The translations under genes and the position numbers were made by a program. The notes beneath the pieces are model-generated. The model was given only the letters and a program-made list of their open reading frames with translations, was not told the origin of the DNA and ran no database searches. From Chrysemys picta bellii (Eukaryota), in the NCBI RefSeq assembly GCF_011386835.1, contig NC_088799.1, positions 58,280,001 to 58,344,000 on the forward strand: DNA of 64,000 bases, written 5' to 3'. Below, one piece after another: positions 1 through 64,000 of this stretch (the stretch's first letter is position 1; each line of letters opens with the position of its first letter).

Positions 1-536
1 CTGCCAGCACCCAGATCGCCGATGAAGGCTACCAGTCTACTGCACCGTCTACTGCCAAAAGGCAGTTAGCAGCTGCTGCTGTGTAGCAATGCAGTCCCAC
101 GTCTGCCGGCACCCAGAGGACATATGGTGACGGTGAGCTCAGCTGAGCTGAGCGGGCTCCATGTTGTCTGCACAGGTAACCCAGGTAAAAAGGCGCGAAT
201 CTATTGTCTGCCGTTGCTGTGACGGGGGAGGGAGGGGCCTGACGACATGTACCCAGAACCGCCCGCGACACTGTTTTGCATCATCCGGGCATTGGGATCT
301 CAACCCAGAATCCCAAGGGGCAGCGGAGACTGCGGGAATTGTGGGATAGCTGTGGGATAGCTACCCATAGTGCAATGCTCCGGAAGTCGACGCTAGCCTC
401 GTACTGTGGACGCGGTTCGCCGACTAGAGCACCTAGAGCATTTTATGTGGGGACACACACAATCGGCTGTATACAACCGGTTTCAATAAAACCGGCTTCT
501 ATAAATTCGAACTAATTTCGTAGTGTAGACATACCC
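1..536. mobile_element. End of a PIF/Harbinger-type non-autonomous DNA transposon, truncated by the window edge
   Basis: Ends in ...CGTAGTGTAGACATACCC followed by TTA. This resembles turtle Harbinger termini (GGGTATGTCTACACTACG) and their TWA target. The other end lies outside the window. Confidence 0.55.
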
Positions 537-769
537 TTAGTCTTTAAGGTGCCACCAGACTCCTTGTTGTTTTTATAAGCAATAATGTGCCTCTTAACAT
601 AGCAGTTAGGCGCCACCTAGGTGCACAGTGAGCTGCTGCATGTTAGTTTTCAAAACACTCCTGTTTAGTTTTTAAGAAATGCTCACTTTGGAGTGACTAA
701 CGAATACAACAAAACATGAAAAACTAAAAATGTTAGCCATGCAAAAAATTATCTCCGGAGCCTCAGTAT

Positions 770-965
770 GACCAAGTGGATCGCACACTGGCCTGGATTC
801 AGAAGAGGTAGGTTCTATTCCCAACTGAATCACCGGCCTAGCAGGTACCCCAGGGCAAGTCACTTCCCCTTTATGTGGCTCAGTTTCCCCATCTGTAAAA
901 TGGGGATAGTGATACTGACCTCCTGCGTAAAGCACTTGAAGATCTACGGATGAAAAATGCTATAT
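770..965 (+). repeat. MIR-like CORE-SINE fragment
   Basis: Core motif GGCAAGTCACTT...CTCAGTTTCCCCATCTGTAAAATGGGGATA and a GTAAAGCACTT...GATGAAAAATGCTATA tail. Confidence 0.65.
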
Positions 966-2379
966 TAAAGGTAGGTGTTATTTTCTCCTTCCCATTTTAT
1001 GCAGCCATCCAGTTGGTGGTGCTGTTCCTACACTACTTTATATTTATTAGTTAAGTACCACCAGTGTGCTTGGCCCTATACAAAAGACAAACACCCAGCC
1101 TGCCCAGAGACAGTACAATTTAGACAGGCTACACTGTGAGGCCCAGTAGTAGGAGTCACATTAGTTCACTGCAATTATTATTAATAATCTGATCATTTTA
1201 ATTTTCTCCATGTTGTTCTCTGGCAGAATGAATGGGTGTTTGGACTCCAAGGGAGGAGTACACAGGAGCAGAGGTTGGGCATCAGTCTGCACAAGCAGAA
1301 GATACCAAGTGGGTGCAATCAAGAGAGGCACCAAGAACCCACATCTCCCACTGTCCTATGTCAGCCATTTCTATGGGTCAAGTCTCAAGAAAAAAAAGTG
1401 GTACTGCCTTTCAAAACAAGCCCAGCCCATTTTAGACGTTGAAGAGTGGGGGTGTTTATAAATTCTATTTTTTTTTTTTAGTGATTCTAGTGTTGCTGCA
1501 TGCAACATTAAGTTACACATAAAAGATTAAAATAATAAATTTGTGTGTACTTACATTATTAAAAATCCTCACTCTCTCCATCCTCAATGGTGTCTGTTGC
1601 CTCAATGTGATTCAATAGTTCAAAAGGGGAATGTAACATATCCCAGGGTCTAAAAAAACTGGAATATAGGATGTGTCACGTGGGCGGAGCAGAAGATTTA
1701 CCAATTTGGGGGCGTTTTCTTAATTGAATGGGAGTGGGGATAGGATGATTCTAAAATTTTAATGAGGGGCACAATGACACCAATCACCGAACCCCCCTCA
1801 TACCTTTGTGCTGAAGTCACCAATTACAAAAAGCCCAAATAAGCAGCTTCTAAATAAAACAAGCCCCAGACCCCACAGCCCTTGGAGTCCAGAATATTCA
1901 AGCCCCTTTAAACAAAACAAGCCCCATTCCGAGGACTGGAAGTGGACTTGGGCAGAGGCTGTGGGGCTGAGTCAGACCCTGGCCTTGCTGGGCTCAACTC
2001 TGTCCAGCTCCGACCCAACCCAGGGGTTCTCTGCTCAGTGTCCCCGTCTGGTTCGCTTTGTTTGACCCTTTGACCTCACTCCTGTCCCTGTTCTTTTATT
2101 AGTTGTCCCCCGTAATTTTTTGGTCTCCAGGTCCTGTGGATCCCCCCTTAGGCTGGGGGGGATCCTTTAGCGGTCCGACCCTGGATCCCAATAGGTCCGA
2201 CCCAACCCAGAGCCCAAGTGGGTTCGAAGGCCTGAGGGCCAGTTCCCACAGTGGGCACCGCCCATCCTGCCTGGGACTAGGGGCACACCCGAGAGAGCTG
2301 AGCCTGTCCTCACCCACAGGGGTTGGTCAGGAGCCAAGGGCACACCCCCAGCTGGGGCGGAGGGAGGCACGCAGGGGGA

Positions 2380-3250
2380 CCCCCATTAGAACCCATCGAG
2401 GTGGGGCCTCCCAAAGCGCCTAGGTCACATAACGCGGTATAGCTGTATATGTGTGTGTGTGGGGGGGGGGTAATGACCACGAGTCGGGTGCACATGGGTG
2501 GGAAGGAATCATGATCACGTGACAAAGGTGGCTGAGGGGCCGGATCACAAACACAGGCCGAGTGTACGTCGGTGGGGAATCGAGGTCACATGACAAGGGT
2601 ATCTGTATGACGTGTCTCAGCTCAGATGTCACGTGGCGAGGGCCTGGCCTAGCGGTTTCCGCCGTGGGTGAGATGGAGGAGGAGGAGCTTGTGTCACGTG
2701 TCCAGCTCCGCTCCTGCGCCTCGCTCATACGGCAGCAGCAGGAGGCGAAGCGCCGGCGCTGGGCGCGGCAGCGAGCGCGCGGGATGGCGGCGGGCGGAGG
2801 TGAGAGCCCTGCTGGGGCCTCGCGCCTGCTGCCCGCGCGCGGCTCCCTCGGCGTCGCCAGCGGCCGGGCCTTACCTGGGTGGCTCTCCTGGAGACCGCTG
2901 CTCCCCACCACACCGGGACGGGCTCGGCCCCGGCAGCACCTCGTCGGCCACCAGCCCTGGGTGTTAGGCGCTCCCAGCGCCGCTGCTGGCGAGCGGGACT
3001 CCAAACCCCGCTCCTAGCGGGCGAGCTCTCTTTGTTTTGGGTCTGTGCAGCACTTGGCCCGCGACTGGGGCTCCCAGCGCTGGGGTCAGGCCACAATGCG
3101 CTGCCGGGGCCTGCTCGGCATGGGGGCGCGTATGCAGCCTTCGGTGTGTCTGAGCGTCCCTTGCTTACGGGCGCTACTGTTGTTAGGCCTTCTCTGTGTC
3201 GCCCATGGCGCCCGCAGCCTGCTCACACTGCAGGGTGGGGAACACGCCCT
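2380..3250. promoter_or_regulatory. CpG island and promoter of FUNDC2, with a cluster of TCAC(G/A)TG E-boxes
   Basis: GC- and CpG-rich tract around exon 1. E-boxes: ATCACGTGAC 2514-2523, GTCACATGAC 2585-2594, GTCACGTGGC 2628-2637, GTCACGTGTC 2693-2702. Confidence 0.75.
2673..2799 (+). CDS. FUNDC2: FUN14 domain-containing protein 2, coding exon 1 (alternative in-frame start at 2784, MAAGG)
   Basis: ATG 2673 and in-frame ATG 2784; donor G|GTGAGA at 2800, phase 1 matches exon 2. The 37-aa extension before MAA parallels the human FUNDC2 architecture. Confidence 0.75.
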
Positions 3251-3924
3251 CTGGCCATCGGGAGACGCGCACACACACTGCAGCCCCAGGCACTCTTCCA
3301 GTGTGTGGCTTGTTGCCCCATCCTATTGCCCTCCTGTATGTCTCGCTTCTGTGGCGACTGTAAGTTCTCTGGGTCATTAGTCGTTTCTCCGTATCTGTGC
3401 ATGCTCTTAGTGTTCTGTAAAACAGCTTGTAAACTGTCAGACAGGATCTCTGCCCCAGTGAAAGATAATTGGGTTTAAAAATAAACGTGGTAGTCGCTAA
3501 GGTTAACTGGGATTAATTCTACTGCTGTTAGCCTGGTTTTTGTGGCTTTCATTTTTCAAATCCTGATAATGTAGATTGTGCTGCTTTGATAATGGCAAAT
3601 GTAGCCTTGTACATTTAGTGAAATCCGTATTCCCAGACAAATGGTGGATGTCAATGGACCATCCTCACCTATGTGAAAACATTTCCCCATCAGTGAGAAC
3701 AGTAAATTCTGAGACCAGGTGTGGTTTCAAAACACAGCTAAAGGTTGCCTTAGTTTGTAAGTTTTAGAATGTTTTAAAGCATCATTTTAATTAGCTCCTG
3801 ATCACTGCTTGATTTTGAATTTTTAATGTTGATTAGGTAGTATGGTATCTTTTTAATATAAAATCAGACTCAAATTTCTAGTCTGGGTCCATTCAAAACA
3901 GAGTAGAGTCAGGAAGCCTCAATT

Positions 3925-5583
3925 TAATAATGGATTTCTACATAAAAGTGCATTCTTGTTGGTTGTTATAACCTTAGTACATATTCTTCACAGCTCAGAG
4001 ATAGATGTAGGTTTCATTTTTAGAAGGTACACACTACATTTTTTAAATGATTCATTTTGAAAACTTTTCAGATTAGTTTTACAGCTATATCAGAAAATGA
4101 ATGATTGTTTGGTTATTTTGTTTATCAAAGGTAATTGAAGCAGATAGTTCACCTCCTAATGACTTCATAAATATCTCCAATTCAGCAGGTTAATCATTAA
4201 TATTTGGAGGACTTTCTTGCCATGTTGTATTAGGAGGAGAACATCAACAGACAGACATTTAAATTGTTTTAGTTAACTAAAACAACAATGTTAGGTATTC
4301 TGGATTTTCTTCAACAGCAAGCATAATATTTTAACAAAACAAGCATATGCATTTTTGAATTTAAACATTCAAGTTTTTTTAAAATCAGGTTTGTTTTTGT
4401 TTTTTAACTAAAATAATTAAATGAAATATATTTTTTTAAAACAAAAATTAAATTGACTATGCCAGCCAGGTCAACACGATAAACTTAAAATATTGGCTTC
4501 TGCAGCTAACTCCGTCGTCTTCACCTTCATTTTCCTGTTTGTTCATAATCTGGAAATGAAAAACAAGCTTTCCTGTTTTTTCAGGTCTCAAACGATTTCT
4601 CAATTTGGAATTAATTTGTCCAAAGGAAGAAAATATTTTTCCTACACTGGCAGAAGAAGCTACTGCTGTTTGAAAGGGAGATTATTACTCAACTGTCTCT
4701 GAATCCAAGTGCTTAAGTGACTTCCACCAGTTCACTGGTGTGACTTTAAAATCTCATCAGGAAACGTATATTTCTTGAATGGTTCTTATTCCCACACTGG
4801 GTCTCTTTTACAGCCTGCTGCCATTATAGATTTTCTCTTCTAGTAAGAGAATGGTATGGTAGATCTCAAATCAATGAAGGCTACACTCAGAAAGACTTCC
4901 GGAATATGCTGCTCAAACAGTTTCACATTTGTTTCTACTGCCTGCCCCTCCCTTCTCACATTTATCTCCAGACTTCTTCTCCTTGTCCAGATCTTTTCTG
5001 CCCCCAATAATCTTCTATTCATTGAACTTTTTGAAACTTTGCACTTTTAGAGAGAGGTAAGGGATTGACTCTGTGCCCACAAATTTGCAGGGGGACAATA
5101 GGGTTGAAGTCTGTTATTTCTCACCACTATATACTATTTATTTAAAAACATTTTTTGCTGTTACAAGCATGTTATCTCCGGGGACACAATCCACAGTTTG
5201 AGAACTGCAAAACTAAGCGCATCTGATGGTTTCTTCTAGACTGAGCACTCAGTCCCATTGGGTAGATAGAAAGATTAACCTAAATAATCTATACAGAAGC
5301 CCCTGGAACCCCATAAAATTGGGTCCCTAATTCATGAACTATTGGAACTCATTTACAAAACTTTTCTTAAACGTTACATGAATATACTGTCTCATACTAT
5401 AGGATTTATAATCCCTATTCCATGATGAGATATCTGAGCTATAACGTATCTTAATTAAAACTATCTTTAGATAGCTTTTTTCCTCAAAAAGCATTTTATC
5501 AAAAACATCTGATTTTTTTTTTTATTTTATTCTTTTTAAAAATCATTGATTTTTTTTTTTTTTTTTTTTTTTTATCCACCCTG
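3925..5583 (-). mobile_element. Internally deleted hAT DNA transposon remnant in FUNDC2 intron 1
   Basis: Minus strand 4480-4760 reads KVTPVNWWKSLKHLDSET...AVASSASVGKIFSSFG..SKLRNRL (hAT dimerization domain, with stops). Terminus CAGGGTGGATAAAA at 5583. Left boundary approximate. Confidence 0.75.
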
Positions 5584-6814
5584 ATTCAAAATAAATGTTT
5601 CTGGGGGAAGTTCTATATTCTGACAGTATATGAGCAGATGCCCTTCTGTCTTCTTTGTACATCCTTACTTGTAGTATAATGTGATCCACAGAGAATTTGA
5701 CTTCTATGCGGTCTTCCTTTTACCCATTTTTATCATCATTCCAAGTCCTGTAATGAGGAATATTTTGGGGGGGAGGGGGCTGGGTTGGGAAAATTAGGGG
5801 ACATCATGGCAATAGCAGTGTCTTCCCCCTCCCTCCTGCCCTTTTTTTTAAAGCAACTGTTATAGCTGCCTGGACATCTGAGGTGCTGATCTAGCATAGC
5901 ATTCCTGGCACCTGAACTCACCAAGTAACTACTTCTGCCAGGCATGTGTTTCCCCAGCTGCCAAAGACGTGCAAGGCCACTGTGATCTTTTCATCTTATG
6001 CCTCTTGTATGTAATATTTCATCTCCATGTTACAGGTTAGCAAACTCTGTGTGTATCTGGAACTGTTTGTAATCACATGGCGTCCAATGCTTTCAGTTAA
6101 CAGTTAAGGAGTCAACATTTTCATTATGAATCTCCTCAGTTGCTGTAAAATTTTTTTGCTTCAGGCTAAAACTTGGTGTACGTTCATCTGCCAATAGATT
6201 TAATATTTAAAAGTTTGGGATCTTTTGGTCCCTGTCTCTAGGCTTTTGAACTAGCATATTTGAACTCTTAGGCTGCATCCTGCAAACGAGCCATCTGTTA
6301 ACATCTCCAGAATACCCAGGGATGCAGGGTTATCATACCAAATGTATGTTGCAGCGCTAAGATGTGCAGTAGACCATCCCTGCTGGAGAAGGACAAGGAA
6401 GACAAAAATAGGATCACTAGAAATGGTGCAACTGGCTTTTTTGGCCCTCTTATTCTTGGGAGGCTGTCGTATATGAAAAATCAGAAGTACAATTGTTAAA
6501 AACCAAGCCACATAAACCTTCAGAAAGCCAGAACATGAAGGTTGTGGTAAAACTAGTAAGCATGGGATGAATGTCTTTTGACTATATCACAGCTTGGCAT
6601 TATAGCAGTGCACTGAGTGCAACTCCCAGGAACAATGGAAAGTGATGGTTGAGGCTGAATTCTTTGGATTTTTGTTGGTTGTCTTTTTTTTTTTTTTACA
6701 TGGGATGGGGGGAGGTTTTTTTCTTGGTAGCAATTTATGAAAGACCCACACCTTTTCTCTTCCCCATAGAATTTAATTTAAATAATTCAGAGATGGGAAG
6801 GATGGTTTCAGCAC

Positions 6815-7020
6815 TTTAGCTACAAACTGGGAATTGGAAGACGTGTGTTCTATTCCTGCTGTTGACATACTGAGTGATCTTGGGCAAGTCACTTACCTCT
6901 CTTTCTTTTTCCCTGTCTGTAAAATGGGAGATTTGCTTAACCCCACAGAGGGGGATATGAAATTTTGTTTGACTGTTTGCCTAGTGCTTTGAGATCTGAG
7001 GCAGACACTGCAAGTATAAA
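6815..7020 (+). repeat. MIR-like CORE-SINE fragment
   Basis: TGATCTTGGGCAAGTCACTT...CTGTAAAATGGG core motif. Confidence 0.55.
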
Positions 7021-7289
7021 ATGTTATATTAGGCGTTTCTAAGACTGTATCTGAGCTGAGAACAGGTGACTAAAGCCACCTGTTCTCTTTAAGGAGGTTC
7101 TGTTCCTGCTTCTTAAATTTCATCAGGACAGTACCATTTACTATGCTTAAAGGCTCCTCATCTGAATGCTGCTGGCTAAGAATAGTGAGTTGAAGTACAC
7201 TTGACTAGAGAATAAACATGGTCTCTGCCCTTCAGTGTCATATTGCCCACTAGATACACCTATGCTCACGTGCATTTTCATATTCACAG

Positions 7290-7440
7290 CAAAGAAAGAG
7301 GACTCCTGCGAGGTGCTGGACCTGGCAGAGTACACCAAGAATCAGCCCTGGTGGCGCAAGCTCTTCGGGCGGGGCTCTGGCTCAAGTGCTGAAAAATACA
7401 ATGTAGCAACTCAGCTGGTGATTGGAGGAGTCACTGGATG
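7290..7440 (+). CDS. FUNDC2: FUNDC2 coding exon 2
   Basis: cag|C...TG|gtaagg. Encodes [51 protein letters not shown], matching human FUNDC2 [20 protein letters not shown]. Confidence 0.97.
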
Positions 7441-7724
7441 GTAAGGTGATATAATAAATCATGGTGGGGTGGTTGTGTTTTGTTTTGTTTTGTTTTTTTT
7501 GGTCCCATTGGCAGGCATGGGGTTTCTTTAATGTATGAATGATGATGGAGTGCTAGTCATCAAAAGATTGTATCTGTTTGGTGAGCTATCCCATGAAGCG
7601 TATGCATGTGGGTGGCAAATAGCATTTCAGAGGTGAAGGGAGATTAGACTGAGCTCTGTGTCTTCAGGCATATCTTGTTCAGTTGAGCTTTTCATAGAAT
7701 TTAAGGCCAGAAGGGACCATTATA

Positions 7725-8470
7725 GGATCATAGAAATGTAGGTTTGGAAGGGACCTCAACAGGTCATCTAGTTCATCCCTCAGCACAGAAGCAGGGCTAA
7801 GTAAACCTAGACGATCCACGACAGATGTTTGTCCAATGCTGCCAATGATGGGGATTCTATAACCTCCCTTGGAAGCCTGTTCCACAGCTTAACTATCCTT
7901 ATAGTTAGACATTTTTTCCTAAGTCTCCATTGCTGTAGATTAAGGCCATTACTACTTGTCCTACCTTCAGTGGACATGGAGAACAATTGATCAGTGTGCT
8001 CTTTATAACAGCCCTTAACACAGTGGTGCCAAAAATTTTCCTGTCGTGCCCCCCACTACCGGTAATGGAATCTGTCCACGCTGTGCGCCCTCCCTCCCAT
8101 TACTGCACAGTGCTGAAGACTGAACTGGAGCAGAACTGCGGCCAGTGGCGGAGCAGAGCTCCCTCCTTGCCCCACATGGGGGCTGGCCCAGGCCCTGCTG
8201 CCCGCCTTCTAAATGTTCCTTCGCACCCCTGGCCCCTTCCCCATCTTCTTTTCTCAAGACTAAATGTGTACAGTCTTTTAACCTTTCCTTGTAGGTCTGG
8301 TTTTATAAACCTTTTAATCATTTTTGTCGCTGTCCTCTGGGTGCTCTCCAATTTGTCCATTTCTTTCTTAAAATGTGTGTTGCCAAGAACTGACCACAGT
8401 ACTTCAGTTGAGGCCTCATCAGTGTTGATTAGAGCAGGGCAGTTACTTCCCGTGTCTTACATATGAAACT
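7725..8470 (-). mobile_element. CR1 LINE 3' fragment interrupted by a small CAGTGG-ended insertion (~8021-8235)
   Basis: Minus ORF MDKLESTQRTATKMIK...FSLEKRR is the CR1 ORF2 C-terminus. CR1 3' UTR tail (ATCATAGAA...GAAGGGACCTC) near 7725. Confidence 0.75.
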
Positions 8471-10878
8471 CCTCTTAATACAGAATTATGGTCATCCGGT
8501 CTGACCACCTGCATAATACAGGCCATAGAACTTCATGCAGTGATTCCTGTATCAAATCCAATATCTTGTGATTGAAGTAAAGTGTATAATTTTAGAAAGA
8601 TATCCAGTCTTGATTTAAAGACTCTTTAAGTTATGGAGGATCCACCACTTCCCCAGGTCAGCTGTTCCAATGGTTAATTATCTTTTGGGACAGATGCTTG
8701 TGAGTCTTCTAGGATGACCAAGACCTTGGGACTATGCACTGGGCCTATGCATTGTCTCTTGGGAGTCAGGCTACAGTATTTTCCCACAGAACTTTCTTGT
8801 CTCATCTTCTGAGAAGAGTTGGACCTAAAGGGTTCAGTGTACTCAGAAGCAAACCTTTTGCTGCTGAGACGAAGAATTGTCTTGCTGGTGGTTTGTGACT
8901 CTGAGGCCACTTCAAGATCTTCCTGTTGGAATATTCCACTATCCACAGTGCCACTGGGGTGTGCTCTCTTCTAATTAAGATAAGAACAGATTTAAAAATT
9001 TTATTAAGATGTTTTTAAAAGAAAATGAACGGTAGAGTTTAAGCGTAGAAGTTTCTGGTTATCAGAGAATAACATACAGATTATCAAGGGGTGCGAAGTT
9101 CGGTTTAAGATCGGATGGCGTAAGGGATACATAATCTGCAATAGCCCCGATTGGGGGTAAAAGGTTAACGAGTCAAAGTACAGACATTGAGATATGAGCA
9201 TATGTTGTTCATATAATGGCTATGTTCAGGTGTGGAGTATAATGAGTGGATACGATGATGATAAATCAGGAAGTACAATCAGGACTGCTTTTCTAGCACG
9301 TTCTTGCTTTTTGCCATAATTCTCCCCCATTCTACTCCAAAGATAAGCCACTTAAAGCATAAGATGTACCCCTACAATATGTATCTATTTGCAGTATGAG
9401 CCTGTAACTTCTATCTTGTGCCCTGGCCGTTTGCACCTGATTGCAAGAGGATTGCTCTGCTGTTTTATAACCTGAATAGTGAATCTGTATCACCTGAAAT
9501 AATACTTGATGTGGGTGATGTCAGACAATATTATATATAGGGCCCTACCAATTTCACCGTTGTGAAAAACATGTCCCAGACTGTGAAATAAGCCCTTCCT
9601 CATGAAATCTGATTTCCCCCATGCTGCTGAAGGGGCTCCTAGCTGGAAGCCCGGCTGGGGAGGGACAGGACTTGTCCTTTCCCTGCACTGCCTCTCTTGG
9701 GGGGAGATCAGACCTACCTCTGGGTGCCTCCCCCTGCTGCAGGAAGCTCTGGGGCTCAGCTCTGGCTGTGAAATTGATCAAAATGGACCGTGAATTTGGT
9801 AGGGCCCTAATTACACATCTCCTTACTGCTTAACCAAGTAGTGAGAGCTGGGTTCATCTATGTCTTGATAGCAGGGATGCTCATGTGAGTAGAGAGGAAA
9901 AATTCCACCACACCAGGTGGAGACATAAAGGGACACAGTCCAAATAGTCTTGAGTAGATGAAGGTCTAGACTATCAGTCTTCAAACTTTTATCTTTACAA
10001 ACCATCTTCTCCATTTTTGAGAAACTAAAACAACTGCCCTGGAATGTGCAGGATCTGTTTCACATGCTAAGCACTCTACTCCAGAAGCAGCCAGAAAAAA
10101 TACCAGTCCAGTTACAATTTTATTCTCTCAGCCGAGAGCATGTTATCCAAGATTCTTTGTCAGAAATGGCCATCAAAAAAATCCCATGTTAATGTCATTT
10201 GAAAACTTGGCAGAAAATCAGTGGTAAAGGGATAAAAATCTATAGATGGAGTGAGGATATGCATGTGAAAATGTAAAGGGACTCAGTTTTACAGTCTATT
10301 GTGGGGTCCCACGGAGCTGGCTGCTTTGCCCTTCCTTTCCCTAGTCCCAAATTGGCTCTCCTCTTTGTTCATCTGTCTCCCTTGGCAGGGCGGCAGGTTT
10401 GTATAATTTTTGGTGGTGCCCAGAATGTCTCTCTTCCCTTCCCCCCTGCCCACCTTGTAAGCCGATATATATTTAATTAAATAATGTAAAAATGGACTGG
10501 AAACGGTAAGCGTTTAACAGTTTCCCTTTTGCACAATATCTATTGTAAGAAAAAAATATTTAACCAAGAATATCAGTTATTAATACTCTTTTGAATACAG
10601 AAACAACCAATCACTCTTTGATCAATAACCCTCAAAAGCAAATACTTTCTAACATTAAAACAAATATAGCCTTTTCTTTTGTAATGTTCTTTTGCGATGA
10701 TCAAGAATTTGTTGCTGGGATAAAATGAAGCTACAACGCACCAGCGCCACAAGATTACAAGGGCCAATTAAAAGTGGAAAGTCAGAAGCAGCACTCGCCT
10801 GCTTCAATATATTATATTTTGTTGTACTTGTTGTGATGAAGTGGGAATGTTCTTAATGTTTTCTCTGAATAATGTGTG

Positions 10879-11705
10879 TGTCATAACTATAAAGGGAAGG
10901 GTAACAGCCCTCCTGTGTACAATACTATAAAATCCCTCCTGGCCAGAGACTCCAAAATCCTTTTACCTATAAAGGGTTAAGAAGCTCAGATAACCTGGCT
11001 GACACCTGACCCAAAGGACCAATAAGGGGACAAGATACTTTCAGATCTTGGTGGGGGGGAAGGCTTTTGTTTGTGCTCTGTTTTGGGGTTTGTTCGCTCT
11101 TGGGACTGAGAGGGACCAGACATCAGTCCAGGCTCTCCAAATCTTTCTGAACAAGTCTCTCATATTTCCAACTTGATAGTAAACAGCCAGGCAAGGCGTG
11201 TTAGTTTTTATCTTTGTTTTCTTAACTTGTAAATGCACCTTTTTGCTAGAGTGTTTATCTCTGTTTGCTGTAACTTTGAACCTAAGGCTAGAGGGGATTC
11301 CTCTGGGCTCTTTAAGTTTGATTATCCTGTAAAGTTAGTTTCCATCCTGATTTTACAGAGATGATTTTTATCTTTTTCTTTAATTAAAAGCCTTCTTTTT
11401 AAGAACCTGATTGATTTTTTTCCTTGTTTTTAGATCCAAGGGGGTTAGATCTTGATCCACCAGCAGTTGTTGGGAGGTAGGAGGGGGGATGGTTAATTTC
11501 TTCTTGTTTTAAGATCCAAGGGGTTTGGATCTGTATTCACCAGGGAATTGGTGAAGAGTCTCTCAAGGCTACCCAGGGAAGGGAATTAGCACATTTGGGA
11601 GTAGTGGCAGCGGACCAGATCTAAGCTGGTAGTTAAGCTTAGAAGTTTTCATGCAGGCCTCCACATTTGTACCCTAAAGTTCAGAGTGGGGAAGCAGCCT
11701 TGACA
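10879..11705 (+). mobile_element. Solo LTR of the Gypsy/Gmr1 family found at 20574-27191
   Basis: TGTCA...TGACA termini and a 5-bp TSD GTGTG (10874-10878 / 11706-11710). Aligns by eye with both LTRs of the full element. Confidence 0.92.
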
Positions 11706-12004
11706 GTGTGGGTGCCTCAGTTTCCCCTGCAAGATGCCAACTGAAGGTGTTGGAGAACAAAGAGATTAGGTGGCCTCCTTTCCCGGAAAAGAGACAAAGG
11801 CCAGAGGAGGGACTGGAGAAATGGATAGGGGAAACTGAGGCACCCACACAGTATTTGTAGAAAACATTAAGAACATTCCCATTTTGTAACACCTGTATAC
11901 AACCAATTATATACTTTAAAGGGTGTAAAATAATCAAGTATTGTGCTAAACACGATCATACCCCAAACTGACGGCCAAATTTAAGTTGTGTGTGTTTTTC
12001 CCCT

Positions 12005-12966
12005 CAGGTGAGGGCTCTGGGGTGGGGCTGAGGGGTTCACAGTGCAGGAGGGGGCTCAGGGCTGTGGCTCAAGTTTGGGGTGCTGGGGGTGCAGGCTCGG
12101 GTGGAGTGGGGCCAGGGATGAAGACCTTGGGGTGCAGACAGGCTGCTCCAGGGCTAGGGCCAAAGAGGAGTCCCTCTTCCCACCTGCAGCAGTAAGCTCC
12201 AGGGGAGGGGCCCTTTGTCCACCCCTCCCCCCAGCACACTCACTCTGCATCACTGTTACTGCACATGCTCCTAGGGCCCCTCTCAGGTCCAGGAAGCCCC
12301 CTTGCCTCCCCTATGGTGGGTACCGGGGCGGGAGGCTGCCATCATGTGTGGCCTCCCCTGCTGCTGCCCCTCACCCTAGCCTCACTGGGGGTGGGGGATG
12401 GGGCTGCCCCTTGCCCAGCATGTGGCAGGAGTGGTGGCTGCGGAGGGGGCAGGGTGTCACAAAATTCACCCAAGCCCTGCTGCTCAGGTCCAGGAAGTCC
12501 ATCCCCTGTGGTGGGTGGGTGCTATGGGGGAGAGGACTGCCATCACATGTGGCTTCCTTCTTTCCCTGCTGCAGCCTGCTGCCCCTCACCGTAGCTTCAC
12601 GGGATAGGGCTGCCCCTTGCCCAGGGCGGGGCAGGAGTGGTGGCTGCTGGGGGGATGGGGGTGGATCACAGGGTCAAACACTTATGGAAGCCCCAGCAGC
12701 TGCTCAGGTGAGTGAGGTCCACTCCAGCTGTCTCCCACCGGAAGCCCCCTTGGTGTCTCCTCCTGGTGGGTGCCGGGGGAGGGCTGCCAAGCATGTGTGT
12801 GCCTCCTCCCTCTCCTGAGGTGGAGCAGCAGTGCAGGCAGCCGAGGGAAAGCCATGCCCCGCTTCCAGTCAGGCATGGACGCTCCGGGGGATGTGGGGGC
12901 CCCACTCCAAACATTGGGGGTGCGGGGGCCCGGGCACCTCAGGCCCATACAACTCTCTGCCCCTGT
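12005..12966. repeat. GC-rich turtle-type non-autonomous element with ~200-bp imperfect internal repeats
   Basis: Recurrent CTCAGGTCCAGGAAG...GGTGGGT units near 12282, 12484 and 12703; ends in CCCCTG. Boundaries approximate. Confidence 0.45.
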
Positions 12967-13097
12967 TCCTTGGTTAGTGAGGCTGTTTCTGGAGTCTGAG
13001 TGGTGTGTGTGGAAGGATGGAGTATTTACAGAAAGCCAAAGTGTGGGTGTGGTATGTGGTTGAACTCACTTTCTGGCCTGTCCCTCTTTGATTGTAG

Positions 13098-13173
13098 GTG
13101 TACTGGCTTCATCTTTCAGAAGGTTGGAAAGCTGGCAGCAACAGCAGTGGGTGGTGGCTTTTTCCTACTTCAG
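13098..13173 (+). CDS. FUNDC2: FUNDC2 coding exon 3
   Basis: tag|G...CAG|gtgcgt; [25 protein letters not shown], identical to human as recalled. Confidence 0.97.
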
Positions 13174-13345
13174 GTGCGTATGGTTAGTCTAGGCTTTGTG
13201 AAAACTGCCCCTGGGGGTAGTTCTGAGATGCATAGAGAGGTAGGCTGGTCCAGTGGTTAGGGTGCTAGTCTGGGTATCAGGAGACCTACGTTCCATTTCC
13301 TGCTCTGCTAGAGATTTCCTGTGTGACTGTGGGCAAGTCACTTCA

Positions 13346-13548
13346 GATATGTCTGTTCTGTAGTCCAGGTCTGCAGCTCGGACAGACATACCTGCACTAG
13401 CATTGCTAAAAATAGCAGTGTAGATGTGGTGGCAAAGGCTTTGCCACTGCATCTACAGTGCTGTTTTTAGCTGTGCTTGTGGCTAGAGCTAATGTGGGTA
13501 TGTCTGCCCAACCTGCCATCACACCTGGGATTGCAGTATAGACTGTAC
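13346..13548. mobile_element. Palindromic Harbinger-like MITE inserted inside a CORE-SINE (~13250-13650)
   Basis: Hairpin centred on GTGGCAAAG-G-CTTTGCCAC with paired arms GCTAAAAATAGCA/TGCTGTTTTTAGC and CAGACATACC/GGTATGTCTG. The SINE core is split on either side. Confidence 0.65.
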
Positions 13549-14866
13549 TTTTCTGGGCCTCAGGTCGCTCTCTGTGAAATGGGGATAATAGCCCTGCCCT
13601 GCCTCTGAAGTGCTGCGAGGGTAAATACGTTGCAAATTGTGAGGTGTTCATATACTATGGTAGTGGAGTTGCATAAGTACCTTTATGCAAGCATGCTGCA
13701 TCACCTTGAGTGTGGCTTCTTCGCTTTTAATAGCTGCAACTGAGTCAGATTTGCATTGCTCTGAAGCTGCTGATTTTTTTTGAAGTTAAGGCCTGCTTTC
13801 AAATCCAAGATGGGGCCTCTTCTTCTCTGAACTGGCAGCACAGCAGAAACTGTGTCCTCTGAACTGAGCATTGGAGGGAAGCCATGTGCTCAGTAGCGAC
13901 TATTGGCCAAGGCAAGGGGCAGCACTGAACTTCACAGGGCACTGTCCATGTCTGCGCAGCCAGGCTGAGTTTGACTTTAATGTAAGGCCTCAGAGGGCAC
14001 CACCCTCCACAGAGTCTGGTTAGGGACAAGAAGCCCCCTGTTAATGTATTCTTTGGAGGCAGTGCAGCAATGGAAAATACTCATTTTCTCAACTATATTT
14101 TCCTTGGCTTTAAAAACCCTACCCTCCTGGAGCAGGGCAGTGTGTCCTGTACTGGCTTGCTGGGCCAGGAGGGCAGGAAACTGAAGTCTAGATTTCACTG
14201 TTCTATGTGAGACAGAATGCAACCACTAGACCCTACTCAGTGATCCCCTTCTTTGTTTGTTCCAGCACTTAAATCGTGTATAACTGCTTCCCCTCACCCC
14301 GCTAGATCTCCTTGTCCCGTTAAAGGTGGATGTCTCTTTAAAGCATTGTTCAGGCAGTGTTTCACTGTTGGCCCACCATGACAAGACAAAATACTTATAT
14401 GGAGACAACCTATTAATAAACCATGCCCTCCTATAGCAGCAGGAGATCTGGAATGTGACAGCTGCGTGTAGGCTTTGAATGATACCAATATAACAAGCTT
14501 GGGGGTGAGTAAATGCAGTTGGTGCCAGCTCTGTATTGCAAAGCAGAGAGGCTGACGTAGGTTAATGTTAGACAATATGTAAAAATCTCTGCATATGAAC
14601 TTCCATTGGAGGATCCTACAGAGAGAGGTAAGCAGAGGGGTCCTGTATAACTGAACTACTTCTCTATGCCTCTAGCCCGTTTATATTCCCTTTCCATTAA
14701 TTTAGTTAGTAGAATAGTTCTCTTACTAACCAAGATGAGATGGTACCTTTTAGAGTTGTTGAGTGAGTTATTTGGGTTAGCAATGGGGCAGGAGGGAAAG
14801 GAAGGTCTTGCTAGCTATGGGTTGTGCAGGATTCACTTCATGTTTCTTACCACCACTCAAATGTAG

Positions 14867-15001
14867 ATTGCGAACCACACGGGATACATCAAAGTGGACT
14901 GGAAGCTAGTAGAGCAGGACGTGAGCAAAGCCAAGGAGCAGCTGAAATATCACAGCAGTGGCAGCAAACTGTCCCCAGAAGTTAAAAGCAGAGTTGATGA
15001 G
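14867..15001 (+). CDS. FUNDC2: FUNDC2 coding exon 4
   Basis: tag|ATT...GAG|gtgaga; [27 protein letters not shown]...EVKSRVDE. Confidence 0.96.
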
Positions 15002-15665
15002 GTGAGAGCACTTCTCCTTCTCAGATTTTTGCCTGGATGTATCCAGATGCTGGAGACAAGGGTTGGGAACTACTTCCCAACTGAGGCTCTCTAAGGGTAA
15101 CCACACAGTAGCAAGACAGGGTAGTGGGCAAATCTGCTAGATGTCCTGTGAGATCATGAAGATGGCTTCCAGATGGTGTTTCACCATACAGTGCCCTGTG
15201 GAAAATCTCCTGGAATCCAAAGAAGGACCCCTCAGAGCAATTAGGACAGCTAAGCAGATAGCACAGCATAAGAGTGCATCAGTCACTCTAGACTCCCTCT
15301 ACACTCTGGATCAATGTGTGCAGGGGGCATTTGTCCCCTTGCCTCCTGTCTTCCAGATCCTTGACTGCTAATGGTGGTACAGCTATAAAGCCCCTAATGC
15401 ACATTCAGCAGCTGGTCAGAATGTCTGCAGCACATTGTACCATAGTGTGCAAGCAGTGAATGAAGTAGGGAGGGCCATGTCTTTGCCTCCCCTCCTGTGG
15501 AAGGGGAGCGGAATAGCACTAGTTCCCCTGCCATTAATTTTGGTCATTCGTTGAACTAGGTAGGGATAGCAGCGAGCTGGGTGCAGTGGGTGGGAGGGCT
15601 CAGTGCTCATCTGACCTGAGTGACTGGTTCTAGTGTGTTTTGACTGTCCTCTCCCTCTTGCCCAG

Positions 15666-15743
15666 GTGATAACATTTGTGAAGAAGAACGTTATCCTGAC
15701 TGGAGGGTTTGCTGGGGGATTCCTGCTTGGAATGTCTTCATAG
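15666..15743 (+). CDS. FUNDC2: FUNDC2 coding exon 5 (stop TAG). Protein is 188 aa from 2673 or 151 aa from 2784.
   Basis: ccag|GTG; [25 protein letters not shown]. Confidence 0.96.
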
Positions 15744-18700
15744 AAACTACACAGAACTGACAACTCTGTCCCTTCTCACCCCTTCCCACTTGATAAACAG
15801 TGGGTTGTGCTGACAGACTCTGCTTCCTCGGGTCCTCCTATTCCTCCTGGGTTCAAGCCCCCCACTTCCTGCAACACTGCCGCTAACTTTCCTCCCTTTC
15901 CTTTACCTGATTTCTGTTGGTGCTGGAATCAATCTAGAGAATTGTGACCCTCAGCGTCTGTTTGTCGATCTGACTCCCTATCCCACTCAAAATGCCTCAC
16001 TGCAGTTTTCAGGGTCAGTTGCAACCCCATGAACAGCCTGCAAGAGAGAGATCTGAGAAAAAGGCCCACTGCTGTGCTGCACAAGACTGACCGATATAAG
16101 CTCTCTTCTTCCAGTGCACACAAGGTTCGTCAAGTTCTGTGTGCTCCTAGTTATCTTGTATTCTCTCTTCTCCGGTAATAGGAAAGCCCATTCTTTCTCC
16201 AGGAAAATGGTATTTTCATGGCTATCCGTGGATGGAGGCAGAATTGTCAGAGGCGGTCTTAGAACATGCTCAGAAATGGACTGTTTGGGGAAACAACTAA
16301 TTCCGCAGTGGGTGGTGGTAGAGTGAGTACATGGCAGAAATACTATTGGAGATCTGTTCTTCTGCCTTCACTCCTCCCTAGACTCTTGCCATTATGTTTC
16401 ACACCGATGATCACTTATCTGTGGTATTTATATATCCCCTTAATGGAATTGCAGCATTGGCACTGCCAATAGAAATTGTGAGTGGTGCATGTCACTATCC
16501 CAGATCCTTTCTTGTCATAGGTTTTGAAAGTCATTGGGCATCCCACCATTGAGAAGATATTCTCCTCTCTCACTCTCTAGCTGGTGTCTCAGCGAATGAA
16601 CTTTAAAATGCACTGAGGCTGTATGTCTGGCAGAAAGTCTGCCTGAAATGTCTGTGCATATGACTGAAACCTGCACTACCAGCCCATCCAGTCCGGCATG
16701 CATTTCCATAGTGACAATAACTGTAATTTATCCCTGGCATCATATCAGCATTTCTTACACTAAAACCTTTTTCTCTGGCTAGTATGGAATTGCAGCTACC
16801 TGTAGGTATCTGGTGCACATGGGGCAGGCTTTCTGAAAAGTAGTGCCCTGGGCAGATGAAAGTGGGTGGGATTCTTCTCTGTATAATACAGCCTGGGATA
16901 TGATGTCCTGGAGCAGGATTCCAGTTTGAGTGCAGACAACAACTGTTCGGGATTCACACTCTGACTAGGATTGCTTTGAATCCAGAAGGCCATTTCTGTC
17001 CCTTTGCAGAGCAGATTCCATCCGCCCTCAGCGAAAGGCTGAATCTTCCAGGCAGTCCCCCATCCAGCTGCACCTTAAAATCCCTGGTGATTACCTTCCT
17101 GCCTGTCATATGTGCCTTTACTGAGCAGTAGGTGACATATGCTCTTATAGTCATGAGATCCTGTGTTTAAATAGCTACTGGGCATGTGAGGGGAGCCAGT
17201 CCCATACATTCCTTCTCCAAACAGAGACCGGCACTTCAGTGCCATAGACAAAGGAGCAGGTATCCCAGAACCGCTCCATCTGCCTGCCCCTCCCTGTAAA
17301 AAAATGATAGCATTCTTACCATCTTATCTCTTTGGAAGCTGGACAGTGGGTGATGGGAAATGCAAGAGCACTCTCTGTGCTGCTGTCAGTCTGGGTTAAC
17401 TCTCCCCCTTCCTCCACTCCATTGGCTTCTCCCATTCATGCAAAAACAAGCATGTGTGTCCAGTTCTTTCAGTTTGTTTAATTCCTGCACCTGTAGACCC
17501 ATCACTGGGCTATAACATGGAGATGGGTTCTGCTAGGCTTGGAAAGGTAGGTTAACTGTTACTCAGTCCTGAGCATCTCTAGCCTTCAAGAAAAATGTAA
17601 AAATAACAGAGATCCGTTCAGTATTGCCTAGTACTGGGCTTTGCTTATCTCCCTGCTCAGATGTAGTTTGAAAAGGAAGGAGGTCTAGCTGGTGATAAGC
17701 ACATTCTTGTTGAAGGTTGGTTCCGTTCCCCCTCTGAAATCATGTCCTAGAATTGTGTTGAACTCCAGGAGCTCGTTGTGTGCATGGCTGGACGCTGTTC
17801 AGAATATAGTGTCCATGGCACAAGGATGCACTTTATTATGCTGCAGTAATTCCATGTTTACAGTGTTTAGTGGCTTGACCTGACTGGAAGCAAGGGATGT
17901 ACCCAAAAGAATGCCAGGAGCCCTGAATACTGTCCTGTCCTGTTAGAGCTGTGGCAGCTTGGCAACTGCAGCTGTTTTCAAGAGAGCCCCTGACATTTCA
18001 TCTGTGCTAACTTTATTTTGCCTTGTCTGTCCCCTATCATATACAGAGTTTAGAAAGTCAGTCACATCACTTCAGCTTTTCTTTTCTTCCTGATCCTATA
18101 GTAGAATATGCCTTTAGATGGTCAGAATCTTTGCTGTCTTGCATTCTCTGGCTGTCTACAGCAGGGCAGGAGAAATTGGGCTTATAGCATGTCAAATGCT
18201 ACAAGAATTGTGCAGTGATGTAGGTGCACGATAACTTGGTTAGGGAGTGGGGCGGCTAGCTGCTGTGTAGGAAGAAATTCTGTACAGCAGAATGATCTTG
18301 ATGAATTTATAAAAACATCTTGCTGGAACTCTCCTGTTCAAATAGGAAAATAGTGTACCTACACCTCTGCCTGGTGTACTAGCTAACAAAGCTTTTTATT
18401 CAGACTTTACTCTTCCAGCCTCCCTCCAAAGACAATGCTGAGTGGAAATGACCCTCCCCCTTTTCCCTTGGGAGTGACAGTTTTGGGATAACAGTTATAA
18501 CTCGACCAAAACATTTGGCCTGGTACCTCTCTCTCTCATTAGCCTGATAATCTGCTGGAAATTTAGCGCTGAGTTCTGCTCATGTGGGTATAAAAACTGG
18601 CCACAGTCTCTTGACTTCAGTGTTCTCCTTTCCAGCTGCCGTTATGTTCCTCTTCATGCATGGAGAGACTGCTGTGCATGCAAAGGCACTGCTGGTGCTA

Positions 18701-19341
18701 TGTTGCTGTAGCCTTAGAAGCAAGCAACTTGCCACCAGACCTCAGGGCTGTTCCTACAACTTCCTGCTAACCGATGCCAGTTAATGAGCCCAGATTCTGG
18801 GTATAAGGCTCATTAGTCTAATGAGGAATATATTGGGAGCCCACTCTGAGGCATTTAGAAATAGCTATTGTTTGTCTAGACTATTATAAATTGGTGCCAT
18901 GGAGCTAAGCAACTGCAAGAAAGAGCTAAAACTTAACTTCTCAAAGCTGTTGCTGGAAGAGAGATCAAACAAACATTTTAAGTACAGCCACAGTAGTTTC
19001 TGATCTGAAGATGTGGAGGGAGAGAGGAAAAGCATGGGGCATCCATGTGTTATTACCATGGAAAGTGTAACACTGCCAAACTGGAGCTTCCTTGGTACTT
19101 CTCATGAAGTTCTGTAAGCAGCTAAGAGAGTTTGTCCTGGCAAACGTGATTTTTGTATATAGAATGGAAATCGCATACAATTTTTGATCATGTCATGGGT
19201 GCCAAGATGAAATCTTAATCCCCCTTCTGTTTTGTTTCAACAATCTCTAGCACCCATACCAGGAAGTTGTGGTTTAAAAATAAGTAGACTTTTAAGATAT
19301 TTTTGTACATTGTATGTAGATGCTTGTTGAAGTGATATCTT

Positions 19342-19347
19342 ATTAAA
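19342..19347 (+). terminator. Candidate FUNDC2 poly(A) signal (ATTAAA), implying a ~3.6-kb 3' UTR
   Basis: ATTAAA preceded by UGUA-containing U-rich sequence (TTTTTGTACATTGTATGTA) and followed by a U-rich tract. Confidence 0.4.
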
Positions 19348-20189
19348 CTGTTGCTCTAATCACTTATCTTTCGGGGGTCTGTTTTGGGAACAGGCATCAC
19401 TTTTGCCACTCCCTGCACTGCAAACACTCTGTTCATAGTAGCCTAGAGAAGAGAAGGCAGGAGCAGTATCCAGTACTGTAACTGAAGGAGCAGTTGCTGT
19501 AATTCTGGGGGAGACACAACTGGGACTAAAGCCAAGATCATCAGATATTTAGGGGCCTACCTCCTGTTGAAATCAATGAATTAAGCTCCTAAATACCTGT
19601 GGAACTGGGCCTCAATTTCCATGATGGGGGTTAACTGGGAGTTTTCCTCAGCTATTCACTCCATGTAACCATACTTCAGTCAGACCTTGCATAGGATACT
19701 AGCCTATTGTGCAGGTGCCAGTCACAAGGCAGATGTGTGGGAGAGCTGGGCCCTACCTGAGTGCTTTTAATTCACATTGGCTGCTAAGCTCTAATAAGCT
19801 GCCTTTTGTGTAGCCAAGCTGAGAGTCTTATGTGAGCATGTTGGGGGCAGTCATGTGAATTCATGCATTTCTCGGGGGCTGGGTAAATGTGGATCTCTTA
19901 AGGTAATCATTCCCTTAGATAACCCTGGCTTATCTATGTTAGTGTTGATCCTTTCCCCAGTGAGGCAGTTGGTGCAATCTCATTCAGCATGTGCCTGAGG
20001 GGTCTTGGATTTCCCTAGCTATTTTGCCCTCCAGGGTAAGAAATCAATGACACCTCTGCAAGCTCATGCTGTAAGCGCCTCCCTACTAAACAAATGTCAA
20101 ACTCCATCTAGTCAAGCAAACAGAAGGGAACACAAAAGTAACTCTTGTCCTAAGGCTTCTGTATTGGACACAATGAAAGGAAACTAAGC

Positions 20190-20573
20190 AGTCATGGGAT
20201 TAGAGAGAAGGTCCTCTGGCGGATCATTAACTGCTTGAATGATAGGAATTGAAGGGTAGGAATAAATGGTCAGTTTTTACAATGGAGAGGTGAACAGCAG
20301 GATTCTCCTACAATCTGGGCTGCTCAACACATTCAATGATCTAGAAAGGGGAGTGAACAGGAAGTGGCAGAGTTTGCAAATGATTACAAAATTACTTAGG
20401 ATAGCTAAGGCCAAAGCAGATGGCAAGGAGTTACAAAGGGATCTCACAAAACTGGCAGATGAATTTTTGTTAATACAAAGTAATGCACGGTGGGGAAAAA
20501 TAATCCCACCTATAGATACATGATGGGTTCTAAATTACTATTACTGTCTAAAAAAAGAGATCTAGGTGGCACC
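20190..20573 (+). mobile_element. CR1 LINE ORF2 fragment, 5' part (split by the Gypsy insertion)
   Basis: CR1 RT-like sequence (GGGATTAGAGAGAAGGTCCTC...GATCTAGAAAGGGGAGTGAACAG...GAGATCTAGGTG) that resumes at 27192. Confidence 0.8.
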
Positions 20574-21372
20574 TGTCATAACTAGAAAGGGAAGGGTAAC
20601 AATCCTCCTATATACAATACTACAAAATCCTTTTACCTGTAAAGGGTTAAGAAGCAGGTAACCTGGCTGACACCTGACCCAAAGGACCAATAAGGGGACA
20701 AGATACTTTCAAATCGGGGGGGGGGGGGGGGCGGGGGTGAGGGGGGAAGGCTTTTGTTTTTGTGCTCTTTGTTTTGGTGGTGGTCGCTCTTAGGACTAAG
20801 AGGGACCGGACATCAATCCATATTCTCCAAATCTTTCTGCACAAGTCTTTCATATTTCAAACTTGTAAGTAACAGCCAGGCAAGTCATATTAGTTTTATC
20901 TTTGTTTTCTCAACTTGTAAATGTTCCTTTTGCTAGAGGGTTTACCTCTGGCTGCTGTAACTTTGAACCTAAGGCTAGAGGGGTTTCCTCTGGGCTCTTT
21001 GAATCTGATTACCCTGTAAAGTTATTTTCCATCCTGATTTTACAGAGAATTTTTACCTTTTAATAAAATTCTTCTATTAAGAACCTAATTGATTTTTCAT
21101 TGTTTTAAGATCCAAGGGTTTGGATCTGTGTTCACCAGGACTAATTGGTGAGGGGATATTCTCAAGCCTACCCAGGAAAGGGGGGTTAGGGGCTTGGGAG
21201 ATATTTGGGGAAAGGCAGAGTTCCAAGTGGCTCTCCATAAATATTTGGTTAAAATGCTTGGTGGTGGCAGTGTATTTTTAACCTAAGCTGGTAAAAAATA
21301 AGCTTAGGGGGTCTTTCATGCGGGTCCCCACATCTGTACCCTAAAGTTCAGAGTGGGGAGGGAAGCTTGACT
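20574..21372 (+). repeat. 5' LTR
   Basis: Starts TGTCATA, ends ...TTGACT (terminal CA mutated); AATAAA at 21062-21067. Confidence 0.92.
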
Positions 21373-21392
21373 TGGTGGCAGATCGGTGGGAT
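21373..21392 (+). other. Primer-binding site complementary to tRNA-Leu (AAG/TAG) 3' end, with a 2-nt insertion
   Basis: TGGTGGCAG-AT-CGGTGGGAT versus the expected TGGTGGCAGCGGTGGGAT. Confidence 0.7.
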
Positions 21393-21672
21393 CATTATTG
21401 AACCAAAAGCACAGCAGGATTTTTAAAAGGATTCTTGTTAGTTTTTTTTCCCCTCTGCCTGAAGGCAGAGGGGTCAAGTTACAGTAACAAAGGAATTTAC
21501 AAGATGGATTTTTTTTTTTCTTTCTAACTCTCGGGTATAGCTAGCTTAGACCCAGAAAGGCCGAACACTGACTGGTGTGAAAATCTCTGTTAACTAAGTA
21601 GCCCCTGAGCTGAGTACATACCAGTTTGTGAACTGCAGAGGGGGTGTGGACCCAGCACAAGAAAGCAGGAAA

Positions 21673-22764
21673 ATGAGTACCAGTGATGCCGCTAATAAAC
21701 TAGAGCTGGCCAGACTGGAAGCACAAGAGAATGAAAAGAATCATAAGAGACTGCTCGAATTAAAACAACTCGAGAAAGAAGCTGCTGAAAGAGCAGAGAA
21801 AGCCAAAGAGGCTGCCCACAAGAGAGCTATGGAGGAGAAAGAAAAAGAGATGGAGGAGAGGGAAAGAGAGAGGAAGCATGAAATGGAGTTAGCGAGGGCA
21901 AGGGCTAAGCAGGATATACCAGACAACCCTAGCAACCCCTTTCCAGGTACCGCTTCCCATCCCAGAAAATTCCCCACCGACAAGGCAGGCGATGATACCG
22001 AGGCCGCCTTAGAAAATTTCGAAAGGGCCTGCCTTGGGTACAGCATCACTTCAGACCAGTACATGGTAGAGCTGAGGCTGCAGCTCAGTGGACCCTTAGC
22101 AGAGGTGGCGGCTGAAATGCCTAAGGAACACATGAACAGTTATGAACTTTTTAAAAACAAGGCCAGAATCAGAATGGGGCTAACACCCAAGCATGCCTGT
22201 CAGCAGTTCAGAGCTCTAAGGTGGAAACCAGACATGTCATTTACCCAACATGCCTACTACATTGTGAAAAATTGGGATGCCTGGATATCAAGAGCAAGTG
22301 TTAAATCTCCAGAAGAGTTGCCTTTCCTAATGCAAATGGAGCAGTTTTTAGACAGTGTTCCTGAGGAAATAGAAAGGTTCCTCCTAGCTGGGAAGCCCAA
22401 AACTCTAACCAAGGTGGGGGAGATTGGAGCCAAATGGGTGGAGGTGGCAGAAAAGAAAAAAACTAGTAGCAGTTGGAGCAAATATCAGAAGTGGTAACCC
22501 AAAACAAAACCCTATCACTGGGGGCAACCCAAGGCCCCACCTACATCCCAAGGAAAACCCCAGACACCTTATTGTCCCACCACACCAGTCTCCAGCAACC
22601 CACCTCGCTCCAGTGACCAGTAAGCTGGGCGATGTTTTAAATGTAATGAGCTGGGGCATGTGAAGGCCAATTGCCCCAAGAACCCCAACAGACTGCAGTT
22701 CATTACGCCAGAGTCACACCCAAGGTCCTCAGGCTCAGATGCCTCCCAGGTACCCTCAGAGTGA
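21673..22764 (+). pseudogene. gag: coiled-coil N-terminus, SCAN-like capsid region and CCHC knuckle, with in-frame stops
   Basis: MSTSDAANK...; DDTEAALENFERAC...QLSGPLAEV; CFKCNELGHVKANC at 22633-22674 in the same frame. Stops at 22495, 22621 and 22762. Confidence 0.85.
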
Positions 22765-25700
22765 AGGAAAACTGTGAGTGTGGGCAGGAAGAAGGTTACA
22801 GCGTGGAGGGACACTGGAGCACATGTGTCAGCTATCCACCAATCCTTAGTAGACCCCAAATTTGTCAACCCAGAGGCCCAAGTGACAATTCAACCATTCA
22901 TGTCAAAATCTTTAAACTTACCTACGGCTAAGTTGCCTGTCCAGTACAAGGGCTGGTCAGGAATGTGGACTTTTGCAGTCTATGATGATTATCCCATTCC
23001 CATGCTGCTAGGGGAAGATTTGGCCAACCATGTGAAGCTAGCCAAGAGGGTGGGAATGGTCACCTGCAGCCAGGCTAAGCAAGCTTTAACACCTATCCCT
23101 GTTCCTGAGCCTTCCACCAGGGCCTCGCCTGTGTTACCAGAGACCCAGACAGAGGTGGTGGAACCAGATCCCCTGCCAACGACTGCAACAGCCGTAGTGG
23201 ATCCAGTTCCAGAAACCCAGCCAAAGCCAGCCCCAGAACCGGAACTGGCAACGCAACCAGCACCAGAATGATTGCCAGCACTGAGTCCAGCGCTTGCAAA
23301 CCCATCTACAACTTCAACACCAGAAGGCACCACCGAGCCTGCACTGGCAGCAGCAGCAGATAACCCTACACAAGAGGCTCAGCCAGAGCCTGAAATACCA
23401 CATAGTGCACCAGCAGAGAGCAGTTCACCATCAACAGAAACAGCCCCATCACCTGCATCACTTCCAGAGGGACCAAGCCCAGGTCCACAATCCAGTGAGG
23501 AACTGATGTCTCTAGCATCAAGGGAACTGTTCCAGGCCGAACAGGAAGCAATGACAGCCTCCAGGGAGCTTGGATGGTGGAACGGAGCAACCCACCGCCT
23601 CTCAGCTCCTCTAATCAATCCGTTTGTTGTAGAAAGAGGACTTTTATACAAGGAAACTCTTTCTGGTGGGCATCAGGAAGATTGGCATCCTCAGAGACAG
23701 TTGGTAGTTCCAACTAAGTACCAGGTAAAGCTCTTGAGCTTAGCCCATGAGCATCCTAGTGGCCATGCTGGGGTGAACAGGACCAAAGACCGTTTGGGGA
23801 GGTCATTCCACTGGGAGGGAATGGGTAAGGATGTTTCTACTTATGTCTGGTCTTGTGACGTGTGCCAAAGAGTGGGAAAACCCCAAGACCAGGTCAAAGC
23901 CCCTCTTCAGCCACTCCCCATAATTGAGGTCCCATTTCAGCGAGTAGCTGTGGATATTCTGGGTCCTTTCCCAAAGAAGACACCCAGAGGAAAGCAGTAC
24001 ATACTGACTTCCATGGTTGCTTGCTACCCGAGGGCCGGAAGCAATAGCTCTAAGCAACATCAGGGCTAAAAGTGTGTGCCAGGCCCTAACAGACATTTTT
24101 GCCAGGGTAGGTTGTCCCTCTGACATCCTTACCGATTCAGGAACTAATTTCCTGGCCGGGACCATGAAAAGCCTGTGGGAAGCTCATGGGGTGAACCATT
24201 TGGTTGCCACCCCTTACCACCATCAAACAAATGGCCTGGTGGAGAGGTTTAATGGGACTTTGGGGGCCATGATAGGTAAATTCATAAATGAGCACTCCAA
24301 TGATTGGGACATAGTGTTGCAGCAGTTGTTCTTTGCCTACAGGACTGTACCAAATCCCAGTTTAGGGTTTTCATCATTTGAACTTGTATATGGCTGCGAG
24401 GTTAAGGGCCCATTACAATTGGTAAAGCAGAAATGGGAGGGGTTTGTGCCTTCTCCAGGAACTAACATTCTGGACTTTGTAAACAACCTACAAAACACCC
24501 TCCGAACCTCGTTAGCCTTTGCTAGAGAAAACCTAAAAGATGCTCAGGAAGAGCAAAAAGCCTGATATAATAAACATGCCAAAGAGCATTCCTTCAAAGT
24601 AAGGGACCAGGTCATGGTTGTGAAGGCGCTCCAGGCCCATAAGATGGAAGCATCGTGGGAAGGGCCTTCACGGTCCAAGAGCGCCTGGGAGCTGTTAATT
24701 ATCTCATAACATTCCCCACCTCAAATTTAAAGCCTAAAGTGTACCATGTTAATTCTCTAAAGCCCTTTTATTCCAGAGAATTAAAAGTTTGTCAGTTCAC
24801 AGCCCAGGGAGGAGATGACGCTGAGTGGCCTGAAGGTGTCTATTATGAAGGAAAAAGTGACAGTGGTGTGGAAGAGGTGAACCTCTCCATGACCTTTGGA
24901 TGTATGCAGCAACAGCAGATGAAGGAGCTGCGCACTAGCTTCGCGCCGATATTCTCAGCCACCCCAGGACGGACCAAATGGGCATCCCACTCCATTGACA
25001 GCGGTAATGCTCACCCAATTAGAGTCCAACCTTACCGGGTGTCTCCTCATGCTAAAACTGCTATAGAATGGGAAATCAAGGATATGCTACAGATGGATAT
25101 AATCCACCCCTCTGACAGTGCATGGGCATCTTTAGTGGTTCTAGTTCCCAAACCAGATGGGGAGATACGTTTTTGCGTGGTCTACCGTAAACTAAATGCT
25201 GTAACTCGCACAGGTAACTATCCAGTGCCACGCACAGATGAACTATTGGAGAAACTGGGACGTGCCCAGTTCATCTCTACCTTAGACTTAACCAAGGGGT
25301 ACTGGCAGGTACCGCTAGATGAATCCGCCAAGGAAAGTTCAGCCTTCATCACCCATGTCGGGCTCCCTTTTGGGCTGCGAAATGCACCCACCACCTTTCA
25401 AAAACTTGTAGATGGTTGCCTAGAGGGATTGGGAGAATCTGCCGTCACCTACCTTGACAATGTGGCCATCTTTTCTGATTCATGAGGAGAACACCTGGAG
25501 TACCTGGAAAAAGTCTTTGATTGCATAAGGCAGGCAGGACTAACTGTTAAGGCTAAAAAGTGTCAGATAGGCCTAAACAGAGTGACTTACCTTGGACACC
25601 AGGTGGGTCAAGGAACTATAAACCCCCTACAGGCCAAAGTGGATGCTCTCCAAAAGTGGCCTGTCCCAAAGTCAAAGAAACAGGTCCAATCCTTCTTAGG

Positions 25701-26230
25701 CTTGGCCGGATATTACAGGAGATTTGTACCACACTACAGCCAAATCACTGCCCCACTAACAGACCTAACCAAAAAGAAACAGCCAAATGCAGTTCAATGG
25801 ACTGAAGTGTCAGAAGGCCTTTAACCAGTTTAAAGCGACACTCATGTCTGACCCTGTGCTAAGGGCTCCAGACTTTGACAAACCGTTCCTAGTAACCACA
25901 GATGCGTCTGGACGTGGTGTGGGAGCAGTTTTAATGCAGGAAGGACCGGATCAAGAATTCCATCCTGTCGTGTTTCTCAGCAAGAAACTGTCTGAGAGGG
26001 AAAGCCACTGGTCAGTCAGCAAAAGGGAATGCTACGCCATTGTGTACACGCTGGAAAAAACTATGCCCATACATTTGGGGGCAGCGTTTCCAACTACAAA
26101 CCGATCATGCTGCACTAAAGTTGCTTCATACCACCAAGGGAAATAACAAAAAACTTCTTCAGTGGAATTTAGCTCTCCAAGATTTTGATTTTGAGATACA
26201 ACACATTTCGGGAGCTTCTAACAAAGTGGT
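22765..26230 (+). pseudogene. pol: aspartic protease, Pro/Ala-rich linker, integrase, RT and RNase H (stops and frameshifts)
   Basis: PR DTG at 22810. IN H2C2 (AHEH..GH..CDVC), VAVD/LTDSG/GLVERF and GPF motif at ~23740-24780. RT DLTKGYWQ/PFGL/YLDN at ~25270-25460. RH TDAS/ECYAIV/TDH at ~25900-26110. Confidence 0.92.
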
Positions 26231-26406
26231 TTTCCAGAATCAATTGGTTAAAAATTGTTCTTGGAATGTGAGACATATTGTTAGTTTTTATATAATCAAT
26301 AGTATGTCTAAAGGTGCATGTGTCTTATTAACTCTGTTTTCTCCTAGAGCTCCAGGAAGAAATCACAGCCAGCGTGGAACCAACACTATCTGTGATTTGG
26401 GGGGCG

Positions 26407-27191
26407 TGTCATACCTAGAAAGGGAAGGGTAACAACCCTCCTATATACAATACTACAAAATCCTTTTACCTGTAAAGGGTTAAGAAGCAGGTAACCTGGC
26501 TGACACCTGACCCAAAGGACCAATAAGGGGACAAGATACTTTCAAATCTTGGGGGGAGGAGGCTTTTGTTTTTGTGCTCTTTGTTTTGGTGGTGTTTGCT
26601 CTTAGGACTAAGAGGGACTGGACATCAATCCATATTCTCCAAATCTTTCTGCACAAGTCTTTCATATTTCAAACTTGTAAGTAACAGCCAGGCAAGTCAT
26701 ATTAGTTTTATCTTTGTTTTCTCAACTTGTAAATGTTCCTTTTGCTAGAGGGTTTACCTCTGGTTGCTGTAACTTTGAACCTAAGGCTAGAGGGGTTTCC
26801 TTTGGGCTCTTTGAATCTGATTACCCTGTAAAGTTATTTTTCCATCCTGATTTTAAAGAGAGAATTTTTACCTTTTCTTTTAATAAAATTCTTCTATTAA
26901 GAACCTAATTGATTTTTCATTGTTTTAAGATCCAAGGGTTTGGATCTGTGTTCACCAGGACTAATTGGTATGGGGATATACTCAAGCCTACCCAGGAAAG
27001 GGGGGTTAGGGGCTTGGGAGATATTTGGGGAAAGGCAGAGTTCCAAGTGGCTCTCCATAAATATTTGGTTAAAATGCTTGGTGGTGGCAGTGTATTTTTA
27101 ACCTAAGCTGGTAAAAATAAGCTTAGGGGGTCTTTCATGCGGGTCCCCACATCTGTACCCTAAAGTTCATAGTGGGGAGGCAACCTTGACA
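26407..27191 (+). repeat. 3' LTR
   Basis: TGTCATA...TTGACA; near-identical to the 5' LTR. Confidence 0.93.
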
Positions 27192-27890
27192 GCACCATTA
27201 ATAGTTCTCTGAAAACATTTGCTCAATGTGCAGCAGCAGTCAAAAAAGTTATTAGGCAGCATTAGGAAACGGCTAGAAAAAGACAGAAAATGTCTCAATG
27301 CCACTATGTAAATCCATGGTGCATCCACACCCTCTGTACTGTGTCCAGTTCTGGTTGCCCCATCACAAAAAAATATAGGGGGACTGGAAAGGGTTTAGAG
27401 AAGGGCAACAATGATGATCAAAGATGAGGAGGACAAAAATGTTTAGCTTAGAGATGACTAAGGGTGGATATGATAGAGGGCTATGCAAAAAAATAAATAG
27501 ATAAGTGTTATTTACCCTTACACAGAATACAAAGACCAGGGGTCAGCTGACAAAATTAACATGCAGTAGATTGAATACAAATGAGGAAGTACTTTTTCAC
27601 ACAGTGCAGTTAATCTGTGGAACTCATCACCATGGGATGTTGTGATGGCCAAAAGTATAACTTGGTTCACAAAAGAACTGGATAAGTCTATCAATGGGTA
27701 TTAGCCAAAATGGTCAGGGCCAGAACCCCATGCTTGGGACAAAGCTGGGTGTGGAAGACTCTCCATTACTGACCTGTTGTACACCCTCCACCACCCCTCC
27801 CCAAAAGTTCTGGTACCAGCCACTGTCAAGAGACAGGATATTGGGTAAGAGGAACCATAGTCTAACCCCGTAGGGCAGTTATGATGTCGT
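27192..27890 (+). mobile_element. CR1 LINE, 3' continuation including the 3' UTR
   Basis: ...ATAGTTCTCTGAAAACAT...CAATGTGCAGCAGCAGTCAAAAAAG... continues the CR1 frame interrupted at 20573; PsCR1-like tail near 27830-27890. Confidence 0.8.
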
Positions 27891-29219
27891 TAAGGCAAAG
27901 TTGTGGCTGTAAAAAAAAACTTTTAGCCAGTCCTTTGTGCATTACTGCAACTTCTCTTTGAATGGGAAATTAGGTAAATATGAAAAAGAGCTTCAAAGCC
28001 ACTTCACTTCATTACTTTCCTAGCTCTTAATCAAAACAAGATCCTAGGTTACTCCTGTGACAAATTAATTTTTTATTACAGGCTCAGGATATAAAAACAC
28101 CACACAGCTTCCAAAAATTTGCAGGTGCGGGCCTTAATCATGAAATCAGTCAATCTGCCTGACCATGTGAGACAAAACAGACGACAGAATAAATACCCCT
28201 AGTGAGAACTCATTATTCCAGTCATTTATTTTGTATCATGGTATTTAGAATACAAGAGAAATGGATCTGTCACATGTGCTTTGATATAGCTGCCTATTAT
28301 GTCCAGTAACTGCAGTGGTCTATTATTGTTCATAAAAACCTGTATTTCAAAACTAAGTTGTGCTTGATAGTGTAATGATCACCCAGAAGTGCACAAAGTT
28401 GATTAGGCTTTGTATGACAGAACTATGTGTAAAGGGGCATTGTAATCTCACAAATTCATTGCATGTCATATTGCTTAGAGATGTTCAGTCATACAAGATG
28501 ACTGCTGCTCTCAACATCGTAAAAATCCATTTTATACCAACACCTTGGTTTTCCATAAATACTGCTTTAAAAGATTCTCTTCCTTTAGCACTCCCTGAAA
28601 TAAAATGCTTCTGCAACATCTTTAAGATCATACAAATACTATTGTGCAATATGGTCCAACTAGTTATTAATCCAATACCCCATTGCACAACTGAGGAAAC
28701 AGGAACCTCAGTGAAATGACTTATGGTCACAGAGGAACTGTGGCAGAGCTGGGAATAAACCCCAGAGCTGACTCCCATTCTTGCTTTAAGCACTAGAAAA
28801 GCAGATCACGTCTTTGGGAAACTATAGCTCAATGATAGGAATATTTCTGCTACTTGAAGATGGTCTTGCTTAATGCATCAGATTCAATAGATTCTCCTTG
28901 AACTTATTTCCAGTACATCCTATGCCAGAAGGCTGAATAAGTTTTATATTTCACCCTCAAATTCTTATTCTGAGAATGGATTACTGAGTACATTAAGCAT
29001 CAGAAACAAATTAAGTCACAATAGTTTGGGATAGAAAACAGAATCCTTTGAACAGCCCATCTGTTGTATTGCATTTTACATTTGGTGCACAGGACGTTTT
29101 ATTCTATGATGGATTCTTCTCTGGCTTCTTTATCAGTCTGAATAACGCATTATTTTAACAGTTTTATTCCTTGAGGTGGCCTCCACTCCAGCGTGAACCT
29201 CATAGTTTAGCTCTGAAGG

Positions 29220-29225
29220 TTTATT
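29220..29225 (-). terminator. Candidate poly(A) signal AATAAA for CMC4/MTCP1 transcripts
   Basis: TTTATT on the plus strand ~70 nt past the CMC4 stop; another at 29163-29168. Confidence 0.45.
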
Positions 29226-29295
29226 ATTTGCCACTTGCATGCTACTTTGTCTGAGGAGAGGGCCACGCTCCATAACCTCCTGGAGCTGCAGCCTG

Positions 29296-29465
29296 TTACT
29301 GTGGTGCTGCATGAATCCCATTTGAAGCTGCCTTAAGCTTCTCCCTCTCTCTTGCCTCTTTCTCAAACCCCGAACAACAGATGGATCTGCCCTTGGGGTA
29401 TTGGGCGCAGCATCTTCGCATCTCTTGGAGCACAGCCTCACATCTAGCCTCCAGGTAGTTGTTGG
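29296..29465 (-). CDS. CMC4: Cx9C motif-containing protein 4 (p8 MTCP1NB), last coding exon. Protein is 75 aa.
   Basis: ttttacag|CC acceptor; ANNYLEARCEAVLQEMRRCCAQYPKGRSICCSGFEKE...*. Matches human CMC4. Confidence 0.95.
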
Positions 29466-29880
29466 CTGTAAAATAAAAGAATGGAGATGCTAATCCTGCA
29501 CTAGAGAGCAAACTGCATGAAAAAGGGGGGTTCATCTAACCCAGTTAAGTTCTTTCACATTATGGATTGAGCTTGATCCTCTTGTGGCAACTTCTCCATC
29601 CCATCCACACCCCTGCTCTGCAATAGCTATGCTGCTTAGTTCTGGGGAACTAAGGAGATGAGGTGCAAATAACTCACTTTAATGGAGGAAGTACAGCTGA
29701 TGGGTTGCATGACCCACCTCCTAATTGTGTATCTACCACTGCTAGGTGGAGAACTTCACACTTATTAGCAAATCTTCACTGATTGCCTGCCCTGCAACCC
29801 CTGCTCTCTCTAGCTGGGTTTGGACTTCGGTTCCATTGTCCCACGGATTTATTCCCCATCCAATTCTGAGGTCACCTGTA

Positions 29881-30064
29881 CAGACACTCCCCGGGTTACG
29901 CAAACCCGACTTATGGAAATCTGGACTTACAGAAAAAGTTCCATATGTTCCGTAAGCTTTTTTTTTTTTGCGTAACTGCCGGAGATATGTTCCCGACTTA
30001 TGCAAAATTCGACTTATGCAAGGCATTCCAGAACGGAATGCTTGCGTAAGTTGGGGAGCTTCTG
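29881..30064. mobile_element. Tc1/mariner (Tigger-like) MITE
   Basis: TIRs CAGACACTCCCCGGGTTACGCAA / TTGCGTAAGTTGGGGAGCTTCTG, flanked by TA on both sides. Confidence 0.8.
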
Positions 30065-30774
30065 TAAATGATTACAGTTGAATATAAACCTTAGACACAA
30101 GATGAAGAACATAATGCAAATGCAGAGAGAAACATGGTTTGTTTGTTTTTTTCACTGAAGTTTGTCAAAGAGGCCTTTGGGCACCATAAGAGGGGCCAGG
30201 GATGGGTTGCAACCAGCAAAAAGAATCATTCCTTGGGGGCAGGCAGAGAGCTCTGCAGAGCAGCGTGAGGCCCCCTGCCCACTTTCCTGTGTCTCACAGT
30301 GCCATCAATTAGCTCAAAAGAGCCGAGACTAGGAATAAGCAACCTTCTAGTGGAGGTCAACTGACACAGCTCTCTCCTTCCCTTCCCAGTGCCTACAGTA
30401 CCCCAGGTTTTTAGAAGCAGTGATAACTGTGGCACTCATTGAAGCCATAGTGCCCCAGGGTGCTAAGTGTTCTCAAGCTCTGCAGAACATAGATTACTTG
30501 TCCAACGCCACCTTTAATCTTTACTTTCTGAAACGGACACTCGGCTCGGCAGCACAGCTTGTTCAATGCTGTAACGTCCCAAAACACTTTGCAGGGCAGA
30601 CCACCAATTTCAAAGAATGTGAGGATTTTGAGGGAGGTAGCCCCAAGCATGACTAAGCAGCTATTGCCACAGGTGGAACAGTGGTGCTAGCTAATAAAGT
30701 CTCTGTCTGTAGGAAGCTTTCCTGGCCAGAGGGTTTGGTGACCACCCTGGGGTTACCTACCTTCCCCTAGAAAG

Positions 30775-31166
30775 TAGGCTTGAAAGGACTAGATTTTTAT
30801 TGGTAAATGTCACTAAACGTCAGTTTCACCCTACACACACAAACTGACGCATCCATCAAAAATCATCAAAATTTCCAGATCGGCAAAGTAAGAAAAATGC
30901 TGCTTGAAAACTTAGAGTTTGATTTAAGGATATTTACCTTGTATATATTGTCAATTTATCTTTTCGAATTTCAACACTGACTGTCATTAAGTCACTGACC
31001 CTGACCCCCGATTTCCTGTAACTGTGAAAATTTAAATGGATAAAAATAAAAAAATGTTTAAACCCCATAATTTTGCGCAATTTTGAAAATATAGTTACAA
31101 ATTGGAAAAAATGAAAATTATTCATTGAAATTATAAAACAATGAAACTCGAATTCTGCCAAGCCTA
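30775..31166. mobile_element. AT-rich MITE with TAGGCTTG...CAAGCCTA termini (same family as 63535-63905)
   Basis: Inverted termini; internal sequence aligns in reverse with 63535-63905. Confidence 0.6.
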
Positions 31167-32143
31167 GTTAAGAGAGACGGAGATTGCGCTGCCCAAACAG
31201 GCACTGCTATAATCATTCTCCCAAGCTTTTTGAAGACTAAGAAAGAGCAAACAGTGACCCAATGAGAGACTAATAAAGAGCAGCTTGGGGATTCCAGAAA
31301 AGGCATTAAAATCTTTCCAGGGGAAGAGCAACCCTGTCTGGCTTACATCCTGCCAGGGTAACCCCAACTAGACCCCACGACCATGATCTAGCCTGGGAGC
31401 GACACAGGCCTCCTGTCGTCTCCCCTGTACATCTCGCTGTGCGTTAACAGGAGCTATAGAGACCAGAGGAGGGTACCTTGCTCCTGGTGCTTTCCCTGAC
31501 CAGTGAGCATCCCTTTTAGGTTAGCTGGAATGAGTCCTGGCCAATTAGCTCTCATTCACGTCCCAGCCACTGAGAAAGCAAGGAGGCTGATGAATCTAGG
31601 TTTAATGATGAGGACACCTACAGCTCAGCAGCATCTCTCCGTAGACAGCCTCTCATGGTTTCCCCTACAAGTTGCAGACATATATGGCACAGGGGAGGGG
31701 AGACAGACTGAAACCCTGGGCCTTGGCAAGAACAACTCACGGGAGAGAACCCGCACACCCACCTGGTATTTTCCAAGAGGAGTGACCTGTGGCTCATCTT
31801 ACTATGTGTGAGTAACGTGACCATCCCAAATTCAGGTTAATGCAAACTTTACTCCATACTACACCACCACTGCCTCGTCTATATATCTATCTCCAGACAC
31901 ACAAATAAATACTATCCTTTATTATAACAAATTCTTTGTTGTACAGTAGTGGAGTTTAGTTACATCAAATCAAATGCAATGTGGTGATATTAAAATCTGA
32001 TTTTACAACTACATTACATTTGCAACTAAGTCATTTTTTGTCCTTGCCTTATTCCTTTTGCTAGGGAGAAAGGAGGATGGGGTTAAATTTAAAAACAAAA
32101 CAAAACAAACAAGACACCAAAAAGAAAACATTGCACATGGTAC

Positions 32144-32201
32144 CTTGCAAGCATTTCTGTATTTCACAGGCTTGTTTCTGGCAGGGATCCTTCTGGGGCA
32201 T
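32144..32201 (-). CDS. CMC4: CMC4 first coding exon (exon spans 32144-32211)
   Basis: ATG at 32201; MPQKDPCQKQACEIQKCLQ plus G|gtacca donor, phase 1; acceptor ttctag at 32212. Confidence 0.96.
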
Positions 32202-33119
32202 ATCCACAGAACTAGAATGATAGGAAAATGTTACTATACAAACAGTGGGGTTTGGGCAAGGCACTGCCTAAGACTTAGACCCTAGGGAGCTCACATTTTC
32301 CCTGCTCATATACCCTCCTCACAATGGACAATTGGATGGGTCCCCATTCAAAGCCAGTCTCATGCTGCTTTAGGGTCACTGTGAGACACACAAAGAATCC
32401 CTTATCCCCACAAGTTGACCACAGAGCCTTCCCCCCTTTCCTGTCCTCTATTGGCCCAGGGAGCAACAATGCTTTAAACACCCTAGGATATCACTGGGGA
32501 CAGCTAAAGTTAGGCAAGGAATGAAAAGTGGATGATGGGTATCTTGAAGGGTTCATCTTGTAAAACCCTGAAGATCTCTTCCTGGTCAAATCTAGTTCTT
32601 TTTCCATTTGGCAATTAGTGAACTCTCACCCACGCTGAATCTGAAGGATGCTTAAATGAACATGGTTGTTTTAGTTTAACAGTTCAATTCAGGTAGAGCT
32701 TATTATGCTCAAATATATTTTGATGTACCAACACTGCTGGGGGGGAGCGGCGCTGCTAGGGAAACAGCATTTGTCATAGAACTGCCTCTGGAGAGGAATT
32801 TATAAATAAAAGCATATTTCTGTGGTCCTAAAAAAGGATTACTTTTTTTAAGAAAACGTCTTGGCGATCAGTAGATTAAAACCTAGCAAAAAATGCAGCA
32901 GATGAGCCTATCAGACTCAAACCTTTTTAAGATAGGGTTTTTGACACACAATTTGACCTATCGTCATGACACTTTGAGATCAAAAGGAAAGCAGAGGTGG
33001 ATGGGTTTAGTAGTTGGATGGAAGACTCCAAAGAAAATGCAGATGCTGCAGGAAGTGGCGTTGGGGCATCATTCTTCCCTCTGAGCCACCATTAAGCCAA
33101 AGTTCCCACACAGTGCTAG

Positions 33120-33400
33120 GAGATGCTGATGTACTGTCTTGTGGATAGGATATGAAACAGACATTCTGACCATTCATGGTCATTTACAATCCCATGGCAC
33201 CTTTCAAAACAGATGGGGTATTAGCCCCAGTATCCTGGCCAAACTCCAGTCAGGGAAATTACATTCTGCCTACCTAAAACTGCCCCTTGTAGTTTCAATT
33301 GGACATGACACTCTTCTTCACTGCCTGTCCTAAACTCTTGTGTGGTGCTGCTGTGTGCTGTTAAACAGCTGCCACCTCCCACCTCTGAGGTGGGAGAATC
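33120..33400 (+). repeat. AmnSINE1 (Deu-domain) fragment
   Basis: GTATCCTGGCCAAACTCCAG...ATTACATTCTGCCTACCTAAA...CTGTCCTAAACT...GTTAAACAGCTGCC resembles the AmnSINE1 consensus as recalled. Confidence 0.7.
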
Positions 33401-33532
33401 ATATATTGTACAAAACAAACAGGGACATCTTCCTAGAGGCACCGCTCCTGAAAGACAAAAATTCATATTAAAGGACCACTACAAATAGTTAAAGAAGAGT
33501 AAGAAAGAGAGGAAATGGTGACACTTACCAGG

Positions 33533-33580
33533 TTAATCACCGGGCATGAGTCTAAGCAGCAGCTCCTCAACTCCCCCGAT
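33533..33580 (-). CDS. MTCP1: Protein p13 MTCP-1 (TCL1 family), last coding exon
   Basis: tttacag|ATC; IGGVEELLLRLMPGD* (human VRGVQELLLKLLPDD*). A CTG|gtaagt donor follows the stop at 33528. Confidence 0.92.
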   Translation of the reverse strand: MGGVEELLLRLMPGD

Positions 33581-33742
33581 CTGTAAATTACAAGGAAAAG
33601 TTCAGTACACCTAAACCACTGTGGAAAAGAGCTAATATACCTCAATAATAATAATATTTCTTTGCCCTTCTACAGCACCTTTCCTCAGTGATCTCAAATC
33701 ACTTCACAAACATGAATGACTCAGGTTTGCCACCAGCCTTAC

Positions 33743-33913
33743 CATTAGGTGGTGCTGTATCTCCCAAATGCGAGAGTTACTATCCCTGTACTGCTCGCCC
33801 TCGGAAAGCTGCCACATGTGAGGCAGTTGCGATGGGGGAAGTTGGCTGGGTCGCAGTGCCTCACCCAGGGGGACCCGAACTCGTTGAATCCGGGCCCTCA
33901 GGGTACCTGCCTC
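33743..33913 (-). CDS. MTCP1: MTCP1 middle coding exon (171 nt)
   Basis: cccctag|GAG...ATG|gtaagg; EAGTLRARIQRVRVPLGEALRPSQLPPSQLPHMWQLSEGEQYRDSNSRIWEIQHHLM. Colinear with human MTCP1. Confidence 0.93.
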
Positions 33914-34017
33914 CTAGGGGAAAGTACACAAGAGAAGAATAGTCAGTTATTAGCAGTGCAGTAAAGACGTCCACAATGTCAGAACTATGATCACTGAGAA
34001 GCTTGAAAGTCACTTGC

Positions 34018-34125
34018 CTCTTCCACAGCCACGAGCCATGTTTTACGGCGTTCATCACAGTAGACGCCTACCCGTCGCACCCACAGATGGATGGGCGGAG
34101 CACCGGCGTCCCCTCCTTCTGCCAT
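34018..34125 (-). CDS. MTCP1: MTCP1 first coding exon. Total protein is 108 aa; an in-frame upstream ATG at 34137 would add MVEG.
   Basis: Strong Kozak GGGAATGG; MAEGGDAGAPPIHLWVRRVGVYCDERRKTWLVAVEE; donor GAG|GCAAGT (GC-AG). Confidence 0.9.
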
Positions 34126-35307
34126 TCCCTCAACCATTTGTTATGACACTCCCACTAGGCATGCAGCATCAACACACAGGACACACGCATGTTTCCCCTC
34201 AGCTCTGAACAAATTCATGGAGCAAACTGTTAGGCCTGAAAACTACCTGGTTTCAACGGCGCCATCGTGTGCTCACAAAAAGAGTTACTAGCAATATACC
34301 CAAAAGTCAATTCAGGAAACTAACAAGATACCCAAATGTCATGAGATGCTCATACTTTGTAGCATATGTGGCTGTATATAGCTTGTAAGGCATTTTGGGA
34401 TCCTTTGGGGTGAAAGCGCTATATAACCATCATTACACCCCTTTACAATCGGCGTTACTTATTCCATTAAGCTTTGTGCAAACAATACATTATTTTACAA
34501 AGTGCCTTTAAACAAGAGTCCAGAGCCAATGATGCTCATGCTCCCAAAAGGCAGGACTGGTAACCAACAAGAGGTGAAAATAGCTTAGAAAGAACCAAAG
34601 TCATTCCAGAAACAATCCTGCCAATGGCTCTGCAGGTCTGATTATCTCATACTTGGCACTTGCAGTGCTGCCATGCTGAATCATCAGATCTCTTTGAAAG
34701 GCTGGGAGAACTGCCCATTCATTTACAAGCTTCTTGTCAATAGCCATTACTACTTTGTGCATTTCAGATTTTAGCTGCTAATTGAAGGGTAACTGATACC
34801 AGCGAGGGCAACAGAATGTTAGTCACTGAGGTGGCTTTTTCTATTGGGATTCTTCAAGTTTATCAGCGCTCTGAAGTCTGGCACAAGCTGACCTTAACAT
34901 AATGAAGGTCAAGAAAACTACACTCCTGAGAGCTACATGAGGTAACCAAAACAGTGTATTCTTCTGAGTGCCTGTTCATGTCCATTCCAATCAGGTGTGC
35001 ACGCATGCACATGCATGGTAGTCAGAAGATTTTCCCATAGCAGCATCTGTTGGGTCGGTCTGGGTGCCCCCTGGAGTTGCGCCTTTAGGACATTCAAATA
35101 TAGAGCCCTGCCCACCCACCACCCCCTCAGTTCCTTCTTATCGCCAGTAACGATTAGCTGGAACTTTCCTATGCTCTTGTCTTGGCAAGTGCATTTAGCA
35201 GTCTATATACATAGTTTTCATTAGCTCTGTAGTGTTAATTAAATAGTCAGCAGCCCTTAGTGTTACATTGTTTTCTTTCCCCTCCTACACTCTCTCGATG
35301 CCAGGGC

Positions 35308-37500
35308 ATGCCCGGGTCTCCAGGCTTCAAAGCCTGCGAAGTCTGCGGCACATGTATGCCCAGAAGCGATCCTCACACTTCGTGTTTGAAGCGTTTAGGA
35401 GAGAACCATCAGAAGGATCGTTGCACCATCTGCAAGACCTTTCGGCCCAGGGCATTAAAGGATAGAGATCAGCACCTGAAGGTCCTGTTAATGGAGGCTG
35501 CACTCCGCCCCCAGTGTGACCCCAAGTCGACTGACCCTGTGCCGAGTTCCTCGGTGCGGAGAGCTCTGGCACCGTCAGCACAAGCACCAGTGCTGAGTAA
35601 GGACAAGTACTCACGGTACCATCCCGGCTCCATTCATGGTTCACATGCCACACGCACACACTGTTCTCAATCGCCAGTACCACAGAAGAAGAGGCCAAAG
35701 AGCGGTCGTTCTCCCCGTTAGGCCTAAGGAGCCAGCCATTGTGAGACCCGAGCTGGGCCACACTACTTCTGCTCCACCACCGGTGACAGTTGCATCGACT
35801 CCTGCCCACATGGAAGGGCAGTTGAGTCTGGACCCTCCTCGTTCACCGAGGCCAAGACAGGGAGCTGCACCTCCCTTCAACTCCAGAGGCATTCGAGGCA
35901 GCCCAAGAATTGCTTCATCTCACGGCACCGTTCTCCCCTCCTAGACTGGACACGTCACCGGCACTGGTCGCTCCCCGAGCACCTTCAAGGGGAAAGCCCG
36001 CCATGATGTCCCATCGATCTCCAACCCTGGCGTGCCCCACTCCCGGGCACCAGAACAGACCCAGCAGCTGTGCCAGTCCCCGAGTCCTCGGCATGAACGG
36101 TTGGCTCCTAGAAATACCGCTCCTCCGTGGTCCTCTTTTTCAGACACCTCAGAGTTGGACTGCTATCGGTCCCATAGGAGTGTCAACACAGGACCGGCAC
36201 CCTTACCTGGCACCGTGGCCCGTGCAATGGCAGCCCCCGGAGCAATGGCCCTTTTGGACTCCCTGGGCTTTTCATCAAAGCCAAGTTCAGAGCCAAGGGT
36301 CACATCCCAGGGCAACATCGGTGGCCTCAGCCATGTTTGTACCCCCACCAGCACCATTGGCATTGGCAGGATCAGGGATAGCTGCATTGCCACCCGGTAC
36401 TACCATCCCATCGCCTCCAGCACCAGTGCAGCCTGCACCAGCCCCAGTTGTTTTGGCTCCGACATCTCCAACACTGACAAGGGCTCCGGCACCGATGACA
36501 GCCTCGGCACCAATTACACTTTCAGCACCGGCGTCGGTGTATGCAGTCTTGACACCGAGGGACAAGACCCCATCCGAGTCGGCACTGGCCCAAGAAATCC
36601 AGGTGCCGCAGGACCCTTTGGGTGAAGAAGGAAGGGAGCAGCCATCCCTTACGGGGGGTCTCTTCCTCATCCTCACCGGACAAGGCGCTGGGCGGGCCTG
36701 GCTACAGCCCCAGCCCTGGAGAACAGCTGGGTTCTACAGCAATTGCTGTGGCAGGTTGCCCAGGGTATTCAGGTGGGGGAGGTAGTGGAGGACGCAGATC
36801 CAATGGTAGACATCCTTGCTCCCTCCAGACCTGCACGTATCGCCTTGCCTCTTATAAAGATCATCTCTGACACCACAAAAACTTTGTGGCAGACCCCAGC
36901 CTCATTGCCCCCTACAGCTAAGCACAACGAAAGGCGCTACTTTGTGCCATCCAGGTGCTACGAGCATTTGTATGTTCATCCCCCACCTGACTCTCTCTCT
37001 ATTGATGCTGCCAACCAACGTGAACACCAGGGCTTCCACGGATCCTCCCCAAAGAATCGGGAGGCAAAACGACTCAACTTTTACGAGAGAAAGGTCTATT
37101 CCACTGGCAGATTGCAGCTCCAAATCTCTAATCAGCAGGCCATTGTCAGCAGGTACTGCTACAACACATGTGGGGCAATGGCAAAATTTGCAGAGCTGAT
37201 ACCGCAGGACTCCCGCACCGAGTTTTCAGTCCTGGTGGGGAGGGGGGGGGGGAAGCTCATTTCGCGAGCTTCGCTACAAGCTGCACTGGACGGAACGGAT
37301 ACAGCTACGGGCATAGCCATGACAAGGGGCTCCTGGCTCCACGTCTCGGGCCTGCCATATGAGATCCAATAGACTATTCAGGACCTCCCATTCGAGGATT
37401 CGGCTCTCTTTTCTGAGAAAACAGACAAAAGGCTGCATAGCCAAAAGCACTCGAGAACCACTCTCAAATCATTGGGCCTCCATACTCCCGCTATGTAGCA
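35308..37500 (+). pseudogene. DIRS ORF1 (gag-like): Cys/His zinc finger, Pro-rich linker and LAP2alpha-related C-terminal region
   Basis: MPGSPGFKACEVCG...DPHTSC...HQKDRCTIC; downstream PSRPARIALP...LWQTPAS...HPPPDSL; several stops and frameshifts. Confidence 0.75.
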
Positions 37501-37656
37501 GAAGCATTTTAGACCACAACCTTCCCTGCGCTTCTACCAGCAGAACCATCAGGATGGTTCCCAGAGGAGGAACAGGAGTGGAGGGAAAAGGCCACACTTG
37601 TCATCAGGCCAGAGCTCTGGCCAATCCAAGCCACCTTTTGGCCCTAAACAGGCCTT

Positions 37657-39400
37657 TTGAAGTGCAGTCGAGGATGGCGCACCAGAACAAAAACTGAATC
37701 TACCCCGCCTTACCTTTTTGTCCTGACTGTCCCCTTTCTACTGTGCTTGGTCCCTTATCACTTCACGGCTGAGTGTTCCGCACAGTATAGAGGGGATATT
37801 CCATCCCATTCTGTACCCTCCCACCATCCTTCAATGTCCCTCTTCGGGGACCTCTCTCACGAGCAACTCCATATACAGGAGGTGCACTCGCGCCTTTTGC
37901 TGGGGGCAGTGGAAGAGGTTCCTCAGGAACAAAAGGGCAATGGTTTCTATTCTCGGTATTTCCTAGTACTGATAACCAAAGGCAGGCTCAGGCCCAGGCC
38001 CATCCTAGACCTGCGAGAACTCAAAAAGTTTGCGAAGAAGCTCGAGTTCCACATGGTCTCTTTGGCCTCCATCATCCATTCATTAGATCCAGGAGACTGG
38101 TATGCCACCCTCAACTTGAAGAATGCATACTTTCACATAATAATAACTCAGTCTGACAGAAAATACCTCAGGTTTGTGGTGAACAACACCCACTACCAGT
38201 TCACAGTCCTCCCATTCAGCCTGTCAGCCACACCAAGTATTCAGCAAGTGCATGGCAGTCGTGGCCACGTTCCTCCACAGGCGACAGGTACAGGTCAAGG
38301 GTCAATCCAGGATTCAAGTAGAAAGGCAGTTTGCCTTCATAAGAGCTTCTTTCGATGAACTGGGCCTGCTACTGAACAAGGGGAAATCAATGCTGTCCCC
38401 AGTTCAGCTGATAGAATTTGTAGGGATGGTACTGGACTCGACACACACCAGGGCATTCCTTCCAGATGCGAGATTTCAAGACCGTTTTTCAAGGTCCCAG
38501 ACAGACAGTGTCCCACCACCACAGCATGGAACTGCCTAAAACTTCTAGGACACATGGCAGCTTGTACCTACATAGTACAGCATGCCAGACTTCGACCTCT
38601 TCAATCATGGCTGGCATCAGTGTATCGGCCAGCCCACAACAGTTTGGACAGGATTGTAACCCTGACTTGCCCAGTACTTGACTCCCTCCTGTGGTGGCTC
38701 GACCCACAGGTAGTATTTGCAGGGGTCCCTTTCACCAGCCCTCAGCCATCCCTCTCACTAGTGACGGACATGTCAGATTTGGGCTGGGGGGCACATTTGG
38801 GAGACCTAAGAACCCAAGGCCTCTGGTCTCAGGTGGATCTTGCTCTCTACATCAATGTCAGAGAGCTGTATGTCTGGCATGCCAGACTTTCTGAGCACAC
38901 CTTGCAGGGAGATGTGTATCAGTCATGACAGACAACACCATGGCGATGTTTTATATCAACAAAAGGGGGTGCATGCTCTTCTCCCATGTGCCAGGAAGCC
39001 CTCATGCTGTGGGACTTCTGTGCAGAACACTCGATACACCTGCAAGCATCATACCTCCCTGCAGTACAAAATGAGTTGGCGGACCATCTCAGCAGATCGT
39101 TCCACGACCATGAGTGGTCCCTTCGCCCGGACATTTTCCATCAGTGCTGTTTTCCCCAGATGGGCCTGTTCGCCAGGCAACACAACAGGAAGTGTCAGCA
39201 GTTTTGCTCCTTCTTGAATCACAGCCCAGGATCCATCACGGACGTGTTCCTCCTCCCATGGGGAGGCCATCTCCTATATGCGTCCCCACCCATCCCTCTC
39301 GTTCACAAGGTGCTCCTCAAGATATGGAGGGAAGAAGCTTCGGTGATTCTGATAGCTCCAGCCTGGCCCCGCCAACGCTAGTACACATCACTCCTGAAAA
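37657..39400 (+). pseudogene. DIRS RT, RNase H and Dam-like methyltransferase remnants
   Basis: RPILDLR/NLKNAYFHI/YQFTVLPFSLS; TDMSDLGWG; QNELADHLSR; LFA...YASPP...LIAPAWP. The YLDD segment is absent. Confidence 0.88.
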
Positions 39401-39597
39401 TGTCCATGGAAGCGCCAGTCACCTTGCCGCTCTTCCCAGACTTACTAACTTAGGATCATGGTGGTCTCCAACATCCGAACCTAGAGTTGCTGGACTTCAT
39501 GGTGTGGAAGCTCCATGGAGCTCTCCTGCTCAGACTCGGTTAGATAAGTCCTCCTGGGCAGTAGAAAGCCCTCCACCAGAACTACCTACCTTGCTAA

Positions 39598-40700
39598 GTG
39601 GAAGAGATTTTCAATCTGGTTGGCGCAGCATCATTCACCCCGATGCTCGCCTCTGTGCAATTTATATTAGACTATCTCCTCCATCTCAAGCAGCAGGGGC
39701 TGTCCATGTTGTCAATAAGGGTTCACTTGGCCACCATCACTGCCTTTCATCCAGGTGCAGAGGGCCACTCCGTCTTTGCCAAATCTATGGTCAGCCGTTT
39801 CCTTAAAGGGGTCGACAGGCTATACCCGCATTTCTGGCAGCATGTCCCGGCTTGGGACCTCAATCTGGTCCTTTCCAGACTCATGGGACCACCCTTTGAA
39901 CTTTTGGTGACATGCTCCCTGCTCCAACTCTCATACAAGGTAGCATTTCTGGTAGCAATAACCTCAGCCAGGAGGGTGTCTGAGCTCAAGGTCCTGACTT
40001 CAGAGCCCCCTTACACTGTGTTCCATAAGGACAAGGTCCAGCTCAGACCTCACCCGGCTTTCCTCCTGAAGGTTGTTTCCCAGTTTCACATCAACCAGGA
40101 CATCTTCCACCCGGTATTCTATCCTAAGCCGCACTCGAGCAGCAGGCAGGGCCGGCTCCAGGCACCAGCAAAGGAAGCAGGTACCTGGGGTGGCCAATAG
40201 AAAGGGGCAGCACTCTGTCCATTATCAGGACGGCACGTCCGGCACTTCAGCGCTCCGTTTTAGTCTTCGGCGGCACTTCTGTGGCAGCTCAATCGGCTTT
40301 GGGTTTTGTTTTTTTTTTCCCACCGCTTGTGGTGACAAATAAGCTGGAGCCGGTCCTGGCAGCAGGGAGAAAAGACTTCACTCATTGGATGTCCACAGAG
40401 TGCTAGCCTTCTACATCGAGAGAACGTTACCATTCTGAAACTCGGTGCAGTTATTCGTAGCAGTGGCAGACAGAACGAAAGGTCTTCCTGTCTCTTCTCA
40501 ATGGATTTCGTCATGGATCACGTCCTGCATCCAGGAGTGCTACAACCAGGCAGGAGTACTTGCTCCTTCGATCATTCTACCAGGGCTCAGGCCTCTTCAA
40601 CAGGATTCCTGGCGCAGGTTCCCACTCAGGAAATCTCCAGAGCGGCGACGTGGTCCTCCATTTACACTTTCACCAGGCACTATGCAATCACCCAACAGGC
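39598..40700 (+). pseudogene. DIRS tyrosine recombinase remnant
   Basis: WDLNLVL, ITSARRVSEL, HPAFLLKVVS, HSTRAQASS, ATWSSIYTFTRHY (catalytic R...HxxR...W...Y pattern). Confidence 0.9.
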
Positions 40701-41489
40701 CAGAGATGATGTGGCCTTTGGAAGAGTGGTGCTCCAATCAGTGGACGACTCCAACCTCACCTCCTGAATCTGGGCTTGAGAGTCATCTGATTGGGAATGG
40801 ACACGAACATGCACTTGAAGAAGAAAAAAAATGGTTACTCAACTTCTCGTAACTATTGTTCTTCAAGATGTGTTGTTCATATCCATTCCAATACCCACCC
40901 TTCTACCCCCGTCGGAGTAGCCGGCAAGAAGATACTGAGGGGGTGGCGCGTCGGCAGGGCTCTATATTAAGCGCCATGAAGGTGTGACTCCAGGGGGTGC
41001 CCAGACCGACCCAACAGATGCTGCTAAGGGAAAAATGTTCTGGCTACCATGCACATGTGCATGTACACACACCTGATTGGAATGGACGTGAACAACACAC
41101 CTCAAAGAACAACAGTTATGAGAAGGTGACTAACCGTTTTTTCTTGGTTCTATCTTAAGAATTAAGAACTAATCAGTGTAAGGTCTACCTGCTATAGACC
41201 AGAAGCAATATCCCAGTGAAATACAGTGATCTCATCCAGAAAACTTGTGGATGTACAAGGCAAACATTGCATGCAAGTAATCAAATCTGGGTACAAAAAC
41301 AGGAGGAGAGTTCAGGGAGAGAAAAAAATTATTACTTGCCTCAGTGCAATGTACATAGGGAAAATACACTCCCTTGCTATCCTATACACCTCGGACATAC
41401 CAAATAATCAATTGGAACACTGGCACTTCAAGGAAATCAGCACTGAAGTCATTCAACACAAGGCTTTCTGGAACGATCCGTAAAGGATA

Positions 41490-41937
41490 AGGTGACATTT
41501 CTATTGCACCATTCATTCTGGAAGATCCCAAAGTGCTTTACAGACTTGAATTGATTCTCAACTATACATAGGAGTCACTTTATCCAACACCGATATGTGG
41601 AAACCATCACTGTACACCTTAAGTGAGCGGAATGTAATTACCCAAGTTGGAATTTGGCCAGGATACTGCCCTACTCCATGGACTCCATAATGATCACGAA
41701 TGCTCAAGATCTTGATTTTATATGTCATTTGAAAGACAGAACTTCCAATAGCACAGTTCCCCCCAACACCACGTTGGGGCATCAGTTCAGTTCCGCACTG
41801 GCTGACACCTATTGGATCACCAATTCTACTTCCTAGAGCACCTAGGTTTTCCTTAGTGGTCTATCATCCAAGTACTGACCCAGTTTGATCTTGTTTAGCT
41901 AAATCTAACAGGATCACAGCACAGGGTGGTGTGACTA
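41490..41937 (-). repeat. AmnSINE1 copy with a 5S rRNA-derived head
   Basis: 41850-41937 is the reverse complement of a decayed 5S rRNA 5' region (CATCCAAGTACTGACC...CAGGGTGGTGTGAC). It is followed by Deu-domain-like sequence and a GTAAAGCACTTTGGGATC tail. Confidence 0.7.
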
Positions 41938-42479
41938 ACATCTCCCGCAAAGTCTACAAATACTATTAGATTATGGTTGGATTAGAAAAATACAGATGTA
42001 TATTTATTTGGTATGAATGTGGTGCTAGTGAAAGGTACAGCATGGGCAGCAGCTGTGCAAGTTTCCATTTTAGTCTGGGAGTGTAATGTAGTAAAATCTC
42101 ATTCTGTGGGCAAGTTAGTGACAGCGAAGTGCCAGTTGATTCATAAAAATCTACAGAATCATAATTTCAATGGTATCATCCTCTGCGACAGGCAGGAACT
42201 TGCATCTTTCTCCCCCCAGCTCCAGGTCCTCCGGTCGGTGGAAATTTTGATAACAGGGTAATGTTGGAAATGGGTTGAGATGGGTATCACTCGAAAGCCC
42301 TTTCTCTGACAAACATAATGGTATTCAACATGACAAACCAAGAACAATTATATTTGAGAAAATGCTTAAAAATCAACTTTAATTATACTTCAACTCAGGA
42401 ATGCAATGCATACATAAAAAAGACATTGATCTTTGGTAATCCTAGAGAAGTTAGCCTTGACTTGCAGGATTGAAAACAT

Positions 42480-44970
42480 TTATTCAGCAAAATCACCATC
42501 CAGGTCATCTCGGTCTAGGGCACCATTGCTAGACATGCTGTCACACTGATCCTTGTCCATGCCACTCTCGCACCTCTCCATACAAGACAGGCTGATGGCC
42601 AAACATTTACAGGGTGAGCATCTGATTAGCTGAAGGATTAATTCAGGAGTATATGGTATTTCACACATAACAAGACCCATCCATGTCCGATAGGGAGAAT
42701 TATTTTGGATGTGTTCAATCATCCTGGAGCCATTCCATTGCTTGATAATTTGCCCTTGTGTTAGCAGGTATAAATGCACCCCTTGTCAGTGGCAATTTTT
42801 CTCCATTTGTCTGCTTCTTGGAAAACATCCATCTATGTAGCTCTGCGAGTGTTGTCATGTTGGTCTTAAAATGATAAACTCAGCATATGAACGTCTCTAG
42901 TGCATTTATGACCTCATTAGTGACTGTCTCAGCCGTTCTGAGTACCTTAAGAGTGAGGAAAGTCTTTGGAGGTTGAATCAAATGCCTTCCAGTAAGATAA
43001 TTTGGTCTTTCCAGTCAACCTTCCATTGTGACATTGGAGAAGTTGTGGAGTCAATTATTTTGTATTGGACAATTGTAATACCATGGAGTCTCTTCTGCCT
43101 GGTAATATTTTTCATTGCTTTCTCTGCATACGTGTCAAATGCAAGATGGACTTCGTAATACATCCAGTATTTTCTCTGTAGCCTCATAATGAAGTGTTCA
43201 GCCAAATCGTGGCAGGTATTAACAGTTTCTGGTTTGTTGAGAGCATATACCTCAACCATAGCATCTATGATTGCTATGCTGAAAGGTCTCTGCTGGTATA
43301 AGGTCCTGGCCAAATTGTTAATAGGTGGTGGCTTAGGAACACAATGGAAGATGTGCATTAGTTTGCTTTTTGCCTGGTACATATGCATTGTTCTATCACA
43401 TTAAAACATCAATTGTGGTACCACTGAGAACTATTACATTTCCGAAGTCTCACATGCCAATATCATTTTGAGATCTGGACACAACCAGGAGAAGTGCAAA
43501 CAGTGTCCTATGTGGTTAACTCAGTCATCATCCCTGCCACCTTCACTCTGACTTTATCTCATATATAAAAGAGCACACCTTTAGTCTGTTCTTCTTGACT
43601 GGAGCCCATAGATTGAAAGAGCCTGGGATAATTCTTTGGGTTTTAAAGGTTTCATACAAATCATGACCAAAAGTATGCATTTGACTGACATCTTCAGCTA
43701 TCTCATCACTGAAGACTGCTTTTATCATAATATTAATGAGCTCCGGCCCAAACAGGTTGCCATCCTGGGGGATGGGGGCGGGAGGGACAGCTCAGTGGTT
43801 TGAACGTTGGCCTGCTAAACCCAGGGTTGTGAGTTCAATCCTTGAGGGGGCCACTTAGGGATCTGCGGCAAAATCAGTACTTGGTCCTGCTAGTGAAGGC
43901 AGGGGGCTGGACTCGATGACCTTTCAAGGTCCCTTCCAATTCTAAGAGATAGGATATCTCCATTTTTTATTATTATTATTATTTTTTAAATTGCCCCGTC
44001 TTGGCATTTAACTGCACCTAATTAATTTAGATGGTGCTTGTTTTTTTCTGGGGAAGTCATCCCAGCTATGCCAAATGTTTCATTCAAAACTTGATGGATG
44101 GAGTTCTGGATTTGTCAGGAAAAACTGTGAAAGAGCCTTTGGATACTGTGTTATGCCCACTCTACCCCCCTTCACTTTCCTTGCTCTGTTTTTATGTTCT
44201 AGGGCTTCATCTGAACCAAGTGCACAGAAGGGAGCTGACGGCCTTTTAACAACCCAATTTCCTTTTCAAAATTCCTCCATTTTTCTACACCTCTTATTTC
44301 AGGGAGGTACCAGGCAATCATCACAGTATAGCTGGTTAAATCTAAAGCAAAGAAGTATTTAACAAGGTCTTCCAGTGCTGTGAGGTACAAACGTCAATTA
44401 GCAGTCCTGACAGATCAAATAAAGAACAGCAAAGACTTGCCCACAGATGGCACTCATCCTGGCATCTTCAACATTTTCCTGGGTGCTTGATGTACTTTCT
44501 CTCCAGCCTTATGGGCACACTTCTTATAACCATGTGAGGTGCCACTGAAGCATTGTGTTTAGCCCAGTTCTCCACGGTGGTATTCTCCAAAGATGCAGTT
44601 ACTACATGGTACTCTATCTCCACACTAATGCCTAAAAATAATCAAGACCAAAGTAAAAACAAGGATTTCGTAATAAATTACTTTGGGATTGTAATTAAAT
44701 TATATAATGTATGTTATGTAACAATGTGCATACCATTTGCAGATGGATTCCAGTAATTTCTGACTCGATGCTGACATCTTAACCAGTGCCTCATTACAAC
44801 TCTTTTGGCATAAAAAACAAAGCCGATAATCAATACAACTGAACTGCTTCTTTTTTGCCGATGATGGCAAATCAACTCGAAGTACTCCTTCAATTTATAG
44901 TAATCTGTAACATCAAAAAAATTAATCAGGTATCCAGTTCTGGCATTAACTGATGACACAGCACTGTCAG
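42480..44970 (-). pseudogene. Decayed Academ-like transposase / XPG-like nuclease / CXC protein
   Basis: Fragments: FI*SVRTAN*RLYLTALEDLVKYFFALD; GNWVVKRPSAPFCALGSDEALEHKNR..KVKGGRVGIT; IIDAMVEV...VHLAFDTY..KAMKNITRQKR; LETFIC*VY...KKQTNGEKLPLTRGAF...RANYQ; LIRCSPCKC...CMERC. Confidence 0.75.
43780..43985 (+). mobile_element. Tortoise-type tRNA-derived Pol III/SINE inserted in the Academ element
   Basis: Box A/B head (AGCTCAGTGG...GAGTTCAATCC), CR1-derived tail (GGACTCGATGACCTTTCAAGGTCCCTTCC) and a (TAT)n end. Confidence 0.85.
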
Positions 44971-56157: not shown

Positions 56158-56865
56158 TACTCCTGGGGGAATTCATGGCCCCCGCAGATTTATTAGCTTC
56201 CCCTCAGAAAAATGACTTTCTGACGGGAAACATAAGAAGAGGATGCAAAGGGAAGCCACAAGAGCGGTCATGAGCCCCTCTCCAGCAGTTCAGGTGCATT
56301 ATTTCAGGGGCCCGGAGCAGCTGGTGGAGAGGTAAATCACTGCTGAGCCCCAGGCCCCCTTCTCTACCCCCCCCCTTCCGCTGAGCCCCAATCACCTTCA
56401 CCTGGACCTCCCTGCAGAGTCCCATTGCGCTTGTACATGGAAGCCCCCATTGACCCCTGTGCATCCAGATCTTCTCCGCATCTGGCCCCCACACTGAGCT
56501 GCCCACACCCAGAATGCTCCACACAGAACTCGATCATCCCACACTAAGTCTCTTCACGACTGAGCCTGCCAGCCCATACCTGATGTGCCTGGTGCGGAGG
56601 GGGAGGGCCCCAGGATGTTTCTGGGTCAGGCCCGGCCCTTGCGCTGTGTCAAGGTTGGGTGCAGCCTCACCACCGAGTCCGTACCCCTTGGTGGGGGGGA
56701 GAGGACGGGGCTGCAGGGAGATCTCCCACCTCCATGTAGCCAGTGGTCTGTGCTCCAGGATAGCAGTGGGGAGCCTCCATATTTATTTATTGACAAATTT
56801 TGCAGAATTTTCAAATACTGGATGCAGAATTTATATTTTTTTGGCGCAGAATTTCCTCAGGGGTA
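56158..56865. mobile_element. Non-autonomous element, same terminal family as 51548-52677
   Basis: TACTCCTGGGGGAATTC / GAATTTCCTCAGGGGTA inverted termini. Confidence 0.6.
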
Positions 56866-57151
56866 ATCTTAGAGCTGTGCTGGTCCAGAATTAAAATCAG
56901 GGTAAAGGGGGCCAATCCATATTCCTGTGGATACCTACTGGTGCTTCCGCATGTGAGGTACACCAACGTAGACTGCTGTGTGGTCACACATCACTGAGGG
57001 GAACTAGGTCTTATTAGTTCCATAGCATTTAACTTTGATTTTCATAGGATGGAGTGTTGTTCTACCACAAGAGTGGCCAATGCTATGTCTAACTTTCAGT
57101 GTAAAATATGTTTTCATTATATAAGATACTCTTTCCCCTATTGACTATGAA

Positions 57152-57798
57152 TAAGACTACGTTTTCGTCATGGTAAAAAGTCATGTAGTAAAAGTCACGG
57201 ACAGGTCACGGGCAGTAAACAAAAATTCACAGCCTGTGACCTGTCCATGAGTTGTACTATATATCCCTGACTAAATCTTGGGGAGGGGGTTGGCCCGGGA
57301 GTGCCGCGGGTGCTTGGGGGGAGGAAGGGGTCCCCGGCGGGCGCTGCGGGTGTCAGGGAGGGGGACAGTAGCTGGGGGGAGGGGGGAGGGATCCCACTGG
57401 TGCTGGGAGGGTGGTTGGTGGAGCTGCAGGCTCCCTACCCGGCTCCATGCCTCCCCAGAAGCAGCGACATCTTTCAGCTCTTGCGGAGGTATGTCCAGGC
57501 AGCTCTGCACACTGCCTCCTCCCTGAGCGCCGGCTCCACAGCTCCCATTGGCCGGGAACTACGGCCAATGGGAGCTGCGGGCGTAGTACCTGCAGGCGGA
57601 GGCAGTGCGCAGAGCCCCCTGGCTGTGCCTCCCTGGGGAGACCCCCGAAGCAAGTGCTGCCTGGAGCCTTCACCCCCTCCTGCACCCCAGCCCTGAGCCC
57701 CCCACCCAAACTCCTGCTGCTATTGGCGGGGGGGGGGAGGGGGTGGCTGCTGCAGAAGTCACAGAATCCGTGACCTCCGTGACAAACCCGCAGCCTTA
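57152..57798 (-). mobile_element. Non-autonomous hAT element
   Basis: Termini TAAGACT...AGCCTTA; perfect 8-bp TSD ACTATGAA (57144-57151 / 57799-57806). Confidence 0.88.
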
Positions 57799-58078
57799 AC
57801 TATGAAAAACAATCAGTCTACACTAGGCCTGTTTACATGTCAATTTTTATTGTATGTCCCCAAAGGGCATCTAAAACTCAGGTTTAAATAATTTTTATAA
57901 GTATTCTCCCCTCCTCCCCCTCGGACTTGTAGCTGTTGTTTAACCCTTTCCTGTGAGGATCCATGATGTCTCAATGTGAAATATTGTTGTGAAACCTTTC
58001 TGCTTAAGCTTTGCAATTCTGCAGCCTGGTGAGAGATTCTTCCTCCTGCACTGACATGTTGTTTTGTGTCTTTTCCAG

Positions 58079-58230
58079 TGTTCACCAAGAATCTCTGCAG
58101 CCAGATGTCTGCTATCAGTGGTCCCCTCCTGCAGTGGCTGGAGGACAGACTGGAGCAGAATAAACAGCGGGTGCAGGAACTGCAGCGGGAGAAAGAGGAG
58201 CTCATGGAAGAACTAGCTGCCCTGGAGTGA
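58079..58230 (+). CDS. BRCC3: BRCC3 exon 8 (stop TGA). Total protein is 261 aa.
   Basis: ttccag|TG; VFTKNLCSQMSAISGPLLQWLEDRLEQNKQRVQELQREKEELMEELAALE*. Confidence 0.97.
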
Positions 58231-60294
58231 AGAGGAAACCCCAGACCTTTTTTTTTTTTTTTTTTTTTTTGGATTGGACAGGAGTGACATGTGCCTGATG
58301 TGTGGTCTGTCTTGCCTTTCTATGAAGATGCTACTTGTTCCTCTCATCTCGCTTCATGTGACAGCTCCCAAGAACGCTTCCACAAGATGACCAAGGGCTC
58401 ACATCTGTCTCCAGCTAGATTGGAAAGCCTTGTGCTGCCTGTGTGAAAAGTCCACTCTGGGTGCACAAAGGAGCAATCCAGCACCACCCTAACTAGGGTG
58501 ATTCAGCAGCACACTCTTGGGAAGAGACCATAGCTCTAGGAGGGGGATACCTAGTGAATTTATTTGGTTCCCCTCTCCCCTGTTGTTCAACACACATCTT
58601 TTTCCTATATATATATATTGCTGGGAGCCTGGAACCAGAGGATCATGGGTGGGGTAATAGCTGCATTTCTACAGTAATCACAACTTCTCTGTTGTAGCAA
58701 ATAAATCAAGCAACTCGCTAGTCATGGTCAGAGAAGGGTGGGGGGGGAGGGTGCTATGCCCTTGACACTGCCAATTTTGCCTCCTTTCGGTAGCTCCAGT
58801 TGACAGGTAGTGGCTTGATGTCCAGTAACTTTCTGGATTACTGATTGCATACTCTTGCACGTGTGGTAGGGTGGGGGTAGATGCGGCCAAGATGAAGGGG
58901 GCTTAAGGTTTATGCCTCCTGTATTTCAAACCAAATAAAGAAGGGCAATTTGAGAGTGGAAATGAGTTGGATGCTGCACCAAACACAGTGCGAGTGCTGC
59001 AGTTTGAGTGTTCGGTTTCCTTCATCGTCTCTCACTGTAGTTGTACACTGGTCACTGAGCTGCTTCCCACTGTTGAACTGGACTGGATGGGTGACATTGT
59101 TTTACAGAGAGGAGTATGGGGGGGGGAGAGCAGCTGTGATAGATGATGAAAACTTTTCCTTCCTGTGTCCTGAGATCCATTGCAAAGGTTTATTTGCAGT
59201 AGTTATTTTCAACTTCAGTGTTAAATTACCCTTTGCATTTTCCTCCTCAGTGGGTTTTCAAGCAGGGTTTACCATCCGCCACCAGCTGCATAAATATCTA
59301 CCATTACTGAGGGGAAGCCTGTATCAAGGGCTCTTGCATATCCCAGAGTGATTTGGAGACCAACTGCATATTTAAAAGCTTTCTGTTAAAACTCCTTGTA
59401 TTTCTGGTTGTTAAATTGAAACCATTAGCTGCTCAGAAAAAATAGTATTCACATTTCAAAAAACATAAACTGCACATAATACAGGGGCCCTCCTGCTGCA
59501 TATAGCACTCGCTCTGGGTCTTTGGCAGCATGTCGGAGCGAGTGAAGGACTCGCTGCCAAAGTGCTGCTGAAGGCCTGGTAGGGAACCGCCCAGTGAGTA
59601 CAAGCCCCCTGTCCCCCGTCCCCCCCCATCTGACCCCCACCCACGTCCTGCCCCCCTCAGAACCTGCAACCCATCAACTCCCCCCCCCCCCCCCCGCTCC
59701 TTGTCCCCTGACCACCCCCTCCCGAGACTGCCCACCCTAACTGCCCCCCAGGATTACCCCACCCACAGTGCTGGGCCACTCAGGTAAAGTCTTTTTAAAA
59801 AGGACATGATAAAAGCAATGGGAGGTCTTCATAAAACAGGATTTAACAGGGATCCATTTGCCATCGTAGTATAGATCAATAGAAACAATCCTGTGAAAGC
59901 TTAAGCGCCAAATCCTCTTGTGATTGGATAAACACAAGTTAAGTGAGGCATGAAGTCTGTTTTTTCAGAAGAACCTTACATCACACTCTGGTATGAAGTA
60001 GGAGATGTTTTATTATTAATATTATCCTGCCCCATGATCTAGAATTTAGTTTGTACTTGCCTGCAAAAATTGATTAGGAATTGTCAGGAATTTATAGCAG
60101 CTACTCGGTTGAAAATAATTCCTCATTGACGTGGTTTTGACATGCTGAGTGCCTTGGCATTTCAGGGAGGAGAATCACAATAAACATCCTCCAAAGGCTT
60201 TCAAGACTTTGCTTAGTCTGTCCTCTGAGCCCAAGAGCCTCTCAAACCAGAGAATGAGTTTGTGCCTGCACGTCTCTAATGGAGGGATTATAAA

Positions 60295-61029
60295 TAAGGC
60301 TGCGTGTCTGTCACAGAGGTCACAGATTCCATGACTTTCTGTGATCTCCGTGACTTCCGCAGCGGTCACTGCGGCTGTCTCCGGGGCTGCCTGAGCAGAT
60401 CAGGCAGCCCTTGGGCTAGCAGCACCAGCCACTGCTGAGTCAGTTTGGGTGTGGGAAGGGGTTGGGGTAGGGACTTGAGGTGTGGGGTGGCGCTTACCTT
60501 GGGGTTGGGGGGCTCCCCGGAAGTGGCCAGCATTTCCTTGCAGCTCCTAGGCGGAGGGACAAGGGGGCTCTTCGCGCTGTCCATGCTCCCCAGCTCTGCC
60601 CCCACAGCTCCCATTGGCTGCGGTTCCCGGCCAATGGGAGCTGCGGAATTGGAGCTCGTGGTGGGGGCAGCACGGGGAGCCCCCCCACCCTTCCCTTATG
60701 CTAGGAGCTGCAGGAACACACAGCGCCTGGTAGGGAGCCCCACCAACCCTGCTAGCCCCACCAACCCTTCTCAAGCACCAGCAGGCATCCCAGGCTGCGC
60801 GCCGTGCCCCCCTGCCGTCTTCTTCCCAGCAACAGCGCGGGTCCTGGGCCACCCCCTCCCAGCACCTGTGGCACCCACAGACCCTCCCCAAGAGCACCCT
60901 CAGCCTGAGTTTTAGTTAGGGGTATATAGTACAAGTCATGGACATATCACGGGCCATGAATTTTTGTTTACTGACCGTGACCTGTCCATGACTTTTACTA
61001 AAAATACCCGTGACTAAAATATAGCCTTA
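60295..61029 (+). mobile_element. Non-autonomous hAT element, inverted relative of 57152-57798
   Basis: Termini TAAGGCT...AGCCTTA; perfect 8-bp TSD ATTATAAA (60287-60294 / 61030-61037). Confidence 0.88.
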
Positions 61030-61872
61030 ATTATAAATCAAGACACAGCTTTGTGGGTACAATGTGGTGCGAATGATCTAATTGTGAACCACCTACTTCC
61101 TGTATTTTCAGTTTAGTTTGAATCAGCAGATGGAGTTTTTTCACTAGCTGGCGTTTGGTAGGAGCCATGAATGCTTCAGTCAATGGGACTAGCTTCCTAC
61201 CTTGTTGAAGCCTGACCAGGTTATCTCTGCTATACCCCTTCTATGCTACTTCATTAGTCATGAGTAAACCAATCACTAAGCTATACTACTGGAGTGGGAT
61301 GCTGAAATGCAGCTTCTGGTAACTTGCCACTAATTTCATGATTGTCCACATGTGCTAGAATGCTTTACACTTGCATGGTAACTACTGTGGGTGAGTGTTT
61401 TACAAACACTAATAGTGAGCTGCAAAAGATTTTTTAAAATTTGAATTTATGGTCTGGTGTGTGCATTTATTTAATGATACAAATGCAAGGTCAAGGCCTC
61501 CTTTATCCAAAATGTCATTGAATTTAAATTGGTGTTAAAAACAAATTCAAAGGCCCAGATCCTCAAGTACTGTAAATCCGTGTAGCTCCATTAACGCACT
61601 CCCTGATGAGGAAATGGCCCAGTGAGTTTGAACAGTGTGAGAGGGAAGAGACTTGTAATCAGTCAGGTTTCCCTCCCTTGGGGATTCTGTCTCCGTTGTA
61701 GTGGCTCTCCAATCATGCTCTTCCAGCCTGGCCCCCGTCTGGATTTTTAATATAAGGCAGTGGTGTGGTGTAATGATTTTTTTTTTAAATGGGTAAACTA
61801 ACCTCCATACTCACCAAATGAGAAGTAAACTCTGTTTACCCTAGTTTATCCTTGACCATGCTACTGCTATAA

Positions 61873-62131
61873 GGGCTTGTCTATATGGACAGTGCAGCAA
61901 GCTGGGATGTAAATCGATCTGGCACCAGCCTGCTGCGCACTGACTGTCCCTGTGCCCCTACTGCTCTGCACTAGGAGTTCCCTAGCACACTTTGATCTAC
62001 CCCGCTTAGAGATGGGAGTAGGGCAGCGTACACAAGGGGACCTTTTAGTGTGCAGTAGTGGGATCCACACACACAGTTAGTGTGTGGCAAATTTGCATCT
62101 CACTTGCTCACTGTTCATATAGACAAACCCC
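61873..62131. mobile_element. PIF/Harbinger-type MITE
   Basis: TIRs GGGCTTGTCTATATGGACAGTG / CACTGTTCATATAGACAAACCC; TAA on both flanks. Confidence 0.75.
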
Positions 62132-63534
62132 TAATGAACAAGCACAGCTCCCCACCCACACCTTTCAGGGCTTCATGCAGTAGGAAGAGGCACTTTTTAA
62201 AAATTAGTTTGCTGTAAATCTTGAAGCCCCTCCTCAGCCCTAGCTCTTAGGTAGATATCAGGAAGCCCATTTTCAAGGTGTGCAGCAGGAGAGAATGGCT
62301 TACTCTTTTTCCCACAGCAAATGAGGGCCAGAGTTGTTAATTATATACAAATGTCCTGACTCCAGTCTTCTGCTGTAAGCAGTAGCCTATAGACACGTCA
62401 TTGTCCAGTACTTGAAAGCTAACAGGTTGTTTGCAGTCGGAGCTGGTGTATGTTAGGTTGCTTGTTTCTACATCTGTTTATCTGCTGGCACCCACCCAAG
62501 GACAGAATGAGCCTGGCCGGGGCTGCTGAGCTCCAGTGATGATCACCCTCGGGGTGCATTGCTGGAGGAACATGGAACAAAAGGTGCCCCCTCACTTTGC
62601 CTGGAGAGTATCATTTGACTTAGAGGCTGCGGTGGCAATGACCTTATATAAAGGAAGGGGGCCATTACTCCTTCTGAAAGGAGTGTGATCTTTATAATGG
62701 CTGGGCAGAGCACTAGCTGTATTCCTGAACCATGACATTTCTTGAGCTGGTGGAAGATTTTCTGACATTTTATCATCAGAAAATGCTAATTCAGTGGAAT
62801 TGACACATTCACAGGAGCGTGTCTATTCCATCAGACCTTGCAATGGAAAGCATGTGGGCAGACTTGCTGGCTCCCCAGCCAACGTGGGCAGTGGGTTCCA
62901 CAGGGTCTCTGGAATCCCTGGGCAGCTGGATTCCTCAGCTGGTGGGTTCCCCAAGTTGCCCATCAGAGAGGGCTTCCCAGACAAACAATTTCCCACCTCC
63001 TCTACTGCTTCCTACAGGAAATTTTCCAATTAATATTTTTTGTTCCAGTTCAGGATGGATTTTTTTTTTCAGACATGCATAATTTTCTGAGAGAAGGAAA
63101 TCCCAGTTCTAGTAATTTCTGTACAAGTAGCTGTGGGGGTTGGCAGGGGTAAATTGCTGCATTTGGAATAAAAGACTCTTTCCGCTAGCTAGGAATATAC
63201 ACAACTCTCCTCTCTCTTTTCAGGGCTCTGCTCTGAAGCATCTCACTCTGCAGTTGAGGGATAATTGCACTGCTTTCCAAGAACCGGCACTAGAAGAGCA
63301 GACCCCAGCAAACTCAAAAAAGGATAAAAGTCCTTCAAATTGTAGTTATTAATAATTACCACTGCTCAGAAGGACACCATCATGTTGTGTACGCTCTATG
63401 GAGAAGTGTTTTTCTACAGAGCCCCCTGCTGAGACACTTGGGATACTGCACAATATAAAACAACCTCCCCCCCCCCCCCCAGCAAAAAAACCACCCACTT
63501 AAAATATATACAGCATGAATATATCAGTAGCTTT

Positions 63535-63905
63535 TAACTAGGCAGAATGTGATTTTTTTCCTTATATTTGATGTTTATTTTTAATCATTTTTATAGATTT
63601 AAAAACTCACAATTACAAGAAACTATGGGAAGGGTCAGATAATAACAATGACAAGAGACACTGAGATTCCATAAGTTAAAGCCTTGTAACCATTAAAACC
63701 CAAATTGGCAACATCTCATGTCAAAATATACAAAGTCAATATCCTTAAATCAAACTCTAATAAGTTCTCAAGCTGTATTTTTCTTACTTCATACAGCTGT
63801 AAATTTTGATTATTAGTGGAAATATTTTTGCCTGTTTTGTGTGTATGGTGAAATTGACGCTTAGTGACATTTACTGAGGAAAAAAATTGAATCTTTCCAA
63901 GCCTA
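63535..63905. mobile_element. AT-rich MITE, inverted relative of 30775-31166
   Basis: Ends in ...TTCCAAGCCTA; shares GTCAATATCCTTAAATCAAACTCT with the reverse complement of the 30.9-kb copy. Confidence 0.6.
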
Positions 63906-64000
63906 TTTATAAAGCGAGGGAATGGTAGTGGAGTTAATGCAGTCGGTAAAAGTGTCAGGTGGGTGTATACTAAAAATACACATGGAAAAGAAAGCCTTGA

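Follow-up and report, generated by a model that had tools for sequence, protein, structure and literature searches.

In mammals, the TCL1-family genes TCL1A and TCL1B lie at a locus different from that of MTCP1. In human, MTCP1 sits inside intron 1 of CMC4, and the two have a 5' UTR exon in common, with BRCC3 as their close neighbour (PMC8566464; PMC7537572). The mammalian proteins of the family are described as co-activators of AKT (PMC3816220). The turtle locus described here resembles human Xq28 in that the MTCP1 coding exons lie 5' of those of CMC4 on the same strand, the Cx9C protein CMC4 is encoded downstream of MTCP1, and BRCC3 is placed head-to-head with them at a CpG island. It differs in that turtle MTCP1 is spliced to CMC4 via an extra 174-nt exon, whereas the human locus is described with distinct 3' exon sets.

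The window, i.e., the whole stretch of DNA analysed here, comprises 64,000 nucleotides of Chrysemys picta bellii (contig NC_088799.1) and contains no N. A preliminary description of this stretch had proposed three minus-strand exons of 108, 171 and 48 nt forming an intact frame of 108 aa, and the translations of all three were found as claimed, free of internal stops (Table 1). From the ATG at 34125, exon 1 runs for 36 codons to 34018 and starts Met-Ala-Glu, and this ATG corresponds to the Met position in other amniotes. A second in-frame ATG is located four codons upstream, at 34137, where the RefSeq turtle proteins begin, giving 112 aa instead of 108 aa; compared with human MTCP1, the turtles thus possess a possible N-terminal extension of four residues. 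Immediately 5' of this second ATG stands an in-frame TAA (34143-34141), which limits the start of translation to 34137 or 34125, whatever the 5' structure of the transcript.

Table 1. Features of the BRCC3, MTCP1 and CMC4 region (positions are those of the window; a slash in a sequence marks the splice site)
Feature	Position	Strand	Description
BRCC3 (BRCC36) first coding exon	47924..48028	+	Human BRCC36 residues 8-41, E 1.6e-16
Candidate shared non-coding 5' exon, CMC4/MTCP1	47562..47780	-	Donor CAA/GTAGGT after 47562; start tentative; proposed from sequence only; in CpG island 47501-48250
MTCP1 coding exon 1	34137/34125-34018	-	PF01840 E 2e-6; P0019 residues 1-40
MTCP1 intron 1	34017-33914	-	104 nt, GC-AG, GAG/GCAAGT...CCCTAG/GAG
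MTCP1 coding exon 2	33913-33743	-	57 codons; PF01840 E 2.5e-12; P0019 residues 41-97
MTCP1 intron 2	33742-33581	-	162 nt, GT-AG, ATG/GTAAGG...TTACAG/ATC; joint in four RNA runs
MTCP1 exon 3	33580-33529	-	15 codons, TAA 33535-33533, CCTG, then donor; P0019 residues 98-112
Post-stop intron	33528-33448	-	81 nt, GT-AG; joint 33446>33528 (cut +1) in X1, X5
Non-coding exon between MTCP1 and CMC4 frames	33447-33274	-	174 nt; pieces 33274-33446/8 in X1, X5
Intron, 174-nt exon to CMC4	33273-32212	-	1062 nt, GT-AG; joint 32211>33274 in X1, X5, X9
CMC4 first coding exon	32211-32144	-	ATG 32201, 19 codons + 1 nt; joints 32211>33274, 29465>32144
CMC4 last coding exon	29465-29296	-	Cx9C protein, stop 29298-29296; PF08991 E 2.2e-8

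The identity of the three exons was approached by searching them singly and by using for all full-length comparisons P0019, a protein from the databases that is made up, without gap or remainder, of the translations of the three exons. Searched each alone, exons 1 and 2 reached 27.9 and 46.9 bits against the Pfam profile PF01840 (TCL1_MTCP1; cut-off 25), and the profile positions were matched colinearly (10-37 and 54-101, respectively). Since both exons pass the gathering score independently, the match is far beyond chance. P0019 itself scored 89.8 bits (E 1.3e-25) over positions 10-115 of the 116 in the profile. Among solved structures, the best relatives were those of human MTCP1 (1a1x/1qtt), with residues 3-36 of exon 1 aligned to human residues 3-36 (E 3.5e-9) and residues 2-57 of exon 2 aligned to human residues 38-93 (E 3.9e-21); for exon 2 the score was 77 bits versus 41 for TCL1A. 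With the two alignments in this order, the colinearity with human p13 MTCP1 that had been proposed earlier is borne out. Projected onto the human protein, the borders between the turtle exons lie at residues 36/37 and 93/94, and the turtle and human proteins (1A1X, 1QTT) belong to the same length class, share about 56-62% identity and have the eight-stranded barrel in common.

Structure and phylogeny point the same way. An AlphaFold model of P0019 built on an alignment of 52 sequences reached a pLDDT of 83.7 and displayed eight strands (an earlier model on 15 sequences, with a pLDDT of 43.7, was discarded). The best Foldseek match of this model was 1a1x (TM 0.88/0.93, rmsd 1.5 A, 61% identity), followed by TCL1A chains (TM 0.83-0.86, approximately 40% identity), and the next other fold appeared only at E 0.06. 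In the maximum-likelihood tree, the window protein fell among its sauropsid orthologues in the MTCP1 clade (support 94/94), where the branches are very short, while TCL1A and TCL1B formed separate groups with much longer branches. Although TCL1A and TCL1B share the Pfam family and the fold with turtle MTCP1, they thus fall in another clade, and the scores to them are about half of those to MTCP1. The turtle protein has a single domain and, at 108 or 112 aa, lies in the family's range of approximately 105-130 aa, with the eight-stranded beta-barrel seen in the model; bit score, clade and the position beside CMC4 and BRCC3 all assign it to MTCP1 rather than to TCL1A or TCL1B. We are therefore highly confident that the three exons, placed 5' of those encoding CMC4, form an MTCP1 (p13) orthologue in the turtle and encode a TCL1-family beta-barrel of approximately 110 aa.

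The surroundings of the gene also agree with this assignment. BRCC3 exon 1 stands head-to-head with the candidate CMC4/MTCP1 5' exon at the CpG island 47501-48250, and MTCP1 lies on the strand of CMC4 and 5' of its coding exons, as described beforehand; this position equals CMC4 intron 1 if the exon at approximately 47.6 kb is the first one. The CMC4 acceptor is likewise where it had been placed, with the exon starting at 32211 and the ATG at 32201, and the 3' UTR of CMC4 extends below 29296. At another CpG island (2501-3500), where FUNDC2 was considered, the ORFs held nothing recognisable by eye.

The preliminary description had called MTCP1 a hidden gene, and this cannot be upheld, as the identical protein of 112 aa is present in RefSeq and UniProt for turtles, together with entries for dozens of other sauropsids. 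P0019 is the RefSeq "protein p13 MTCP-1" of Trachemys scripta elegans (XP_034637354.1) and Terrapene carolina triunguis (XP_024055020.1), 112 aa in length. These emydid models yield an identical protein and agree in every exon junction, that at the GC donor among them; they differ from the 108-aa reading in starting four codons earlier, at 34137. Further turtle entries were found for Mauremys, Gopherus, Pelodiscus (XP_006111415.1), Carettochelys and Chrysemys itself. The word search that revealed the name "protein p13 MTCP-1" in RefSeq/UniProt for turtles, tuatara, alligator, birds and lizards was confined to proteins between 0.55 and 1.75 times as long as the query. With only the 57 aa of exon 2 as input, proteins of approximately 108 aa would have been out of reach, and the query was therefore the 69-aa translation of 33707-33913 (minus strand), i.e., exon 2 plus 12 stop-free codons of intron 2, of which only residues 1-57 were scored. 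A profile search added the MTCP1 of snakes, geckos, platypus and opossum, so that annotated orthologues extend over turtles, tuatara, crocodilians, birds, squamates, monotremes and marsupials. MTCP1 is missing only from the prokaryote-style ORF track, which is blind to spliced genes. Turtle MTCP1, its exon structure and its spread in sauropsids are already known in RefSeq/UniProt.

As a discovery, therefore, the locus carries little weight: the gene is annotated, and the nested CMC4/MTCP1 layout is textbook knowledge for human Xq28. What the present study adds is modest: turtle RNA support for two predicted splice sites, a linking non-coding exon, a GC-AG first intron, and a family-wide search suggesting that the TCL1 family is confined to amniotes. 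Our literature search returned no paper on MTCP1 in turtles or on how MTCP1 evolved among amniotes, so that there would be room for a brief comparative account of where this oncogene family came from, though a specialist would find it unsurprising.

For the RNA evidence, the region 29100-34900 (5,801 letters) was compared with the contigs of four runs (X1, X5, X8 and X9), which come from four studies and carry three organism codes. The label RNA was a guess for these runs; that the contigs derive from spliced RNA is shown by their joints, which are GT-AG on the minus strand. The predicted junction 33743>33580 was recovered exactly, intron 2 being removed as expected in all four runs, i.e., in four studies and three turtle organisms. 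The splice sites had all been described beforehand as valid, and this stands for the GT-AG borders of intron 2 and for the donor after the stop, but not in the same sense for intron 1, the donor of which is GC and not GT. GC-AG introns are a recognised minority class. The joint of exon 1 to exon 2 (34018>33913) was not among the joints listed, beside which there are nine further ones. In X1, X8 and X9 there are RNA contigs that stop precisely at 34017, the edge of the intron 1 donor, and one X8 contig continues past it with 16 extra letters that do not match intron 1. The exon 1-exon 2 junction thus rests on these contig ends, on the RefSeq protein P0019 and on the conserved frame. Retention of intron 1 leads to a stop eight codons past exon 1. 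The weak GC donor would be a likely control point for p13, because retention cuts the protein off after 48 residues.

Such retention brings to mind a quite different explanation, namely a relic: the exons would be in decay or without function, merely transcribed within the CMC4 pre-mRNA and not yielding a protein of consequence. One contig of X5 indeed keeps intron 1, human p13 has been reported absent from normal tissues (PMC7537572), and the three turtle organisms are too close to each other to measure selection, showing 0 differences in the 327 coding nt, where, at the approximately 0.55% of the flanking non-coding sequence, only about 1.8 would be expected. Deeper comparisons speak against decay. 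The frame is intact, and identity to P0019 amounts to 96-97% in soft-shelled turtles, 92% in the alligator, 84-86% in birds, 72-80% in squamates and still 65% in platypus and opossum; 41 alignment columns are invariant over sauropsids, the branches of the MTCP1 clade are very short in comparison with those of TCL1A/TCL1B, and splicing is precise in four studies. Taken together, we regard a relic as scarcely credible. Identity that stays so high across amniotes indicates strong purifying selection on MTCP1 for more than 300 million years.

Downstream of the p13 frame, the donor CTG/GTAAGT four nucleotides after the stop, which had been predicted from the letters, is in place and is used, joining 33447>33529 in two runs. 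From this donor a direct splice to the CMC4 acceptor had been expected. The path does reach 32211, but it first passes through the 174-nt exon, and the direct junction 33529>32211 was not seen among the joints listed (nine others are outside the list). The 174-nt exon has stops in two frames, its third frame is without an ATG, and three ATGs are present in the exon as a whole. The joint 29465>32144 of the CMC4 intron occurs in all four runs. RNA contigs therefore join exon 2 to exon 3, exon 3 to the 174-nt exon, the latter to the first CMC4 coding exon, and this one to the last. Since the donor after the stop leads by way of the 174-nt exon to the first coding exon of CMC4, the exons of MTCP1 and CMC4 are shown to form one transcription unit, through a chain of contigs and not as one proven molecule. 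Counted over the exon pieces, the distance from the p13 stop to the p8 ATG is 188 nt. On transcripts with the MTCP1 exons, the p13 frame would hence come first, followed 188 nt later by the p8 (CMC4) frame, while transcripts that skip the MTCP1 exons would give p8 only, as described for human Xq28.

A shared unit of this kind could, in principle, also yield a fusion of p13 and p8. Three gene models, P0040 (Limosa), P0059 (Hirundo) and P0095 (mammal), join MTCP1 and CMC4 parts (PF01840 and PF08991) in frame, which is compatible with one transcription unit in birds and mammals too. In the turtle, the structure of the transcript argues strongly against a fused product: the MTCP1 stop sits four nucleotides ahead of the donor in use, the exon that follows is closed by stops in two of its frames and lacks an ATG in the remaining one, and a splice from exon 1 straight to 32211 would miss the frame of the CMC4 ATG on account of its 10-nt leader and is not represented among the joints listed. 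We consider a p13-p8 fusion protein highly improbable here, and two separate frames on one transcript are the preferred reading.

The 5' end of the MTCP1 RNA is less straightforward. The junction 47562>34154 proposed earlier would join the candidate 5' exon, which lies outside the region compared with the contigs, to an acceptor at 34154. Exon 1 contigs cross this proposed acceptor unbroken in all four runs, and they reach upstream to 34323 (X9), to 34562 and 34853 (X8), and to approximately 35100-35130 (X1 and X5). The contig end of X9 was considered as an acceptor at 34323 and rejected, there being no AG at that point (the nearest is at 34321-34320). The RNA upstream of 34154 may represent unspliced precursor, or it may come from a start site inside the intron; the former receives support from the 1062-nt intron 32212-33273, since this intron is also spanned by unspliced contigs (pieces 32185-33303).

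Developed further, a start site inside the intron would make turtle MTCP1 mainly a gene of its own, with an internal promoter inside the CMC4 intron, at most approximately 1 kb upstream of the ATG, in place of the shared 5' exon beside BRCC3, and with only the 3' part shared with CMC4. It is in favour of this thought that the contigs pass 34154 unbroken in every run and yet break at the donor of intron 1, and that a work cited in PMC8566464 bears in its title the words "alternative origin of p13MTCP1-encoding transcripts", for human tumours. On the other hand, the unspliced coverage of the 1062-nt intron means that the upstream contigs are possibly pre-mRNA, contigs cannot show where an RNA starts, and in human the shared exon 1 serves MTCP1 (PMC7537572). 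Moreover, there is no CpG island directly upstream of the gene; the nearest CpG-rich stretch, at 35251-36250, is dense in ORFs on the opposite strand and was not counted as an internal CpG-island promoter. An independent promoter thus appears unlikely to us.

Turning to the age of the family, the preliminary description had placed the origin of the locus before the mammal-reptile split, and this holds, because sauropsids, monotremes, marsupials and eutherians all possess MTCP1. A profile search of 1.84 billion protein representatives produced 90 matches at E <= 0.001, all of which, judged by eye, represent whole or partial sequences of MTCP1 from sauropsids or of MTCP1, TCL1A or TCL1B from mammals. 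Those ten whose origin was least evident were looked up, and every one of them belonged to an amniote (bats, rodents, a galago and turtles). Of two other proteins, judged by sequence only, P0051 is lizard-like and P0062 resembles bat TCL1A. None of the 90 matches is an amphibian or fish protein, and it should be borne in mind that such tiny exons may be poorly predicted in other genomes. This distribution, which is an absence from protein databases, fits a putative origin of the TCL1 family in the amniote stem.

As to function, homology would make turtle MTCP1 a small adaptor barrel like the mammalian TCL1-family proteins, for one of which, TCL1A, the structure search also returned PDB entries of complexes with DNMT3A and NLRP7. 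In TCL1A, Asp16 and Ile74 are the residues needed for AKT binding. At the position occupied by Asp in mammals (PP-D-HLW; before H/R-L-W), sauropsid MTCP1 carries Ile or Val, and at that occupied by Leu or Ile (LP-L-MWQL; before M-W-Q-L) it has an invariant His, so that it differs from human MTCP1 at both (Ile/Val for Asp, His for Leu). Since these two positions differ in sauropsids, we would infer AKT binding and co-activation for the turtle protein from homology only.

Finally, these observations may be drawn together in a tentative scenario. The TCL1 family would be a novelty of amniotes, having originated within the CMC4 unit; sauropsid MTCP1 would normally be the first frame of an MTCP1-CMC4 mRNA, gated by a conserved weak GC donor; and its partner would be a protein other than AKT, given that the mammalian Asp and Ile/Leu positions are Ile/Val and His throughout sauropsids. 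That all of this should hold jointly seems to us rather doubtful. As regards the donor, bird gene models that read past exon 1 begin with Ala-Ser, just as GCA AGT would.

Three bird gene models (P0040, from Limosa, P0058 and P0060) extend beyond exon 1 of MTCP1 with Ala-Ser, which matches the GCA AGT that follows this exon in the turtle; the GC donor of MTCP1 intron 1 is thus probably common to turtles and birds.

Turtles also carry a second, highly divergent TCL1-family gene outside the window (database proteins P0094 and P0141-P0146), which is annotated as 'protein p13 MTCP-1-like' in Pelodiscus, Emydura, Mauremys, Chelydra and Chrysemys and is sited on contigs of 361-375 Mb. Its product passes the Pfam test for PF01840, shares 42% identity with the window's MTCP1, and falls on a long branch within sauropsid MTCP1 in the tree.

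Around CMC4 and MTCP1 exon 1, we examined the contigs of four turtle runs taken to be RNA. At 32144-32692 (-), the contig of organism C (run X8) that holds the CMC4 exons continues through the acceptor at 32211 as far as 32692, so that either the intron is retained or CMC4 transcription begins nearer to this exon. An 18-nt insertion lies behind 32252 in organisms B and C. Further upstream, a contig of run X9 matches the genome only up to 34323 (-) and ends in 24 letters that do not fit it, although the window sequence holds no AG acceptor at that point. Within the CMC4 intron, each of the four runs showed numerous odd joints and loose contig ends at two short stretches (see the table), which behave like a dispersed repeat of which many loci are expressed.

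Features of the window outside the MTCP1/CMC4 exons
Feature	Position	Strand	Remarks
LTR-retroelement pol fragments	23272-26432	+	downstream of CMC4; integrase zinc-binding domain, integrase core, reverse transcriptase
Repeat-like short stretches	30800-31170; 29876-30069		CMC4 intron; summed contig depth very high
ORF-dense, GC-rich stretch	35260-40850	+	large intron; many ORFs of 70-291 aa, one strand
Strong CpG island	2501-3500		GC 0.69-0.73; CpG observed/expected 0.8-0.9

The CpG island may serve as promoter for the neighbouring gene, which in human is FUNDC2, but the ORFs at the island, judged by eye, revealed nothing recognisable. As for the ORF-dense stretch of the large intron, one of its ORFs bears, again by eye, reverse-transcriptase-like motifs, a Pfam search with three of the ORFs returned no match at E<=0.001, and in runs X1 and X5 RNA contigs stop near the border of the stretch. 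Finally, the order of the domains in the pol fragments suggests rearranged or nested copies.
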